In this document: one piece after another, positions 1-64,000 of the stretch
Layout: every line of letters begins with the position of its first letter
Numbering within the stretch: position 1 is the first letter of the stretch
Assembly: GCA_041661505.1 (NCBI GenBank)
Contig: JBAZUF010000004.1
Location: 4,861-68,860, forward strand
Reading direction: 5' to 3'
DNA from: Patescibacteria group bacterium
GTDB lineage: Bacteria; Patescibacteriota; Patescibacteriia; Patescibacteriales; JBAZCA01
Length of the DNA: 64,000 nucleotides
Made by a program: the position numbers and the translations under genes
Notes under the pieces: generated by a model
Seen by the model: the letters and a program-made list of their open reading frames with translations, nothing else
Told to the model about the DNA's origin: nothing
The model's database searches: none

Positions 1-323
1 GAAAAGCTCTTTTACAAGGAATATCACAAAATACCGCGCAAAAAACAAATAGTGCGCCGCGAAAGGGAAATGACAGGCTGTCTTGCTATGGCAAATGATC
101 ATTCTTCTTTTGCGGTACACTAACTTCATGGCTGCCGGGCGGCTCAAAAGCCTTGCACATGTCCGGTAATTTAATACTACAAAAGAGAGGGTGGTTAAGC
201 TATGAAGGAAGTTGTTTCCGCGGCGGTAATTTTGGGGAAAAATATTGTTTTTTAACCTTCTGCCCCTGCGGCGGCCCTTAAATCAATTTGGGCCGGGGCA
301 AAAAACTAAATGGAGGACACACC

Positions 324-476
324 ATGAGCGATGGAACCACAACGACGCAGTTGGACACAAACACGAAGGGTGTCGAGATAGAAACACCCGACGGAACCGT
401 TATCTGGAGGGGGGTAGGATTGCCCCCTAGCCTAATGTATCCCTTACCACAGGTATTTGTGTCCTACGCGCCGTAA
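324..476 (+). CDS. small hypothetical protein, 50 aa (MSDGTTTTQLDTNTKG...)
   Basis: Internal ATG of ORF 288..476 with GGAGGA 7 nt upstream. A hairpin follows at 501-518. No family recognised. Confidence 0.35.
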   Translation: MSDGTTTTQLDTNTKGVEIETPDGTVIWRGVGLPPSLMYPLPQVFVSYAP

Positions 477-500
477 AGTCCCTCCTTGGGTCCTAAAGGA

Positions 501-524
501 ACGGCAGCGCTCTGCCGTATTTCT
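501..524 (+). terminator. hairpin acggcag/ctgccgt with a weak T tract
   Basis: 7-bp perfect stem read by eye, followed by atttct. It is nested inside a second stem, gggtcct(488-494)/aggaccc(533-539). Confidence 0.4.
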
Positions 525-657
525 ATCCTGTAAGGACCCTGCCGCGTAAACCGAGAGGCTTCGAGAGTTTTCCTGGACAGCGAAATGTGCGCGCTATCCG
601 GTTGAAAATTCTCGAACCTCTCTTCCTTCCTTTTTAATTGGTGAAAAGAGCGTTTAT

Positions 658-686
658 TTGACAGCTTTTTTCGGAAAATGTATAGT
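658..686 (+). promoter_or_regulatory. sigma70-like promoter TTGACA-17-TATAGT
   Basis: Exact -35 hexamer at 658-663, a 17-nt spacer, and TATAGT at 681-686. The ATG of the next gene is at 713. Confidence 0.55.
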
Positions 687-712
687 TAGAGAATAAGAAA
701 AAATATTTATAT

Positions 713-1141
713 ATGGAGGGAAATTTAAACCAGGACAATCTAAATAATGAAAAAGAACCGACCATGAAAGATCTTATGGCGGCGATCGACGGTGTGAGGG
801 ATGATTTGACCGGAAAGATTGACGGTGTGAGGGATGATTTGACCGGAAAGATTGACGGTGTGAGGGATGATTTGAAGGGAGAGATAAACGGCGTTCGGGA
901 TGAGTTGGGAAAGAAAATTGACAGCGCCAATGAAGCGGTCAATGAATTAGTCGAGGTTGTTAACGCTTACGCGACCGATGTTGATAAAAAATTTGAAAAT
1001 ATAGACTCGCGGCTCAAAGGATTAAGCCAGGGTCAGGAAAATCTTGAATTAAAAATGATGAATGTCGCCTATCAACTCGACGTAAATGATCTGCAAAAAC
1101 GGGTAACTAAATTAGAAGATAAGATCGGAATTGAGCGTTAA
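713..1141 (+). CDS. coiled-coil protein with an 11-aa tandem repeat (DGVRDDLTGKI x4); paralog of 38747..39169
   Basis: 142-aa ORF. Its N-terminus (EKEPTMKDLMAAIDGV) and a later block (VNAYATDVDKKFENIDSRL) align with the 38747 protein. Confidence 0.7.
   Translation: MEGNLNQDNLNNEKEPTMKDLMAAIDGVRDDLTGKIDGVRDDLTGKIDGVRDDLKGEINGVRDELGKKIDSANEAVNELVEVVNAYATDVDKKFENIDSRLKGLSQGQENLELKMMNVAYQLDVNDLQKRVTKLEDKIGIER
788..919 (+). repeat. 33-bp in-frame tandem repeat, 4 units (2 identical, 2 diverged)
   Basis: gacggtgtgagggatgatttgaccggaaagatt occurs at 788-820 and again at 821-853, followed by two progressively diverged units. Confidence 0.9.
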
Positions 1142-1145
1142 AAGT

Positions 1146-1217
1146 ATGAAGATAAAATCGCTAAAACTTAATTTGCTATTGTTATTGCCTTTAAAACGGG
1201 CGGCGATTTTGTGTTGA
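1146..1217 (+). CDS. leucine-rich leader peptide MKIKSLKLNLLLLLPLKRAAILC
   Basis: 23 codons, 9 of them Leu including 5 consecutive. It lies directly upstream of leuA and overlaps one arm of alternative hairpins. Confidence 0.7.
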   Translation: MKIKSLKLNLLLLLPLKRAAILC

Positions 1218-1272
1218 CATAAAATGTTAGACGGAAAGATACGCAAAGCCGCCCGAAAAGGTGGACTTTTTT
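1197..1272 (+). promoter_or_regulatory. leu attenuator: antiterminator 1197-1204:1248-1255 versus terminator 1245-1272
   Basis: CGGGCGGC is the perfect complement of GCCGCCCG. The latter overlaps the hairpin aaagccgcc/ggtgg(a)cttt, which runs into T6. Confidence 0.6.
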
Positions 1273-1338
1273 ATATTTTATAGGTAAATTAAATACACAG
1301 CCTGCCGTGAATATAAACGGGCCGGGCCAGCAAAAAAT

Positions 1339-2946
1339 ATGGCTAAAGAAAAATACATCCAATTAAACGACGTCTGCCTTCGGGAATCGGCGCAGGTTTC
1401 CGGCGGCGCTATGAGCCCCAAGGATCAGCTTACTTATGTAAGATACCTTTTGGAAGGCGGAATCGACCGGATCGAAATCGGCTTTCCGGGCAGTTCTCCA
1501 GTGCAGTTAGAAAATTCAAAAAGGATCGTCGGTTTCGTAGACAAGAACGCGAAGGTTAAGCGGCCGCTTTTAGGCGGACTCGCGCGGGCGAAAAAAGAAG
1601 ACATTGACGCGATCCGCGAAGCCGGATGCGATTTATGCCATATCTATATTCCTTCTTCGGACGAATTCGTCAAAGCTATGTTTGCCGCGGAAAAATACGG
1701 AGATACGGTGGAGGGCAAGCAAAAGTGGACGATTGACCAGGCGGTAAGCATGGTGCGTTATGCGAAGAGTCTGGGATTTAAAAGCGTTGAATACTCGCCG
1801 GAAGACGCGGCCCGCACCAGCCGGGAATTTCTCTATAAGATGGTGGAGGCGGTAATTTCCGCCGGGGCGGACGTAGTTAATATTCCGGATACGACCGGAC
1901 TGCGCATCGGAAGCGAGTTCGGAGATTTAATCGCGGATATTGAAAAAAACGTGCCTAACCGGAAAAAAGCATTAATCTCGGTCCATTGCCATAACGATTC
2001 GGATCACTCAACCCATAACGCGCTAGAGGCGATTAGAAACGGAGCCGATATTGTCGAAGGGACTTTTTTCGGTCTGGGCGAGCGATCGGGGATGACCAAG
2101 TTTGAGGCGGTTTTAATGAATGTAAACACGCGCCAAGATCTGTTTAGCGGTTTTAAAATAGATTTTAAGCCGGAGCTTTGTGTTAAAATCGTAAACTTTA
2201 CCGCTAACGCCCTGGGCATGTCAGTCCCCAGGCATTGGGTTGTGGCCGGCTCGCAAAATTCTATTTGCTCATCCGGCACCCATCAGGCGATTGAAGCCCG
2301 GGCCAAAGAGCGGGGGATGGAAAGCGCTTATTACAGCTGGCATCCGGAAATTTACGGCCATTCTAAAGTTACCACGGTAATCAACCAGTCATCTGGACGG
2401 GAGGGCCTCCGAAAAAGGCTTGAGGAACTGGGCTATATGCTTGGCTCTGAGGAGATGCAGAAAGTTTACGAGCAGTCGATTAAAATCTCCGAAGCTATGG
2501 CCGGAAAGCCTTTAGAAGACCGGGAACTGGCGGCTATCGTGCATGAAACAATTGACGTTATTCCTTTCCCGATAAAAGTAAAAAGATGCCAGGCCATGGG
2601 CGGAAAAGGAACTATCCCGACCGCTACTGTTGTTATTGAGGTAGAGGGTAAAGAAGGAATCGCGGCCGAAATCGGCGTCGGACCTTATGACGCTATCATG
2701 CATTCCGTCGTCCGGGCGGCGGAAAATTTTTATCCTAAATTAAAAGAAGTGAATATTGTTTTGGACGCCTGGAATCCGACTTCGGTAACTTCCGGGTCGG
2801 ACGCTTTAGCCGATGTTTACGCGCGGATACGGATTAATGATGATATAAACCACGCCTTTTCCGGCCGGGCCGTCCATATCGATACCAACCAGGCTTCGGC
2901 CCAGGCTTTTGCCAACTGTTTAAGCTGGTATTTGGCCTCGCTTTAA
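1339..2946 (+). CDS. leuA: 2-isopropylmalate synthase
   Basis: DRE-TIM metallolyase motifs (HCHNDSDHSTHNAL, GLGERSG) plus a C-terminal LeuA-type regulatory domain (GVGPYDAIMHSV). leuCD and leuB follow. Confidence 0.9.
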   Translation: MAKEKYIQLNDVCLRESAQVSGGAMSPKDQLTYVRYLLEGGIDRIEIGFPGSSPVQLENSKRIVGFVDKNAKVKRPLLGGLARAKKEDIDAIREAGCDLCHIYIPSSDEFVKAMFAAEKYGDTVEGKQKWTIDQAVSMVRYAKSLGFKSVEYSPEDAARTSREFLYKMVEAVISAGADVVNIPDTTGLRIGSEFGDLIADIEKNVPNRKKALISVHCHNDSDHSTHNALEAIRNGADIVEGTFFGLGERSGMTKFEAVLMNVNTRQDLFSGFKIDFKPELCVKIVNFTANALGMSVPRHWVVAGSQNSICSSGTHQAIEARAKERGMESAYYSWHPEIYGHSKVTTVINQSSGREGLRKRLEELGYMLGSEEMQKVYEQSIKISEAMAGKPLEDRELAAIVHETIDVIPFPIKVKRCQAMGGKGTIPTATVVIEVEGKEGIAAEIGVGPYDAIMHSVVRAAENFYPKLKEVNIVLDAWNPTSVTSGSDALADVYARIRINDDINHAFSGRAVHIDTNQASAQAFANCLSWYLASL

Positions 2947-2964
2947 TATATCAAGTTTTAAAAT

Positions 2965-4899
2965 ATGCCGAAGACGGCTTTCCAAAAAATAATTGACGCT
3001 CACGTTAAGAAATTTTTTCCTGACCAAAGGATGGTTTTAGATTTGGATTGGGTATGGGGGCATGAAATTACAACGCCGAACGCCATTTTGGATATGAAAT
3101 CCCGGGGGATAAATTCGGTTTTTAACCCTAACCGGATAAAGCTGATGATTGACCATGTCAATCCGCCAAAAGATACGGCGTCGGCGATTCAGTCAAAAAT
3201 TGTCCGGGACTGGGCGCGGGAAATGGATATTGAATTTTTAGAAGTCGGCCGCAACGGCATTTGCCACGCGGTCATTCCGGAAAAGGGCTGGATCCGGCCG
3301 GGACAAATCGGCATCATGGGCGATTCGCATACCTGCACGCACGGGGCTTTTGGCGCGTTTACCGCCGGCGTCGGGACAACCGACCTGGAGAACGCGCTAA
3401 TTACTGGGCTTTGGATTTGCCCGCCGCAAAAAGTAGTTCGCGTAAATTTTAACGGCGAGCTGGCGAAAAATGTTTTTGCCAAAGATTTGATTTTGGTTTT
3501 GATAAAAAAAATCGGGGTCAAAGGCGCGGCTAACGCGGTACTGGAATTCGGCGGAACTGCCGTGAAAAATATGAGCATGGAAGGGCGGATGACAATCGCC
3601 AACATGGCAATTGAAGCCGGTGCTAGCTCGGGCATGATGATGACGGATGAAAAAACCATCGAATACCTTTGGCCGACTTTGAAGGATGAATTTAAAAATA
3701 GAAAAGAAGCTCTGGCTGATCTGTCAAAATGGAATAGTGACGCGGATGCGAAATATGATCAGGTAATTGATATGGATGCCAGTAAACTGGCGCCGGTAAT
3801 AACTGATAATTTTTCCCCGGAAGACGTCCATTCGGTTAAAGAATTGGCTGGCAAAAAAATTGACCAAGTCTATATCGGCTCCTGCACCAACGGAAGGATT
3901 TCCGATTTAAGGATTGCCGCCGGCGTGTTTAAAGCTATGGGAAAACCGGTACATAAAAATATCCGGTGCATCATCGTGCCGGCTACGGCGCATATTTACG
4001 GCCAGGCTTTGCGCGAAGGGTTAATCGAAATATTTTTACAAGCCGGCTGTTTAATAAGCGCTCCGACTTGCGGCGCTTGCCTGGGGATGTCAAATGGAGT
4101 AATCGCGCCGGGCGAAGTATGCGTTTCAACAACCAACCGCAATTTTCCCGGACGGATGGGAAAGGGCGGGATGGTCCATCTGGCTTCGCCAATAACCGCG
4201 GCTTTAGCGGCAGTGGATGGAAAAATTACCGAGCTGGGTATTGAACTTGGAGAAAAAGTTGAAAAATTTGTTTCTTCCATAATTAAAGACGGGACGCCTA
4301 TGTCTTTAACCGGCTGGAAAGAAAAAAAGGCCGGGCCAGTTGATTATAAAGCCATGCTGAAAAACATAGGCAATGGGGAAGAAAAAGATTTTTCCGGGCC
4401 AGCCGGCTATGCGCCGATAAAAAATATTGATACCGACCAAATTATACCGGCGCGATATTTAACCGAAACCGATAAAGCTGAACTGGGAAGGCATTGCCTG
4501 GAAGACGCTCAATTCAGCGCCGAAGAGAGAAAAATAATTTTAGAATCGCAAATTTTAGTAGCCGATGAAAATTTCGGCTGCGGTTCAAGCCGCGAGCACG
4601 CCCCTTGGGCCTTGGAAGCTAACGGCATAAGATGCGTTATTGCTCCGTCTTTCGCCCGGATTTTTTATAACAACATGTTTAATAATGGATTGCTCTGCAT
4701 TGAACTCCAGCCGGAAGAAATAAGTGAATTGATGGAGGTAAAGCCTAATAGCCTGGAAATTGACTGGAAGAATGGCGTTGCCAAAACGGAAAAAGGGAAG
4801 CAATACAAATTCAGCCTGTCTGATTATCAAAAAGAATTAATTAAAAATGGCGGCAGTGCCGGCTATATGCTAAAGCTGGCCGCGGATATTAATATTTAA
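2965..4899 (+). CDS. leuCD: 3-isopropylmalate dehydratase, fused large and small subunits
   Basis: 644 aa. The N-terminal aconitase-type LeuC part has GDSHTCTHGAFG and GSCTNGRISD. The C-terminal LeuD swivel part has IDTDQIIPARYL and GCGSSREHAPWAL. Confidence 0.9.
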   Translation: MPKTAFQKIIDAHVKKFFPDQRMVLDLDWVWGHEITTPNAILDMKSRGINSVFNPNRIKLMIDHVNPPKDTASAIQSKIVRDWAREMDIEFLEVGRNGICHAVIPEKGWIRPGQIGIMGDSHTCTHGAFGAFTAGVGTTDLENALITGLWICPPQKVVRVNFNGELAKNVFAKDLILVLIKKIGVKGAANAVLEFGGTAVKNMSMEGRMTIANMAIEAGASSGMMMTDEKTIEYLWPTLKDEFKNRKEALADLSKWNSDADAKYDQVIDMDASKLAPVITDNFSPEDVHSVKELAGKKIDQVYIGSCTNGRISDLRIAAGVFKAMGKPVHKNIRCIIVPATAHIYGQALREGLIEIFLQAGCLISAPTCGACLGMSNGVIAPGEVCVSTTNRNFPGRMGKGGMVHLASPITAALAAVDGKITELGIELGEKVEKFVSSIIKDGTPMSLTGWKEKKAGPVDYKAMLKNIGNGEEKDFSGPAGYAPIKNIDTDQIIPARYLTETDKAELGRHCLEDAQFSAEERKIILESQILVADENFGCGSSREHAPWALEANGIRCVIAPSFARIFYNNMFNNGLLCIELQPEEISELMEVKPNSLEIDWKNGVAKTEKGKQYKFSLSDYQKELIKNGGSAGYMLKLAADINI

Positions 4900-4900
4900 T

Positions 4901-6058
4901 ATGGCTAAAAAAATAATCGCATTAGTCGAAGGCGACGGGGCTGGCCCGGAAATGATGCATGAAGCCTGCCGGATAGCGGTTGCCGCCGCCAAAATGGACG
5001 GGATAGAAATTGAATTCGAAAAAACCCCGATGGGCTGGAATGCTTATCATGAACATGGCGATACCTTGCCCGAAGAATCCTTTGAAAAAGCGGTTCGCAT
5101 CGGAACTATTTTTTTCGGCGGCGTCGGCGATCCGAAGTTTGATAAAACCATAGGAATGGAAAAACCGGAAATGAGGCCGGAAGCCCGGGCGCTTTTGGCT
5201 TTAAGGAAAGAAATGGGTCTGTTTTTAAATTTTCGGCCGATTATTTATTATAAATCGCTTGAAGCGCTCGCTAACGTAAAACCGGAAACTATTCCCGAAG
5301 AAGGAGTAAAACAAATCTGGATCCGTTATTTATTGGAAGACAGCTATTTTGGCAATGCCGATTTAATGGACGAGGTGCCGGAAAAGGTGCGGCAGAAAAT
5401 CGGGCTAAAGATGAAAAAAGATGTTTGCCTGGAGGATGAGATAGTCTGCGACCTGGCTTATTATAAAAAATCCACGCTGGAAAAATATATCCGCGCCTGC
5501 TTTGCCTCTGCCCGCGAAATGAAACTGCCCTTAATTTCGATAGACAAGGCCAATGTCATGGCCCGCTATGATTTTTGGCGGAAAATCGCGACGAAAATCG
5601 GCGCCGAAGAATTCCCGGACGTGGAGCTTATCCATCAACTGGTCGACTCGGCCAATTCCATGCTTTTTACGCCGGCCAAATTGCATGGAGTTATCGCCTG
5701 CGGGAACGAGCATGGCGATATCTTATCGGACGGCGCGGCCGCGGCTTTGGGCAGTATGGGGCTCATGTGTTCTTCGGCAGTTAATCCTGATACGGGCCAG
5801 GCAATGTTCGAGTCCGGGGCCGGAACCGCTCCGACTTTAGCCGGCCAGGATAAGGCAAATCCTTTAGGCCGGATTTTAACCGGAGCGTTGATGCTTCGGC
5901 ACATTGGAGCAAAAAAAGGCGCAACTGCCATCGAAGAAGCTGTTAACCGCGCATTGTCAGAAGGCTGGCGCACCGGCGATTTGTTTACAAAAAAAGATGA
6001 CCCGGCCAAACTTTTAGGTACGCAAGCGATGGGGAAAAAAGTTTTGTCATATTTATAG
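4901..6058 (+). CDS. leuB: 3-isopropylmalate dehydrogenase
   Basis: Isocitrate/isopropylmalate dehydrogenase family (GDGAGPEMM, NEHGDILSDGAAA). Operon context supports the call. Confidence 0.9.
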   Translation: MAKKIIALVEGDGAGPEMMHEACRIAVAAAKMDGIEIEFEKTPMGWNAYHEHGDTLPEESFEKAVRIGTIFFGGVGDPKFDKTIGMEKPEMRPEARALLALRKEMGLFLNFRPIIYYKSLEALANVKPETIPEEGVKQIWIRYLLEDSYFGNADLMDEVPEKVRQKIGLKMKKDVCLEDEIVCDLAYYKKSTLEKYIRACFASAREMKLPLISIDKANVMARYDFWRKIATKIGAEEFPDVELIHQLVDSANSMLFTPAKLHGVIACGNEHGDILSDGAAAALGSMGLMCSSAVNPDTGQAMFESGAGTAPTLAGQDKANPLGRILTGALMLRHIGAKKGATAIEEAVNRALSEGWRTGDLFTKKDDPAKLLGTQAMGKKVLSYL

Positions 6059-6102
6059 ATCGTAACGCCTGGCGGAAGATGTCCTTTTTAGCCGGCAAGG
6101 CC

Positions 6103-6131
6103 TTGACAGCGGTAAAGGAATAAAATATAAT
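6103..6131 (+). promoter_or_regulatory. consensus promoter TTGACA-17-TATAAT
   Basis: Both hexamers are perfect with a 17-nt spacer. The predicted start is about 6138 and the mini-ORF ATG is at 6140. Confidence 0.7.
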
Positions 6132-6139
6132 ATTTATAT

Positions 6140-6238
6140 ATGCTTAACCTGGCAAGAAAAATCGTATTGATTGTCGTAGAGGTAGTAGTCATGGTAATGA
6201 CTCCTTTTCGCGTTTGCCGGGTTAGAGTAAGAGCATAA
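6140..6238 (+). CDS. Val/Ile/Leu-rich leader peptide MLNLARKIVLIVVEVVVMVMTPFRVCRVRVRA
   Basis: 32 codons with 10 Val, 2 Ile and 3 Leu, including the run IVLIVVEVVVMV. The mRNA is nearly leaderless, and the 3' part of the ORF forms an antiterminator arm. Confidence 0.7.
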   Translation: MLNLARKIVLIVVEVVVMVMTPFRVCRVRVRA

Positions 6239-6287
6239 AAAGAAAAAAAGCTAAGATGAACCCCCGGCAAACAAGCCGGGTTTTTTT
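6212..6287 (+). terminator. attenuator: antiterminator 6212-6221:6263-6272; terminator cccggc-aaacaa-gccggg plus T7
   Basis: gtttgccggg is the exact reverse complement of cccggcaaac. The terminator stem is 6263-6268/6275-6280, followed by ttttttt at 6281-6287. Confidence 0.7.
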
Positions 6288-6670
6288 GTAAGATGTTCTT
6301 TTGTAGACGGGTGGGCTAATTATGATAACGCGCCTGAAATGGCAAGCGAGCTAATCGTTTTTCGCTTCGGGCGCGTTAAGTAATTGTTTCCTTCGCGGCA
6401 GTCCTGGCGTGCGGCAAGCGACAAAATCGCTTCCAGCAGACGGCGACAGAATCGCCTCTCAATTTTAGCACATAGGGCAAAAACCCGAACAGGCATTTTC
6501 CTGCCAGGCTCTTTCCCGCAAGGCTTTTTTACAAGAGCTAACGCACCCGTAACAATATGGTGTTTCCAAAAGTTTGGAAGCATCCGGGGGGTCTATAGAT
6601 TGCAGATTGATTTATAGATCCCCCTCCTTCCTTTTTCATAATTTAATTAAATATTTAGCCAATTTTAGTC

Positions 6671-6699
6671 TTGACATATGGGCCAAAAAGCACTACTAT
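6671..6699 (+). promoter_or_regulatory. promoter TTGACA-17-TACTAT
   Basis: Perfect -35 hexamer, 17-nt spacer, and a 4/6 match at -10. The predicted start coincides with the ATG at 6706. Confidence 0.5.
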
Positions 6700-6705
6700 T
6701 ATCAT

Positions 6706-6759
6706 ATGATAACCAGACCGCAAAATATTTTATTGGTAAACTTGATTCTACCCACCTAG
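6706..6759 (+). CDS. second branched-chain leader peptide MITRPQNILLVNLILPT
   Basis: 17 codons, 8 of them Ile/Leu/Val. The spacing from the promoter implies a leaderless mRNA. It lies 110 nt upstream of the first ilv-cluster gene. Confidence 0.45.
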   Translation: MITRPQNILLVNLILPT

Positions 6760-6795
6760 ATGGCGGTTTTCCAGCATGGATAAAAGATAAAAACT

Positions 6796-6819
6796 GCCAC
6801 ACTAAAAGGTGGCTTTTTT
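6796..6819 (+). terminator. weak hairpin gccac/gtggc followed by T6
   Basis: 5-bp stem, 8-nt loop, and tttttt at 6814-6819. The upstream cccacc (6751-6756, the end of the mini-ORF) can pair with ggtgg (6808-6812). Confidence 0.4.
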
Positions 6820-6869
6820 AATATAGCGGGCCGTTTAAAAAGCCCGGGGAGAGAAAAAAACATAAAGAT

Positions 6870-8720
6870 ATGACCATCCAAAACGGGACAGTAAAATTTT
6901 ATAAGTTAAAATGCGTTCGATGCGGCGCTGTTTGGGATGAAAAAGAGACTTCGTCCGCCTGCTTAAAATGCGGCGACGCGCTGGAAGCCCACTACGACTG
7001 GGAGTTTATCAAATGCCGTTTAAACCAGTTCAATCTGAAATATACGCCGATTTCCGCCACCAAATATTTGAATTTTTACCCAATTTTGGATTTAAAAAAA
7101 TTAGTTACTTTAAATGAAGGCGGGACTCCCCTTCGAAAATCAAAAAAAATCGCCAAACGGCTGGGACTGGAAAACCTTTATTTTAAGGATGAAACTTCCA
7201 ACCCGACCGGCGGTTTTAAAGACCGGGGGACTATGGTGGAAATAACTAAGGCGCTTGAGATGGGAGCCAAAGCGGTGGTTGTGGCTTCCACCGGAAATAT
7301 GGCCGCTTCGGTTTCGGCTTATGCCAGTCAGGCGGGTATTCCGGCTTACATCGTCGTCCCCGAAGGAACGCCGATTGGAAAACTCTCCCAAACTTTGGCT
7401 TATGGCGCCCGGGTCATCCAAGTCCGCGCCACTTATTCGGAATGCGCGAAACTGGCCGAAGAAATAGCGAAAAAATACGGATTTTATTTGGCCGGTGATT
7501 ATGTTTTTCGGGGCGAGGGGCAGAAATCGCAAGGCTATGAAATTGTCGAACAATTATCCTGGCGCGCGCCGGACTATCTAATCGCGCCGATCGGCTGCGG
7601 GACCAATATCGCGGCGATTTATAAAGGCATAAAAGAATTTCACGATCTGGGCTTTATCGATAAATTGCCGAGAGTCATCGGCGTCCAGCCCGAAGGCGCC
7701 AATACCGTAGTCGACGCCTATAACCGCCGGTCAACGAAAATAAATCCAATTGCCAAGCCCAAAACAATCGCTTCGGCCGTCGCCGTCGGCTACCCTTTAG
7801 ACGGTTTAAAAGTTCTGCGCGATATTAAAGAATCAAAAGGCATGGCGATTAGCGTGAATGACGAAGAGATCTTAAACGCGGAAAAAGAACTGGCTTACGA
7901 GGAATCGATTTTTGTCGAACCGTCGGCCGCGCTTTCGCTGGCCGCCTTGAAAAAAATGTGTTCGAAAAAAATCGTCGGGAAAAATGAAACAGTGGTCTGC
8001 GTTTTGACCGGAAACGGGCTAAAAGATCCGGTAACCATGCTGAAAATTCTCCCATCGCCTCCGTCAATCGAGCCGAAACTCTCGGAAGTCGACCATTATT
8101 TGAAAATGAAATTATATAACATCCAGGCCACGGTCGAAAAAGATAAAGCGGAAATCCTCTTTAGCAAAGCGCCCGGTTTAGCCCAAATAAAAAAAACGGT
8201 GCAAAAGAAGTTCGGCCTGGACTTAACTAAAATTTATCTGGACGCTATCCACGCTGAAGTGAAAGAATTTTTTAATAAAGAAGAAAAAATGAGAAAATCG
8301 GATTTGCAGCACATCATTGAAGCTAATTTAAAAACCGATCCCAAGGCGGTAAAAATAATCAAAGTCGAAGATTTTAAAGTGAGCACTTCAAAAGCCGCTA
8401 AGGCCGAAGCCCAGGTTTGCGTAAAAATCGCCGAGAAACGCATCTGCCGGGTGAATTCTTTCGGCGTGGGGCCGGTGGACGCGATTATGAGAGCGATCCG
8501 CGAAGTCATTAAAAAAGAAAAACTGCCCAATTACTGGCTCATTAATTTTGACGTGAAAATCGACAGCAAAGGAACCGACGCGACGGTGGAAGTTACTATG
8601 GAATTAAAAGACGAAGCCGATAACAAAGTTATCTCAACCGCCGCTTCGCCGGACATTATTGTCGCTTCGATTGAAGCGTTTGAACGGGGATATAATATTC
8701 TCTATAATAAGAAAAAATAA
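6870..8720 (+). CDS. thrC: threonine synthase fused to a C-terminal LeuA-type (LeuA_dimer-like) regulatory domain
   Basis: N-terminal Zn ribbon (CVRCG...CLKCG). The PLP-lysine motif NPTGGFKDRG and ASTGNMAAS are typical of ThrC. The C-terminal ~200 aa (FGVGPVDAIMRAIREV...ASPDIIVASIEAFERGYNIL) resemble the regulatory domains of the LeuA and CimA proteins in this window. Confidence 0.8.
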   Translation: MTIQNGTVKFYKLKCVRCGAVWDEKETSSACLKCGDALEAHYDWEFIKCRLNQFNLKYTPISATKYLNFYPILDLKKLVTLNEGGTPLRKSKKIAKRLGLENLYFKDETSNPTGGFKDRGTMVEITKALEMGAKAVVVASTGNMAASVSAYASQAGIPAYIVVPEGTPIGKLSQTLAYGARVIQVRATYSECAKLAEEIAKKYGFYLAGDYVFRGEGQKSQGYEIVEQLSWRAPDYLIAPIGCGTNIAAIYKGIKEFHDLGFIDKLPRVIGVQPEGANTVVDAYNRRSTKINPIAKPKTIASAVAVGYPLDGLKVLRDIKESKGMAISVNDEEILNAEKELAYEESIFVEPSAALSLAALKKMCSKKIVGKNETVVCVLTGNGLKDPVTMLKILPSPPSIEPKLSEVDHYLKMKLYNIQATVEKDKAEILFSKAPGLAQIKKTVQKKFGLDLTKIYLDAIHAEVKEFFNKEEKMRKSDLQHIIEANLKTDPKAVKIIKVEDFKVSTSKAAKAEAQVCVKIAEKRICRVNSFGVGPVDAIMRAIREVIKKEKLPNYWLINFDVKIDSKGTDATVEVTMELKDEADNKVISTAASPDIIVASIEAFERGYNILYNKKK

Positions 8721-8721
8721 T

Positions 8722-9624
8722 ATGGAGACCACAAAATACATCTGGCAAAACGGAAAATTGGTAAATTGGGAAGACGCTAAAATCCATGTCTTAAGCCACT
8801 CGCTCCATTACGGCTCGGGGGTTTTTGAAGGCATCCGGGTTTATGAGACGAAAAAGGGCCCGGCGATTTTTCGCCTCCCAGAGCACGTGGACCGGTTTTT
8901 TTACTCGGCTAACGCGATGAAAATGAAAATGCCCTGGACTAAGGATGAGTTTAAGGCCGCCATAATTGAAACCGTGAAAAAAAACGATTTGAAATCGGGC
9001 TATATCCGGCCCCTGGCTTTTTACGGCTACGGCGAGCTTAGGATCAGCCCGCTAAAATGCCCGGTCGAAGCGATTATCGCCGCCTGGCCCTGGGGAAAAT
9101 ATTTATCGGCCGACCCGATTAAGGTAAAAGTTCCGGACTACATAAGAATTCATCCTAAGTCATCAATAGCAGACGCGAAAATTTGCGGCCATTATGTCAA
9201 TTCAATCCTTTCCTTTTTAGAGGTGGAAGCGGCCGGCTACCACGAAGCGCTTTTACTCGACTTTGAAGGAAACATCGCCGAAGGTCCGGGAGAAAATTTT
9301 TTTCTTGTGTCCGGCGGAAAATTGGCGACCCCAAAACTGGGAAATATTTTAGCGGGAATTACCCGGCAGTCGATTATTGAGCTTGCGGGCGATTTGGGAT
9401 ACGCGGTGGAAGAAAAAACAATTACGCTTGACGCCGCGATAGCGGCGGATGAATGCTTTTTTACCGGAACGGCGGCTGAAGTAACGCCGATCGGATCTAT
9501 TAATGATTGCCTGATTGCCGGCGGAGCCTTTGGCCCGATTACCCGGCGTTTTAACGACGAGTTTATGAAAATCGTTTCCGGGGAAAATGAAAAATACGAA
9601 AAATGGTTAACATACGCGAATTAA
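8722..9624 (+). CDS. ilvE: branched-chain amino acid aminotransferase
   Basis: Class IV aminotransferase (LHYGSGVFEGIRVYE, FTGTAAEVTPI). The start was chosen at METTKYIW, 1 nt after the thrC stop. Confidence 0.9.
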   Translation: METTKYIWQNGKLVNWEDAKIHVLSHSLHYGSGVFEGIRVYETKKGPAIFRLPEHVDRFFYSANAMKMKMPWTKDEFKAAIIETVKKNDLKSGYIRPLAFYGYGELRISPLKCPVEAIIAAWPWGKYLSADPIKVKVPDYIRIHPKSSIADAKICGHYVNSILSFLEVEAAGYHEALLLDFEGNIAEGPGENFFLVSGGKLATPKLGNILAGITRQSIIELAGDLGYAVEEKTITLDAAIAADECFFTGTAAEVTPIGSINDCLIAGGAFGPITRRFNDEFMKIVSGENEKYEKWLTYAN

Positions 9625-9641
9625 TTTTGAAACTGCCTCTT

Positions 9642-11261
9642 ATGAAACTGCCATCAGAAAAATTAAAAAAGGGAATTGCCACTATGCCGCACCGGGCGCT
9701 CTTGCGGGCTGACGGCTTGCGCGGCGCGGATTTTAAAAAGCCTTTTATCGGCGTGGCTGATTCTTATAACGATATTATTCCCGGGCACATTCATCTGCGC
9801 GAGCTGTCAGAAGAGGTGAAGCGGGGAATCCGCGATGCCGGCGGCGTGCCGTTTGAGTGGGGCGTACCGGGGGTTTGCGACGGCATTGCCATGCACGTCG
9901 AAATGCGCCTGTCACTGCCTAGCCGGGAGCATATCGCCGACAATATAGAAATCATGGTGCTGTCTCATAGCCTGGACGGCTGGGTTGGCGTAACTAACTG
10001 CGACAAAATCACGCCCGGAATGCTAATGGCGGCCGGGAGGCTTAATCTTCCGGCGGCAATTTTAACCGGCGGGCCGATGAAGGCGGGAATCGTGAATGGA
10101 AAAAAAATGGACGTGATTTCCGATTTTGAGGCGGTAGGGCAAATTGAAGCCGGAAAATTATCCAAAAAAGAGGCTTTGAAAATTGAATGCGAATCCTGCC
10201 CGGGCGCCGGGAGCTGCGCCGGGCTTTTTACCGCTAATTCTATGGCGGCCATGACCGAAGTTTTAGGCATGTCAGTAACGGGCTCTGCCACAACGCTCGC
10301 CCTGGATCCGAAAAAAAAGAAACAAGCTTATGAAACCGGCCGGCGCATTGTGGAACTGGTAAAAAGGAACATTAAACCAAAAGATATAATGACCAAAAAC
10401 GCGTTTTTAAACGCAATAAGAGTGGACATGGCTATCGGCGGCTCGACCAATACGGCCCTGCATTTGCCGGCCATTGCCAAAGAATGCGGAATTAAGCTGG
10501 AGCTCGGGCTATTTGACCAGGCCTCCCGGCAAACTCCCAATATTTGCCATATTCGGCCGGCCGGGCCTTATGTTATGGAAGAACTGGATCAGGCCGGAGG
10601 CATCCCGGCGGTGTTAAATCGCCTGAAAAAATACTTAAAGCCAGCCATAACTATTAATAAAAAGAATATTTTAAAAATTGCCGAAGAAGGAAGGGTGCGG
10701 AATGAAAAAGTAATAAGGCCGCTTTCGGACCCGTTCTATAAAGAAGGCGGCATCGCGGTTTTAAAAGGGAATTTAGCGCGGACTTCGGTAGTAAAACAGA
10801 CCGCGGTCGAACCGGAGATGCTGAAAATTACCGGGCCGGCCAAAGTTTTTTCCGGCGAGCAGGCAATTTTAAAAGCCGTGGCCCGGAAAAAAATTAAAGA
10901 CGGCGACATTATCGTAATTAATTTTATGGGTCCGGCCGGCGCGCCGGGCATGCCGGAAATGCTTACGCCCACGGCCGCCATATCCGGCGCCGGATTAAAG
11001 TGCGCGCTGATTACCGACGGCCGTTTTTCCGGCGGAACTCGGGGGGCGGCTATCGGCCATATTGAACCCGAAGCTTTTCATGGCGGAGTAATCGGCATTA
11101 TAAAAGACGGCGACCTGATTGAGATTGATATTCCCAAAAGAAAATTAAATGTGGCGCTAAGCCGCGCGGAAATTAAAAAGAGGAAGAAGAATTTAAAAAT
11201 TCCTAAAAGAAAAATGACCAAGATGCTGGAAAAATACCGAAAGGATAACAAAAAAGCCTGA
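9642..11261 (+). CDS. ilvD: dihydroxy-acid dehydratase
   Basis: IlvD/Edd family (CDKITPGMLMAA, CPGAGSCAGLFTANSM, ITDGRFSGGT). The start at MKLPSEKL avoids overlap with ilvE; 9603 is an alternative. Confidence 0.9.
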   Translation: MKLPSEKLKKGIATMPHRALLRADGLRGADFKKPFIGVADSYNDIIPGHIHLRELSEEVKRGIRDAGGVPFEWGVPGVCDGIAMHVEMRLSLPSREHIADNIEIMVLSHSLDGWVGVTNCDKITPGMLMAAGRLNLPAAILTGGPMKAGIVNGKKMDVISDFEAVGQIEAGKLSKKEALKIECESCPGAGSCAGLFTANSMAAMTEVLGMSVTGSATTLALDPKKKKQAYETGRRIVELVKRNIKPKDIMTKNAFLNAIRVDMAIGGSTNTALHLPAIAKECGIKLELGLFDQASRQTPNICHIRPAGPYVMEELDQAGGIPAVLNRLKKYLKPAITINKKNILKIAEEGRVRNEKVIRPLSDPFYKEGGIAVLKGNLARTSVVKQTAVEPEMLKITGPAKVFSGEQAILKAVARKKIKDGDIIVINFMGPAGAPGMPEMLTPTAAISGAGLKCALITDGRFSGGTRGAAIGHIEPEAFHGGVIGIIKDGDLIEIDIPKRKLNVALSRAEIKKRKKNLKIPKRKMTKMLEKYRKDNKKA

Positions 11262-11297
11262 ATTATTTTTGATTATATTCTACCATGTTAAATTTAT

Positions 11298-13007
11298 ATG
11301 ATCGGAGCTGACGTATTAATAAAATCATTACTGGAAGAGGGAGTCGAGGTAATCTTCGGCTATCCGGGAGGGGTAACCATACCTTTGCATGACCGGCTGG
11401 CTTTTTATCCGAAAATAAGGCACATCCTTCCAAGAAACGAGCAGGGCGCGGCTATGGCGGCTGATGCTTATTTCCGCGTTACCGGCAAGCCGGGAGTCTG
11501 CCTTTCGACCTCCGGACCGGGCGCGACCAATTTAATTTCCGGCATCGCCAACGCTTATATGGACTCAATCGGCGTGGTGGCCATCACCTGCCAAGTTTCC
11601 ACCAAAATTTACGGCACGGACGCTTTTCAGGAAATAAAAATGACCGAGCTTACTAAAGCTATTACCAAGAAGAATTATTTTGTTAAAGACGTAAAAGACC
11701 TGCCGAAAATAATTAAAGAAGCTTTTTACCTCGCCCGCTCGGGGCGCCCCCGGCCGGTGCATATTGATTTGCCGGTGGACGTTATTAAAGCCGAAGTGAA
11801 GGAATTTTCTTATCCCCGGGACAAGGACGCGGAAGCTTTATCCGGACGGGATTATAAAGTAAGCCGGGAAACGGAAAAAGAAATTGAAAAGGCAGTTAAA
11901 TTAATCCATGAAGCGAAAAAGCCGATTGTTATCGGCGGCCATGGTATAATTTTGTCGGGCGGATCAGAAGAGTTTAAAGAATTTATAGAAGCCAATGAAC
12001 TGCCGTTTGTTACGACGCTTTTGGGAATAAGCGTTTTGCCGGATAAGCATCCTTTAAATTTCGGCATGGCCGGAATGCATGGCATGGCTTACGCCAATTT
12101 GGCGGTGCATAGCGCTGATCTTATTATCGCCCTGGGAACCAGGTTTTCCGACCGGATTACCGGGAATCTTGAGCATTACGCCAAGCGGGCTAAAGTAATC
12201 CACTTGGATATTGACGCGAGAGAAATCGGAAAAAATGTTAAGGTGGACGTTCCGCTTATAGGCGACGCCAAAAGCATATTAAGGCTAATGAACAAAAAAT
12301 TGGCCGGATATAAAAGAGAGCGCAAAAGCCGGCGCTGGGTCGATCAAATCTGCACCTTAGAAGAAAGGACCAGCCTTGATAAAATTAAAACTGAAGCCAA
12401 GCTGAAAAGAACCGGGCATATTTTTGCCTTTGAAGTGATTGAAGAAATTTCTAAACAAGCGGCCAAAAATGCAGTCGTCGTTTCGGATGTCGGGCAAAAC
12501 CAGATGTGGACGGCGCATTACTTTGACTATACTTATCCCGGCCAATTTTTGTCTTCCGGCGGCTTGGGCTGTATGGGCTACAGCCTGCCGGCGGCGGTAG
12601 GCGCGCAAACCGGCAAGCCCGGCGCCCAGGTTTGGTCAATTATGGGCGACGGGGGACTGCAGATGAATATTCAGGAGCTGGGGACGATAATGGAACAAAA
12701 ATTGCCGATAAAGATTATTGTTTTAAATAACGGGTTTTTGGGCATGGTGCGCCAATGGCAGGAATTGTTTTTTAAGAAAAATTATATGTCTACGCCGCTT
12801 TGCAATCCCGATTTTATCGAAGTCGCGAAAGCTTACGGCATCGAAGCATATAGGATTACCAAACTTGATCAGGTGGCGCCGATGATAAAGCGGGCGGCGG
12901 CGGGAAAAGAGTCGATTTTTCTTGAGTTTGCTATCGAGCCGGAGGCTAATGTTTTTCCCATGGTGCCGCCGGGGCAAGCTTTAAGAGATACGTTAATTTG
13001 TAAATAA
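11298..13007 (+). CDS. ilvB: acetolactate synthase large subunit
   Basis: ThDP enzyme (GYPGGVTIPLHD, GLGCMGYSLPAAVGA, GDGGLQMNIQEL). Confidence 0.9.
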   Translation: MIGADVLIKSLLEEGVEVIFGYPGGVTIPLHDRLAFYPKIRHILPRNEQGAAMAADAYFRVTGKPGVCLSTSGPGATNLISGIANAYMDSIGVVAITCQVSTKIYGTDAFQEIKMTELTKAITKKNYFVKDVKDLPKIIKEAFYLARSGRPRPVHIDLPVDVIKAEVKEFSYPRDKDAEALSGRDYKVSRETEKEIEKAVKLIHEAKKPIVIGGHGIILSGGSEEFKEFIEANELPFVTTLLGISVLPDKHPLNFGMAGMHGMAYANLAVHSADLIIALGTRFSDRITGNLEHYAKRAKVIHLDIDAREIGKNVKVDVPLIGDAKSILRLMNKKLAGYKRERKSRRWVDQICTLEERTSLDKIKTEAKLKRTGHIFAFEVIEEISKQAAKNAVVVSDVGQNQMWTAHYFDYTYPGQFLSSGGLGCMGYSLPAAVGAQTGKPGAQVWSIMGDGGLQMNIQELGTIMEQKLPIKIIVLNNGFLGMVRQWQELFFKKNYMSTPLCNPDFIEVAKAYGIEAYRITKLDQVAPMIKRAAAGKESIFLEFAIEPEANVFPMVPPGQALRDTLICK

Positions 13008-13107
13008 TTATTAATTTAAGTTATTGTTTTTAATTTTTCATTTTGCGAGCATTTAAAAAATTAATTACAATTAATAAACATTAAAATATTCTAATAAAAA
13101 AAATACT

Positions 13108-14157
13108 ATGGCAAAAATTGATTTTGGAGGAGTAGTAGAAGAGGTGACGACCAGGGAAGAATTTCCTTTGGAAAAGGCGCGGGAAGTGCTGGCTAATGAA
13201 GTGGTGGCCGTTATCGGCTACGGCGTCCAGGGGCCGGGGCAGGCTTTAAATTTGAAAGACAACGGCATTAAAGTAATTGTCGGACAAAGAAAGCCCGGCG
13301 CTTCCTGGGACAAGGCTTTAGCGGATGGTTTTAAACCGGGAGAAGATTTGTTTGAAATTGAAGAAGCCTTGGAAAAGGGAACGATTATTTGCTATCTTCT
13401 TTCCGACGCCGGGCAAATCACTCTTTGGCCGACTGTTAAAAAACATTTGACCAAAGGCAAGGCCCTTTATTTTTCCCACGGCTTTGGAATAACCTACAAA
13501 GACCAAACCAACATCATTCCGCCGGCTGACGTGGATGTTATTTTAGTCGCCCCAAAAGGCTCGGGGACTTCGCTCCGCCGCTTGTTTGTCGCCGGCAAAG
13601 GGCTTAACTCAAGCTACGCGATTTTCCAGGACGCTACCGGCCGGGCGGCCGATCGGGTTAGGGCTTTGGGCATTGCCGTAGGATCGGGATTTTTATTTCC
13701 CACTACGTTTGAAAAAGAAGTCTATAGCGACTTAACCGGGGAGCGCGGAGTTTTAATGGGCGCTTTGGCCGGCATTATGGAAGCCCAGTACAACCTGTTG
13801 CGGAAGATGGGGCACTCGCCGTCCGAAGCCTTTAATGAAACGGTTGAAGAAGCGACCCAGAGCCTAATCCCTTTAGTGGCGGAAAACGGGATGGATTGGA
13901 TGTATGCTAATTGCTCTACGACTGCCCAGCGCGGAGCCCTGGACTGGCGCCACGAATTTCGAAAGGCGGTGGAACCGGTTTTTGAAAAATTATACGGCCG
14001 GGTAAAAAACGGCGAGGAGTGCCAGGTGGTTTTAAAAGCCAATAGCGATCCGGATTATCGGGCAAAATTAAATAAAGAGCTGGAAGATATGCGCAATTCG
14101 GAATTATGGCAGGCCGGAGCGGCGGTTCGCGCCTTGCGCCCGGAGAGGCAAAAGTAA
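13108..14157 (+). CDS. ilvC: ketol-acid reductoisomerase
   Basis: Class I KARI (VIGYGVQGPGQALNLKDNG, SHGFGI, ERGVLMG). Confidence 0.95.
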   Translation: MAKIDFGGVVEEVTTREEFPLEKAREVLANEVVAVIGYGVQGPGQALNLKDNGIKVIVGQRKPGASWDKALADGFKPGEDLFEIEEALEKGTIICYLLSDAGQITLWPTVKKHLTKGKALYFSHGFGITYKDQTNIIPPADVDVILVAPKGSGTSLRRLFVAGKGLNSSYAIFQDATGRAADRVRALGIAVGSGFLFPTTFEKEVYSDLTGERGVLMGALAGIMEAQYNLLRKMGHSPSEAFNETVEEATQSLIPLVAENGMDWMYANCSTTAQRGALDWRHEFRKAVEPVFEKLYGRVKNGEECQVVLKANSDPDYRAKLNKELEDMRNSELWQAGAAVRALRPERQK

Positions 14158-14236
14158 TTTTTGGCCGGCCTTTAGCGAAAGCGGCAGGCGAGCTTTTTTG
14201 AAGCCTATTTTGTTTTTATAAAATAAATATATTGCT

Positions 14237-14611
14237 ATGAAACAAGTAATCAGTTCCGGCAACGCGCCAAAAGCCGTTGGGCCGTATTCGCAAGGGATAA
14301 AATCCGGAGAATTTTTATTTCTTTCGGGGCAAATTCCTCTAAGGCCGGACGGAAGCCTTGTGGAAGGCGATATCGAAGCGCAGGCCGCGCAAGTTTTAGA
14401 GAACATAAAAGCTCTTTTGTCCGAGGCCGGAATGGGCTTTCAAAACGTGGTAAAGTCCACCATGTTCTTAGCCGACCTGGCCGATTTCCAGAAAGCTAAC
14501 GAAGTTTACGCCAAGTATTTTACCGAGCCTTATCCGGCCCGGGTTACAATTCAAGTTGCCGGGATTCCTAAAGGCGCAAGGATTGAAATTGAAGTAACGG
14601 CCAAGGCCTAG
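14237..14611 (+). CDS. ridA: RidA/YjgF family enamine/imine deaminase
   Basis: APKAVGPYSQGIKSGEFLFLSGQIPL and a C-terminal RIEIEV motif. Confidence 0.85.
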   Translation: MKQVISSGNAPKAVGPYSQGIKSGEFLFLSGQIPLRPDGSLVEGDIEAQAAQVLENIKALLSEAGMGFQNVVKSTMFLADLADFQKANEVYAKYFTEPYPARVTIQVAGIPKGARIEIEVTAKA

Positions 14612-14652
14612 CCCGCCCAAAACCCGATTTTTGCGGAATAACCAAGCAATTT

Positions 14653-14678
14653 AGAGCCATCCTAAAAGGGGTGGCTCT
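14653..14678. terminator. hairpin agagcca/tggctct between the convergent genes ridA and trpA
   Basis: 7-bp stem with a 12-nt loop, flanked by AT-rich sequence. The T tracts are weak. Confidence 0.35.
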
Positions 14679-14698
14679 TATATTACTTATATTAAAGT

Positions 14699-15505
14699 TT
14701 ATTTTTTTATTTTCGTTTCGGCTATTAAAGCCCCTAAAAATTTTTCTACCGCCTTTAGCCCTTGGCCCGCGCGGGCCTCGGTGTAGGCGTTTAGGCAGGC
14801 GCTTCCGATTACCGCCAATTCAGCTTTTCCTTTCAAGGACTGGAGGTGTTCTTTTTTTGATATGCCAAAACCCACGGCGATCGGAATATGGATATAGCGT
14901 TTTATTTCTTTTAGATGCTTATTTAAAGAGCGGTCCAGACTGGATTTCACGCCGGTTGTCCCTTTGCGTCCGACATAATATAAAAATCCGCCGGCTACTT
15001 TGGCGTTTTTTTTCGCTCGCTCGGCCGTAGAAGCCGGGGAAAGAAGGCGGATAGGAATAAGATTGTTGTTCTTCGCGTGGCGGATATAGTGTTCTTCGGC
15101 TTCCTCTTCCAAGGGAATATCGGGAAAAATAAGGCCGCTGGCTCCGGCCGCTTCGGCGTCGCGGCAGAATTTTTCTACTCCGTAATTTAAGACTACGTTA
15201 AAATATCCCATAAACAGTAAAGGGATTTCTACCTGGCGCGAAAGCTCTTTCATGGCGCGAAAAGAGTCGCGAACCCGGGTGCCGTTATCAAGGGATTTCT
15301 TATTGGCTTTCATGATTGTCGGCCCGTCCGCCATCGGATCGGAAAAGGGAATTTGCAATTCGACAAAATCAACGCCTAAGCGGGCCATAAGCTTAACTAA
15401 ATTCAAGCTTTCTTTTATAGTCGGATAGCCGATTACTATGTGAGTCATCAAGCCGAGGCGATTTTCTTTTTTTATTTTTTCAAGCTGTAAATTGATCTTA
15501 TTCAT
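14699..15505 (-). CDS. trpA: tryptophan synthase alpha chain
   Basis: TrpA family (ELQIPFSDPMADGPTI). Last gene of the trp operon. Confidence 0.9.
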   Translation of the reverse strand: MNKINLQLEKIKKENRLGLMTHIVIGYPTIKESLNLVKLMARLGVDFVELQIPFSDPMADGPTIMKANKKSLDNGTRVRDSFRAMKELSRQVEIPLLFMGYFNVVLNYGVEKFCRDAEAAGASGLIFPDIPLEEEAEEHYIRHAKNNNLIPIRLLSPASTAERAKKNAKVAGGFLYYVGRKGTTGVKSSLDRSLNKHLKEIKRYIHIPIAVGFGISKKEHLQSLKGKAELAVIGSACLNAYTEARAGQGLKAVEKFLGALIAETKIKK

Positions 15506-15551
15506 ATAATAATGGATGCCGGAATTCTCTTTCGTGGAATTCCCGCCCGCC

Positions 15552-16799
15552 TTATATTTTACTTTTTAAATAGTCTTTCCAGCCCTGGTCGCCTAAAGCT
15601 TCCGCCACGATAAAAATATCTTTGTCTCCCCGGCCGGAAAGGTTAATGACGATGGTTTTATTTTTCTTTAGCTTAGGCGCGAGCTTGATGGCATGGGCGA
15701 CGGCATGGGAAGACTCCAAAGCCGGAATTATTCCTTCGGTTGAAGCCAGCAATTTAAAAGCGGCTAGCACTTCTTTATCAGTAACATATTTATATTCCAC
15801 CCGGTTTTCCTCAAACAGCTTTCCGTGCTCCGGCCCGATTCCGGAATAATCGAGGCCGGCTGAAATGCTGTGGGTATTCTGGATTTGGCCGTCGGCATCC
15901 TGGATAAAATAGGATTTATAACCTTCAACCACCCCGACTTTTTGGTTTTTTTGGAGCCGGGTGGCGTGGTCGCCCGTTTTTTTTATTCCTCTTCCGCCGG
16001 CTTCAACGCCGATTAATTTTACGCTTTTATCGTCAAGAAAAGGGTTGAAAATCCCGATGGCGTTCGAGCCGCCGCCGACGCAGGCGACAATGTAATCCGG
16101 TTTTTTTATTTTATAGATCTCTTTTAATTGCTTTTTTACTTCGAGCCCGACGATGGTTTGGAAGTCCCGGACGATTGACGGGTAGGGATGGGGGCCGAGA
16201 GCCGAACCCAGGAGGTAATAAGTGTCGTCAACGTTGGTTATCCAATCTTGCAGGGTGGCGGTTACCGCGTCCTTTAGCCTTTGGGTGCCGTGCAAAACCG
16301 GGACGACTTCGGCGCCTAATTGTTCCATCCAAAAGACGTTGGGGCGCTGGCGCTGGTAATCGACTTTGCCCATGTAAACCGTGCATTTAAAGCCGAATTT
16401 AGCGGCCACGGTCGCGGTGGCAAGGCCGTGCTGGCCCGCTCCGGTTTCGGCAATAAGCCTTTTTTTGCCCATCCTCTTAGCAAGGAGCGCCTGGCCTAAG
16501 GAGTGGTTCATCTTATGGGCGCCGGTTAAATTTTGGCCTTCATTCTTAATAAAGATTTTGGCTCCGCCCAGGCGGCGGGTTAAATTTTCGGCAAAATAAA
16601 GCGGCGTCGGACGGCCGCCGTAGTTTTCGTAAAGGCTCATGAGGTCTTTTAAGAATCCCGGATCCCGCTTTGCTTTTTCGTAAGCGATTTCTAATTCTTC
16701 CAGGGCCGGGATAAGCATTTCCGGCACATACCTTCCGCCGAGCTTTCCGAAGTGCCCGCCCCGATCGGCGTCATACTTAGTTTTTATAAAGATGTTCAT
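15552..16799 (-). CDS. trpB: tryptophan synthase beta chain
   Basis: PLP enzyme (NLTGAHKMNH, ETGAGQHG, GGGSNAIG). Confidence 0.95.
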   Translation of the reverse strand: MNIFIKTKYDADRGGHFGKLGGRYVPEMLIPALEELEIAYEKAKRDPGFLKDLMSLYENYGGRPTPLYFAENLTRRLGGAKIFIKNEGQNLTGAHKMNHSLGQALLAKRMGKKRLIAETGAGQHGLATATVAAKFGFKCTVYMGKVDYQRQRPNVFWMEQLGAEVVPVLHGTQRLKDAVTATLQDWITNVDDTYYLLGSALGPHPYPSIVRDFQTIVGLEVKKQLKEIYKIKKPDYIVACVGGGSNAIGIFNPFLDDKSVKLIGVEAGGRGIKKTGDHATRLQKNQKVGVVEGYKSYFIQDADGQIQNTHSISAGLDYSGIGPEHGKLFEENRVEYKYVTDKEVLAAFKLLASTEGIIPALESSHAVAHAIKLAPKLKKNKTIVINLSGRGDKDIFIVAEALGDQGWKDYLKSKI

Positions 16800-16805
16800 A
16801 TTTTT

Positions 16806-17471
16806 TTATTCCGCGATTATATTTTTCATAAGCAGTTTCATTTTATCATTACTTTTTTTTCCGGGATAGTCTTCAACTCCCTGCGATACATCGATTATTT
16901 CCGGTTTGAGTTTATTAATATATGAATCTATATTCAAAGGGCTTATGCCGCCGGCCAGGATTAAAGGCCAGCCCAGTTTTCTTAGCCGGGTGAAAATTTT
17001 GTAATTTTCGAATTTTATCTTTTTTCCCCCGGCTTTATCTTCCGCGCTGGAAGCGTCCAGAAGAAATTTATCAATTTTTCCCAGGTATTTTTCAAGCTCC
17101 GTTTTTTTATCTTTTTCGTTTTCCTCCCCTTTTATTTTAAATGATTTCCAGACTTCGATATTTTTTTTAAACCGGCTGCAAAATTCCGGCGCCTCATCGC
17201 CGTGGAATTGCAAAACATCAACCAATCCGCTTGACGCTAATTTAAGCAGTTTTGACTCTTCCATGTTAACGGTAACGGCAACGATCTTTGGAAAATTTTT
17301 TGACACTGATTTAAGAGTTTTTATTTCTTCTGCCAGTTTCAGAAACTTGCCAATCGAAACAGATCTTGGGCTTTTGGGAAAATCAACAATAAAACCAAGA
17401 TAGCCGGCGCCCCGCGCTATGGCGTTCTTCGCGTCTTCCAAATTAGTAATTCCGCAAAATTTTACTTTCAT
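16806..17471 (-). CDS. trpF: phosphoribosylanthranilate isomerase
   Basis: MKVKFCGITNLEDA N-terminus; position between trpC and trpB. Confidence 0.85.
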   Translation of the reverse strand: MKVKFCGITNLEDAKNAIARGAGYLGFIVDFPKSPRSVSIGKFLKLAEEIKTLKSVSKNFPKIVAVTVNMEESKLLKLASSGLVDVLQFHGDEAPEFCSRFKKNIEVWKSFKIKGEENEKDKKTELEKYLGKIDKFLLDASSAEDKAGGKKIKFENYKIFTRLRKLGWPLILAGGISPLNIDSYINKLKPEIIDVSQGVEDYPGKKSNDKMKLLMKNIIAE

Positions 17472-18328
17472 ATATTTTCGGCGGCGCCATCATCAAAGGC
17501 CATTAACTCGTCAATTGCTTCGCCGATATTCCCGGCTTTCATTAAGGATGTGCCGACTAAAATCGCGTTCGCGCCGGCCGCTTTCATTTTTACGGCGTCC
17601 AGCCGGCAATTAATTCCCGACTCCGCCACCTTTATTATATCATCAGGGATTAAAGAGGAAAGCCGCGGAAAATTATTTATGTCAATTTTCATGCTTTTTA
17701 AGTCCCGGTTATTGATGCCGATGATGCTTGAGCCGGGTTTTTTTATACTGGACATAAGCCGCGCTATGCTTTGGCATTCTTTCTCATCGTGCGCTTCGAC
17801 CAAAACATCAAGATCCAGCCGGCCAGCCAAAGAATATAATTCTTTTAGCTGCTCTTCCTCTAGAATCGCGGCGATCAGAAGAACGGCGTCGGCGCCGAAA
17901 GCCTTGGATTCATATAGCTGGTAAGGATCAAAAATAAAGTCTTTGGAGAGGACCGGTAAACCGGCAGCCCCTTTTACCAAAGGAAGAAAGCCGAGACTGC
18001 CGTTAAAAAATTTTTCTTCGGTTATAACCGATATAGCGCTGGCTCCATGGTCTTCGAAAATCTGGGCGATTTCCAAAGGATTGAATCCTTCCCGGAAGGC
18101 CTTTTGGCCGGCAGAAGGGGAAAAATTTTTAATTTCCGCGATTAATGAAAGCCCTTCTTTCTTTAAGGTTCCGGCAAAATCCCTTTTCTCATAATTATTG
18201 CCCTCCTTATCGGCTTTGATTTTTTCTTGCAATCCGTCCAAACTGGTTTTTTTCATCCTTTCACTAATTTCCAGGATTTTGTTTTCGCAAATTTTATCAA
18301 GAATAGTATTGGTTTTTTTGTATTGCAT
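17468..18328 (-). CDS. trpC: indole-3-glycerol phosphate synthase
   Basis: IAEIKNFSPSAG and INNRDLKS motifs. Overlaps trpF by 4 nt. Confidence 0.9.
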   Translation of the reverse strand: MQYKKTNTILDKICENKILEISERMKKTSLDGLQEKIKADKEGNNYEKRDFAGTLKKEGLSLIAEIKNFSPSAGQKAFREGFNPLEIAQIFEDHGASAISVITEEKFFNGSLGFLPLVKGAAGLPVLSKDFIFDPYQLYESKAFGADAVLLIAAILEEEQLKELYSLAGRLDLDVLVEAHDEKECQSIARLMSSIKKPGSSIIGINNRDLKSMKIDINNFPRLSSLIPDDIIKVAESGINCRLDAVKMKAAGANAILVGTSLMKAGNIGEAIDELMAFDDGAAENI

Positions 18329-18378
18329 AAAGATATCTGGATAATTTAATGCGGCCTGGCCGCTCCGGCCAGGCAGGC

Positions 18379-19392
18379 CTATACTTTGTTTGAAATCTCA
18401 ATAAAGTCTTTAAGCTTGCTAAGAGCTTTTCCCGATTCAATCATATCTTTCGCCAATTTTATCCCTTCTTCCATTTTTCCGGCTTTCCCAAAAGCGAGCA
18501 TGCCCGCGGCCGAATTTAGAAGTACGGCGTTTAACTGGGCTTCGGTTGCCTTGCCATTTAAGACGTTTAAGAATATTTTGGCGTTTTGATCCGCGCCGCC
18601 GCCTTTTATTTCCTCTATATTATACAGCTTTAAGCCAAAATCGCGAGGATTTATTTCGCATCGCGCGGCCCGGCCATTTTCATAAGTATAAAGCTCTGTA
18701 TCGCCTCCGATGCTCACTTCGTCTAAACCTTCTTTTCCGTGAACTAGAATTACTTTTTTAGCGCCGGTCTGTATCAAAGTTTTGGCGATTATTCCGGCTT
18801 TGGACGCGTCCGCCAATCCAATCAGCTGATGGGTGGCTTGGGCGGGATTCAGCATTGGGCCTAAAATATTAAAGTATGTTTTTTTCCCGTATTCGGCCCG
18901 CGCGTCTTTAACATGCCTCAAGGCTGGATGGAAATTCGGCGCGAACATGAATACGATGCCGGCTTCTTTTAAGCATTCTTTCGCCTGGTCCGGATCAAGA
19001 TTTATTTTCACGCCCAGTTTTTCCAATACGTCGGCCGAACCGCATTCGCTTGAAGCGGCCCGGTTGCCGTGCTTAGCCACCGGAATTCCCGCGGCCGCGC
19101 AAACTATCGCGGAAACCGTGGAAATGTTAAAAGTACTGAACCCGTCTCCGCCGGTTCCGCAGTTATCCAGCGTATCGAAATCTATTTTTACCCTGGCCAT
19201 TTTTTTCCGCGTCGCTTCGACAATTCCCGCGAGCTCCTCTTCGGTCATTTCTTTTTCCTCGAAAGATTTGAAAATTCCAATAATTTCATCTTTAGCCAAT
19301 TGTCCTTCTATGATGTTCATCTGCATTTCGCATGCTTGTTCACGGGTGAGATTTTTTTTGCCTTTCAGCAGTTTTAAAATTTCATTTATCAT
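18379..19392 (-). CDS. trpD: anthranilate phosphoribosyltransferase
   Basis: DNCGTGGDGFSTFNIST and KHGNRAASS motifs. Confidence 0.9.
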   Translation of the reverse strand: MINEILKLLKGKKNLTREQACEMQMNIIEGQLAKDEIIGIFKSFEEKEMTEEELAGIVEATRKKMARVKIDFDTLDNCGTGGDGFSTFNISTVSAIVCAAAGIPVAKHGNRAASSECGSADVLEKLGVKINLDPDQAKECLKEAGIVFMFAPNFHPALRHVKDARAEYGKKTYFNILGPMLNPAQATHQLIGLADASKAGIIAKTLIQTGAKKVILVHGKEGLDEVSIGGDTELYTYENGRAARCEINPRDFGLKLYNIEEIKGGGADQNAKIFLNVLNGKATEAQLNAVLLNSAAGMLAFGKAGKMEEGIKLAKDMIESGKALSKLKDFIEISNKV

Positions 19393-19397
19393 AAAAA

Positions 19398-20012
19398 TTA
19401 TTTATCTCCTAAAATAAAATTTTTAAGCAGTATTTTTCCGCCTTCAGTGGCGAAAGATTCCGGGTGGAATTGGATTCCGCAGATTGGATATTTTTTGTGC
19501 TTTAGCCCCATAATTTCGCCGGTATCGGCGGCGCGGGCGGTTATTGCAAGGCATGAGGGAAGGGATTTAGCATCGGCTACAAGAGAATGGTAGCGCATGA
19601 CTTCAAGGTTTTGGGGCAGGCCGCGGAACAACCCTTTAGAGTCATGCATTATCCGGCTTACTTTTCCGTGCATCGGCCGCTTGGCTCTTATGACTTTTCC
19701 CCCGCAGTAATGGGCGATGCCTTGCATGCCCAGGCAAACGCCTAAAACCGGAATGGTTTTTCCCAGCCGGGTTATAACCTCGGCGCACACCCCGAAATAA
19801 GCCGGTTCGGACGGATCGCCGGGGCCGGGGGAAATTACTATTTTATCAAAGCCGCTTTTTTCAATCTGTCCGGCGGTAATTTCGCTGTTCCTTTTTACTA
19901 TAAGCTCAAAGGGCCGGTTTTCGGCTTCTAAAATTTCGCCGATATACTGGTAAAGGTTGTAAGTAAAGGAATCGTAATTGTCGATTATCAGGATTTTCAT
20001 AGAATTATTCAA
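19398..20012 (-). CDS. trpG: anthranilate synthase component II (glutamine amidotransferase)
   Basis: Class I GATase (GVCLGMQ, QFHPES). Overlaps trpE by 8 nt. Confidence 0.9.
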   Translation of the reverse strand: MNNSMKILIIDNYDSFTYNLYQYIGEILEAENRPFELIVKRNSEITAGQIEKSGFDKIVISPGPGDPSEPAYFGVCAEVITRLGKTIPVLGVCLGMQGIAHYCGGKVIRAKRPMHGKVSRIMHDSKGLFRGLPQNLEVMRYHSLVADAKSLPSCLAITARAADTGEIMGLKHKKYPICGIQFHPESFATEGGKILLKNFILGDK

Positions 20013-21417
20013 ATTCTTTTAGAACTTTCTTCATCGCGAAAAGCTTACTTTTAATTTCGGCGTATTCTTTTCCCGGTTTTGAGTCATAAACAATCCCGCC
20101 GCCGGTCTGGGCGTAGCCCTTATTTTTGTAAATGAATAATGACCTGATGGGAATGGCAAAAGTACATTCGCCGGAAAAGCCGAAATGCCCGACCGCGCCG
20201 CCGTAAGGGCCGCGCGCCTCATTTTCCTCGCGCTCGATTATTTTCATCGCTTCGATTTTTGGCGCGCCAGTCAAGGTTCCGGCCGGGAAATTGGCGGCCA
20301 GGGCGGAAAAGGCGTCTTCGCCTTCCCGGATGATGCCGGCCACTTCTGAAGAAATATGCTGGACGTGGCTGAATTTTTTTACATCCATGGCGTTTTTCAC
20401 TTTGACGGAACCGAACCGGGCGACCCGGCCGATGTCGTTTCTGTGCAAGTCGATTAGCATTGAATGTTCGGCGATTTCTTTCGGATCGGATAAAAGTCGG
20501 CGGGTAAGTTTTAAATCTTCGGCCCGGCTGGTCCCGCGAGCGGCCGTCCCGGCCAAGGGAAAAGTTTCCATTTCCCCCTCTCTTAACCTGAATAAAAGCT
20601 CGGGCGATGCGCCGATTATTTTTTCCGGACCGAATTTGAGGTAAAACATGTGGGGCGAAGGATTGACCTTCCGCAGACTTTCATAAATTAAAATATCATC
20701 TCCCCTTATTTCAAATTCGCTTTTAAACCCGGCCACGCACTGGAAGATTTTTCCCTCGGTTATGTCTTTTTTTATCCTTTTTACCATCGCCTCATGCTCT
20801 TTTTTGGTTTTTGTGTCCCGGATGAATTTTACCTTAAGTTTTTTCGGGCCGGAATTTTTTACCGCTGCGCCGCCGCCCTTTTTGCCGAAGGCCATTTTTT
20901 TTATCAAGGGCGCGCGGTTTTGGCCGTAGTGAAAGTAAAAAGATTCGCCCGTCATTTTATCGTAAACCAATCCGTCGGTGTAAACCCCGAATTTAAACTG
21001 GCTAAAATTTTTATGCGGCGCTAGATTAATAGCCGGCTCAAAATAATTCATGCCTTCGTAGGCGATATAGCCGATAAGGCCTCCGGCGTATTGGCGGGAA
21101 ATTACGTTATTGGGAACAATTTTCCTTAAGGCGTAATACGGATTTTCGACCCGGAATTTTTTAGTTTCAATCTTGCCGTTTTTGGCGCGGCAGTTTGTAA
21201 GGCTTAATTCATTTCCGGCGGCGGCCAAAATTGCTTCCGGGCCGAACCCGATTACGTGATAGCGCGAGCGGCCGCCCTCTTCGCCCAAGGATTCGAGAAT
21301 GAAGCAGTCTTCGAAATTTTCTTCAATTTTTTTGAATAGCTCAAAAAAATCAGCGTCCTCGGCGAATTTTATATAGCTCGGTTTTTTATTCTTAAGTTTT
21401 ATTTTCGGCAGCGTCAT
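20005..21417 (-). CDS. trpE: anthranilate synthase component I
   Basis: Chorismate-binding enzyme (FPAGTLTGAPK, GPYGGAVG). First gene after the T-box leader. Confidence 0.9.
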   Translation of the reverse strand: MTLPKIKLKNKKPSYIKFAEDADFFELFKKIEENFEDCFILESLGEEGGRSRYHVIGFGPEAILAAAGNELSLTNCRAKNGKIETKKFRVENPYYALRKIVPNNVISRQYAGGLIGYIAYEGMNYFEPAINLAPHKNFSQFKFGVYTDGLVYDKMTGESFYFHYGQNRAPLIKKMAFGKKGGGAAVKNSGPKKLKVKFIRDTKTKKEHEAMVKRIKKDITEGKIFQCVAGFKSEFEIRGDDILIYESLRKVNPSPHMFYLKFGPEKIIGASPELLFRLREGEMETFPLAGTAARGTSRAEDLKLTRRLLSDPKEIAEHSMLIDLHRNDIGRVARFGSVKVKNAMDVKKFSHVQHISSEVAGIIREGEDAFSALAANFPAGTLTGAPKIEAMKIIEREENEARGPYGGAVGHFGFSGECTFAIPIRSLFIYKNKGYAQTGGGIVYDSKPGKEYAEIKSKLFAMKKVLKEFE

Positions 21418-21502
21418 AAGATTAATTTGTTTTTTCTCGTTCGCATGCGGCGGGTAATTCAGGAAAAGATGTTGCCAGCTTTTTTATCCGGCCGCTGGAA
21501 TT

Positions 21503-21781
21503 AAAAAACCTCCCATCCTTTTATCTAAATAAAATATTTTAGATAAAAGGACGAGAGGTTATCCCGCGGTGCCACCCTTTTTTCCTCCGCCCGAGGCGGA
21601 GAACGCTTACTGACTCGTAAATTGAAATCAGTTATCCTCTGGTTACGGAGGAAGCCGGGCCCTCACTAGCGCAAGAGCCGCCTTTCCCGTCCTGTATTGC
21701 GCAAGACGGGGTAAACTAGACCCAGTCCCTTGGCAGAACCAAGGGATCCAGTTTTAGGCTTTATAGTTGTTAAATTGCTTA
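21503..21781 (-). promoter_or_regulatory. T-box leader (tRNA-sensing riboswitch) of the trp operon, with a terminator
   Basis: The minus strand reads AAAAAAGGGUGGCACCGCGGGAUAACCUCUCGUCC, with the T-box core at 21563-21577. It is preceded by a Stem-III-like hairpin CUCCGCC-UCG-GGCGGAG. A long terminator hairpin at 21509-21558 ends in U6. Confidence 0.85.
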
Positions 21782-21787
21782 ATATTA

Positions 21788-21816
21788 TTTATAGCACAGA
21801 GCTAAACTGCTGTCAA
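21788..21816 (-). promoter_or_regulatory. promoter TTGACA-17-TATAAA for the trp leader
   Basis: On the minus strand the -35 hexamer is at 21816..21811, the spacer is 17 nt, and the -10 hexamer is at 21793..21788. Confidence 0.6.
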
Positions 21817-21868
21817 ATGCCCGAAAGTTATGGTTATTTTCTGGGGGTTTTTTCAATAAACGCCCGGT

Positions 21869-21898
21869 TTGACAGAAAAAGCAGTAGCATGATAATAT
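21869..21898 (+). promoter_or_regulatory. promoter TTGACA-18-TAATAT
   Basis: Perfect -35 hexamer at 21869-21874. The mini-ORF ATG at 21908 is 9 nt after the -10 hexamer. Confidence 0.45.
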
Positions 21899-21907
21899 CT
21901 ATTATAG

Positions 21908-21964
21908 ATGCAAACCGGTCTCAATAATGAAGCCGGTTTTATTGCGCTCTTTATTAAAAAGTAA
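21908..21964 (+). CDS. near-leaderless mini-ORF MQTGLNNEAGFIALFIKK (speculative)
   Basis: It has the same promoter-to-ATG geometry as the other leader ORFs and contains the hairpin aaaccgg/ccggttt (21912-21939). It shows no obvious amino-acid bias. Confidence 0.25.
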   Translation: MQTGLNNEAGFIALFIKK

Positions 21965-22402
21965 TAATTGGCGGAGCCCGTATTAGGTGCCTGGAGTCTT
22001 AAATTCCAACCGGCAGAGATAAGTCTGCCTAGAATTGAGAAAGTTATGAACCTTTTTGTAATTTCGACACAGCCTGGGATGGCCAGTGAAATACACACCA
22101 CTCTGCAAAAGGATTTTCCCGATGGAGTGGTTGTGATGGGTCAGGATCGGCTGACCCTGGATACTAGTTTAAAACCTGACAGGCAAGTCGAGCTGTCAAT
22201 CAGAAGCGGAATAAGAAGCATGAAAGGCGTGGTGGCAATATGCCAAGTTCCGCGGCGTCCGCCTGTGAGATTCCGCAATCCTTTTCGCGTTCAATGCGGA
22301 AGCAATTGCGGAGAATGCGAGAGAGATCTCTGCTAAATAGCATGCACGTCGGGCGAGGGAAGCAAAGCACGCGCTTTCCCCGCCCGCCCAGAACTTTCCG
22401 CT
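21965..22402. other. GC-richer, densely hairpinned segment: unclassified ncRNA candidate or a 96-aa Cys-tailed ORF (22046..22336 +)
   Basis: Many perfect local stems: ggcaga/tctgcc, ccactc/gagtgg, gggtcag/ctgaccc, tgacag/ctgtca, tccgcaat/attgcgga, and a 14-bp stem at 22349-22384. Strand and class are unresolved. Confidence 0.35.
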
Positions 22403-22436
22403 AAAAAAACCGCCCGACTTTGATGGGGCGATTTTT
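22403..22436 (-). terminator. terminator after aroC (usable on both strands)
   Basis: Stem cgccc/gggcg (22411-22415/22426-22430). The minus strand has a U7 tract (22409..22403) and the plus strand has atttttgtttt. Confidence 0.55.
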
Positions 22437-22490
22437 GTTTTAATGCAAGTTCGGCGCTTTATGCATATTAGGATGGGCCTGGCAGAAGAA

Positions 22491-23564
22491 TTATTTATAG
22501 GCTTTATAGCGCAGGTAATGGTCAAGGATTACCAAGGCGGCCATAGCCTCGACGATGGGAACCGCCCGGGGAACGATGCAGGGGTCGTGCCGGCCGGCGG
22601 CCTTTAAAGTGATGGATTTATTTTGGCGGTTGAGCGTTTCTTGGGCTTTGGCTATTGTTGAAGTCGGCTTAAAGGCCACCCGGAAATAAATATTTTCGCC
22701 GTTTGATATTCCGCCCAAGGTTCCGCCGGAGAAATTGGTGCGGGTTTTGACTTGGCCTTTTTCCGCGTAAAACGAGTCGTTGTGTTCGCTCCCGCGCATT
22801 TCCACGGCGCAAAAGCCTGACCCGATTTCAAAACCTTTGGCGGCATTGATCCCGAGCATAGCCTTGGCCAGATCGGCCGGCAATTTATCAAATACCGGAC
22901 TGCCTAAGCCGACCGGGGCATTCTTAATTACCGCCGATACGCTTCCGCCGATTGAGTCGCCTTCCGCTTTAACGGCTTCGATAAGGGCAATCATTTTTTT
23001 CGCCGCTGTTTCATCCGGGCATCTTACCGGATTGGCTTCGATTTTTTTTAAGCTTACTTTGGAATAATCAACTTCGGATTTTACGCTTCCTACCTGATCG
23101 ACAAAGCCTATAATTTCAACGCAAAATTTTTCCTTTAAATATTTTTTGGCGATGGCTCCGGCCGCCACCTGGGCTAATGTCGTCCTGGCCGACGCCCGGC
23201 CGCCGCCGCGCCATTCGCGGTTTCCGTATTTGGCCGAATAAGTAAAATCCGCGTGCCCCGGGCGGTAAACTTCTTTTAAGTTTTCGTAGTCTTCCGAACG
23301 GGCATCGCTATTCTTAACCAGTAAAAGAATCGGAGCGCCGGTGGTCTTGCCGCCGGTAACGCCCGATAAAATTTGGATTTTATCTTCTTCTTTCCTTTGG
23401 GTGGTAATTTTACTTTGCCCGGGCTTTCTCCGGTCAAGCTCTTTTTGGATGTAAGCTTCAGTTATTTCCAATCCGGCCGGACAGCCGTCAATTATGGCGC
23501 CTACGCCTGCTCCGTGCGATTCGCCGAAAGTAGTAATAGTAAATAATTTTCCAAAAGTATTCAT
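22491..23564 (-). CDS. aroC: chorismate synthase
   Basis: [18 protein letters not shown] and [13 protein letters not shown] motifs. Confidence 0.95.
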
Positions 23565-23591
23565 AGTTTTTCTCGATTGGATATTAATATG

Positions 23592-24263
23592 TTATTTAAT
23601 GATGCCCATTTTCCGGTAAACATTTTTCAATTCTTTAACCGTAAGCTGGCCCGGCGCGGTAGTTTTTCCGATAGAAGCGAAAGTGAGGAATCCGCCCCAA
23701 AGCGGCGATAAGAGCCGTGTAATTTTTCCTTTTTCGCCCATGCCCAAAACTATCATTTCTTGATTTTTCTTCCGGCTGGCTAGCAGTTCAAAAAGTTTTT
23801 GATTGTCTTTTTCATTATTAACCATGGTAACAATTTTCATTATATTAGCTTTGCTAACTCCCATCTTTTTCACAACATCCTTAAGCTTCGGCAAGGCCGG
23901 GGTTTTTTTAAAGTCGTGGTAGGAGCAGATTATCTTGGAACCATTCGGCCCGCCCGGAATTTTAATTTTTGAAATGGCCGGCAATTCTATGTCAACGAAA
24001 TCAAAACCGGATTTTAAAGCTGTGTTTAATATGGCGAGCCTTTCTTTTTCCGCGCCCGGAAATTTACCGCCTTCGCTTTTTTTCCGGCAGGTAAAAATGG
24101 AACTTTTTTTAACCGCTCTTTTGATGGCGGAGATATGTTCCGGCTTTAAATTTTTAATGTAATCCGCCCTTAACTCAACCCAATCAGCCTGCTTTTGGGC
24201 AATCCGCAGATTAGACAAGAACTCTTTTAAATTTTTTTCCGCAACCACCGCGCAAATTCTCAT
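23592..24263 (-). CDS. aroD: 3-dehydroquinate dehydratase, type I
   Basis: Size, operon position and a type I-like layout (VELRADY...). Confidence 0.75.
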   Translation of the reverse strand: MRICAVVAEKNLKEFLSNLRIAQKQADWVELRADYIKNLKPEHISAIKRAVKKSSIFTCRKKSEGGKFPGAEKERLAILNTALKSGFDFVDIELPAISKIKIPGGPNGSKIICSYHDFKKTPALPKLKDVVKKMGVSKANIMKIVTMVNNEKDNQKLFELLASRKKNQEMIVLGMGEKGKITRLLSPLWGGFLTFASIGKTTAPGQLTVKELKNVYRKMGIIK

Positions 24264-24282
24264 ATTAATCTTGCCGATATTA

Positions 24283-25596
24283 TTATTTTAAATTTTTAGA
24301 CAATACTTTTCTCATGGCTCGAACCGGCGCTTTTTTCCCGGTGTAATATTCAAACTGGGCCGCGCCCTGGTATAAAAGCATTTCCAGCCCAGGAATAATT
24401 TTCGCTCCTTTCTTTTTCGCGTCTTTTAATAATCTGGTTATAGGAGGCGAATAAACCGCGTCAAAAACAATTTGTCCTTTATGTAAAAACTCGGCCGGGA
24501 CCGGCGTTTTGTTAATCCGCGGCTTCATTCCGACCGGTGTCGCGTTAATAATAATGTCAAAATTATTAACCCGGTGAATTTCCGAAAAATCACAATAACT
24601 CGCCTTGAATTCTTTGGCAAGTTTTCCGGCCCTTTCCGCGTCCCGCCCGAATACGGTTAGCTTCGCCCCTTTTCTTGTTACGCCGTAAGCGATAGCCCGG
24701 GAAGCGCCGCCGGAACCCAGCAAAGCTACTTTTTTATTTTTCAGCCGGGTCATTTTTTCCAAAGGAATCACCGCTCCCTGCCAATCAGTATTATAGCCCG
24801 TCAACCGGCCTTTGTCATTCACTACCGTATTCACCGCTTTGATTTTTTTTGCTACCGGGTCGATTTTATCAAGGAATTTCATTACGGCTTCCTTGTGCGG
24901 CATGGTGCAGGTTAAGCCGCGGATGCCGGATATTCTAACCGCTTTTACCGCGTTTTTTACTTCGGGTTTTTTTATCCGGGCGGATAAAAAAATAAACCGA
25001 TTGTCGATTTTAAGCGCCCGGTAGGCGGCGTTATGCATGGCGGGCGAAAGAGAATGGGCGATCGGGTCGCCGATTATCAGGCAGACTTTTTTCAAATCTT
25101 TTTCCAGGACGGCTATAATTTTCTCGCTAATCGCGTTAAGATCGGGGTTTTTTATACAGTCAATAACTTCATCCGCGTACAATGAATATAGCGGGCTTCG
25201 CAATTTAAAAAGTTTTCTGGCCGATTCCCGGTCCTTAAATAGCGGACGGGTTTTGTCGTTTTTCAGCCTTTTTTCGATATTTTTAAACCCATCTTTTAAA
25301 TAGATGATTTTTCCGTTCTTTTTCAGATTGCGGATATTTTTTTCATTCATAACAATGCCTCCGCCCGTGGAAATTATTTTTTTATCAATATCCGACAATT
25401 CCTTTGCCACCCGGGCTTCCAGCGGCCGGAAAGTTTTTTCCCCGCCTTTCTCAAAAATTTCATTGATGTTTTCTCTCCGGCTTTTTTTAACAATCAAATC
25501 ATCCATTTCAACCGCCTGAAATCCCAGCCTTTTAGCCAGGATTTTTGACAGGCTGGTTTTTCCCGAACCCATAAAACCGATTAAGACGATGTTCAT
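24283..25596 (-). CDS. aroKE: bifunctional shikimate kinase / shikimate 5-dehydrogenase
   Basis: The N-terminus has the P-loop GFMGSGKT of shikimate kinase. The C-terminal ~270 aa match AroE (IIGDPIAHSLSPAMHNAA, NTDWQG, LGSGGASRA). Confidence 0.85.
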   Translation of the reverse strand: MNIVLIGFMGSGKTSLSKILAKRLGFQAVEMDDLIVKKSRRENINEIFEKGGEKTFRPLEARVAKELSDIDKKIISTGGGIVMNEKNIRNLKKNGKIIYLKDGFKNIEKRLKNDKTRPLFKDRESARKLFKLRSPLYSLYADEVIDCIKNPDLNAISEKIIAVLEKDLKKVCLIIGDPIAHSLSPAMHNAAYRALKIDNRFIFLSARIKKPEVKNAVKAVRISGIRGLTCTMPHKEAVMKFLDKIDPVAKKIKAVNTVVNDKGRLTGYNTDWQGAVIPLEKMTRLKNKKVALLGSGGASRAIAYGVTRKGAKLTVFGRDAERAGKLAKEFKASYCDFSEIHRVNNFDIIINATPVGMKPRINKTPVPAEFLHKGQIVFDAVYSPPITRLLKDAKKKGAKIIPGLEMLLYQGAAQFEYYTGKKAPVRAMRKVLSKNLK

Positions 25597-25622
25597 ATAA
25601 TAAGGTTAAGCACTTTACTCTA

Positions 25623-26909
25623 TCAGGCTAATTTAATTCCCGCGCTTTTAATTATATTCCAGAATTCAGGGAATGATTTTGACACGACTTCGGGATTTTT
25701 AATAACCATGCCCGGGATTTTCGCGCCGGCTATGGCAAAGGACATTGCCATGCGGTGATCGTTGTAGGTGCTGATTTTCGCGCCGCGAGGATTTCCGCCC
25801 TGGATGGTTATCGAATCATGGCTGATAGCGGAGCGGATGCCCATTTTTTTGAGTTCGGTTTTTAACGCGCTTAACCGATCGGTTTCTTTGTGGCGCAGGG
25901 TGGACAAGCCGGTAATTTTAGTAGATCCTTTTGAAAAAGCCGCTACAACCGCTAGCGTCTGGGCCGTATCAGGCATATCTTCCATGTTAACCTTAATTCC
26001 TTTTAGAGTTGCCGGCCCCTTAACTTCAATCCAGTTTTCTTTTTTATTTTTTATGACTTTGGCGCCCATGCGTTTTAGTAAATCGGGAAATTTAGCGTCG
26101 CCCTGCGATGAGTTAGGCGGAATATTTTTTACTTTGATTCGGCTGCCGGTAATGGAAGCCAATGCCCAGAAATAACTGGCACCCGACGCGTCGCCCTCAA
26201 TCCGGTATTGGCCGGGACTATAGCGCGCGACCGGGCTTACCGAGTATCTTTTATAGTTATTATTTTTTACAAAAACTCCATGCTCTTTCAGGCTCTCCAG
26301 AGTCATGTCGATAAAAGATTTGGAGACCTGTTTGCCTAAAACTTTTATATTTAATCCCCGTTTTAATGCCGGCGCGATTAAGAGAAGGGAAGTGAAAAAC
26401 TGGCTGGATACTTTGCCGGGCATTTTTACCTCTCCTCCGGTGATTTTACCCCCGATAATTTTTATGGGCGGACAATTTTTTTCTGCCAGGTATTTTATTT
26501 CCGCTCCAAGCGACCCCAAAGCTTTTACTAAATCGCCGATCGGCCGCTTTCTCATGCGGCGAGAACCGTCTAATGTTATTTCTCCGGGTGTGAGGACGGA
26601 AAGGGCGGCAAGGAACCGGAAAGTAGTTCCGGCTGGACCGACATTAATGCGGCCGTTAAATGGTTTAAAGCGGCCGCCATTTCCTACAATTTTAGTTTTG
26701 TCCCCAACTTTAGTTATCCGGATTCCTAGTTTTTTTAAGGCGTTAATCATCACCCGGGTGTCGTCTGAAAGGGAAACGCCCCGTAAAATCGTCCGGCCGT
26801 CCGTAAGCGCGGCCATAACCAAAGCCCGGTTAGAAAAACTTTTGGAACCGGGCATTATAATTGATTTATTGATTAATTTTTTCAAGGGTTGGATTTTGTA
26901 TGGCCGCAT
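25623..26909 (-). CDS. aroA: 3-phosphoshikimate 1-carboxyvinyltransferase (EPSP synthase)
   Basis: PGSKSFSNRALVMAAL and LRHKETDRL motifs. Confidence 0.95.
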   Translation of the reverse strand: MRPYKIQPLKKLINKSIIMPGSKSFSNRALVMAALTDGRTILRGVSLSDDTRVMINALKKLGIRITKVGDKTKIVGNGGRFKPFNGRINVGPAGTTFRFLAALSVLTPGEITLDGSRRMRKRPIGDLVKALGSLGAEIKYLAEKNCPPIKIIGGKITGGEVKMPGKVSSQFFTSLLLIAPALKRGLNIKVLGKQVSKSFIDMTLESLKEHGVFVKNNNYKRYSVSPVARYSPGQYRIEGDASGASYFWALASITGSRIKVKNIPPNSSQGDAKFPDLLKRMGAKVIKNKKENWIEVKGPATLKGIKVNMEDMPDTAQTLAVVAAFSKGSTKITGLSTLRHKETDRLSALKTELKKMGIRSAISHDSITIQGGNPRGAKISTYNDHRMAMSFAIAGAKIPGMVIKNPEVVSKSFPEFWNIIKSAGIKLA

Positions 26910-26981
26910 TTTACAATGTAATAGCTGTATTATAATGGCCTGCAGTGAAGTATTGCTGTACCCGCGCCATGCTTATTGAGA

Positions 26982-28070
26982 TTAACTTATGTAGCCTTTT
27001 TTTACCAATAGTTCGGCGTTTAAAATTCCTCCTCCGGCGGCGCCGCGAACCGTGTTATGGCTTATAGCGGCGAATTTATAATCAAAAATTTTGCATTTTC
27101 GGAGGCGTCCGATGGTTACGGCCATGCCTTTCTCCGCGTCCCGGTCTTTTCTCGGCTGGGGCCGGTTGTCTTCCCGGCGGTAGATGATTGGCCGCAAAGG
27201 CGCGAAAGGGAGTTCTAATTCCTGCGGAAGGGCTCTGAATTTTTGCCAGATTTTTATTATTTCTTCACGCTTGGGCTTCTTGCCGTTAAACTTAAAACTG
27301 ACGCAGGCCAGATGTCCGTCCGCTACCGGCACTCGGTTGCAATGGGCGGAAATTTTCAAAAAGTTGGTATTGGCGAATTTTCCTTTTTTAATGGAGCCTA
27401 ATATTTTCAAAGGCTCTTCTTCGGTTTTATCTTCCTCGCCCGCTATAAAGGGAACGACATTGCCGATCATGTCTAGTGACGGGACGCCCGGATAACCGGC
27501 GCCGGAAACAGCCTGCAGGGTGGCAATAAAGATTTTTTCTATGCGGTAGCCCGCCTGAATTATTGCGAAAATCGGAGTAATATAGCTTTGCAAACTGCAA
27601 TTGGGCTTGGTAACGATAAACCCTTTTTTCCAGCCCCGGTTTATTTTCTGGACCGGAATTATTTCAAGATGCCGGTGATTTATTTCCGGGATGAGCATCG
27701 GAACGTCTTCGGTCCAGCGGTTGGCCGAGGCGTTCGATACGACCGGAATTCCGGCGGCCGCGTATTTCTCCTCCATTTTTTTAATAAGATTTTTATCCGG
27801 CAGTTCAAAGGCCGAGAAAACAAAATCACAGCGCTTTTTTGCCGCCTTGATATTGGCAACATCCGCGACAATCAAGGATTTTACGTTTTCAGGGATCGGG
27901 ACAGGCATTTGCCAGCGGCCTGCCACCGATCTTTCATAGCTAACGCCGGCGGAATTAGCCGAAGCCGCGACGTGAGTTACCGTAAACCAGGGGTGGTTGC
28001 GAAGCAGTTTTATGTAATTTTGGCCTACCATGCCGGTAGCCCCGAGAATCCCGACTTTGAATTTTTTCAT
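26982..28070 (-). CDS. asd: aspartate-semialdehyde dehydrogenase
   Basis: GILGATGMVGQ, NCSLQ active-site region, SGAGYPG. The start was chosen at MKKFKVGILG, an internal Met of the ORF that ends at 28115. Confidence 0.85.
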   Translation of the reverse strand: MKKFKVGILGATGMVGQNYIKLLRNHPWFTVTHVAASANSAGVSYERSVAGRWQMPVPIPENVKSLIVADVANIKAAKKRCDFVFSAFELPDKNLIKKMEEKYAAAGIPVVSNASANRWTEDVPMLIPEINHRHLEIIPVQKINRGWKKGFIVTKPNCSLQSYITPIFAIIQAGYRIEKIFIATLQAVSGAGYPGVPSLDMIGNVVPFIAGEEDKTEEEPLKILGSIKKGKFANTNFLKISAHCNRVPVADGHLACVSFKFNGKKPKREEIIKIWQKFRALPQELELPFAPLRPIIYRREDNRPQPRKDRDAEKGMAVTIGRLRKCKIFDYKFAAISHNTVRGAAGGGILNAELLVKKGYIS

Positions 28071-28139
28071 AAACGAAATAACCGAGCCCCGCCAGCTCGC
28101 TGGCAGGACAGGCAAAGGGCATAAAAATGCCTTAATATT

Positions 28140-29531
28140 TTATTTTATGAATTCTTTGTGCAGGGCCCGGACCATTTTTTCCATTTCTTCGGTTTTTACG
28201 ACCGCTTCCAGCCGGACGCAATTTTTGTAAGGAAAAGCGCCGAGCTCGGTATAGGGGCAAAGACGGATCAGGATGTCATTAAAACGGTTTACGTCTTTCC
28301 AATCAAGATTGCCGATTAAGATCACCATGTTAACCGGCGATACTTCCAGTTTTTTTACTTGCTTTTTTAGCTCGGCAATCATCTCTTCAAAGCCGTTGCC
28401 GTTATTTTCCGCCACTAAAATGAGCTTGTCCCGGGTGTTTCTGGTTATGTCCAAATTTACTTTATGGCTGGTCAAAATCCGCGTTACATTGGCCAGGTAG
28501 CCGTAATTATTCATCCGGTCATCGGTAATAATTAAGAGGGATAAGTTTTTTTTGAAGCTGACGATTTTCGCGCCCTTAACGCTTTTAATATAGGGCCCGA
28601 CTTGGGTTTTTTTAGCCGGGTCGATAATCGCCGCCACCTCGGCCGGAGTCTTAAACATTTTTACGTATTGGATGGCCTTGTCATGGATAACCTTGCCGGA
28701 TTCGGCCGCTTCAGCATAGCTTATGAATGGAACGGTTATCGCGTCTTTGGCGATTTTTGGATCAGCGGATAAAACTCCCTCCACGTCTTTCCATAAAATA
28801 ATTTTTTCCGCTTTTAAGGCCGCCCCGAGGAAGCAGGCGGTCGTATCGGTTCCGCCCCGGCCTAAAGTAGTTGTATTGCCCTCCAAAGTTTCTCCGCAAA
28901 ATCCAGGGATAACCGGAATTTCTTTGATTTTCAAAATTGTTTTTCGGGCGGATTTGGCCGAAAGATCATAATTGATGTTGGCATTTTTAAAACAATCGTC
29001 GGTGATGATGGGGATTTCTTCGGCAAACACCGCCCGGGCGGAAAACCCCCGCGACTTAAGATAATAGGAAAAGCAGACGCTCGCCAGCTTTTCGCCATAA
29101 GCCGTAATTTTATCGTCAAAAATTGGCAAGAATCCGAAGCGGAGAAGGGTGACGAGATCATTTTCGAGCTCACCGAAAACCCGATCCAGGGGCGCTTTGG
29201 CGTTTTTTCTCCAGTCCCGGGAAACGCAAACTTCTTCCAAAAGCTTCATGTGCTTTTCGTTCAAGCTATTGACGAAAGGTTTTATCAGGCTGTCGATATA
29301 TTTTTCGCTCGCTCCGCCCAGTCTTTGATTCCTTCTTATTTTTTCTTTGATATGCCCAAGAAATAAAATAATCTCGTCAGTTACTCCTTTTAGCGCTGAA
29401 ACCACTACAATCGGCCGGTAGCCGGCTTTTAGCTGTTCGGAAATCCTTTTTTCGGTATAGGGGATAAGTTTTTTTATCATTATCCCTCCGCCGAATTTAT
29501 TGACGATGATTTTAGTCCCGGATTTTGGCAT
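28140..29531 (-). CDS. aspartate kinase
   Basis: Amino-acid kinase fold (IVNKFGGG, TLGRGGTDTTA) with a C-terminal ACT-like region. Confidence 0.85.
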   Translation of the reverse strand: MPKSGTKIIVNKFGGGIMIKKLIPYTEKRISEQLKAGYRPIVVVSALKGVTDEIILFLGHIKEKIRRNQRLGGASEKYIDSLIKPFVNSLNEKHMKLLEEVCVSRDWRKNAKAPLDRVFGELENDLVTLLRFGFLPIFDDKITAYGEKLASVCFSYYLKSRGFSARAVFAEEIPIITDDCFKNANINYDLSAKSARKTILKIKEIPVIPGFCGETLEGNTTTLGRGGTDTTACFLGAALKAEKIILWKDVEGVLSADPKIAKDAITVPFISYAEAAESGKVIHDKAIQYVKMFKTPAEVAAIIDPAKKTQVGPYIKSVKGAKIVSFKKNLSLLIITDDRMNNYGYLANVTRILTSHKVNLDITRNTRDKLILVAENNGNGFEEMIAELKKQVKKLEVSPVNMVILIGNLDWKDVNRFNDILIRLCPYTELGAFPYKNCVRLEAVVKTEEMEKMVRALHKEFIK

Positions 29532-29571
29532 AATTTATTTTTCCAAAAATTATTATTGGCGCGATTTAATC

Positions 29572-30582
29572 TTATTTTTCGGTTATGGTTTCTTTGATTT
29601 TTTGGCCAAAGTGGCGGCCCATCTCTTCTTCCTGGATAAAAGCCAAAACCCGGTCGCCCGGCTTTAGCTTGGTTACGGAAACAGGACTGCCGTCATTTTT
29701 TGTAAGGCGGATAGTCTCGGCATTTTGCATAACTAAAGAAAGCTCCCGGCCGCCCGCAATACCGCGGACAATGAGCATCGGCCGCCGCTCGATTTTCACC
29801 CGGCCGACAATCACTTCCTCGGTATTGCCTTTTTGGTCAACTACCAAAGCCTTGAGGCCGCTTTTTAATTCTCCCAAATACTTGGTCTTATCGCCGGGCA
29901 TCCGGATATAGGCATGGGTGCCGCCGGCGTTAACCCGAAAGGGGCGGGGGTCGCAATAAGGAGTCTCCACATTTTCATTATATACTAAAAACATAGCTTT
30001 GGAAGAGTCCCCCACTAGCATGCCCTGGCCGGGGGATAAGGTGGAAGCAGTATCAACTACTACCCGGTCGCCCAGGCCCAGCTGTTCAATGCTTATGATT
30101 TCCGCCTCGCAAAGCTCTAGTTTTTCATTTTGGATTTCTTTTATCAGTTTGGCTGTTTTTTTTATTTCATTTAAATCGCCGGTTTCCAAAAGAATTCCGT
30201 CAGAACCGATTTCCAAAGTTAGAAAAGCCAGTTTAGCCTCATTATAATTTCTGACGTGCTGGATTAAATTGGAAGTTTTGGAAATTAAATTTTCCAGAGG
30301 GATGATAGTCCAGTCAAAATTTCTTATGATGACCGGAATCTTTCCCTTATAGGCCACCACCCGGTTTTCGCATTCCTTGTTCTCTATCTTCACTTCATCG
30401 GCATTTTCTCCGATGATGAAATCAGCCGGAGCTTTGGTAGAAATAATTTTTGCCCGGGAAAGTTCCCTGGTTTTTTCTATATCTTTTTCCGCGACATAAA
30501 TCGCTTCAAATCCCGACTCGATCGCGGCGGTAATTAATTTTTTATCCCAGTTTGGCGGCTGGTACCAGAATTTTTTTTGCAT
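29572..30582 (-). CDS. 3-dehydroquinate synthase II (archaeal type, MJ1249-like)
   Basis: The N-terminus KKFWYQPPNWDKKLITAAIESGFEAIYV and overall length match my recollection of the archaeal DHQS-II family. It is adjacent to ADH synthase. Confidence 0.8.
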   Translation of the reverse strand: MQKKFWYQPPNWDKKLITAAIESGFEAIYVAEKDIEKTRELSRAKIISTKAPADFIIGENADEVKIENKECENRVVAYKGKIPVIIRNFDWTIIPLENLISKTSNLIQHVRNYNEAKLAFLTLEIGSDGILLETGDLNEIKKTAKLIKEIQNEKLELCEAEIISIEQLGLGDRVVVDTASTLSPGQGMLVGDSSKAMFLVYNENVETPYCDPRPFRVNAGGTHAYIRMPGDKTKYLGELKSGLKALVVDQKGNTEEVIVGRVKIERRPMLIVRGIAGGRELSLVMQNAETIRLTKNDGSPVSVTKLKPGDRVLAFIQEEEMGRHFGQKIKETITEK

Positions 30583-30631
30583 ATGCGAGGCGCCATTAAT
30601 TATGGCTTAATAAGGCAATCATGGAGCCTGG

Positions 30632-31420
30632 TTATCTTTTTAAGTTTACCTCAATTTTAGAAGCATTGTAAACCGCGTCTTTAATTTTTTCAAGCATGCC
30701 CGAAACGTCCTCGGACTGGAAGACATTTCTTCCGACCGAGACTCCGGCCGCGCCGACCCGGACGCAATCCCGGATTGAGGAAAGCATTATTTCTTCCGAA
30801 CCCTTGGCTCCGCCGGCGATTACTACCGGAATCGGACAGCCTTCGACCACCTCGCGAAAACTTTCCGCGTCGCCGGTAAAAGGGACTTTGACGATGTCGG
30901 CGCCAAGCTCGGCCGCTACCCGGGCGGCATGCTTAACCCGGGCGGTATCCCGGTAATGGACAATCTTTCCGTCAATCATGGTCCGCGGATACATCATGGC
31001 GAGTAAAGGCAGGCCTTCTTCCTGGCATTCTCTTGCCACGGTTCCCAAATCTTTTAACATTTCCCCTTCGTGCTCGTTTCCTAAATTAAGATGGATGGAA
31101 ACGCCCTGGGCGCCCAGTTCTTTAACTTCGCGGGCGGTAGCAATTAAAACTTTTCGAAGCGAGCCGGAAAGGCCGGTGGAAGCCGAAATATGAATAAAGA
31201 CCGGCAAATCGCCGATAACATCCTTGTATAATTTATAAATCCCTTTGTGGATAACAATGGCATCGGCTCCGCCGGCCTTAACCTTTTTGATTATTTCATC
31301 CATCTTGATGAGGCCGGGAATAGGCCCGTCGGTAACGCCATGATCCATCGGAACAATAACTGTCCGCTTGGAAATGGGGTTGATAATTTTTGACAATAGC
31401 TCACGCTTGGTGTTAGTCAT
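30632..31420 (-). CDS. 2-amino-3,7-dideoxy-D-threo-hept-6-ulosonate (ADH) synthase, MJ0400-like class I aldolase
   Basis: RTVIVPMDHGVTDGPIPGL, LLAMMYPR, AELGADIVKVPFTGD and GAAGVSVGRNVFQ closely parallel the archaeal enzyme as I remember it. Confidence 0.8.
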   Translation of the reverse strand: MTNTKRELLSKIINPISKRTVIVPMDHGVTDGPIPGLIKMDEIIKKVKAGGADAIVIHKGIYKLYKDVIGDLPVFIHISASTGLSGSLRKVLIATAREVKELGAQGVSIHLNLGNEHEGEMLKDLGTVARECQEEGLPLLAMMYPRTMIDGKIVHYRDTARVKHAARVAAELGADIVKVPFTGDAESFREVVEGCPIPVVIAGGAKGSEEIMLSSIRDCVRVGAAGVSVGRNVFQSEDVSGMLEKIKDAVYNASKIEVNLKR

Positions 31421-31469
31421 AGTATTGGCTGAAAGGGATTTACGCGTTTCGCGCGAGACCCCTAAATTT

Positions 31470-31553
31470 AAAAAAACCGGCTGTCTTTCAAGGCCGGGTT
31501 ATATTCTTAAGTAATTTATTAGTCTTTAATTTATTCTGCAAAAAGCCGGCCTT
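31470..31553 (-). promoter_or_regulatory. aromatic-operon attenuator: antiterminator 31553..31546:31497..31490 versus terminator 31497..31477 plus U7
   Basis: On the minus strand AAGGCCGG, inside the leader ORF, is the perfect complement of CCGGCCUU. The latter overlaps the terminator stem CCGGC/GCCGG, which is followed by UUUUUUU (31476..31470). Confidence 0.7.
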
Positions 31554-31609
31554 TTAATAAGGTTAAAATAGAAATAAAAGTAGCTAAACCAGATTTGGCC
31601 GAATTTCAT
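31526..31609 (-). CDS. aromatic leader peptide MKFGQIWFSYFYFYFNLIKRPAFCRIN
   Basis: 27 codons, 10 of them aromatic, with the contiguous run W-F-S-Y-F-Y-F-Y-F. It lies between the promoter and the first gene of the aromatic operon. Confidence 0.8.
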   Translation of the reverse strand: MKFGQIWFSYFYFYFNLIKRPAFCRIN

Positions 31610-31638
31610 AAAATATTGGTGATTTTTGTATATCCTAA

Positions 31639-31667
31639 ATAATACACATTTTCAAAAGACGTGTCAA
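31639..31667 (-). promoter_or_regulatory. promoter TTGACA-17-TATTAT
   Basis: On the minus strand the -35 hexamer is at 31667..31662 and the -10 hexamer at 31644..31639. Confidence 0.6.
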
Positions 31668-31698
31668 GAGCAGTAAAAATTGGTTAAAATTCGCTAAT

Positions 31699-31736
31699 AA
31701 AAAACACCTCCTGACTTTGACGAGCCAGGAGGGTGG
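31699..31736 (-). terminator. terminator after argB
   Basis: The minus strand reads CACCCUCCUG-loop-CAGGAGGUG followed by U6 (31704..31699). Confidence 0.7.
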
Positions 31737-31768
31737 AGAAATCCGGGGCACCATCTCTCCGGAGTCAG

Positions 31769-32672
31769 TTAATTGGTGATTAGCCGTCGGACCACCTCGG
31801 TTCCGATTCCCTCTTTGGTAAAGAACTCTAAAAGGACGGAATGAGGCAAGCGGCCGTCAATCAAATGCACCCTTGCCGACGCCGGAGTTTATCGCCTCCA
31901 CGGCACTCTCGATTTTTGGGCGCATGCCTCCGGTGATTACGCCTTCCTGGATTAAGCCTTCCACCTCGTCAGTCCACAGGGTGCTTATTACCGAATCTTC
32001 ATCATTTTCATCTCCAGGAACGCGCAGAAGGCCAGGAACGTCGGAGATAAATACGAGCTTCGCGGCCTTAAGGGTTTTTGCTACAAAGAACGCCACTTCA
32101 TCGGCATTCATGTTGCAGAACTGGCCACACTCGAAATATCCGAGAGGGGTGATTATAGGGATAATATTCAGTCCCAGCATCTGTTCAATTTGATTAATAT
32201 CCGCGCGTATCGGCTCGCCCACCAATCCTAAGTCTGCGGGCATTCCCGATTCGTCAAGCATTTTTTTCTTTACTGCCGTAAAAGTATCCTCACCGTACAA
32301 CTGCCAGGCTCGGCCGCCGCGTTCGTAGATTTTGCTGACCAATCTGCGATTAATCTTTTTCAGCACTTCCTGCACTACGTCCAGAGTGGGCTGGTCAGTG
32401 TAACGCAGACCGTTTACTTTCCTGGTTACTATCCCTCTCTCTTCCGAAAGCTTGTTGATTTCCGGTCCGCCCCCGTGTACGAGAATGGGTTTTATACCCA
32501 GTATCTGCAAGACTGCAAGATCTGAAAGCAGGTCGTCCTCATGTTCAGGATCTTCAATTACACTGCCGCCTGACTTGAATACCATAATTTGGTTTTTAAA
32601 AGCCTTGGCATAGGAAAGCGTTCCCAGCACTACTTGAATTTTTTCCAACCCTTCTTTAATGCGCGCGTTCAT
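31769..32672 (-). pseudogene. argB: acetylglutamate kinase with a 1-nt frameshift near the C-terminus
   Basis: The ORF 31857..32672 stops at ...SGVGKGAFD*. Skipping nt 31871 restores the canonical tail [26 protein letters not shown]..., which ends at 31769. Confidence 0.75.
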
Positions 32673-32894
32673 GATTTTCTCCCTTTTCTTGTTTTTTAGG
32701 ATTTAGGATTAGTTAAGTGTATTTTAGCCGCAGAAGGAAAGAGATTGGGCGCGAATCGGGCAAACTCCTTTCTGCTGCGGCAAATCACAAAAGATTATTA
32801 AAGAGCAGTAATGTTTAAAGCCAACAGTAATTTATATAACAAAAAATACGTATTGCAAAGGTTTTACGGCATTTGCCCGTAAAAACCGCGGGGG

Positions 32895-32923
32895 TTGAAA
32901 ATTTGGGAAAATAAAGGTAAGAT
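32895..32923 (+). promoter_or_regulatory. promoter TTGAAA-17-TAAGAT
   Basis: Hexamers read by eye upstream of pheA. Confidence 0.4.
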
Positions 32924-32970
32924 TGGATTAGCCTGGCTTCTTGCAGGCGAGTTAAATATAACTTATTTAT

Positions 32971-33552
32971 ATGAGCGCCAAAATAATTATCGGGGTTTCA
33001 GGAAACAAGGGAAGTTTTACCGAAGAGGCCGCCAAGCACTACTGCACCGAAGAAAAGATTCAAAATTATGAGCTTGCCTATCTCACTTCCGTAGAAAATG
33101 TTTTGCGCGATCTGGGTAAAGGAAAAATCGATAAAGGCGTTTTTCCGATCGAAAACTCGACCGGAGGAGTTGTTATTGAGGCGGTGGAAGCTATGGCCCG
33201 CTATATATTTGCCATCGAAAAAATGTTCGAAATTGAGATAAAGATGAATCTGCTTATGAAAAAAGGAATAAAGCCGGAAGATATAAAATCAATTACTTCG
33301 CACCAGCAGGCGCTGCGTCAATGCCGGATGTATTTAAAAAGAAAATATCCCAAAGCCGAACTCTGCGAATATCCGGATACGGCGACGGCCGCCAAGGATT
33401 TAGCCGACGGAGTATTGCCGGAAACTACCGCCGTAATCGCCCCGAAAATCTGCGCCGAATTGTATGATTTAGAATTGGCCGAAGAGGGCATCCAGGATTT
33501 AAAATTTAATTTTACGTCTTTTATCGTAGCCGCGAACGAGCATGCCTATTAA
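32971..33552 (+). CDS. pheA: prephenate dehydratase, catalytic domain only (no ACT domain)
   Basis: GNKGSFTEEAA, FPIENSTGGVV and NFTSFIV correspond to PDT motifs. At 193 aa it ends where the ACT domain would begin. Confidence 0.8.
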   Translation: MSAKIIIGVSGNKGSFTEEAAKHYCTEEKIQNYELAYLTSVENVLRDLGKGKIDKGVFPIENSTGGVVIEAVEAMARYIFAIEKMFEIEIKMNLLMKKGIKPEDIKSITSHQQALRQCRMYLKRKYPKAELCEYPDTATAAKDLADGVLPETTAVIAPKICAELYDLELAEEGIQDLKFNFTSFIVAANEHAY

Positions 33553-34570
33553 AAAAACAGTTTCCATAATCGGGTTCGGACGCTTCGGCCAGTTAACCGC
33601 AAGCGTCTTTTCGAAACGGGCGGAAGTTTTAATATATGAAAGCCGCGTTAAAAATGACCATAAACTCAAAGCGAAAAAAATCGGGGCAAAAATCGTAAAT
33701 TTAAAATTAGCGGCGAGCGCGGATTTGATAATTTTAGCAGTTCCTATTTCTGCGGCCGAAAAAGTGATTAAACAAATCGCTCCGTATGTCCGCCCCGGAT
33801 CTTTAATTGTCGACACCTGTTCAGTAAAAGCATACCCTTGCGGCTGGCTAAAAAAATATTTGCCGAAAAGCGTAGAAATCATGGGTACCCATCCGCAATT
33901 CGGCCCGGTTACGACCAAGTTTAATTTTGAAAAACAATCCTATAAGTTAAAAGGCCTGCAAATCGTTTTATGTCCGATAAGAATCGGCGGCGCGCGCCTT
34001 GGGGCGGTGAAAAATTTTTTAACCGGCTTGGAACTGAAAGTTATCATAACCACCCCGGAAGACCATGACCGCCAAAACGCTTATACTCTCGGCCTCGTCC
34101 ATTTTGTCGGGCGGGCTTTGCTCGGCGCCGGCGCCCGCGAACAGGAAATATATACTCCCGGCTATACGGACTTGCTTTCCATCCTGCCGCATACCACTTC
34201 CGATAACTGGCAATTGTTTTACGACATGCACAATTATAATCCATACGCCGAATCAGTGCGCCTTAAATTTATGGGAGCCTGCGAATCAATGGACGAGCGG
34301 ATTAGAAAAGCTAATGTAAAAGACGAACTGGGTTTCCGGCGGGAGGCGATTAATAAAATCGACTGCCGGGTTTTTAAATTATTAAAAGACCGTTTCCGGC
34401 AAGTTAGGGCGATAGGAAAAATTAAGGGTAAAAAAGGCTTGCCAATCCAGGACAAAAAAAGGGAAGAAGATATAATAAAAGATAAAGTGAAAAAATTCAA
34501 GATGGACAAGAATTTTGTTGAAGGGATTTACCATTCAATATTTAAAGAAGCTTACCGGAAACAGAAATAA
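33542..34570 (+). CDS. tyrA: prephenate dehydrogenase with a C-terminal AroQ-type chorismate mutase
   Basis: Rossmann motif IIGFGRFGQ and GTHPQFGP. The C-terminal ~85 aa (REAINKIDCRVFKLLKDRF...DKKREEDII) look like a type II chorismate mutase. Confidence 0.8.
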   Translation: MPIKKTVSIIGFGRFGQLTASVFSKRAEVLIYESRVKNDHKLKAKKIGAKIVNLKLAASADLIILAVPISAAEKVIKQIAPYVRPGSLIVDTCSVKAYPCGWLKKYLPKSVEIMGTHPQFGPVTTKFNFEKQSYKLKGLQIVLCPIRIGGARLGAVKNFLTGLELKVIITTPEDHDRQNAYTLGLVHFVGRALLGAGAREQEIYTPGYTDLLSILPHTTSDNWQLFYDMHNYNPYAESVRLKFMGACESMDERIRKANVKDELGFRREAINKIDCRVFKLLKDRFRQVRAIGKIKGKKGLPIQDKKREEDIIKDKVKKFKMDKNFVEGIYHSIFKEAYRKQK

Positions 34571-34581
34571 AATTTTGATTT

Positions 34582-35304
34582 ATGAAAGAAAAACCATCGG
34601 CCTATGACGACGCCGAGATAATTTCCGTCTCTGACCAGAATTTAGAAATACATAATCGGGCTTTTCTAGACTTAAACCTCAAGGAAATTATCCCGCCTAA
34701 TGCCGTCGTCGTAAATATGGGAAGCGGAGTGGAAAAGCTCTTCGAAAAAGAATTATTGAAAGAGCGGCCGGACATTAACTTCGTTTCGGTAGATTTCTCT
34801 TTGGGGCTGGAAGACTATACGAAAGGCGAAGCAGAGAAAGAATCTAAAAATAATCAGTGGACGGTTATATCTCCTACCAGTCCCCACGACAAAACCGCGA
34901 TATACGCGAAGAAGCCTTTGGGCCAGGAATTCTTAGATGATATCGAGGAAGAAAAGCTAAGCGAGCTTACCGAGAGCGAAAAAAGGAGGCACTGGAAAAA
35001 AAGATACCAGTCGTTAAAAGAGGTTCCTGGTTCAGTCGCCATGAAAGCGCCAAAATTGGCATTGGCCGACAATTCCGCGGATACAGTTGTTGATTTCATG
35101 GGCGCCTATCAATACCTTAAAGACGACCAGGCGAGAAAAGAATATTTGGAAGAAATCCGCCGGATATTAAAGCCAGGCGGCGCGTTATATATTTACGCGG
35201 ACAGCCTCTTTCCGGAGACTCTTGCCGCCCAGATCGAGGGATTGCAAGTTGACGAAGAAAGGGTCAGGAGCGGTAAGCGGGTGTTAAAAATATCAAAAGC
35301 TTAG
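34582..35304 (+). CDS. putative class I SAM-dependent methyltransferase
   Basis: VVNMGSGVEK (motif I-like) and ILKPGGALYIY. Substrate unknown. Confidence 0.5.
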   Translation: MKEKPSAYDDAEIISVSDQNLEIHNRAFLDLNLKEIIPPNAVVVNMGSGVEKLFEKELLKERPDINFVSVDFSLGLEDYTKGEAEKESKNNQWTVISPTSPHDKTAIYAKKPLGQEFLDDIEEEKLSELTESEKRRHWKKRYQSLKEVPGSVAMKAPKLALADNSADTVVDFMGAYQYLKDDQARKEYLEEIRRILKPGGALYIYADSLFPETLAAQIEGLQVDEERVRSGKRVLKISKA

Positions 35305-35355
35305 CCAATCGAGGCGTGAAAGAAATCCCGGTTAAGATTATTATCCGCGCATTTA

Positions 35356-35384
35356 TTGACAAGTTCTAGCCTATCCGGTAATAT
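35356..35384 (+). promoter_or_regulatory. promoter TTGACA-17-TAATAT
   Basis: Perfect -35 hexamer. The ATG at 35391 is exactly 7 nt after the -10 hexamer, giving leaderless geometry. Confidence 0.6.
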
Positions 35385-35390
35385 ATAAAC

Positions 35391-35477
35391 ATGAGAAAAT
35401 TTACCGTTTCCACAATTACCATGAAGATGACCGGCATTATTATGACCGGGAATTTAATGTGGACGGTAAAGCTATAA
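35391..35477 (+). CDS. Thr/Met/Ile-rich leader peptide MRKFTVSTITMKMTGIIMTGNLMWTVKL
   Basis: 28 codons with 6 Thr, 4 internal Met and 3 Ile. The 3' end of the ORF is one arm of an antiterminator. Confidence 0.6.
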   Translation: MRKFTVSTITMKMTGIIMTGNLMWTVKL

Positions 35478-35531
35478 AGTCAAGTTAGCGAATTGAAATA
35501 AGCAGCCGTCCACACCCGGACGGCATTTTTA
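35460..35531 (+). terminator. attenuator: tggacgg(35460-35466):ccgtcca(35506-35512) versus terminator gccgtcc/ggacggc plus aTTTTT
   Basis: Terminator stem 35505-35511/35518-35524 with T tract 35525-35530. The alternative 7-bp pairing uses the W-T-V codons of the leader ORF. Confidence 0.65.
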
Positions 35532-35655
35532 ATATTTTTTCCGGCTGATTGCTGCTTTAAATATTTCGCAGGCATTATTTTATTTTTCAGCTATTATTTA
35601 TTGGAAAACAGAGTTATGTCTTACTGCGAAAAATATCAGACACAAGGAGGTTAGC

Positions 35656-35844
35656 ATGGAAGAGAATGACGGAATTGTTTGTTTTTGCCGCGTATGCGGT
35701 AAAAAAATGGTAGTTGAGTCAAGGGGCGGCAATCTTGACGCCGCCGCCCTAAAAAACATGCTTTCCTGCTCCGATGCTTGTCGCGAGCGGGAACGCGAGC
35801 AATTAATCTCCGCCCCCAAGAGCATTGTTTTTCAGGGGATATAA
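35656..35844 (+). CDS. small Zn-ribbon-like protein, 62 aa
   Basis: AAGGAGG lies 5 nt upstream of the ATG. Contains CFCRVCG...CSDAC. Confidence 0.5.
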   Translation: MEENDGIVCFCRVCGKKMVVESRGGNLDAAALKNMLSCSDACREREREQLISAPKSIVFQGI

Positions 35845-35855
35845 AAGGAGATATT

Positions 35856-36032
35856 ATGTTCCTTCAAAAGTCCTCCGTTCCGCGGGAGAAAAAAAAGGTA
35901 ACCGTTCTAAACTGCGGAATTTGCGGAAAGGAAGTCAAGCTGGTGGTCGCGAGAGACTATCCAGAAGACCTGATCCGCAAAATGGCGTCCCCGGTTTGCA
36001 AGGAATGCAAAATAGAACTGGGGATAGGATAG
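35856..36032 (+). CDS. small Zn-ribbon-like protein, 58 aa
   Basis: AAGGAG upstream. Contains CGICG...CKEC (two CxxC pairs). Confidence 0.5.
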   Translation: MFLQKSSVPREKKKVTVLNCGICGKEVKLVVARDYPEDLIRKMASPVCKECKIELGIG

Positions 36033-36167
36033 GGGAGAAAGACAAAGAAGTTTGTCTTTCTCCCCTCCTCAATTTAATTTTTATCTTTAAAGATAAGGCT
36101 TGGGTTGAGGAGGATTCTAAATACTAAAGTAGTCAGTGATCTTTTTATAAACGAGGGGGAGAAAAAA

Positions 36168-36542
36168 ATGAGGCTTATGTGGCGGGCAGTAATAGGCAGG
36201 TGTTCGACTCCGGATTGCGGGCTGGATTATGAGCTAGTACCCACGAGCTGGAAAGAAAGAGGGAAAGCAAAGAGAGGGGAATTGCCTTGCCCTGACTGTA
36301 AGTGTTACGAAGCAGTCGTTCTGGCCATTGGTAATTGTATTTCCCAAGGCGGTAGGGCAATAACTAAGGCCGGGGAGATTGTATCAACAACTCTATTGGT
36401 GCCGTGCAAGAATTGTTTAAGAGACTTTCTTTACACGGCCTCCAGCGAGGAAGATGCATTAAGAGCTAAACACGGGGCTGAAATTTGTGTCTTATGCCAG
36501 CAATTAGAAAGGGGAAAAAATGGCAAAACCTGCATGGGGTGA
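36168..36542 (+). CDS. Cys-rich hypothetical protein, 124 aa
   Basis: GAGGGGGAG upstream. Contains several CxxC-type pairs (CSTPDC, CPDCKC, CKNC, CVLC). Confidence 0.5.
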   Translation: MRLMWRAVIGRCSTPDCGLDYELVPTSWKERGKAKRGELPCPDCKCYEAVVLAIGNCISQGGRAITKAGEIVSTTLLVPCKNCLRDFLYTASSEEDALRAKHGAEICVLCQQLERGKNGKTCMG

Positions 36543-36885
36543 TCTCTATCTGAAGCCAGGTGAGGAATATCCAATCGGTCCTCAACCCGGTGATCTCCTG
36601 ATAAACCAAGGACCTGTAATTAAAGGTGTTTGTTCGAAATGCCGCCGTTGGTTTGAGGAGTCGGTGGAAAATTTCGAGATCGTGATGAAGACGAGGAGAT
36701 GCTTTACCTGCCGCGGCAGCGACTGGGGGAGTATTACTTCCCGGCTCATTTTGCACCAAGAGGTGTTGTCTGATGGTTATGTATCAGAAACACCACTTGA
36801 AGATCTTTGGGCGCTGGAGAAACCCCCAACCTCCGTACCGGCAGGAGTTAAAGATTTGGCCGATATCGGGTTCTGGCAAGATTAA
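36520..36885 (+). CDS. hypothetical protein with a CxxC...CxxC motif, 121 aa
   Basis: AAAGGGG upstream. Overlaps the previous ORF by 23 nt. Contains CSKC...CFTC. Confidence 0.5.
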   Translation: MAKPAWGDLYLKPGEEYPIGPQPGDLLINQGPVIKGVCSKCRRWFEESVENFEIVMKTRRCFTCRGSDWGSITSRLILHQEVLSDGYVSETPLEDLWALEKPPTSVPAGVKDLADIGFWQD

Positions 36886-37038
36886 AACAGTCAGGATTAG
36901 GGGGCATCCGACCTATCCGATCGGAGGAGATCAAGGACTGTCTTAAAGAGGCCCTTAAAAAGGGTCAAGGCGCAACACTAAGCGCGTCAGAAGGGGGAGA
37001 AAAAAATTTCTCCCCCTGCTCCACTTCAAAAAAATCAT

Positions 37039-37066
37039 TTGACATAAAATATAAAGCGCATAAATT
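37039..37066 (+). promoter_or_regulatory. promoter TTGACA-16-TAAATT upstream of cimA
   Basis: Perfect -35 hexamer. The implied 5' UTR is very short and has no SD. Confidence 0.45.
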
Positions 37067-37081
37067 AATTAACTTTTTAAT

Positions 37082-38656
37082 ATGCCAAAAGGAGTAAAGA
37101 TTTACGATACAACCTTGCGCGACGGGACCCAGGCGGAGAATTTCAGCCTGACGGTTTCCGATAAAATAAAGATCGCCTTAAAGCTTGATGATTTAGGCCT
37201 GCATTATATTGAAGGCGGCTGGCCGGGTTCTAACCCTAAGGACGCGGCTTTTTTTAATGAAATAAAAAAGCACGAATTGAAAAACGCGGTTATTGTTGCT
37301 TTTGGCTCGACTCATCATCCGGCGGTTTTAGCCGAAGATGACTTGAACCTGAAAGCCTTGGCCGATTCCGGCGCGAAAGCCGTAACAATTTTTGGCAAAG
37401 CCTGGACCGTGCAGGTAAAAGAAGCTTTGAATATCCCGCTGGAAAAAAATTTGGAAATAATTTTAGAAAGCTTAAGAATTTTGAGGCCGCGGGTTAAAGA
37501 GCTTTTTTTTGACGCCGAGCATTTTTTTGACGGTTATAAGGCGGATTCGGAATATGCTTTGGCGGTTTTATCTAGGGCCTTAGAAGGCGGGGCTGATTGT
37601 TTGGTGTTATGCGATACTAACGGCGGAAGCATGCCAAGCGATATCCGGCAAATTATCACTAAAGTCAAAGAAAGGTTTCCTGCGGCGGAATTAGGCATCC
37701 ATGCCCATAACGATTCCGAGCTGGCGGTAGCCAACACCATGACGGCGGTTAAGCTCGGAGCAGTCCAGGTTCAGGGAACGATTAACGGGATTGGCGAACG
37801 CTGCGGAAACGCGAATTTATGCTCAATAATTCCCAATCTGATTTTAAAAAAGGGTGTTATGTGCCTGCCGAAAGAAAATTTAAAAAAATTATCGGCCGCG
37901 AGCCGCTTTGTCAGCGAATTGGCGAATTTAAATCCTAACCGCTATCAGCCGTATGTCGGACAAAGCGCTTTTGCCCATAAGGGCGGAGTGCACATTAACG
38001 CCGCCTTGAAAAATCCGATGACTTATGAGCATATTGATCCGGCTTTGGTCGGGAACATCCGGCGCATTTTAGTTTCCGATCTTTCCGGCCGCTCGGCTAT
38101 AGCGAAAAAATTGGAAGACTTTGGCATTAATTTATCCAAGACTGATCCGGCGGCCTTGAAAATTTTAAATGAAGTAAAGGAATTGGAAAACCACGGCTAT
38201 CAGTTTGAAGCGGCCGAAGCCAGTTTTGAGCTTTTGGCCAGCCGCCTGCTTGGGAAAAACAAAAATTATTTCCAGTTGGTTGATTACCGGGTGACTGACT
38301 GCAAGGCCGGAGAAGGGGAGGCGCCGTCCATCGAGGCAACAGTAAGGATTAAAGTAAAAGATCGCGAAGAGCATAGCACGGCCAAAGGCGTCGGCCCGGT
38401 TGATGCCCTAAACAATGCTTTAAGAAAGTCTTTGGAAAAAATTTATCCCCAGCTAAACGGCATGAAGCTTACGGATTATAAGGTCCGGGTATTGCCGACG
38501 AATGACGGTACGGCGGCCCGGGTAAGGGTATTAATTGAATCCTGCGACGATAAAGACTACTGGGGCACGGTCGGGGTATCAGTTGATATATTAGAGGCAA
38601 GCTGGATGGCTTTAGTCGATAGTTTTAATTACAAATTGTATAAAGAAGAAAAATAA
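37082..38656 (+). CDS. cimA: (R)-citramalate synthase
   Basis: IYDTTLRDGTQAE, the YIEGGWPGSNPKD signature of the CimA branch, HAHNDSELAVANT, and a C-terminal regulatory domain GVGPVDALNNAL...VDILEASWMAL. Confidence 0.8.
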   Translation: MPKGVKIYDTTLRDGTQAENFSLTVSDKIKIALKLDDLGLHYIEGGWPGSNPKDAAFFNEIKKHELKNAVIVAFGSTHHPAVLAEDDLNLKALADSGAKAVTIFGKAWTVQVKEALNIPLEKNLEIILESLRILRPRVKELFFDAEHFFDGYKADSEYALAVLSRALEGGADCLVLCDTNGGSMPSDIRQIITKVKERFPAAELGIHAHNDSELAVANTMTAVKLGAVQVQGTINGIGERCGNANLCSIIPNLILKKGVMCLPKENLKKLSAASRFVSELANLNPNRYQPYVGQSAFAHKGGVHINAALKNPMTYEHIDPALVGNIRRILVSDLSGRSAIAKKLEDFGINLSKTDPAALKILNEVKELENHGYQFEAAEASFELLASRLLGKNKNYFQLVDYRVTDCKAGEGEAPSIEATVRIKVKDREEHSTAKGVGPVDALNNALRKSLEKIYPQLNGMKLTDYKVRVLPTNDGTAARVRVLIESCDDKDYWGTVGVSVDILEASWMALVDSFNYKLYKEEK

Positions 38657-38692
38657 GAATTTTTTAATATTTTATGCTTCAGGCTGGAAAAT

Positions 38693-38721
38693 TTGACACG
38701 GATTTTAGGATAAGCTATGTT
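38693..38721 (+). promoter_or_regulatory. promoter TTGACA-17-TATGTT
   Basis: Read by eye upstream of 38747. Confidence 0.45.
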
Positions 38722-38746
38722 TAAATAAGAAGAATAATTTATTATT

Positions 38747-39169
38747 ATGGCTGATAATAATATAATCAACGACCAAAATAAGCCGGCTGATAAAGAACCG
38801 ACTCTTTATGATGTTTTAGACGCCATAAATGTTTTTGCGACAAAAACTGATGAGCGGCTTGAGAATATAGAATCAACCATGGTGACTAAAGATTTTTTGG
38901 AAAAACGGTTGACTCCGATAGAATTAACCATGGTAACTAAAGATTTCTTGGAAAAACGGTTAGCGCCCATTGAGGCCAATATGGTAACCCGGGATTATCT
39001 TGATGATAAGCTTGGCGATTTAAAAGGCGATTTGATTGTAACCATGAGAAAAGAAGACGCCAAATTAAGAATTTTGATAGAGATTCTTCGAGGGAAAAGC
39101 GTTATATCCGAAGACGAAGAAAAACGGATTTTATCCATGGAACCGTTTCCTAAGCTATATGTTAGCTAA
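38747..39169 (+). CDS. coiled-coil protein with a 17-aa tandem repeat (TMVTKDFLEKRLxPIEx); paralog of 713..1141
   Basis: 140-aa ORF. Shares the N-terminal KEPTxxDxxxAI and ATxxDxxxENIxS blocks with the 713 protein. Confidence 0.7.
   Translation: MADNNIINDQNKPADKEPTLYDVLDAINVFATKTDERLENIESTMVTKDFLEKRLTPIELTMVTKDFLEKRLAPIEANMVTRDYLDDKLGDLKGDLIVTMRKEDAKLRILIEILRGKSVISEDEEKRILSMEPFPKLYVS
38876..39028 (+). repeat. 51-bp in-frame tandem repeat, 3 units (the third diverged)
   Basis: accatggtgactaaagat... at 38876 and accatggtaactaaagat... at 38927. Confidence 0.85.
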
Positions 39170-39190
39170 GGTTAAAGTAAATATTTTATA

Positions 39191-39219
39191 TTGACATTTG
39201 GTAGGCTCTTCGCTACAAT
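39191..39219 (+). promoter_or_regulatory. promoter TTGACA-17-TACAAT
   Basis: Perfect -35 hexamer and a 5/6 match at -10. The mini-ORF ATG at 39229 is 9 nt after the -10 hexamer. Confidence 0.6.
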
Positions 39220-39228
39220 GGAATCAAT

Positions 39229-39309
39229 ATGAATTTAAACCAAGTCAAAATTGGATCCCCCATTTCCGGCGGTTGTGGCGGTAGTGGCTCATGCATTGAG
39301 CAATTTTGA
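39229..39309 (+). CDS. Gly/Ser/Cys-rich leader peptide MNLNQVKIGSPISGGCGGSGSCIEQF
   Basis: 26 codons with 6 Gly, 4 Ser and 2 Cys in the block SGGCGGSGSC. The stop codon lies inside an antiterminator arm. Confidence 0.55.
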   Translation: MNLNQVKIGSPISGGCGGSGSCIEQF

Positions 39310-39398
39310 GGATGGTTTAAAAAGAAGAACATGCATAGGTTAGCAACAAAGCTAAAATAAGACACAAGCCATCCTCAAAGGGATGGCTTTAGCGTTTT
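39307..39398 (+). terminator. attenuator: tgaggatgg(39307-39315):ccatcctca(39369-39377) versus terminator agccatcc/ggatggct plus a T-rich tail
   Basis: The 9-bp and 8-bp perfect stems share nt 39369-39374. The tail ttagcgtttt is at 39389-39398. Confidence 0.6.
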
Positions 39399-39448
39399 AG
39401 GGGTATAATGCAGTGAACGCTCTTTTTGAAAATTTGGGAGGAATAGCC

Positions 39449-39856
39449 ATGAATCAATTTGATTTTACGGAAGTCGTTGCCGAGGGCGCGGAAAGCGGGA
39501 ATCAAAACGGTCTAATCCGCGGACTCTGCATAAGAGGAGAACATCGCGGAGAGATCATGTGTTTCAGCTTTCCTCAGCCTGTGCAGGGCAAGTTTTTTTG
39601 GACCGTAGAACGAAGTGGCGAGAAGATTTTGTCCTCGGAAAAATGGGAGATTATCCGGAAGGGAGGTGATGAAATGAAAGACTGTTGTCGTGAGACGACG
39701 GACAGTGCGGGTAAAAATAAACATGTTGCTTGCCTGCACTGCGGGGAGAGATGGGAAAAATTCGGCGATAAATGGCGTAAAGAGATACCCCCGGCAAATT
39801 TTAAGCTGGAGGGTGAAATTTACGTCTACGAAGACCACCCCGCCGTACCATCCTGA
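39449..39856 (+). CDS. Cys-rich hypothetical protein, 135 aa
   Basis: GGGAGG lies 8 nt upstream of the ATG. Contains DCC...CLHCG. Sits between the attenuator and cysK. Confidence 0.5.
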   Translation: MNQFDFTEVVAEGAESGNQNGLIRGLCIRGEHRGEIMCFSFPQPVQGKFFWTVERSGEKILSSEKWEIIRKGGDEMKDCCRETTDSAGKNKHVACLHCGERWEKFGDKWRKEIPPANFKLEGEIYVYEDHPAVPS

Positions 39857-39954
39857 TCCGCGTACCGGAGGTGTTTTCTAGAAGGACAAGCTTTGCCTTC
39901 AGGGAACGCCTCCGGTTCCTAATTCCTTATTTAGAATCAGATTTATATACCAGA

Positions 39955-40848
39955 ATGCTTTACAATAATATCCTAGACACAATCGGCAATACGCCGATGG
40001 TAAAAATTAATAATTTGTTCAATAAAGAAGGCGTTAATATTTACGCTAAAATTGAAGGCGTTAATCCGGGCGGAAGCATTAAAGACCGGATTGCCCTAAA
40101 AATGATCGAGCAGGGAGAAAAGGAAGGGAAGTTAAAAAAAGGAAAAACGATTATTGAGGCGACTTCGGGAAATACCGGAATCGCCCTGGCCATGATTGGA
40201 AGTTTAAAAGGCTACGCGGTGGAAATTGTAATGAGTTCGGCTGTTTCGCCGGAACGGGTAAAAATGATAAAGGCTTTTGGCGCTAGTATAATTTTAACCG
40301 GCTCGAACAAAGGGACGGACGGGGCTATAATGAAAGTAAAGGAAATGGTAGCCGGCTGCCCGGAAAAATATTTTAATCCGAACCAATTCTCGAATGAATA
40401 TAATAAAATCGCCCATTATGAGACAACCGGTAAAGAAATTTGGAAAGATATGGGCGGTAAAATCGACTATTTTGCCGCCGCTATCGGTACTTCGGGAACA
40501 CTGATGGGAGTCGGCGCTTATTTAAAAAAAATGAATCCGAATATCAAGGTGGTTTCGGCCGAACCTGTTTTAGGGCATTATATCCAGGGATTAAAGAATA
40601 TGCAGGAGGCGATTGTTCCCGAAATTTATAATCGCGAAAAGCTGGATGATGTTATAATGATTAATACAGAGAAAGCATTTGAAATTTCAAGGGAAATCGT
40701 AAAAAAAGAAGGGATATTTGTCGGCATGTCTTCGGGAGCGGCTATGCTCGCGGCGCTGGAAATCGCCAAAAAAATTGATAAAGGGAATATTGTTACGATT
40801 TTTCCGGACCGGGGAGAAAAATATTTAAGCACAAAGTTGTTTGAGTAA
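39955..40848 (+). CDS. cysK: cysteine synthase (O-acetylserine sulfhydrylase)
   Basis: IGNTPMVKINN, NPGGSIKDRIA (PLP lysine) and TSGNTGIALA. The start was chosen at MLYNNILD. Confidence 0.9.
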   Translation: MLYNNILDTIGNTPMVKINNLFNKEGVNIYAKIEGVNPGGSIKDRIALKMIEQGEKEGKLKKGKTIIEATSGNTGIALAMIGSLKGYAVEIVMSSAVSPERVKMIKAFGASIILTGSNKGTDGAIMKVKEMVAGCPEKYFNPNQFSNEYNKIAHYETTGKEIWKDMGGKIDYFAAAIGTSGTLMGVGAYLKKMNPNIKVVSAEPVLGHYIQGLKNMQEAIVPEIYNREKLDDVIMINTEKAFEISREIVKKEGIFVGMSSGAAMLAALEIAKKIDKGNIVTIFPDRGEKYLSTKLFE

Positions 40849-40958
40849 TTTTATATTTTCGATCTTTCAAAAGTCCAGTGGATAGGAAAGCGGAAAGTAG
40901 AAAAATTTTAGTTTTCGGTTTCCTGTTCAATGTATTTCCAACGAAAGGAGGTTAGAGG

Positions 40959-41132
40959 ATGTCCCAAAAAAACGAAAGGAGCGTTATTATCGGAACTTGT
41001 TCTATATGCGGATTCCCGATAATTGAAGGCGACAAGCCTGACAAACACTCAAACCCGACTACTTGCCGAATAAATATTCTTTCGGAGCGTCGACGGGATG
41101 TTGAGAAATTGTCATGCAAGGGGCAGAAATAA
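40959..41132 (+). CDS. small Zn-ribbon-like protein, 57 aa
   Basis: AAAGGAGG upstream. Contains CSICG...C...C. Too short to appear in the ORF track. Confidence 0.45.
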   Translation: MSQKNERSVIIGTCSICGFPIIEGDKPDKHSNPTTCRINILSERRRDVEKLSCKGQK

Positions 41133-41177
41133 AAAAATTTCAAACAGGACGGCATAGGAAGCCGCCGAGGAGGGAGT

Positions 41178-41318
41178 ATGTCAATCGCCGGGTACAGGGT
41201 GATTAAGGAGGGCCAGCCTAAGGGAGAGGTAGACAATACCCCTAAAGAGGGAACCTCCCTGGAGGACGTGGACGCGAAAGAGCCCTCTGATGACGACAAC
41301 AATGAGGACTGGAGCTAA
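41178..41318 (+). CDS. small acidic protein, 46 aa
   Basis: GAGGAGGGA upstream. C-terminal tail EPSDDDNNEDWS. Confidence 0.35.
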   Translation: MSIAGYRVIKEGQPKGEVDNTPKEGTSLEDVDAKEPSDDDNNEDWS

Positions 41319-41337
41319 CCGCAGTTAGTTCTCGCAA

Positions 41338-41390
41338 CCCGAGAGACGCTATTCTGGCAAACTCAATTCTGCCATGGAGCGTCTCTCGGG
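41338..41390. repeat. 13-bp perfect inverted repeat cccgagagacgct/agcgtctctcggg
   Basis: Strong hairpin with a 27-nt loop and no T tract. It lies between the small ORFs and the serA promoter region. Confidence 0.7.
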
Positions 41391-41460
41391 CTCCAATTTC
41401 CGCCAATCATCTTCCATGTATCAACTTTGATAATATAATTTACAAATTTAAAGATAACAT

Positions 41461-42414
41461 ATGGCGGCCAAAGTATTGCTTTTGGAAGGGATTAAAGAGG
41501 AAGCAAAATCTTATTTTGAGGAAAGGGGTTATAAGGTGGAGCTCGTAAAAGGCACTTTAGCGAAAGAGGAATTAAAAGAGAAAATTAAAGATGTTGAAGT
41601 GCTCGGCATCCGCTCAAAAACCGAAATTGACGAGGAAGTGCTTGCCGCGGCCAAGAATCTAAAAGTGATCGGCGGCTACGTCATCGGCTTAAATAAAGTT
41701 AACCTTCCGGCCTGCACTAATGCCGGAGTAACGGTTTTTAACGCTCCCCATTCTTCAACCCGAAGCGTAGCCGAATTGGCAATTGGCCTCATAATCTCGC
41801 TTTTTAGAAAATTAGGCGACCGGAATCGGGAAATGCACGCCGGCGAATGGAAAAAAAGCGCCAAAGGATCTTTTGAAGTCCGGGGCAAGACTCTTGGGAT
41901 TGTCGGCTACGGCAATATCGGCGTCCAGGTTTCGGTTTTGGCCGAAGCTTTCGGGATGAAAGTTGTTTTTTTTGATCCCTATGACAAACTGCCGATGGGG
42001 AACGCGGAAAAGATGGGGACGCTGGAAGAGCTTTTAGGCGCCGCCGACATTGTAGCTTTGCACGCCCCATCGCCAAATCTAATGAACAAGGAAAAAATCG
42101 GCTTAATGAAAAAGGGAAGCTATTTAATTAATTTAAGCCGGGGGAATGTGGTTGACTTAACTGTTTTAGCTCTATATTTAAAATCCGGGCATCTGGCCGG
42201 AGCGGCGATTGACGTTTACACAAGCGAGCCGAAAACTAACGATGAAAAATTCGTTTGCGAACTGCAGGACCTGCCAAACGTTATTTTAACTCCGCATATC
42301 GGCGCTTCAACCGAAGAGGCGCAGATGGATATCGCGCTATCGACTAGCGAAAAGGTTTATAGGTTTTTAACTGAAGGCCGGACAATCGGATCGGTTAATC
42401 CGCCAAAAGCTTAG
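41461..42414 (+). CDS. serA: D-3-phosphoglycerate dehydrogenase (short form, no ACT domain)
   Basis: 2-hydroxyacid dehydrogenase family (GIVGYGNIGVQV, LSRGNVVD, TPHIGAST). It precedes serC and serB. Confidence 0.8.
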   Translation: MAAKVLLLEGIKEEAKSYFEERGYKVELVKGTLAKEELKEKIKDVEVLGIRSKTEIDEEVLAAAKNLKVIGGYVIGLNKVNLPACTNAGVTVFNAPHSSTRSVAELAIGLIISLFRKLGDRNREMHAGEWKKSAKGSFEVRGKTLGIVGYGNIGVQVSVLAEAFGMKVVFFDPYDKLPMGNAEKMGTLEELLGAADIVALHAPSPNLMNKEKIGLMKKGSYLINLSRGNVVDLTVLALYLKSGHLAGAAIDVYTSEPKTNDEKFVCELQDLPNVILTPHIGASTEEAQMDIALSTSEKVYRFLTEGRTIGSVNPPKA

Positions 42415-42458
42415 CCTGTTTTACCGCCTTAAGGCTTGTTAATTTATAAAAATAAAAT

Positions 42459-43544
42459 ATGTATTTGACTTTTAACGTCGGACCATCGGCCATCTCGGAA
42501 GAAGTAAAAAAGGACGTCTGCGAAGCCGCCGACAATAATCTTCTTTCCCTTTCCCACCGCCACAAAGATTTTCTAGCGATTTTTCGCTCGGCCCGCGAAA
42601 ACTTGTATGAATTTTTAGATATTCCAAGAAACTATTCGATATATTTCGTCTCTTCGGCTACCGAATGCATGGAAATACTCGGCCGGAATCTAGTCGACAA
42701 AAAAAGCCAGCATTTTATTTTTGGATCTTTTTCCAAGCGCTTCGCCAGCACTTTGAAAAAAATCGGCAAGGAGACTGTCGTTCGGGAAGTGGAGCCTGGA
42801 AACGGTTTTAACTATGCTATTGAAGAGATAACGGATAAAGAAGTTGAACTGGCGGCCCTTACTTATACCGAAACTCCGGCCGGCGTAAGCCTGGCTGAAG
42901 GCGAGCTCAAAACTTTCAGAAATAAATACCCGGATATTTTAATCGCCGTTGATATAGTATCGGCGGCCGGGGCGCATAAAATTAATTTTAGCCTGGCCGA
43001 CGCCTGGTTTTTTTCGGTGCAAAAAGGATTTGGGCTGCCGGCCGGTTTGGGCGTTTTAATTATCAATGAAAAAGCTAAAGCCAAAGCGCTAAAGATGGAC
43101 GCTGAAGGAAAAGACGTAGGCGCGGTCCATTCGATTGCCAATTTGGAAAAATACGGCGTAAAAGATCAGACTTTTGAAACGCCTAATGTTCTTGGATTGT
43201 ATTTGTTGTCAAAACAAGCCGGACGGTTTAAGGACAAGGGAATGAATGAAATTGAGAAAGAAACCCGCCAAAAGGCCGAATACCTGTATAGCTGGGCCCG
43301 GGAAAAGGGGATGGAAGTTTTAGCCCGGGAAGAAAAATACAAGGCTTTGACGGTTTTATGCATAAAACTTCCGGCCGGGGTTAGCGCGGAGGATTTCCAT
43401 AGAAAATTAAACGCCCAAGGGATAATTTCCGGCAAAGGCTATAAGGAGATGAAGGAAACTCATTTCCGCTTAGCTAATTTTCCGACCCACACCTTAGAGG
43501 ATTTTAAGCGGCTTACCAAGGCGATTGACGATATGAAAGAATAA
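42459..43544 (+). CDS. serC: phosphoserine aminotransferase
   Basis: Class V aminotransferase with an FNVGPSAIS N-terminus. Gene context supports the call. Confidence 0.8.
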   Translation: MYLTFNVGPSAISEEVKKDVCEAADNNLLSLSHRHKDFLAIFRSARENLYEFLDIPRNYSIYFVSSATECMEILGRNLVDKKSQHFIFGSFSKRFASTLKKIGKETVVREVEPGNGFNYAIEEITDKEVELAALTYTETPAGVSLAEGELKTFRNKYPDILIAVDIVSAAGAHKINFSLADAWFFSVQKGFGLPAGLGVLIINEKAKAKALKMDAEGKDVGAVHSIANLEKYGVKDQTFETPNVLGLYLLSKQAGRFKDKGMNEIEKETRQKAEYLYSWAREKGMEVLAREEKYKALTVLCIKLPAGVSAEDFHRKLNAQGIISGKGYKEMKETHFRLANFPTHTLEDFKRLTKAIDDMKE

Positions 43545-43595
43545 ATATTTTTTCCGCCTTCCGGGCATTAATCAATTATGTAAGCCATTTCTATC

Positions 43596-44264
43596 ATGAA
43601 AGAAAAATTTTTGATTATCGATTTTGACAGCACTTTAGTCCAGATCGAATGCCTGGATGAATTGTTTTTTTTAACCCTGAAAGGGAATCCGGACAAGGTA
43701 AAAATTATGGGGGATTTTTCCGAAATTACCCGCCTTGGGATGGAAGGGAAGCTTTCTTTCGGGGAGTCGCTTGAAAAAAGGATGGCTCTGGTAAAGGCGG
43801 GAAAAAAAGAACTGGACGAATTCATAAAACTTTTGCACGGGCATATAACCGAGTCGTTTTGGAAAAACCGCGGATATTTAAAAGAGCATGCCAAAAATAT
43901 TTATGTTTTTTCCGGCGGTTTTAAGGATTACGTAATTCCCATAGTTATTAAACTGGGGCTTTTGCCCGAGAACGTTTGCGCCAATAACTACATCTTTGAC
44001 AAGGAGGGAAATATAATCGGTTTTGACAAGGAGAATTTTTTGGCCCAGACCGGCGGCAAATGGAAGCAGCTCAAAGCCTTGAACCTGTCCGGAGAAAAAA
44101 TCGTTATCGGCGACGGCTGGACCGATTATGAAATCAAAGAAGCCGGGGCGGCGGATAAGTTCATCGCTTTTACTGAAAACGCGGCGCGGAAATCGGTAAT
44201 CGAAAAAGCGGATTTTACCGCTGAAAATTTTGATAAAGTCATTGAAATTTTGGAAAAGAACTGA
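43596..44264 (+). CDS. serB: phosphoserine phosphatase (HAD family)
   Basis: DFDSTL (DxDxT), GDGWTD, and gene context. Confidence 0.75.
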   Translation: MKEKFLIIDFDSTLVQIECLDELFFLTLKGNPDKVKIMGDFSEITRLGMEGKLSFGESLEKRMALVKAGKKELDEFIKLLHGHITESFWKNRGYLKEHAKNIYVFSGGFKDYVIPIVIKLGLLPENVCANNYIFDKEGNIIGFDKENFLAQTGGKWKQLKALNLSGEKIVIGDGWTDYEIKEAGAADKFIAFTENAARKSVIEKADFTAENFDKVIEILEKN

Positions 44265-44582
44265 TATAAAAACCGGCTGGCCATAAAGGCGTTCCTTAAT
44301 TGAAATATTAATAAAGGCGTGCTAAAGTAAAAATACCCCGCAGTTTGCGGGGCAATAAAGCTTCACCAGCCGGCATAAATTTTGGATCAAATTGTATAAT
44401 TTTGGCTAGCCGTTTTCCCGCCTCGTTCGCGAGTCGGGATAGGCTCAAAGGATTAAATCGCCTTTAGGATTGTTAAGCGGTGAATCGGCATTTTGTCCTG
44501 TTTACTGCGAGATGAATTCTTAGGCCCTCTGTCCCGTTTCGGGATAGCATCCATTAGAATAAGGCCAAAATTTAACCGGCCT

Positions 44583-44740
44583 GGCCCTGTCGCCAAATGC
44601 CATTTCTACTGCAATTTGAAAATTTTGGCTGCAAAGTCCAAAAAGCTCCTCCGCTTACTATTGTAAACATCGTCGCTTTTTGAACTTTTCGCTTCAAAAT
44701 TTTCAAATTTCGCTACGAAAGCGTATTTGGCGACAGGACC
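44583..44740. repeat. about 158-nt long imperfect inverted repeat (hairpin) just upstream of tRNA-Pro
   Basis: The arms are ggccctgtcgccaaat...tttgaaaatttt...caaaaagc and their reverse complement, with internal mismatch bubbles and a 28-nt apical loop. Confidence 0.7.
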
Positions 44741-44765
44741 ATTGGTGGAGCTTTAGTGTTTTAAA

Positions 44766-44836
44766 CGGGCTGTCGTATAGTGGCAGTACGCGTGCATGGG
44801 GTGCATGTAGCCGCGGTTCGATTCCGCGCAGCCCGA
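44766..44836 (+). tRNA. tRNA-Pro (anticodon GGG)
   Basis: Hand-folded cloverleaf: acceptor cgggctg/cagcccg, G18G19, anticodon loop aUGGGGu, T loop ttcgatt. CCA is not encoded. Confidence 0.85.
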
Positions 44837-44861
44837 CTGGCTATTTAGTTAAATAAAATTT

Positions 44862-45173
44862 ATGACTTCAGAAAAAAAACATTTTACTTTGGAAGACGCC
44901 AAAAGGGTGGGCGGAAAAATCGGGGCCGATTTTGATAAGCTTGATCCGGAACAATTCCGGGCCGGCATGGACGTCGAGCTGGAACATGGATCAAGAGATG
45001 CCCAAACCAACGTTACCAACGACGACGAAATTATTACCGGAAAAATCGCTTTGGCGCACATGAAGGAATTTCCGGATTATTACGAGCGGCTGGAAAAGAT
45101 GGAAAAGGAAGCGGAAGAATTTTGGGACAAAAAAGAAAGCGGCGGCTGTAGTTGTTGCTGCGGGCGCCATTAA
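44862..45173 (+). CDS. conserved hypothetical protein with a C-terminal CSCCC tail
   Basis: 103-aa ORF with a DVELEHG motif. Family not confidently named. Confidence 0.5.
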   Translation: MTSEKKHFTLEDAKRVGGKIGADFDKLDPEQFRAGMDVELEHGSRDAQTNVTNDDEIITGKIALAHMKEFPDYYERLEKMEKEAEEFWDKKESGGCSCCCGRH

Positions 45174-45216
45174 TCCGCCAGTTAAATCAGCTTTTGTCCG
45201 GCTGATCGGAAGCGAA

Positions 45217-45244
45217 TTGACAAGCAAGAAAAAACATGTATAAT
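45217..45244 (+). promoter_or_regulatory. promoter TTGACA-16-TATAAT
   Basis: Both hexamers are perfect, upstream of rplU. Confidence 0.6.
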
Positions 45245-45297
45245 ATAGGAACTAGCGCTTGCTTATTGCAGGGCTGTTTTAATTTCAATATTTTTTT

Positions 45298-45612
45298 ATG
45301 ACAATCGCAGTAATAAAAACCGGCGGAAAACAGTATAAAGTAAAGCCGGGCCAGATTATAAAGATTGAAAAACTGGCCGGTGAAAAGGACTCAAAAGTTG
45401 ATTTTGAAACCCTGATGGTCGCTTCCGAAGACGGGGCAACCCTAAACCTCGGCGGACCTTCGTTAGGCGCGAAAGTAGCCGGAAAAATTTTAGAGAACGG
45501 GAAATCAAAAAAAATAACGGTGGTAAAGTATAAAAATAAGATCCGGTATCTGCGGACCAAAGGCCATCGCCAGCAGTTTACTAAAGTTGAGATTACCAAT
45601 ATTGCCGCCTAA
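45298..45612 (+). CDS. rplU: 50S ribosomal protein L21
   Basis: MTIAVIKTGGKQYKVKPGQ and GHRQQFTKVEI. Confidence 0.95.
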   Translation: MTIAVIKTGGKQYKVKPGQIIKIEKLAGEKDSKVDFETLMVASEDGATLNLGGPSLGAKVAGKILENGKSKKITVVKYKNKIRYLRTKGHRQQFTKVEITNIAA

Positions 45613-45632
45613 TAACTTGAACTCAAAAAAAG

Positions 45633-45657
45633 ACCCGCCCAGTGAGGCGGGTTTTTT
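45633..45657 (+). terminator. rho-independent terminator acccgcc/ggcgggt plus T6
   Basis: 7-bp GC-rich stem with a 6-nt loop, running into tttttt. Confidence 0.85.
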
Positions 45658-45718
45658 GACGCAATTTGTTGACGTAATTTGGGCAGTCTTTAAGCCTGTC
45701 CCCGGATTTCCGTAATTA

Positions 45719-46321
45719 CTACATCTCGCTTCGGTATTTTAAGGAATTCGACAAAGTGAGCTCATCGGCGTATTCGATATCGGCGCCCATAGGCAGGCCC
45801 CGGGCCAGGCGCGTTACTTTGATGCCGGGAAAAGCGGACTTAATGAGCTTGGTCAGATACATAGCGGTCGTTTCGCCGTCCAAGTTCGGGTTTAAGCCCA
45901 AGATCACTTCTTTGATTTTTTTCCCGCGCAGTTTTTCAATCAGCGCCTTGATGTGCAAATCTTCCGGCCGGATCCCTTCAATAGCATTTAGTTCGCCGTT
46001 TAGGATATGGTAATAGCCGTTATAATTCCGGGTGGAGTCGATGGCCGCCATGTCGCGGTTGTCGGCCACGACGCATAAAAGCGATGAATCGCGGCGAGGG
46101 TCGGAGCAAACCGGGCAGGAATTTTTTTCCACCAAAGCCAGGCAGTTTTTACAGATGGAAATTTCTGATTTTAAAAGCGCCAGGGCTTTGCCGAAGTCGC
46201 GCAATTCTTCCGGGGATTTTTTCAATAAATAAAAAACATACCGTTCCGCGGTCTTCGGCCCGACGGACGGCAATGTTGAAAAAAGCTTGATCAGGTTTTC
46301 GATGCTTTTTGGATATTTCAT
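45719..46321 (-). CDS. recR: recombination protein RecR
   Basis: LPSVGPKTAERY HhH motif, C4 zinc finger CKNC...CPVC, and a Toprim domain. Confidence 0.95.
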   Translation of the reverse strand: MKYPKSIENLIKLFSTLPSVGPKTAERYVFYLLKKSPEELRDFGKALALLKSEISICKNCLALVEKNSCPVCSDPRRDSSLLCVVADNRDMAAIDSTRNYNGYYHILNGELNAIEGIRPEDLHIKALIEKLRGKKIKEVILGLNPNLDGETTAMYLTKLIKSAFPGIKVTRLARGLPMGADIEYADELTLSNSLKYRSEM

Positions 46322-46359
46322 CGGCTTTGGCTGGATGGGTTTATTTTTGGCGCCTGGCT

Positions 46360-46632
46360 TTAGAATCCCGGCAGTCCGCCCATCTCCTGCATTTTTTTAG
46401 CCATGATCTTTTGGGTTTTTTTAATCGTATCGTTTATCAGGTCTTTTAATATCCCTTCCTGGCTTTCTTTGGCGATGCCGTCGTTAATGCTGACGGATTG
46501 GACTTCCAAATTGCCGTTCATAACGATTTTTATTCCGCCCTTCTCCGATTCAATCGTTTCCTGGGACAGGACGTTTTGGATGGATTTGGCCTGGCTTCTT
46601 AAGTCTTTGATTTGTCTTAGTTTGTTGAACAT
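46360..46632 (-). CDS. ybaB: nucleoid-associated protein YbaB/EbfC
   Basis: 90 aa with family-typical length and sequence. Adjacent to recR. Confidence 0.85.
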   Translation of the reverse strand: MFNKLRQIKDLRSQAKSIQNVLSQETIESEKGGIKIVMNGNLEVQSVSINDGIAKESQEGILKDLINDTIKKTQKIMAKKMQEMGGLPGF

Positions 46633-46658
46633 GGTGCTTATATATTAGTAATGATAAA

Positions 46659-48050
46659 TTAAAACTGGGGAACTCCGGTGTTAACTTTTGCGTCTAAATT
46701 TTTAAAGCTGGTAGTTTGCTCGTCAAAATACATGTCAACGCGTCCGGTCGGGCCGTTTCTATGCTTGGCGATATGGAGTTCGGCCCGGTAGCGGTCGTCG
46801 TCGTTTAAATCTTCCATTCGGTAATTCCGGTCGGCGGCTTTGCGGTAGATAAACATTACGATATCGGCGTCCTGCTCAATCGAGCCGGATTCGCGAAGGT
46901 GCGACAATTTAGGGATGGCCGGCTTTGACTGTTCGACGACGCGCGACAGCTGGGAAAGGGCGATCACCGGTATGTTCAATTCGCGGGCAATGCCTTTCAA
47001 GCCCCGGGTAATTTCTGAAATTTCCTGGACGCGGTTGTCGCCGTATTTTCCCCGGCCCTCCATCAGCTGCAAGTAATCAATTATTAGAAGATCCAGTCCT
47101 TTTTCAATCTGCAGGCGCCGGGCCTTGGTTCTTATTTCCATGATTGAACAGCTGGGGGAATCGTCTATGAAAATCGGCGCTTCGGATAATTGGCCCATAG
47201 CGTCGCCAATCCGCATAAAATCGTTGTCTTCTTCCTTGTCCGATAATTTTCCGGTTCGCATTTTCCAGAGGCTGACGCCGGCTTGGGCGCAAAGCATCCG
47301 GTCGACTAACTGCTCTTTAGACATTTCCAGAGAAAACAAGCCGACTGACGCTTTCACTTTTACCGCCGTCTGGCGGGCGATATCAAGCGCCAAGGATGTT
47401 TTTCCGACCGAAGGCCGGGCGGCGATGATTATCAAATCGGACTTTTGCAGGCCGGCCATCATTTCATCCAGCTCATAGTAGCCGGTCGCGAGTCCTCGCA
47501 ATTTTCCCGACTGCTTATGCAATTCGTCAATCCGGTCAAAAGCTTCGGTCAAAAGGGAATCGATGGGGATAAAAATATTTTTTACGAATTTTTGGGAAAC
47601 CGAGAAAATTTTCTGCTCGGCTTCGTCCAGGAGTTTTTCTAAATCCTCCTCTTCATTATAGCCCATCTCGCCGATTTGGGCGGCGGTTTCGATTAAGCGC
47701 CGGAGCGTAGCTTTGCGATGGACGATTTGGGCGTAATGGACGATGTGCGATGAGGTGGCGACAATAGTCGACAAGTGGGCAAGATAAGTCCGGCCGCCGA
47801 TTTGCGCCAGCGCGCCTTTTTCTTCCAGGCGGTTGGTTAAGCTTAAGATATCAATCGGTTCGCGCCGGCTAAACAATTCTTTCATCGAGCTGTAGATCAG
47901 TTCGTGGCTTTCCTTATAGAAATCCTTATCAAAGACGATGTCGGCCACCTTAATAATCGCGTCTTTATCAATCAAAAGACAGCCTAAAAGCGATTCTTCG
48001 GCTTCCAAATTTTGCGGTGGCATTTTTTCGGCGACTTGGGGCACGGTCAT
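46659..48050 (-). CDS. dnaB: replicative DNA helicase DnaB
   Basis: PPQNLEAEESLLG, Walker A ARPSVGKT, and IIDYLQLM. Confidence 0.95.
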   Translation of the reverse strand: MTVPQVAEKMPPQNLEAEESLLGCLLIDKDAIIKVADIVFDKDFYKESHELIYSSMKELFSRREPIDILSLTNRLEEKGALAQIGGRTYLAHLSTIVATSSHIVHYAQIVHRKATLRRLIETAAQIGEMGYNEEEDLEKLLDEAEQKIFSVSQKFVKNIFIPIDSLLTEAFDRIDELHKQSGKLRGLATGYYELDEMMAGLQKSDLIIIAARPSVGKTSLALDIARQTAVKVKASVGLFSLEMSKEQLVDRMLCAQAGVSLWKMRTGKLSDKEEDNDFMRIGDAMGQLSEAPIFIDDSPSCSIMEIRTKARRLQIEKGLDLLIIDYLQLMEGRGKYGDNRVQEISEITRGLKGIARELNIPVIALSQLSRVVEQSKPAIPKLSHLRESGSIEQDADIVMFIYRKAADRNYRMEDLNDDDRYRAELHIAKHRNGPTGRVDMYFDEQTTSFKNLDAKVNTGVPQF

Positions 48051-48227
48051 AAGCTGGGGATTAATGAATTTTTAAAGCGTGATTGATAAGTTCATACTAC
48101 ACTGTTTCTTCGGCTTTGAAAAGCTCAAGTTTTCCACGAGTTTTTCACTAGTTATGCACAGGGAAAGGGCGGGCTAAAAGAGCCGAATTTTAAAGCTAGA
48201 CCGAACAATTGGCTGTGGAGGCGCGTA

Positions 48228-48256
48228 TTGCAAAATTTGCGGCAATTTGTTATTAT
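48228..48256 (+). promoter_or_regulatory. promoter TTGCAA-17-TATTAT for the tRNA pair
   Basis: Read by eye, about 85 nt upstream of tRNA-Lys. Confidence 0.5.
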
Positions 48257-48340
48257 ACTAAATAATCTCTGCGCTAAGCAGAATTGTTTTTAGTTTTGCG
48301 CCGTTAGCCATAAGTTGGCAGACGGTTAGCAATGCAACAT

Positions 48341-48413
48341 GCGCCGTTAGCTCAGTTGGTAGAGCAACTGCCTTTTAAGCAGAAGGTCACTGGTTCGAGT
48401 CCTGTACGGCGTA
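48341..48413 (+). tRNA. tRNA-Lys (anticodon UUU)
   Basis: Hand-folded cloverleaf with anticodon loop cuUUUaa. It has a G1-U72 pair and one T-stem mismatch. Confidence 0.8.
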
Positions 48414-48437
48414 CAATTATCTATTTTCTATCAATTT

Positions 48438-48512
48438 GCCGAAATAGCTCAATGGTAGAGCAACCGCCTTGTAAGCGGTAGGTTGTCGGTTCGAGTCCGA
48501 CTTTCGGCTCCA
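48438..48512 (+). tRNA. tRNA-Thr (anticodon UGU), CCA encoded
   Basis: Hand-folded cloverleaf: acceptor gccgaaa/tttcggc, anticodon loop cuUGUaa, T arm gtcgg-ttcgagt-ccgac. Confidence 0.9.
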
Positions 48513-48648
48513 AAAAATAAGTCTGTACTTTTACAACATTCCCATGCTCTTGGCTATGTCAGGCTGGTTAATCAGTCTGTCGAAATAAATTTGCGTTCCG
48601 TGGTTGGCCGGATCCAGAGCTATTCACTTCTTGACCTAGGAGGAAGCC

Positions 48649-49050
48649 ATGTCCGTTGATTGGAGATTGCTGGGTATGTTGGCTCTTTTGTTTGCCGGTG
48701 TCGTTATATTTCTTTTCTTCATCCGCCGGTACCGCATAATCGCGAAGGAAAATAAGAGGCGTGAGAAAGCGTGGGCGGATGATCACGAAATCCGTGCGAT
48801 TGACTGGGACGCCAAAGGAATTTTGGTCATAACCTTGGCTAGCGGAAAGACCGTCCCGGTCAGCTACTTTCAGAGCTGGGCCCCGCTGGACTACGGAAAA
48901 AGGTGCCTCGACAAAGAGAAGTATGTAAGTTTGGAAGTGGCTGAAGGCGGCGCTTCGAGGCGGGTACGCTATAGCATATCTAAAAGCGCTATGTATAGCC
49001 TGGAAAAGTCCCTTCCAATGAAAGAGTTTGGTTCTCGCGCGAAAACTTGA
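48649..49050 (+). CDS. hypothetical membrane-anchored protein
   Basis: AGGAGG upstream and one N-terminal hydrophobic helix. Lies immediately after the tRNA pair. Confidence 0.5.
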   Translation: MSVDWRLLGMLALLFAGVVIFLFFIRRYRIIAKENKRREKAWADDHEIRAIDWDAKGILVITLASGKTVPVSYFQSWAPLDYGKRCLDKEKYVSLEVAEGGASRRVRYSISKSAMYSLEKSLPMKEFGSRAKT

Positions 49051-49123
49051 CTCTGAAAAGGCTTGATCAGCTAATTATTAAGATCAAGAGTGCGGGCGAT
49101 TTAAATGCTCTTTGACAACACAG

Positions 49124-49152
49124 GGGCCGGCAGTACAATGCGGCCCTTTTTT
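49124..49152 (+). terminator. terminator gggccg/cggccc plus T6
   Basis: 6-bp GC stem, 11-nt loop, and tttttt at 49147-49152. Confidence 0.75.
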
Positions 49153-49199
49153 CTGGAGTTTTTTAAAATGTAAATTAATTTGGTTTGTCTGCGCGAAAC

Positions 49200-50555
49200 A
49201 TGGCAAAAAAATTTAAAATCTACACCCTCGGCTGTAAAGTTAACCAGTATGATTCTGGCGTCCTGGCCGGAAAATTAAAGGCGGCGGGCTTTCTATTGGT
49301 AAAAAATAACGCGAGCCTAGCAATCGTAAATACCTGTGCGGTTACGCAAACGGCGATACGGAAGGGCAGAAAGATGGTTGTTAAAGCCAGGAAAGAGAAC
49401 CCTAAGGCGCGGATTATTATTACCGGCTGCTGGCCAAAAGTTTATAAGGAGGCGGGTTATGGAAACGAGAAAAGCGTGGTAGTCGTAAGAAACGAAAAAG
49501 AACTGGAGAAAATAAGCGGATTTAGCGGCAGAGATATGGGAAGCAGAAACAAGGCGGATGGCGGTGGCCCGGTTAAGGATGACGAAGTAATGCCGTGCAC
49601 GAAGGTTATAAGCGCTAACGATCGGGCGAGATACTCGATTAAAATTCAGGACGGCTGCGAGCAATTTTGCTCCTATTGCATAATTCCTTATGCCCGGGGA
49701 AAAATGAAAAGCCGGTTAATGGATGAAGTTCTAGAGGAAATTAAAACAGCAGTGGAGAAGGGCTATCGTGAAGTGGTATTATGCGGAATCCATCTCGGGC
49801 TTTATGGAAAAGATTTTAAAAATAAAAAATTGGGAACAGGAGGCAGGACGAGAAACGTGAATCTGGCGGGATTACTGAAAAAGGCGGCAGAGATAAAAAA
49901 CTTGGGTAGAGTGAGGCTAAGTTCAATTGAGATTACGGAAGTGAGCGATGAGCTTATAAAGCTAATGGCCGATTACACCAGGCAGGCTGACGCGAAAAAG
50001 AGCGGGGCAAAAATTTGCCGGCATTTGCACATACCTTTGCAATCCGGCTCGGATAAAATTTTAAAGTTAATGAACCGGCCTTATGCCGCGGCTTATTTCA
50101 GGAAGCGAGCGAGAGCCATAAGGAAAAAATTACCGGATATAGCGCTGACAACGGATGTGATTACCGGCTTTCCGGGAGAAACCGAAAAAGATTTTAAAGA
50201 GACATATAATTTTATTCGGGAGATGAAATTCAGCCGATTGCATGTTTTTCCTTTTTCGGCCCACGAAAAAACCCCGGCCGCGAGACTGCCTTTCCGCGTG
50301 CCTGAAGAAATAAAAAGCGAGCGGGCCGCCAAATTAAAATCTCTGGGCGAAAAAATGGCTCTGGATTATAAAAATAAGTTTAGGGGGCGAAGCCTTTTTG
50401 TCGTTATTGAAAATAAGCGGAAAGGGGAGTGGCTCTTAGGAAAAACTGAATACTATTTTGACGTTGTATTCACGGAGAAAAATATACCGGACGCGGTGAA
50501 AATTGACTCTAAGAGGCTTGCCGGAAAAATCGCAAAGGTTAAGTATTGGAAATAA
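49200..50555 (+). CDS. radical-SAM methylthiotransferase, MiaB/MtaB family
   Basis: N-terminal KIYTLGCKVNQYDS, radical-SAM CEQFCSYC, and a C-terminal TRAM-like region. Subfamily assignment is uncertain. Confidence 0.8.
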   Translation: MAKKFKIYTLGCKVNQYDSGVLAGKLKAAGFLLVKNNASLAIVNTCAVTQTAIRKGRKMVVKARKENPKARIIITGCWPKVYKEAGYGNEKSVVVVRNEKELEKISGFSGRDMGSRNKADGGGPVKDDEVMPCTKVISANDRARYSIKIQDGCEQFCSYCIIPYARGKMKSRLMDEVLEEIKTAVEKGYREVVLCGIHLGLYGKDFKNKKLGTGGRTRNVNLAGLLKKAAEIKNLGRVRLSSIEITEVSDELIKLMADYTRQADAKKSGAKICRHLHIPLQSGSDKILKLMNRPYAAAYFRKRARAIRKKLPDIALTTDVITGFPGETEKDFKETYNFIREMKFSRLHVFPFSAHEKTPAARLPFRVPEEIKSERAAKLKSLGEKMALDYKNKFRGRSLFVVIENKRKGEWLLGKTEYYFDVVFTEKNIPDAVKIDSKRLAGKIAKVKYWK

Positions 50556-50612
50556 AAATGGGCTTATGGTAAAATATAGCTACATAAGCGATTTTAGGAT
50601 ACCTAGCCAGAT

Positions 50613-51518
50613 ATGCCCAATTTTGGACGCCAAATTAGCCATTTTTTGAAATACAATAATGCCGCTATCGTTATTATCGCGGTGATTTTACTTTTTGGCG
50701 GAGCGGTTTTCGCTAGCGAGCCCGGAAGAGACGCTGTTGGAAAGAAACAGACGGCAATCCAGGGCGTCGACAATAAGCTTTTGCTTGCTGCCGATCTGGA
50801 CAAGCATAAGTTTGATTTTAAAATCGAAAAAATCGAGGGCGACGAAAAATATTACTACGTTAATTTTACTTTTCTGGATATCGCGGTCGTAAACAGCGCC
50901 TGGCAATACCAGATGCGGGAAGGGGCGATAAAAGTCTCCAAAAATATTCCTGAAGATCTTGGAAATTATTTAAGCGGGGAATTGAAAGATATCCAGGAAA
51001 AAAGGCTAAAGGAATTAAAAGAAGCTAAAGATGAGGCGATAAAAAAAGGAGAGGAAAAGCGGATCCAGGTAACCGAATATACCGGCTTAATCGGGAAGAC
51101 TTTGAACCTGGCCGGCAATATCTTGCCAAATTACGAACCGGTAAAAAAAGTAGAATTACCGACTCCGGCCACTGACCCGGCGTTGACAGCGCAAATTGAA
51201 CGAAATATAGACGGCGGTTCCGGTTCTGATAATTTAACGCAAGTATATTTAAATTACGTAGCCGAGCATAACGGCGGCCAGGCAAATCCTCCGGCGGAAA
51301 GCGGCAATACTTCCGGGCCGGCTGATTCGGTAAATCCTCCGGCCGCTGGCGATAATGCCGGAAGCGACGGCGCTAATGCTGGGGGCGGTTCGAGCGGATC
51401 AGCGGGAATCGGCGCGGATACTCCCGGCGCGGGCGCGGGCGGTAATACCGGCGGCAGTACCGATTCCCAGACGCAAGAAGTCCAGGTAATTAATTTGCCG
51501 CAGAATAATACAGAGTAA
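50613..51518 (+). CDS. hypothetical membrane-anchored protein with a low-complexity G/A/N/S-rich C-terminus
   Basis: 301-aa ORF with an N-terminal TM helix. Confidence 0.5.
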   Translation: MPNFGRQISHFLKYNNAAIVIIAVILLFGGAVFASEPGRDAVGKKQTAIQGVDNKLLLAADLDKHKFDFKIEKIEGDEKYYYVNFTFLDIAVVNSAWQYQMREGAIKVSKNIPEDLGNYLSGELKDIQEKRLKELKEAKDEAIKKGEEKRIQVTEYTGLIGKTLNLAGNILPNYEPVKKVELPTPATDPALTAQIERNIDGGSGSDNLTQVYLNYVAEHNGGQANPPAESGNTSGPADSVNPPAAGDNAGSDGANAGGGSSGSAGIGADTPGAGAGGNTGGSTDSQTQEVQVINLPQNNTE

Positions 51519-51520
51519 AT

Positions 51521-52099
51521 ATGCCAGACAATTTTTCACAAACCGTCGATTTAAGGGAAGAGGCGGAAAGGAAGAAAAAAAATTCCAAGCCCAAGGAGTC
51601 TGATTTTGAAAAAGTTTACGGGCGGGAAGGGGAGGCAAGAAAAAAAGAACTGCAAAAGATTTCCGTTCCCCGGGCGCCAAAGGAAGCCAATCCGGCTTTT
51701 AGATATATTTTGATTGTTTTTGCCGTAATCCTGGTTGGAGCCGGAATATGGTTTTTATTTTTCCGCGGTTCAAATACGGCCTCAAAGCCTGAAGCAAATT
51801 TACCGAAGGGGAGCAACTGGAACGCGGTAAAGCTGGTGGACGGCGAAATTTTCTACGGCCAAATAAAAGATACCAAATCCGATCCGGTAGTAATCGAAAA
51901 CGTATATTATAACTACGAGCAAGCCCAGGACGTTAAAAAGGAAGTGGATGAAACCGCCAACCTGAAGCTGGTTAAGCGCGGAAAAGAAACCCACGGCCCG
52001 ACCGGCAGCCTAAACGTCGTCCGTTCGCAGATTATTTATATGGAGCCTTTGGCTGAAGATTCGAAAGTCTTGCAGGCGATTTTGGAATACGAGAAGTAG
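51521..52099 (+). CDS. hypothetical membrane-anchored protein
   Basis: 192-aa ORF with a Lys-rich N-terminus followed by a TM helix. Starts 2 nt after the previous gene. Confidence 0.5.
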   Translation: MPDNFSQTVDLREEAERKKKNSKPKESDFEKVYGREGEARKKELQKISVPRAPKEANPAFRYILIVFAVILVGAGIWFLFFRGSNTASKPEANLPKGSNWNAVKLVDGEIFYGQIKDTKSDPVVIENVYYNYEQAQDVKKEVDETANLKLVKRGKETHGPTGSLNVVRSQIIYMEPLAEDSKVLQAILEYEK

Positions 52100-52154
52100 G
52101 ATTTGTCTCGCCTCGTAATGGTAAGGATTATGGGGGATATCCCTCATTTTTAAT

Positions 52155-52502
52155 ATGAAGACGATAAAAATTAAAGGAAAAGTTGTTAAGGGGAAAGGCA
52201 AAGGGAAGGCCTTTGGCTTCCCGACCGCTAATATCGCCCTGCCGGAACTGGAAGAAAAAATAGGGAGCGGCGTCTATTATGGCCGGGTGGCAATCGGTTC
52301 GAAGGAATATAAGGCGGCGATATTTATACCGAAAGCGAAAGACCTGCTGGAAGCCAATATTTTCGATTTTGACGGCGATATCTATGGCTCCGAGATTGAG
52401 GTAATTTTGGGTAAAAAACTAAGGGAAGCCATAGATTTTAATAGCGAGAAAGATTTAATCGACCAGGTAAAAAAAGACCTTGGGGCGATAAAAATGGATT
52501 AA
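52155..52502 (+). CDS. riboflavin kinase (stand-alone RibF C-terminal domain)
   Basis: GKVVKGKGKGKAFGFPTANI and ANIFDFDGDIYG. Confidence 0.8.
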   Translation: MKTIKIKGKVVKGKGKGKAFGFPTANIALPELEEKIGSGVYYGRVAIGSKEYKAAIFIPKAKDLLEANIFDFDGDIYGSEIEVILGKKLREAIDFNSEKDLIDQVKKDLGAIKMD

Positions 52503-52539
52503 TTTAAGCTTAATGCTTCAGGCTTAATATAGGACGTCT

Positions 52540-53853
52540 ATGACTTATAAAATACACACTTTAGCCAACGGACTAAGGGTAATTACTTCGCCGGTCAAAG
52601 GGACCCAGACGGCGACGGTTTTAATTATGGTCGCTACCGGCTCGAAATTCGAAAACCGGGAAAATAGCGGAATTTCCCATTTTCTTGAGCACATGTTTTT
52701 CAAAGGGACGAAAAAGCGGCCGCGGGCTATTGATATTGCCAATGCCTTTGATTCGCTCGGGAGCGAAAATAACGCTTTTACCACTAAAGAATATACCGGC
52801 TATTGGGTTAAGGTGAATATCCAAAAATTGGACGCGGCGGTAGAAATATTAAGCGACCTGATCAAGAATTCAAAATACGAAGCCCAGGAAATTGAAAGGG
52901 AAAAAGGCGTGATTATCGAAGAGCTTAACATGTACGTTGACAATCCGATCATGCATATTGACGATGTCTTTGAAGAGGGATTGTACGGCGACACGCCGGC
53001 CGGCTGGCAAATTATCGGGACTAAAAAAACCATTGCCGGGCTTAGGCGGGAAGATTTTTTGAAATATGTTTCCTCGCAGTACGGCGCGGAAAACATGATC
53101 GTCAGCGTAGCGGGAAATATTAATGAGAAGGAAATTATTAAACTCGCGGAAAAGCATTTTTCCGGAATCGGCAAAGCCCGACCTGAAGATAAAGCGGCAG
53201 TGGTTGAGGCGCAGGCCGCTCCGCAGGCAAAAATCAGTTTTAAAAAAACCGACCAGGCGCATCTTATGCTCGGCGTCCGCGCTTTTCCGTACGGTGAAAG
53301 AAACGAATTCGCCCTGCGGGTGCTCGCGATAATTTTGGGCGGATCAATGGGATCGCGGCTTTTTACCGAGTTAAGGGAAAAGCGCGGGCTGGCTTACTAC
53401 GTCCGGGCCCAGAGCGAATTTTATACTGACAGCGGATATTTCGCGGCAAGCGCCGGAGTCCAGGTGGAAAAAATTGAAGAGTCAATTGAGATAATTTTGC
53501 GGGAGTTCAAAAAACTGGCGCGCGAGCTGGTCGGCCCCGTAGAATTAAAAAGGATAAAGGACCTGATCCGGGGGCGGATGTCTTTGCAATTCGAATCCTC
53601 GGACAGTATCGCGAGCTGGTACGGCCGGCAGGCGATTATGGCTTTAGAAAAAGCCAAGCTGGAAAAAACCGCGCCGGACTTAAAAAAGGAAATCCTGATT
53701 CCCGAAGACTTCTTTAAAAAAATCGACCAGGTCAGCCCGAAAGATATCCGCGAACTGGCCGGAAGAATTTTTGATAATTCAAGGCTAAATTTAGCCATAA
53801 TCGGGCCTTATAAAACGCAAGAAAAAATGTTCGCGAAGCTACTTAGATTTTAG
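52540..53853 (+). CDS. M16 family zinc peptidase
   Basis: Inverted zinc motif HFLEH within GISHFLEHMFFKGT. Confidence 0.85.
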   Translation: MTYKIHTLANGLRVITSPVKGTQTATVLIMVATGSKFENRENSGISHFLEHMFFKGTKKRPRAIDIANAFDSLGSENNAFTTKEYTGYWVKVNIQKLDAAVEILSDLIKNSKYEAQEIEREKGVIIEELNMYVDNPIMHIDDVFEEGLYGDTPAGWQIIGTKKTIAGLRREDFLKYVSSQYGAENMIVSVAGNINEKEIIKLAEKHFSGIGKARPEDKAAVVEAQAAPQAKISFKKTDQAHLMLGVRAFPYGERNEFALRVLAIILGGSMGSRLFTELREKRGLAYYVRAQSEFYTDSGYFAASAGVQVEKIEESIEIILREFKKLARELVGPVELKRIKDLIRGRMSLQFESSDSIASWYGRQAIMALEKAKLEKTAPDLKKEILIPEDFFKKIDQVSPKDIRELAGRIFDNSRLNLAIIGPYKTQEKMFAKLLRF

Positions 53854-53872
53854 GATTTGCGCAGTCGTCTTG

Positions 53873-55042
53873 TTACCGATTTCCTTTTGCTCTATTATGA
53901 GTCTTGCATAACATCTGACAATTTTTGGCCGACGTCGCTCCACCCTTACTCCACGCCGCTACATGATCGGCATCCATTTCAGCAAAACTCCAAATCTTAT
54001 TCTTACCGGCATCATGTCCAAGAGCGCAATGCTGGCAGTTTGATTCGCCTTTTTTCTCTGCCTTGGCGGTTTGCGCAGTATAAACCGCCTTTTTGGTCGC
54101 ATCGTCAAAAACTCTAACGTCAAGCAATTTCGCGTCAACAGAGCCTCCTAAAATATATTCAAAAATTCCTTTGCGGTTTTTTATATACGGGTCGCCATAA
54201 AGTTCACGTACTTCTTCCGAAACCTTTTTCGGATTGTATGATTTTTTATGGTATGCCTCATACAGCCGTCCCCACTCCAGTCCGCGCATCTCGCTTTCCA
54301 CATCAATAAATACGCCGGAAACCCAATCAATCACACTGCAAAAATACCTTTTCAGCTCGGTAATATTTTTATCAAAACGATGACTGCTCATATAGTCTCC
54401 GATATTGCCTTTGCTTACCCAATCCAGCGCGCGTTCCAAAAAATCCTGCCTGTTAGCGCTGCCCGATACATACGCGCTCCATTTTTGGATATTTGAGTTT
54501 TGGCTGTTGCTAAACTCCTCTTTGCCTAGTGTTACAAATGGTCCAGAATACACCGCGTTAAGCAGTTCCTGATTATTTAATGGCACTCCCGCGATATTGA
54601 TCGTTCTAAACCATTCTTTTATCTCGCTTTCGGTGCCTTCGCATTCATAAATGAGCAGTCTAGTTTCCCAAATTTTGGCTTTCTTGTCTTTTGCCATGCC
54701 GCTAAAATACTGCTCCATGCCGTTTTCGTCTTTGATAGCGAATTTGTCAGTTACAAAACGCCCAACGCTGGTGATGCGCTGCTGCCCGTCCAAAACTTCC
54801 AGGTTGTTTAGAGAAACTTTATTAAAATAAATCAGGCCGATTGGGTAGCTTTTAAGCAGAGATTCAATAACGGCAACCTCTCTTTTGCCGCCGTCGGAGG
54901 CATAGATATAGTTGCGCTGATACTCCGGCTGAATAGTAAGCTTGCCGGACAAACCAAATAACCCTTTGCCCTCAAGTTCGTTATAGACAAATCCGTTGCA
55001 AATATCTTTGACGGTAATGTTGGTTTTTAAAGTTGTTTTCAT
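53873..55042 (-). CDS. DUF262 (ParB-like NTPase/nuclease) plus HNH endonuclease, GmrSD/type IV restriction-like
   Basis: IQPEYQRNY and LDGQQRITS in the N-terminal domain. C-terminal HNH motif CQHC...[12 protein letters not shown]...[14 protein letters not shown]. Confidence 0.75.
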
Positions 55043-55069
55043 AATATTGAAATTTTTATTAACTCTTTA

Positions 55070-55273
55070 TCACAAAACCCCCATTTTTTGTTCTAATCTC
55101 ACATCCTCGTCTTGTTGCTCAAGCCACAGATCGTAATCTGACTTCTTTTCACCCTTTTTCTCAGCAAGGATGTCAAGAGCCGGTTGACCTGTTTCAGCAT
55201 CCACGAACTTTGTGCCTGTAGTTTTTTCAAAGAATTTTATAAATGCTTCAGCATCAATAATTGGTTTTTGCAT
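55070..55273 (-). CDS. small hypothetical protein, 67 aa
   Basis: ORF within the minus-strand island. No family recognised. Confidence 0.35.
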   Translation of the reverse strand: MQKPIIDAEAFIKFFEKTTGTKFVDAETGQPALDILAEKKGEKKSDYDLWLEQQDEDVRLEQKMGVL

Positions 55274-55286
55274 AGGGGTTTTTATA

Positions 55287-56243
55287 CTATTTTTTGCTTT
55301 CCAGCCTTTTTTGATTATATTTTTCCAATTCTTTTCTTACCTTTTTTTCCATTTCCAAATGTGAAACATTGCCGGAACTTTGCAATATTTTTTTATCGTT
55401 CAAAACCAAGAAACTATCCAGTTTGCCAATCCAATCTTTCATATACATCAATCTTTGTTCCACGCTTTGAAGCTCGGCAAAAGACAAAAATTGTTCCACC
55501 AACAAATTTAACCTTTTTAGTTCCAATTCCTCTAAATAATTTTTAGCGATTTGCGCTTGCTCTCTATTAATGATTTTTCCTTTCCAGTTGGTAAGCCCCA
55601 GATTTTCTTTTTTATTATCAATCCGGCTGCTGACAATTTCCGCCGCCGTAAGTCCGGTAATGGCATAATGGAATTTATTTTGCACAGTGGCATAAAATAA
55701 TTTCGCGTAATTAGTTTTGGGATTATAATCGGCGCTGGTAGCAAAAACGTCCCGGACTTTTTGATAAAAATTTGCCTCGGAAGTCCTGATCCTCCTGATC
55801 CGTTCTTCCCACTCTTCAAAATAGGTTTTCTTCACCCGGCCTTCCGCCAAGCGTTCATCATCCATCACAAAACCTTTGACTATGTATTCTTTCAATTTTT
55901 GAGTAGCCCATATACGAAATTGGGTGCCGCGCAAAGAATTTATTCGATATCCTACGGAAATTATGGCATCAAGGTTATAATGTTTTGTGACATAATTCTT
56001 GCCATCAGAAGCAGTTACCGAGTATTCCTCGGTAACTGAATTTTCTCTTAGTTCAGCCTCTTTAAAGACATTTTTTAGGTGTAAACTGATGTTATCTGTT
56101 GAACAATCAAAAAGCTCCGCCATCTGCTTTTGCGAAAGCCAAACTGTCTCATTTCTCATCACCACCTCGACTTTCGTTTCGCCGTCTTCGGCGTTATAGA
56201 TAATGATCTGGTTATTTTTATCTTGATCGCTCATAGGCCGCAT
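55287..56243 (-). CDS. RhuM-family protein
   Basis: ETVWLSQKQMAELFDCSTDNISLHLKNVF and GYRINSLRGTQFRIWAT are typical of RhuM-like proteins seen next to R-M systems. Confidence 0.7.
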   Translation of the reverse strand: MRPMSDQDKNNQIIIYNAEDGETKVEVVMRNETVWLSQKQMAELFDCSTDNISLHLKNVFKEAELRENSVTEEYSVTASDGKNYVTKHYNLDAIISVGYRINSLRGTQFRIWATQKLKEYIVKGFVMDDERLAEGRVKKTYFEEWEERIRRIRTSEANFYQKVRDVFATSADYNPKTNYAKLFYATVQNKFHYAITGLTAAEIVSSRIDNKKENLGLTNWKGKIINREQAQIAKNYLEELELKRLNLLVEQFLSFAELQSVEQRLMYMKDWIGKLDSFLVLNDKKILQSSGNVSHLEMEKKVRKELEKYNQKRLESKK

Positions 56244-56845
56244 TACTTAACATCAGGCAAATCTCTTAGTTTTGTCCCTTTGTATTTAAAATAATCTGCG
56301 CCGGCATAAGCTCCGCTTGCGTTTAATTCTTTTCGTTGCTCATAAAGCTTATAGGCAAGCGGCGACAATTTCCAGACCTGGCCTTCATATTCTACTTCGC
56401 GCTCACCAACAACTTTTGCCGATATATTTTCATCGTCTTTAAAAACAACTATTTCTCCATTTTTTATTCCTTTTCTGTAAAAAGTGAACAGCCTGCTCTC
56501 TTCTCTTACTTTTGACACCTCGTCAAACTCTTTTTCTTGGTCAACATTTTCAGGATAAATAATTTTACCCTTAAAAGAAAGCAATAATTGTCGGATCAAT
56601 TCCTGGTCAAGCGCGAATAATTCACTCTCGCCGACCCGGTGCTTATTAAAAATATCATGCAGTAGCGACTCTTTATCAGCGTAATCCTCAAGCTCCATCG
56701 CAAAAAATCTTTTTAATCCGGCGACATTATAATAACCGTTGGCTTCAAGATTCCGCATCCGTTCCTGATAATTAGCAGTGCCGGTTTTTCCGATTTTTAT
56801 TAAACCGGAAACCGCGGTTGTCATTATGTAAATTGCTCCTTTCAT
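56243..56845 (-). CDS. GIY-YIG / T5orf172-type nuclease-like protein
   Basis: N-terminal GAIYIMTT...GLIKIGKT and ESELFAL resemble the T5orf172 domain. Confidence 0.6.
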   Translation of the reverse strand: MKGAIYIMTTAVSGLIKIGKTGTANYQERMRNLEANGYYNVAGLKRFFAMELEDYADKESLLHDIFNKHRVGESELFALDQELIRQLLLSFKGKIIYPENVDQEKEFDEVSKVREESRLFTFYRKGIKNGEIVVFKDDENISAKVVGEREVEYEGQVWKLSPLAYKLYEQRKELNASGAYAGADYFKYKGTKLRDLPDVK

Positions 56846-56863
56846 GTTGTTTATTTTAAAATA

Positions 56864-57676
56864 CTATTTATCAAGTATCTGTTTAATTAAGTTAGTAGTC
56901 GTAGTCCAAAATAATTTTGCATCACCAATTACTATACTTTCGCCCATTCTCAATTCCTTTTCTGGATGTATATAATTTCTATAGTCTCTAATAAGGCGGC
57001 TAAAATCTGCTGAAGGCTTTGTAATAACTTTTATCTCACTCAAAACATCAATATAATCCTTAAGCATCCATTCTCCTAGCTGTTTTGGCCTATTCGTTTT
57101 ATAGTCTTTAGGGGTTGACTTTTGTTTAAAAAGAACAGATTTATCATCAAACTTATTAATTTTTGCTATCAACACTGATTCTATCAAGCCACCCATCATG
57201 ACAGTTGATGCGAGAGGAGCCTCGCATTTTAAACAATTTTCTATCTCTGCCCATCTTTTCTGTATTATACTAATCATCGCTTTATCAGAAATTAAAATTG
57301 AAAAATCAGGCATAACACTTGAATCATTATAAACAATTTCGCCAGATATAATTTTTTTAATGATTATTGACCTCAGTTTAATCAAATCATTTTTTAATTT
57401 GTTGATAATATTTTTATAAATAGCTCTCTTTGTCCTCTTATCCGAAAAATCTAATAGTCTACAATAAGAATCATGAATTTTAGAGATATCAGTAGAATCG
57501 TTAAAAAAAATAGAAAGTTTGGGCTGATAAAATTTAATCCAAGAATAAGAAGTAGCCTTGATTAAATCTTTTTCATCAATAGAATTGACTTGATCGATTT
57601 TCTTCTTATTTAAAATCTTTTTCAGACTTTCTAATTCAATAATAGCTTTATCTATAAATGAAATATTTTCGTGCAT
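56864..57676 (-). CDS. hypothetical protein with a C-terminal HEPN-like Rx4-6H motif
   Basis: The C-terminus reads LIRDYRNYIHPEKE. The gene is very AT-rich. No family confidently assigned. Confidence 0.45.
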   Translation of the reverse strand: MHENISFIDKAIIELESLKKILNKKKIDQVNSIDEKDLIKATSYSWIKFYQPKLSIFFNDSTDISKIHDSYCRLLDFSDKRTKRAIYKNIINKLKNDLIKLRSIIIKKIISGEIVYNDSSVMPDFSILISDKAMISIIQKRWAEIENCLKCEAPLASTVMMGGLIESVLIAKINKFDDKSVLFKQKSTPKDYKTNRPKQLGEWMLKDYIDVLSEIKVITKPSADFSRLIRDYRNYIHPEKELRMGESIVIGDAKLFWTTTTNLIKQILDK

Positions 57677-57677
57677 A

Positions 57678-58274
57678 TTACTTTTTACTTTTTTTCTTGG
57701 TCACTTTTTTTTCTATACGGTTTCTCTTTTTCTTTTTAACTACTCTTCCGTCATTATTGTCAGGTAAAACCATTGCCACTAAATTTTCTCCAACCGTATT
57801 TAATTTATATTTTCCAGAATCAACCCTATCAAGATAACCTGATTTATTATAAACGTTGTTCAATGTTGCCGCAGGCTTCTGAAATCGGCTCCTATCAGAC
57901 AAACGAGCAGCTTCATTTAAATCTTCACTAATAATAAACTCTTTTTTTTGGTCTTCTGGGGCTTCAAATTTAAAATAATAAGCCACCACTGCCACAAATT
58001 GAGCGTCACTGCTTGGATTTTTTTCATTAACAAATCTTTTAATATCAACTCCTCTGCTTTTGGTGATAGATTGATCGGGCTGAATTTGACTAGTAGTTTC
58101 AGATACACCAAGAGAATAACCTACATCTTTAATACTTGGAGCATTTTTCATGCCCATTCTTTCACAAGCCCATTTAATGATTCTCATTCTTTCTTCATCG
58201 TTAAATTTTTCTAAAGACTCAACTAAGATTTTTACTGCGTCGAGGTCTTCAAATGATTTTTTTTGCTCAGACAT
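57678..58274 (-). CDS. hypothetical protein with a Lys-rich C-terminal tail
   Basis: 198-aa ORF whose stop lies 1 nt from the next gene's start. It may contain a winged-helix-like segment, which is a guess. Confidence 0.4.
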   Translation of the reverse strand: MSEQKKSFEDLDAVKILVESLEKFNDEERMRIIKWACERMGMKNAPSIKDVGYSLGVSETTSQIQPDQSITKSRGVDIKRFVNEKNPSSDAQFVAVVAYYFKFEAPEDQKKEFIISEDLNEAARLSDRSRFQKPAATLNNVYNKSGYLDRVDSGKYKLNTVGENLVAMVLPDNNDGRVVKKKKRNRIEKKVTKKKSKK

Positions 58275-58299
58275 ACATTTTTTAAATTAAATTATAAAC

Positions 58300-59442
58300 T
58301 TATTTCCCAACTTTCTTATGCCCAATAAAAATTCTCTTGTACGCCCTTTCGCTATTTATCAACGGCTGCGATACTTTGCTTTTTTCGTCCCATAATCCAT
58401 TTGAAAAACCTCTACCTTCACTTTCAGTGGCTCCTAAAATCTCAAACTGCTCCGGATTGTATTTATCTAAGAAACTGATCGGCACGCCCATTACGCCGTC
58501 ATAATCGCTAGGGATGGCATCGGTGAAGGGAACTTCTATGGCGTTGTAATTATCATATTTATCATACGCCTTTTTGCCTTTAATTTCTTTGTGCCTGCTG
58601 TATTTTAAATTTTCTTCCATGGTCATGAGCGGCAAAGCTCTGTGGCGGCGCCCGTGGTCAAGGCGGGTAAACCAGCAGGAATTCCCGAGTCTTGTATAGT
58701 TGCCAACATACCCTAGCCTAGCCGCTTTTAGCCTATCACTCTCCGCAATCTCAAAACCATTCGGCACGGCAAAGACCATATCACTCCCGTTGCCAGTCGC
58801 GCCAAGCCACATCTTGTTTTCCTTAATTTTTGGAAAAACTTCCTTATACGTTATAGCGTTCATGTTGCCGATAATCACGAACTTTTTATTGTACTCAAAA
58901 AGCTGTTTGACGTATTCGCGGAAAAGGCTGAACGGGGGATTGGTTACTACAATGTCGGATTGTTTTAGTAATTCTACGCACTCGGGACTTCTGAAATCGC
59001 CATCTTCATTAAGCGGAGTCCATTCGTTATGCTTATTTGCCTTTAACTGCTTGGCAACATCCTTTAGGTTGAATTCGCCATCGCCGTCTAAGTCATGCAC
59101 TTCATTGATAATAAATTTGTTGGCGGTTATCTTGGGGCGGCCTTTTGATTTTGGGAGAGATTTATTATCGCCAAACAACTCTAGTTGCGTGTTGGCTACG
59201 GGCGAGGGCTTGTAGCTGGTAGTGATAAGCTGTTTTAATCCGAGTTTATTGAAATTGAGCACGAAATAGCGAAAAAAATTGCTCTCATACGGATCGTCGC
59301 AATTGCAATACACCGCCTTGCCGCGGAATGCATTGGGGTTAAATTCCAGATACGCTTCAATTTCTTTCTGAATATCGCCGTACTGGGTATAAAACTCGTC
59401 ATTTTTTGCCCTTTTTGCGTTCGTAAGATTGCTGTTTGCCAT
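58300..59442 (-). CDS. N6-adenine DNA methyltransferase, EcoRI-methylase family
   Basis: N-terminal KNDEFYTQYGDI, YCNCDDP, and catalytic VVTNPPFSLF (NPPF). Confidence 0.8.
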   Translation of the reverse strand: MANSNLTNAKRAKNDEFYTQYGDIQKEIEAYLEFNPNAFRGKAVYCNCDDPYESNFFRYFVLNFNKLGLKQLITTSYKPSPVANTQLELFGDNKSLPKSKGRPKITANKFIINEVHDLDGDGEFNLKDVAKQLKANKHNEWTPLNEDGDFRSPECVELLKQSDIVVTNPPFSLFREYVKQLFEYNKKFVIIGNMNAITYKEVFPKIKENKMWLGATGNGSDMVFAVPNGFEIAESDRLKAARLGYVGNYTRLGNSCWFTRLDHGRRHRALPLMTMEENLKYSRHKEIKGKKAYDKYDNYNAIEVPFTDAIPSDYDGVMGVPISFLDKYNPEQFEILGATESEGRGFSNGLWDEKSKVSQPLINSERAYKRIFIGHKKVGK

Positions 59443-59575
59443 ATTGACTATACCCCTAAAATTAAATAAAATACGAGTATTAAGGCTTGGTTATATTATA
59501 GACCTGATTGGCTAAAGCTGGCAAATTTGGCGGACGAATGAAAGATGGATTGGCGGATTTTAAACTGGGAAAAAC

Positions 59576-62500
59576 ATGAACGCTTCGTTAACAAAACTAA
59601 ACCCCGAACAGCTAAGAGCGGCAACCCATACCGAGGGGCCGCTTTTAATTGTGGCTGGCGCCGGAACCGGAAAAACAACCGTGCTTGTTAACCGGCTGGC
59701 TTTTTTAATTGAAAAGGGCCTCGCTAAGCAGGAAGAAATTTTACTTATCACTTTTACCCGCAAAGGGGCCGAAGAGATTGACGAACGGGCCGATAAACTT
59801 TTGCCTTACGGGTATGTTGACCGCTGGATTTCCACCTTTCATGATTTCTGCGCCCGGATTTTGCGCGAGCACGCTTTGGATATCGGTTTGCCGGGCGACT
59901 TTAAAGTTATAACGCAGACCGAAGCCTGGGTCATCGTAAAAAAACATTTGGACGAATTTAACCTGGATTATTACCGGCCTTTAGGCAATCCGACCAAATT
60001 CATCCACGAACTTTTAAAGCATTTTTCCCGCTTAAAAGACGAAGATATCGGGCCGAGCGAGTATCTTGAATACGCGAGCGGATTGGAGCAGGACTCTGAC
60101 GCCATGATGTCGGGCGGGAAAGGCAGTAAGGTAAAATCTAAGGTGAAGGGCGCCAGGGCCGCAAAGGCGGAGAAAGCGCTAGGCAAAGCGCTAACTGAAA
60201 CCGCGGACAACGATATGGACGGCATGGAAGCCTCGCGGATTATAGAGCTGGCCAATGCATATCACGCCTATAATAAACTACTACTGGACAATAGTTATCT
60301 GGATTTCGGCGATTTAATTTGCTATACGCTTAAACTGTTTCGCGAGCGGCCGAACATCCTAAAAATCTATCAGGAAAAATTTAAATACATCATGGTGGAC
60401 GAATTCCAGGATACTAACTGGGCCCAATACGAAATGATTAAAATTTTGGTTGGCGAAAAGAAAAACTTGGTTGTTGTTGGTGACGACGATCAGGCAATCT
60501 ATAAATTCCGCGGTGCGTCCTTATCCAATATCATGCAGTTTAAGGATGATTTTCCCAAGGCTAAAGAAGTGATTCTAAACCTGAATTACCGCTCGGGCCA
60601 GGCCATACTAGACAAGGCTTACGAATTTATCAAGCATAACGACCCAAACCGGCTGGAAGTAAAATTAAAAATAGGGAAGGACCTAAGAGCCCAGAAAAAG
60701 GAACCGGGCAATGTGGAGCACCTCTATTTCATGAATGACGAGGACGAAACCCGGGCGGTTATAGAAAAAATCCTTAGCTTAAAGCGCGAAGACAAAGAAG
60801 CGAGTTGGGCCGATTTCGCGATTTTAACCCGGGCAAACGACACAGCCAATAAATTTATTGCCGAGCTAAAAAGAAATGACATACCGGGAGATTTTCTTTC
60901 GCAAAAAGGGCTTTACTTTAAGCCGGCGATTTTGGACATCGTTTCCTATTTTCGCCTCTTGGACAATTATCATGAATCTTCGGCCTTATTCCGGGTTTTA
61001 AATATCCCGGCCTTCCGTTTAAGCCACGCTGACATTATAGCGGTTAATTTTTTTGTCCGGGCCAAGGGCTGGTCTATGTACGAGGGCATCGCCAATATCG
61101 CCGCTGTTCCTAAAGTCAGCCCGGAAGGAGTAGCGAATGCCGCCAAACTAACAGCCATGATCGCAAGGCATTCGGTCCTTGCCCGCCGGGAAAAGCCTTC
61201 GCGGATATTTTTACAATTCATTAACGAGTCCGGCCTGATCCGCGATTATGATTTTGACCGCGACAAAGAAATTTTTAACCAGATCAGCCAGTTTTACAAA
61301 CGGATAATTTTTTACGAAGACAATGACCCGGATTTAAGGTTAAGGGATTTTATGGAACTCCTAAACCTGGAAATGGAGTCGGGCGAGTCTGGATCCTTAA
61401 ACGCTCAAGCCGACGACGCCGATACGGTAAAGGTTATGACCGTCCACGCCGCCAAGGGAAAGGAATATAAGTTCGTTTTTATTGTCAATGTCGCTGACAA
61501 AAAATTCCCGACTATCGGCCGGGGTGAAAAAATACCGGTGCCGGACGCTTTAGTCCGGGAAAAATTGCCGGAAACCGGGGACGAGCATTTAGAAGAAGAG
61601 CGCCGGCTTTTTTACGTTGCGATGACTCGGGCTAAGGAAAAACTCTTTTTTACGAGCGCTGAAGATTACGGCGGAGTAAGAAAGAAAAAGATTTCCCGGT
61701 TTTTATTTGAAGCCGGAGTGGCAAAGGAAGGGGCTAAGCCTATGTATGCCGAAATTCAGGTAAAGGGCGCTAAGAGTCCGGGCGATATGTTTTTACCCGA
61801 AAAAGAAAAAGCGCCAGCCTGCCAGGACAAATATTATCTGCCTTCAAAATTTTCTTTCTCCCAGGTAGAGACTTACAATAACTGCCCCTTGCAGTATAAA
61901 TTTAATTACATCTTAAAAATCCCGACCCCGGGCAAAGCGGTTTTTGTTTACGGCCGGGTTATGCATAGCGTTTTAAGGGATTTTCTCTCGCCGTTAATGG
62001 AAGCCGGCGGCATCCAGCCGGGGTTATTCGGCGCCGCGAAAGGGAAAGGCGGGAAAGCCGCTTATCCGGACTTTAAAAAACTTTTAGACATATTCGCCGC
62101 CCGCTGGGAGGACGATGGTTATGATGATCAAAAGCAAAGGGAAGGCTATAAGAAAAAAGCTCGGAAGTCGCTTGAGATTTTTTACGCTGACTTAGAAGAA
62201 AACGGCTGGCCCGAACCCCTATACTTAGAAAAAAACTTTGCCATGCGGCTCGGAGAGTTTATGTTCCGCGGGGCGATTGACCGGGTAGACCGGCTTTCGG
62301 ACGGGACGGCTATGATCATCGACTATAAAACCGGTCAGCCAAAAGACAAGTTAGCCTTTGAAGAGAAACGCCAGCTCATATTATACCAGCTGGCTTTAGA
62401 AGACTTATTTAAAATTAAAGTTTCCAAGCTCGCTTACTATTACCTGGACAGCGGGAAGAAAATCGCATTTAGCGCTACAGAAAAAGACGTTGAGAAATTT

Positions 62501-62626
62501 GAGGAACAGGCTTTGGCTTCAATAGAGCGGATCCGGAGCTGTGATTTTACGCCGACTCCTGGATTTGTCTGCGACTGGTGCGACTTTAACGGGATTTGCG
62601 AGTTCAGGAAAATCAATAACCGGTAG
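59576..62626 (+). CDS. UvrD/PcrA-type helicase with a C-terminal Cas4/AddB-like PD-(D/E)xK nuclease
   Basis: Walker A AGAGTGKT and DEFQDTN. The C-terminus has CPLQYKF plus DYKTGQ plus CDWCDFNGIC (a 4-Cys cluster). Confidence 0.85.
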   Translation: MNASLTKLNPEQLRAATHTEGPLLIVAGAGTGKTTVLVNRLAFLIEKGLAKQEEILLITFTRKGAEEIDERADKLLPYGYVDRWISTFHDFCARILREHALDIGLPGDFKVITQTEAWVIVKKHLDEFNLDYYRPLGNPTKFIHELLKHFSRLKDEDIGPSEYLEYASGLEQDSDAMMSGGKGSKVKSKVKGARAAKAEKALGKALTETADNDMDGMEASRIIELANAYHAYNKLLLDNSYLDFGDLICYTLKLFRERPNILKIYQEKFKYIMVDEFQDTNWAQYEMIKILVGEKKNLVVVGDDDQAIYKFRGASLSNIMQFKDDFPKAKEVILNLNYRSGQAILDKAYEFIKHNDPNRLEVKLKIGKDLRAQKKEPGNVEHLYFMNDEDETRAVIEKILSLKREDKEASWADFAILTRANDTANKFIAELKRNDIPGDFLSQKGLYFKPAILDIVSYFRLLDNYHESSALFRVLNIPAFRLSHADIIAVNFFVRAKGWSMYEGIANIAAVPKVSPEGVANAAKLTAMIARHSVLARREKPSRIFLQFINESGLIRDYDFDRDKEIFNQISQFYKRIIFYEDNDPDLRLRDFMELLNLEMESGESGSLNAQADDADTVKVMTVHAAKGKEYKFVFIVNVADKKFPTIGRGEKIPVPDALVREKLPETGDEHLEEERRLFYVAMTRAKEKLFFTSAEDYGGVRKKKISRFLFEAGVAKEGAKPMYAEIQVKGAKSPGDMFLPEKEKAPACQDKYYLPSKFSFSQVETYNNCPLQYKFNYILKIPTPGKAVFVYGRVMHSVLRDFLSPLMEAGGIQPGLFGAAKGKGGKAAYPDFKKLLDIFAARWEDDGYDDQKQREGYKKKARKSLEIFYADLEENGWPEPLYLEKNFAMRLGEFMFRGAIDRVDRLSDGTAMIIDYKTGQPKDKLAFEEKRQLILYQLALEDLFKIKVSKLAYYYLDSGKKIAFSATEKDVEKFEEQALASIERIRSCDFTPTPGFVCDWCDFNGICEFRKINNR

Positions 62627-62699
62627 AGTGTTGAAATGCAAGGGAAAAACTGATAGCATATAATTATCAATTATTGAATACGAACCAACCACCGAAAAC

Positions 62700-63110
62700 A
62701 TGGGCTTAAAATCGTATCTATTTGTCATGACTCTCGCTACGGCCGTATGCTGGGCGGTTTTTTCGTATATAACCTGGACCGTCAATCCGGAAGTAACCAA
62801 CGGGGTGGGCTTTTTCCTTTTTTATTTGTCTTTATTTTTATCCATCGTTGGAACAACGGCCATCTTCGGTTTTGTAATCCGGTTTATTGCTTTTCGGCGC
62901 GACTTTGCCCTGCGCGCGGTAATTGAAGCTTTCCGGCAGTCGTTTTTATTCGCCGGGCTGGCTATCGTAGTATTGATACTGCTTTCCAAAGATATGTTTA
63001 ACTGGGTAAACCTCGCCTTTTTGGTAATCGGCTTAAGCGTCTTGGAATTTTTTCTAGTGAGTTATAATAAACATGACATAAGCGCCGTAAAAGAATATGG
63101 TGAACAGTAA
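62700..63110 (+). CDS. hypothetical integral membrane protein
   Basis: 136-aa ORF with about 4 hydrophobic segments. Confidence 0.5.
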   Translation: MGLKSYLFVMTLATAVCWAVFSYITWTVNPEVTNGVGFFLFYLSLFLSIVGTTAIFGFVIRFIAFRRDFALRAVIEAFRQSFLFAGLAIVVLILLSKDMFNWVNLAFLVIGLSVLEFFLVSYNKHDISAVKEYGEQ

Positions 63111-63160
63111 AGCGGATAATGAAATTTTTATGTTTATCCAAAAGAAAGATGAATTCTAAT

Positions 63161-64000
63161 ATGAAAAAAGAACTGGAAAATTTAAAAAAAGAAATTTCGG
63201 AACAACTGGCCAAAGTTAAAAATCTGGATGCTTTTCGCGATTTAGAAATAAAATATCTTGGCCGCAAAGGCGAACTGGCCAAAGTTATGAAAGCGGTGGC
63301 GCAACTGGCGGACGCGGAAAAAAAGGAAATGGGCCGGCTCGCTAATGAATTGAAAAACGAAGTCTCGGGAAAGTTCCGGGAGATTAAAGAAGCGCTTGAA
63401 CAAACCGGTAAAATTGAGAGCCAGATTGACGCAACTCTTCCCGGCGAAAAAATTATCTCCGGCCACCTACATCCGATAACTATCGTCCAGGAAGATTTAG
63501 AGGATTTTTTCCGCAGTCTGAATTTCAGGATTTTGGAAGGCCCGGAATTGGAGAGCGACTTTTTTAATTTTGAAGCTTTGAATATTCCCCCCCATCATCC
63601 GGCCCGCGACATGCAGGACACTTTTTACGTTGACGTAAAAAACAGCCAGGGAGAAAACGACCTGGTTTTACGGACGCATACTTCACCAGTCCAGGTGCGG
63701 TCCATGCTTAATTATGGGGCGCCGCTGCGCTGTATAATTCCGGGAAGATGCTTTCGTTCGGAAGCGACTGATGTCCGGCACGAGCACACTTTCTACCAGC
63801 TGGAAGGCTTGGTAATTGATAAAGGCATAAACATCCGGCATTTAAAGGGAGTTTTGGAAGCCATGGCCAAGCACCTTTACGGCCCGGAAACCGAAGTGCG
63901 CCTGCGGCCTAAATTTTATCCTTTCGTCGAGCCGGGTTTTAACGGGGAAGTAACTTGCTTTATCTGCCGCGGCCAGGGTTGCCGGCTATGTAAGCAAACC
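63161..64000 (+). CDS. pheS: phenylalanine--tRNA ligase alpha subunit (3' end beyond the window)
   Basis: Hand translation from ATG 63161 gives MKKELENLKKEI...HPARDMQDTFY...LRTHTSPVQVR. The frame is open to the window end. It is absent from the ORF track because it has no stop. Confidence 0.9.
   Translation, partial: MKKELENLKKEISEQLAKVKNLDAFRDLEIKYLGRKGELAKVMKAVAQLADAEKKEMGRLANELKNEVSGKFREIKEALEQTGKIESQIDATLPGEKIISGHLHPITIVQEDLEDFFRSLNFRILEGPELESDFFNFEALNIPPHHPARDMQDTFYVDVKNSQGENDLVLRTHTSPVQVRSMLNYGAPLRCIIPGRCFRSEATDVRHEHTFYQLEGLVIDKGINIRHLKGVLEAMAKHLYGPETEVRLRPKFYPFVEPGFNGEVTCFICRGQGCRLCKQT

Follow-up and report, generated by a model that had tools for sequence, protein, structure and literature searches.

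A probable ribosome-mediated transcription attenuator with a Gly/Ser/Cys-rich leader peptide ahead of a cysteine-synthesis cluster in Patescibacteria

The 64,000-nt stretch of Patescibacteria DNA analysed here (the window) contains, ahead of a cysteine-synthesis cluster, an element that most probably constitutes a ribosome-mediated (trp-type) transcription attenuator. We demonstrate its sequence features, their conservation, a constraint exerted at the level of codons and the thermodynamic feasibility of the RNA switch. A leader-peptide attenuator had been proposed at this site in an original prediction made from the sequence alone, and that reading is now supported by a conserved Gly/Ser/Cys (G/S/C) run in the leader peptide, by three helices with compensatory changes and by more distant leaders that carry CCC runs.

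The window features that make up the element and its downstream genes are located on the + strand. The leader is preceded by a promoter whose -35 hexamer TTGACA (39191–39196) and -10 hexamer TACAAT (39214–39219) are separated by a 17-nt spacer and together match the promoter consensus at 11 of 12 positions. Direct reading of the sequence agreed with the original prediction both on this promoter and on an ATG at 39229, situated 9 nt past the -10 hexamer and lacking a Shine-Dalgarno (SD) sequence. A promoter scan ranked this site first among the promoter-like sites within 38500–41500, and the heptamer ATTGACA showed no variation in any of the five aligned relatives (5/5). Since the ATG sits 9 nt after the -10 hexamer, the 5' untranslated region would measure 0–3 nt; the leader transcript is thus probably leaderless, or nearly so (2–3-nt leader), with a predicted start in the ~39226–39229 region, within ~3 nt of the AUG. 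A distance of 6–9 nt between the -10 hexamer and the ATG was found in seven of the eight bacterial leaders of the wider family, being 6 nt in loci L167, L171, L176, L179 and L041; the exception is L165, whose ATG lies 14 nt past the -10 hexamer.

The leader ORF (39229–39309) consists of 26 codons plus a TGA and encodes MNLNQVKIGSPISGGCGGSGSCIEQF, exactly the peptide originally proposed; it was recognised in the ORF listing and by its conserved frame. The ATG occupies the same alignment column in L165, L167, L169 and L171, and the frame remains open for 26–32 codons. The presumed regulatory codons 13–22 (39265–39294), which account for 10 of the 26 codons, spell the G/S/C run S G G C G G S G S C and form a 9-nt tandem repeat (GGCGGTNGT, 2.3 copies). 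The two Cys codons of the window ORF, Cys16 and Cys22, are non-adjacent and lie five codons apart, and the L167 ORF contains a single one. The core SGGCGGSGS is identical in the window and in L167, yet 11 of its 27 nucleotides differ, including switches between the serine codon families (AGT/TCG and TCA/AGC). Of 200000 sets of random substitutions, not one preserved this peptide, and the remaining two reading frames across the stretch are not conserved. The retention of SGGCGGSGS in spite of the 11 nucleotide changes and the two serine family switches therefore argues for a codon-wise reading of the ORF, and points to translation of the leader ORF.

Conservation of Cys, Ser or Gly codons in relatives had been put forward as a check on the original prediction, and the outcome was favourable: the G/S/C run is the best conserved portion of the leader peptide. 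Within the aligned run, no variation occurs at four Gly positions and one Ser position, and the Cys columns vary: the window has Cys in columns 4 and 10, L165 in columns 1 and 11, and L167 only in column 4. In L165 the run is permuted to CGGSGSGGSGC, so that its composition is better conserved than its order.

Downstream of the promoter, the RNA can be divided into four segments. Segment 1 (39234–39253, within codons 2–9) forms the 5' arm of a helix 1:2 that would act as an anti-antiterminator, as observed in the minimum free energy (MFE) structures. Segment 2 (39299–39320), which includes the TGA at 39307–39309, pairs in the folds either with segment 1 or, through 39305–39318, with segment 3 (39366–39379). 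Segment 3 completes the 14-bp antiterminator as its 3' arm, and the portion 39366–39375 is also the 5' arm of the terminator, whose 3' arm is segment 4 (39380–39389); the terminator hairpin thus comprises 10 bp with the loop CAAA and is followed by a moderately U-rich tail, UAGCGUUUUA (39390–39399), preceded by the UU of the stem. The complementarity between tgaggatgg (39307–39315) and ccatcctca (39369–39377) on which the original prediction was based is an exact reverse complement, and it extends further: the perfect complement spans 11 nt (39305–39315 with 39369–39379) and reaches 14 bp with one G·U pair (39305–39318 with 39366–39379). When the upstream part was shuffled 5000 times with its dinucleotides preserved, a perfect complement to the terminator arm of 9 nt or more appeared in 25 cases (0.5%). 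Helix 1:2, which joins the start of the ORF (39234–39253) to the block around its stop codon (39299–39320), is a third helix that the original prediction did not include. The suggested fold of 39225–39400 yielded an MFE of -53.7 kcal/mol (z = -4.5), and the hairpin is present in the MFE structures.

Whereas the hairpin and the pairing that competes with it were borne out, the T-rich tail claimed for the terminator was not fully so. The window sequence reads GGCUU-UAGCGUUUUA, that is, UUU, AGCG and UUUU, and a scan for consensus terminators made no call on the + strand for this interrupted tail (UUUAGCGUUUU). The homologous hairpins carry canonical tails, TTTTTTGTTTT in L165 and ATTTTATTT in L167; the window hairpin would act as a terminator.

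The relatives were reached by searching for proteins similar to those of cimA and cysK and then inspecting the corresponding contigs, and revealed the element in two other lineages of the same Patescibacteria clade, one represented by L165 and the other by L167, L169 and L171, whose CysK proteins are 86% and 81–82% identical, respectively, to that of the window. Promoter, ATG, open frame, segment-2 block, terminator and the three mutually exclusive helices are all kept in these lineages, and the segment-2 block, TTTTGAGGATGGTTT, is near-invariant. The terminator helix is 85% paired across the relatives and displays two compensatory pairs, e.g. A-U to G-C at alignment columns 212/229. For the antiterminator, 95.7% of the pairs are kept, falling to at most 59% after sliding, with two one-sided compatible changes. 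Helix 1:2 is 88.6% paired and shows one compensatory pair, C-G to U-A in L171, in which both changes are synonymous within the ORF. Displacing an arm by one column reduced the pairing to at most 61% for each of the three helices. The covariation counts are small because the G/S/C type is known in only three independent lineages; for helix 1:2, 209 of 500 control shuffles attained the observed value. Relatives do not share the structure that lies within the ORF between segments 1 and 2.

The effect of a translating ribosome on these alternative structures was modelled at equilibrium, on the assumption that the ribosomal footprint extends +12 to +15 nt, and with downstream-only folding for the stall and stop states. 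The free window RNA folds into helix 1:2 plus the terminator. With the A site at Cys16 the antiterminator is the MFE structure even when segment 4 is included, and with the ribosome on the stop codon only the terminator is formed. The stall positions that favour the antiterminator in the window end at codon 21/22, which is the end of the G/S/C run; in L167 they span codons 8–20 and coincide with the SLSGGCGGSGS run. Every G/S/C-type leader has at least one Cys codon within its productive stall zone. Downstream-only folds of L165, L167 and L171 followed the same stall and stop-codon logic. Once segment 4 was added, L167 and L171 retained the antiterminator as the MFE structure; L165 did not, and there the terminator is often the MFE structure even under stall. 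The free-RNA minimum of L167 keeps the terminator and lacks helix 1:2; moreover, its stop codon lies 21 nt past segment 2, and masking of segment 2 would therefore be transient there. Within these models, the RNA switch is thermodynamically feasible.

The first gene downstream of the leader (39449–39856) encodes a 135-aa orphan protein of no known family and is preceded by a strong SD, GGGAGG. The protein had three matches among 1.84 billion representatives and only itself in a search of 5.8 billion proteins, and a search of genome contigs yielded no relatives. A homologue of the orphan gene stands behind the leader in L165, and the gene is absent from the L167-type loci; it is of no use for synteny beyond L165. 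Four further contigs that carry the orphan have a 100% identical element and are thus uninformative. Between the orphan and cysK lies a long stable hairpin (39864–39916; -39.4 kcal/mol, z = -5.2) that is conserved in L165 and is not a dispersed repeat; it could end transcription, direct processing or act as a stabiliser. The presumed regulated gene, encoding a cysteine synthase of the CysK/CysM type (TIGR01136, 370 bits, above the cut-off), extends from 39955 to 40848.

The original prediction had placed the leader ahead of a cysK transcription unit. In the L167-type relatives the leader does abut cysK, whereas in the window the first gene behind it is the orphan. In L167, L169, L171 and L173, just 12 nt separate the end of the homologous leader from the cysK ATG; such a gap affords no space for a second promoter, so cysK must be transcribed through the leader in these loci. 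By extension from them, the window cysK would also be read through the leader, although we can only infer this co-transcription because the orphan and the stable hairpin intervene. No terminators were found on the + strand between cysK and serA in the window, L165 or L167; promoter-like sites do lie 5' of serA, so that co-transcription of cysK and serA is no more than possible.

A profile built from the element detected a single copy per locus, always 5' of cysK or of the orphan-cysK pair. Apart from the window there are six distinct G/S/C-type loci (L165, L167, L169, L171, L173 and L172); in each of them cysK is followed by serA, and serC-serB come next wherever the contig reaches, L172 being cut inside serC; in L170 the leader is present and the contig ends straight after cysK. 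More distant Patescibacteria cysK or cysK-cysS loci (L174, L176, L179, L180 and L041) have short ORFs with CCC runs as well as a terminator, the antiterminator arm lying within the ORF or after it; the gene order in the CCC-type loci is cysK-cysS. Searches with blastn and nhmmer detected no DNA homologue of the element in 80 cysK loci from GTDB genomes or 80 cimA loci from JGI metagenomes, and in L177 cysK has no leader and just an 84-nt spacer. A match to the peptide motif in L130 (MHGFSSCGGSG...) was dismissed as a chance occurrence, lying in an unrelated high-GC context and antisense to a gene start. Within the window, no leader ORFs were seen upstream of cimA and pheA.

These observations are consistent with the following mechanism. 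The σ70-type promoter would give a transcript whose 5' end lies at, or ~3 nt from, the AUG of the 26-codon ORF; as the transcript starts by the AUG, a ribosome could load once the 5' end emerges. With ample charged tRNA, the ribosome would reach the UGA at 39307 and cover segment 2, leaving segments 3 and 4 to form the terminator, so that transcription would stop near 39390–39399. A ribosome stalled in the S-G-G-C-G-G-S-G-S(-C) run (codons 13–22) would instead keep segment 1 from segment 2, and the freed segment 2 would pair with segment 3 (14 bp) and block the terminator, allowing RNA polymerase to continue into the orphan gene and, presumably, cysK. If the leader were not translated, helix 1:2 would form, and with it the terminator. 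The signal would be the supply of Cys-tRNA, and the supplies of Ser- and Gly-tRNA are probably sensed too, since the identities of the Cys, Ser and Gly codons are what is conserved. The amino acid sensed is here deduced from codon content, and the caution of the original prediction, which put Ser or Gly sensing on an equal footing with Cys sensing, still holds. We tentatively consider an extended version, somewhat doubtful as it stands, in which a multivalent 'serine-family' attenuator reads the charging of tRNA-Ser, tRNA-Gly and tRNA-Cys jointly and arose from a plain CCC leader once cysK became linked to serA-serC-serB. If true, homologous poly-Cys leaderless short ORFs (sORFs) before tRNA-Cys-cysK-cysS in L018, taken to be a genuine archaeon, would point to ribosome-sensed leader ORFs in Archaea too. 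In the putatively archaeal loci L018, L009 and L005, oligo-T stretches follow ORFs that end in CCC(C)-stop.

The same architecture could sense cysteine alone, its Gly and Ser codons being kept as a neutral flexible nascent chain or as a slippage product of the 9-nt repeat, a possibility that deserves serious weight even though we do not favour it. The regulated gene is a cysteine synthase, CCC runs occur in all the more distant cysK leaders, a Cys codon falls inside the productive stall zone of each G/S/C-type leader, the G/S/C run is indeed a 9-nt tandem repeat, and cysteine is the demonstrated signal in mycobacteria (10.1101/834739). However, it is the Cys positions that shift between lineages, whereas one Ser and four Gly positions never change, and the retention of serine across codon families indicates selection on Ser itself. 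Furthermore, the lone Cys codon of L167 would make a poor sensor next to the CCC runs that its relatives carry, and the window leader, having no tandem Cys codons, would be an atypical Cys sensor, which also tells against the attenuator reading as such. It is improbable that the codons matter through the peptide they encode, with GGCGGSGS arresting the ribosome from within the exit tunnel when a small molecule, for instance O-acetylserine, sulfide or cysteine, is present, in the style of TnaC or the Erm leaders. The RNA switch would read such a stall equally well, its logic being blind to the cause, and the amino-acid sequence is conserved beyond its composition; nevertheless, the permuted run of L165, in which composition outlasts order, and the plain CCC runs of the sister leaders suit codon sensing better. 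In addition, known arrest peptides typically contain bulky or charged residues, which are absent from Gly/Ser-rich stretches.

Two further explanations dispense with attenuation by codon reading altogether. The element might be a stand-alone small gene that has a promoter and terminator to itself and yields a micropeptide or an sRNA; the downstream genes would then be expressed from a separate promoter such as the TATAAT at 39404–39409. The promoter-ORF-hairpin layout is typical of such genes, G/S/C-rich peptides resemble microcin B17-like cores and the window does contain this hexamer 3' of the hairpin. We nonetheless regard a stand-alone gene as quite improbable: only 12 nt separate the hairpin from the cysK ATG in the L167-type loci, the TATAAT at 39404 has no -35 hexamer and is not conserved in L165, no modification enzymes are encoded nearby, and the stop-codon block is complementary to both the ORF start and the terminator arm in all lineages, which would be useless to such a gene. 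Least probable, to the point of being very hard to defend, is an untranslated cis-regulatory RNA (a riboswitch or a protein-binding leader) in which the ORF is incidental. The strong structure (z = -4.5), the missing SD and a highly conserved block of 15–22 nt would suit such an RNA, but the substitution pattern is codon-like, the start codon keeps its leaderless distance from the -10 hexamer family-wide and the structure within the ORF, between segments 1 and 2, drifts between relatives. Rfam gave no match at E <= 10 within 39191–39450, nor any at gathering thresholds, T-box and SAM models included, in the window or nine related loci.

Thus, attenuation by a translating ribosome remains our preferred reading, and it would be of interest on several grounds. 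The Patescibacteria (CPR) are uncultured organisms with small genomes, and to our knowledge almost nothing is known about their gene regulation; the literature that we searched contained no description of such a device in this group. A factor-free device that can be read from sequence would offer a handle on the control of one of the few biosynthetic pathways that Patescibacteria retain. Its G/S/C variant raises the question of whether one leader integrates three metabolically linked amino acids, given that Ser gives Gly and Cys. Gene callers overlook ORFs of this length, so that such leaders remain unannotated and entire families may escape notice.

The closest architectural parallels are the classical attenuators trpL, hisL, leuL, thrL, ilvL and pheL of Proteobacteria and the actinobacterial trp and ilvB attenuators (PMC1262725). 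The window element shares with them a promoter-proximal short ORF with regulatory codons, four segments with mutually exclusive 1:2, 2:3 and 3:4 pairings, a finishing ribosome that would cover segment 2 at the stop codon, and a putative intrinsic terminator before the structural genes; its mixed codon set is reminiscent of the multivalent thr and ilv leaders. It differs from them in using Cys, Ser and Gly rather than Trp, His, Leu, Thr, Ile, Val or Phe codons, in interleaving these codons instead of arranging them in a homopolymeric run, in its probably (nearly) leaderless ORF, devoid of an SD and placed 6–9 nt past the -10 hexamer, and in its Patescibacteria host. The T-box and S-box (SAM) leaders of cysK, cysE and cysS in Firmicutes likewise impose conditional intrinsic termination before Cys genes; there, however, sensing falls to an RNA through its binding of uncharged tRNA or SAM, while here the translating ribosome is proposed to fulfil this role.

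The original prediction regarded leader-peptide control of cysteine synthesis as lying outside the classical repertoire, a view that has to be tempered by actinobacterial precedents (PMC1262725; 10.1101/834739, Rv2334A-cysK1-cysE). Candidate Cys leader peptides were predicted in 2005 for Mycobacterium and Propionibacterium cys operons and for Bifidobacterium cbs; no terminator/antiterminator hairpins were found there, and Rho dependence was suggested (PMC1262725). Those candidates resemble the Patescibacteria leaders in being short ORFs 5' of cys genes, with Cys runs near the stop codon, whereas the Patescibacteria leaders have clear hairpin and U-tract terminators with an overlapping antiterminator. 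In the mycobacterial 'Cys ribulon', Cys sensing by the polycysteine leaderless sORFs Ms5788A and Rv2334A, the latter upstream of cysK1-cysE, was demonstrated experimentally (bioRxiv 10.1101/834739). These sORFs were chosen for having at least two consecutive Cys codons, and the Ms5788A mechanism is translational, with a sequestered downstream SD and no intrinsic terminator (10.1101/834739). As in mycobacteria, a putatively leaderless ORF with Cys codons that gene callers do not annotate precedes cysteine-metabolism genes including cysK, and Cys-tRNA would be sensed through ribosome pausing. No sequence homology of the window leader to the mycobacterial sORFs was found, nor any pairing of the leader with the GGGAGG SD of the orphan in the window. 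In contrast to the mycobacterial sORFs, the window ORF lacks consecutive Cys codons, although the sister leaders L174, L176, L179, L180 and L041 have them, and the conserved feature is a terminator/antiterminator pair whose hairpin lies 60 nt upstream of the orphan SD. The Patescibacteria leaders would thereby extend Cys-sensing leader ORFs beyond Actinobacteria, where the demonstrated control is translational, to the classical terminator/antiterminator form.

The promoter proposed for this leader, with a -35 TTGACA (39191-39196) and a -10 TACAAT (39214-39219) 17 nt beyond it on the + strand, was read directly from the sequence; it matches 11/12 positions and is the top sigma-70-like site within 38500-41500. 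The predicted mini-ORF was likewise present. Its ATG (39229) lies 9 nt beyond the -10 hexamer with no Shine-Dalgarno (SD) sequence ahead of it, and the frame (39229-39309, + strand) encodes MNLNQVKIGSPISGGCGGSGSCIEQF, whose Gly/Ser/Cys (G/S/C) run coincides with a 9-nt tandem repeat in the DNA (GGCGGTNGT x2.3). The complementarity noted between tgaggatgg (39307-39315), starting at the stop codon, and ccatcctca (39369-39377) proved exact and longer than claimed, with 11 nt of perfect complement and a 14-bp helix, one G·U included, between 39305-39318 and 39366-39379. A complement of at least 9 nt to the terminator arm arose in 25 of 5000 dinucleotide shuffles. Folding recovered the competing hairpin (39366-39375 with 39380-39389, + strand), as the original prediction had it, but the T-rich tail ascribed to it, UUUAGCGUUUUA (last stem UU included), is only moderately U-rich, and a consensus terminator scan of the + strand did not call the leader hairpin. 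The leader fold (-53.7 kcal/mol, z = -4.5) contained an additional, previously unmentioned helix joining the ORF start (39234-39253) to the stop-codon block (39299-39320). No Rfam family matched the leader at E ≤ 10, and the entire window yielded only tRNAs. At a convergent gene junction (14653-14678), a hairpin GAGCCATCC-TAAAAG-GGGTGGCTC, closely similar to the leader terminator stem AAGCCATCC-TCAAAG-GGATGGCTT, also has a poor T tail, which suggests either tolerance of weak tails in this organism or a common origin of the two stems.

Informative relatives were reached by cimA (citramalate synthase) and cysK protein searches followed by contig look-ups. The element region is identical in four further contigs bearing the orphan gene that follows it in the window, and the element is absent from 160 cysK and cimA loci of other organisms. 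A profile built from five aligned elements found a single copy per locus and none elsewhere in the 1.37 Mb searched. In loci L165/L166 (cimA 78%, cysK 86% identical), the element starts right after the cimA stop codon and is followed by a homologue of the orphan's N-terminal half and then by cysK. In loci L167 to L173 (cysK 81-82% identical), the element lies directly upstream of cysK, with the L167-type terminator stem 12 nt from the cysK ATG, so that cysK can be transcribed there only via the leader. This arrangement argues for cysK as the probable ancestral target. In all six distinct loci with G/S/C-type leaders besides the window (L165, L167, L169, L171, L172 and L173), cysK is followed by serA, and serC-serB come next wherever the contig reaches (that of L172 stops inside serC); L170, whose contig stops right after cysK, was left out of this count. 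Since these loci form one clade, the linkage represents one evolutionary observation. More distant Patescibacteria loci with Cys-run (CCC-type) leaders are mostly cysK-cysS.

The case for a 'cysK transcription unit' rests on the L167-type loci, where the leader abuts cysK. The first gene downstream in the window is a 135-aa orphan preceded by a strong SD (39449-39856), and cysK, a cysK/cysM-type cysteine synthase gene (39955-40848), comes after it. The orphan is lineage-specific (3 matches among 1.84 billion representative proteins), with no Pfam or NCBIfam family and no relatives among GTDB genomes. Its conserved N-terminal part of ~70 aa starts MNQFDF..., its tail is Cys-rich, and the L165 version has 86 aa. 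Orphan and cysK are separated by a very stable long hairpin at 39864-39916 (-39.4 kcal/mol, z = -5.2); it is not a dispersed repeat, is kept in L165 and has a moderately U-rich stretch behind it. This hairpin may act as a terminator, a processing/stabilising element or a second control point, and it decides whether cysK in the window remains under the leader: if termination there were efficient, cysK would need a further promoter, and the 38 nt ahead of its ATG contain no evident one. We infer that cysK is co-transcribed with the leader in this genome. No + strand terminator follows cysK; two small ORFs, serA, serC and a serB-like gene come next, with promoter-like sites ahead of serA. The two ORFs (40959-41132 and 41178-41318) are SD-preceded, and between them and serA, ~70 nt upstream of the latter, lies a 13-bp GC-rich hairpin without a U tract (41338-41391; z = -4.6 for 41290-41460). 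Upstream of the leader are cimA (37082-38656) and a 140-aa orphan (38747-39169) carrying a 51-nt tandem repeat (x2.4, 38867-38988) that codes ...MVTKDFLEKRLxPIE...; this orphan is missing in L165, where cimA directly precedes the leader. Ahead of cimA, a run of small overlapping ORFs (35778-36885) codes for zinc-ribbon-like, Cys-rich peptides that contain CxxC motifs and match no family; relatives carry other small ORFs at this position. No recognisable SD precedes cimA (37082), cysK (39955) or serA (41461) in the window, and in L167 a promoter-like site (6815-6847) stops 3 nt before the serA ATG, a hint that this lineage commonly initiates translation leaderlessly or independently of an SD.

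Alignment of the elements revealed an invariant ATTGACA (-35), a -10 hexamer that is also kept, a leader ATG occupying one column throughout and a frame that stays open for 26, 30 or 32 codons. Two further conserved blocks are TTTTGAGGATGGTTT and CC(A/G)TCCTCA, the latter with its hairpin; conservation is lacking in the spacer between the latter and the stop-codon block and in the peptide's N-terminal half. The leader peptides of L165 and L167 are MELTISKTRLSICGGSGSGGSGCESILRMV and MNISIFKMSLSGGCGGSGSKPVLRMVSHESKV, respectively. The check that the original prediction had proposed, conservation of Cys, Ser or Gly codons in orthologous leaders, came out in its favour: window and L167 share all nine residues of SGGCGGSGS while differing at 11/27 nucleotides, including two AGY/UCN serine codon-family switches. 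None of 200000 random 11-substitution sets preserved this peptide, and the remaining two frames are not conserved. These data argue strongly that the stretch is read codon by codon and that selection acts on the identity of Gly, Ser and Cys. Within G/S/C-type runs, four Gly and one Ser positions are invariant and the Cys positions shift; in L165 the run is permuted.

Three alternative helices can be drawn among segments 1 (39234-39253), 2 (39299-39320), 3 (39366-39379) and 4 (39380-39389), and their conservation was counted on alignment A3 across three independent lineages. In the terminator (3:4), 85% of cells are paired, with two compensatory pairs (one of them A-U in the window but G-C in others); in the antiterminator (2:3), 95.7% are paired, with two one-sided compatible changes (U-A/U·G). 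Helix 1:2, the putative anti-antiterminator, is 88.6% paired, a value reached in 209 of 500 shuffles; its single compensatory pair turns from C-G into U-A in L171, both changes being synonymous in the ORF (TTC to TTT, TTG to TTA). Sliding one arm by one column reduced pairing to ≤61% for all three helices. In every lineage, two other leader segments can pair with the stop-codon block. Counts from three lineages are small, and the covariation signal in these alignments is consistent but not statistically overwhelming.

Ribosome positions were modelled by folding the RNA downstream of the ribosome alone, assuming a 3' edge at +15 nt from the first base of the A-site codon. In the window, the free RNA formed helix 1:2 and the terminator; with Cys16 in the A site, segment 2 was free and the 14-bp antiterminator was the minimum-energy structure even with segment 4 present; with the ribosome on the stop codon, only the terminator formed. 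For the stalled ribosome and the one on the stop codon, folds of L167 and L171 agreed with the window, and L165 agreed before segment 4 was made. In a codon-by-codon scan, the antiterminator of L167 was favoured only at A-site codons 8-20, the SLSGGCGGSGS run, and the favourable zone of the window stops at codon 21/22, the exact end of its G/S/C run. Such equilibrium folds with an assumed footprint indicate that the switch geometry is feasible, function being beyond their reach.

The element is quite likely a trp-type ribosome-mediated attenuator in which the ribosome senses tRNA charging. A ribosome stalled within codons 13-22 would cause antitermination, one that runs on to the stop codon within segment 2 would cause termination, and an untranslated leader would pair 1:2 and terminate. 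The element is unlikely to be an independent micropeptide or sRNA gene, given that the L167 hairpin abuts cysK and that the stop-codon block has two pairing partners in every lineage. An untranslated riboswitch-like leader is similarly unlikely, since substitutions follow codons and a family match is absent. A sensor based on nascent-peptide arrest is improbable, since neither the permuted run of L165 nor the plain CCC runs of sister leaders suit it well. Within the attenuator reading, those sister leaders and the regulated enzyme implicate Cys as the signal, and Ser and Gly are implicated by the conservation pattern and by where the run sits within the productive stall zone; 'Cys only' and 'Cys plus Ser/Gly' have about the same probability.

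Other Patescibacteria cysK loci (cysK 75-76% identical) carry non-homologous but equivalent leaders: MKNIFKIQSIACCCILEKISGMLCLGLK (L174, cysK-cysS), MFKKYIEIRNCCCALWCTRE (L176, cysK-cysS), MNKRIVVKNNICACSCETISRAVCCCGR (L179, cysK), ...KKIFAVVCCCSWT (L180, cysK-cysS) and MIKIHTNSMACCCSSYCESC (L041, Ca. Moraniibacteriota, cysK). Each is followed by a hairpin and T-run, the 5' arm of which is complementary to a stretch that lies within the leader ORF or immediately behind it; none of these wider-family leaders matched Rfam. The ATG lies 6-9 nt beyond the best -10 hexamer in 7 of 8 bacterial leaders, implying leaderless or nearly leaderless translation. From these equivalent leaders, hairpins and complementary stretches, Cys leader-peptide attenuation of cysK appears recurrent in Patescibacteria, and the window element is the G/S/C-rich variant. 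Leaderless-looking sORFs also occur upstream of cysK in the archaeal MAG loci L018 (2633-5311), L009 (~1513-1578) and L005 (2834-2884), finishing CCC or CCCC before the stop, each with a TATA-like box 22-23 nt upstream of the ATG. The L018 order is Nop, fibrillarin, sORF MINTIYLGCCCC, tRNA-Cys(GCA), cysK and cysS, and the Nop and fibrillarin genes mark the contig as truly archaeal. For Archaea, a Cys leader ORF sensed by the ribosome would, if true, be new.

A full-text literature search found no paper joining Patescibacteria, attenuation and leader peptides, nor such leaders described there, and Cys leaders go unmentioned in a survey of premature terminators. Cys leader peptides were predicted earlier in Actinobacteria, where terminators were not found (PMC1262725). 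Weak tail excepted, the window element appears to have the defining architecture of classical leader-peptide attenuators. Its nearest functional precedent is the set of mycobacterial polycysteine leaderless sORFs, such as Rv2334A upstream of cysK1-cysE (bioRxiv 10.1101/834739). Unlike these, however, the window element lacks consecutive Cys codons, employs a predicted terminator instead of SD sequestration and shares no sequence similarity with them, which places it outside the mycobacterial set.
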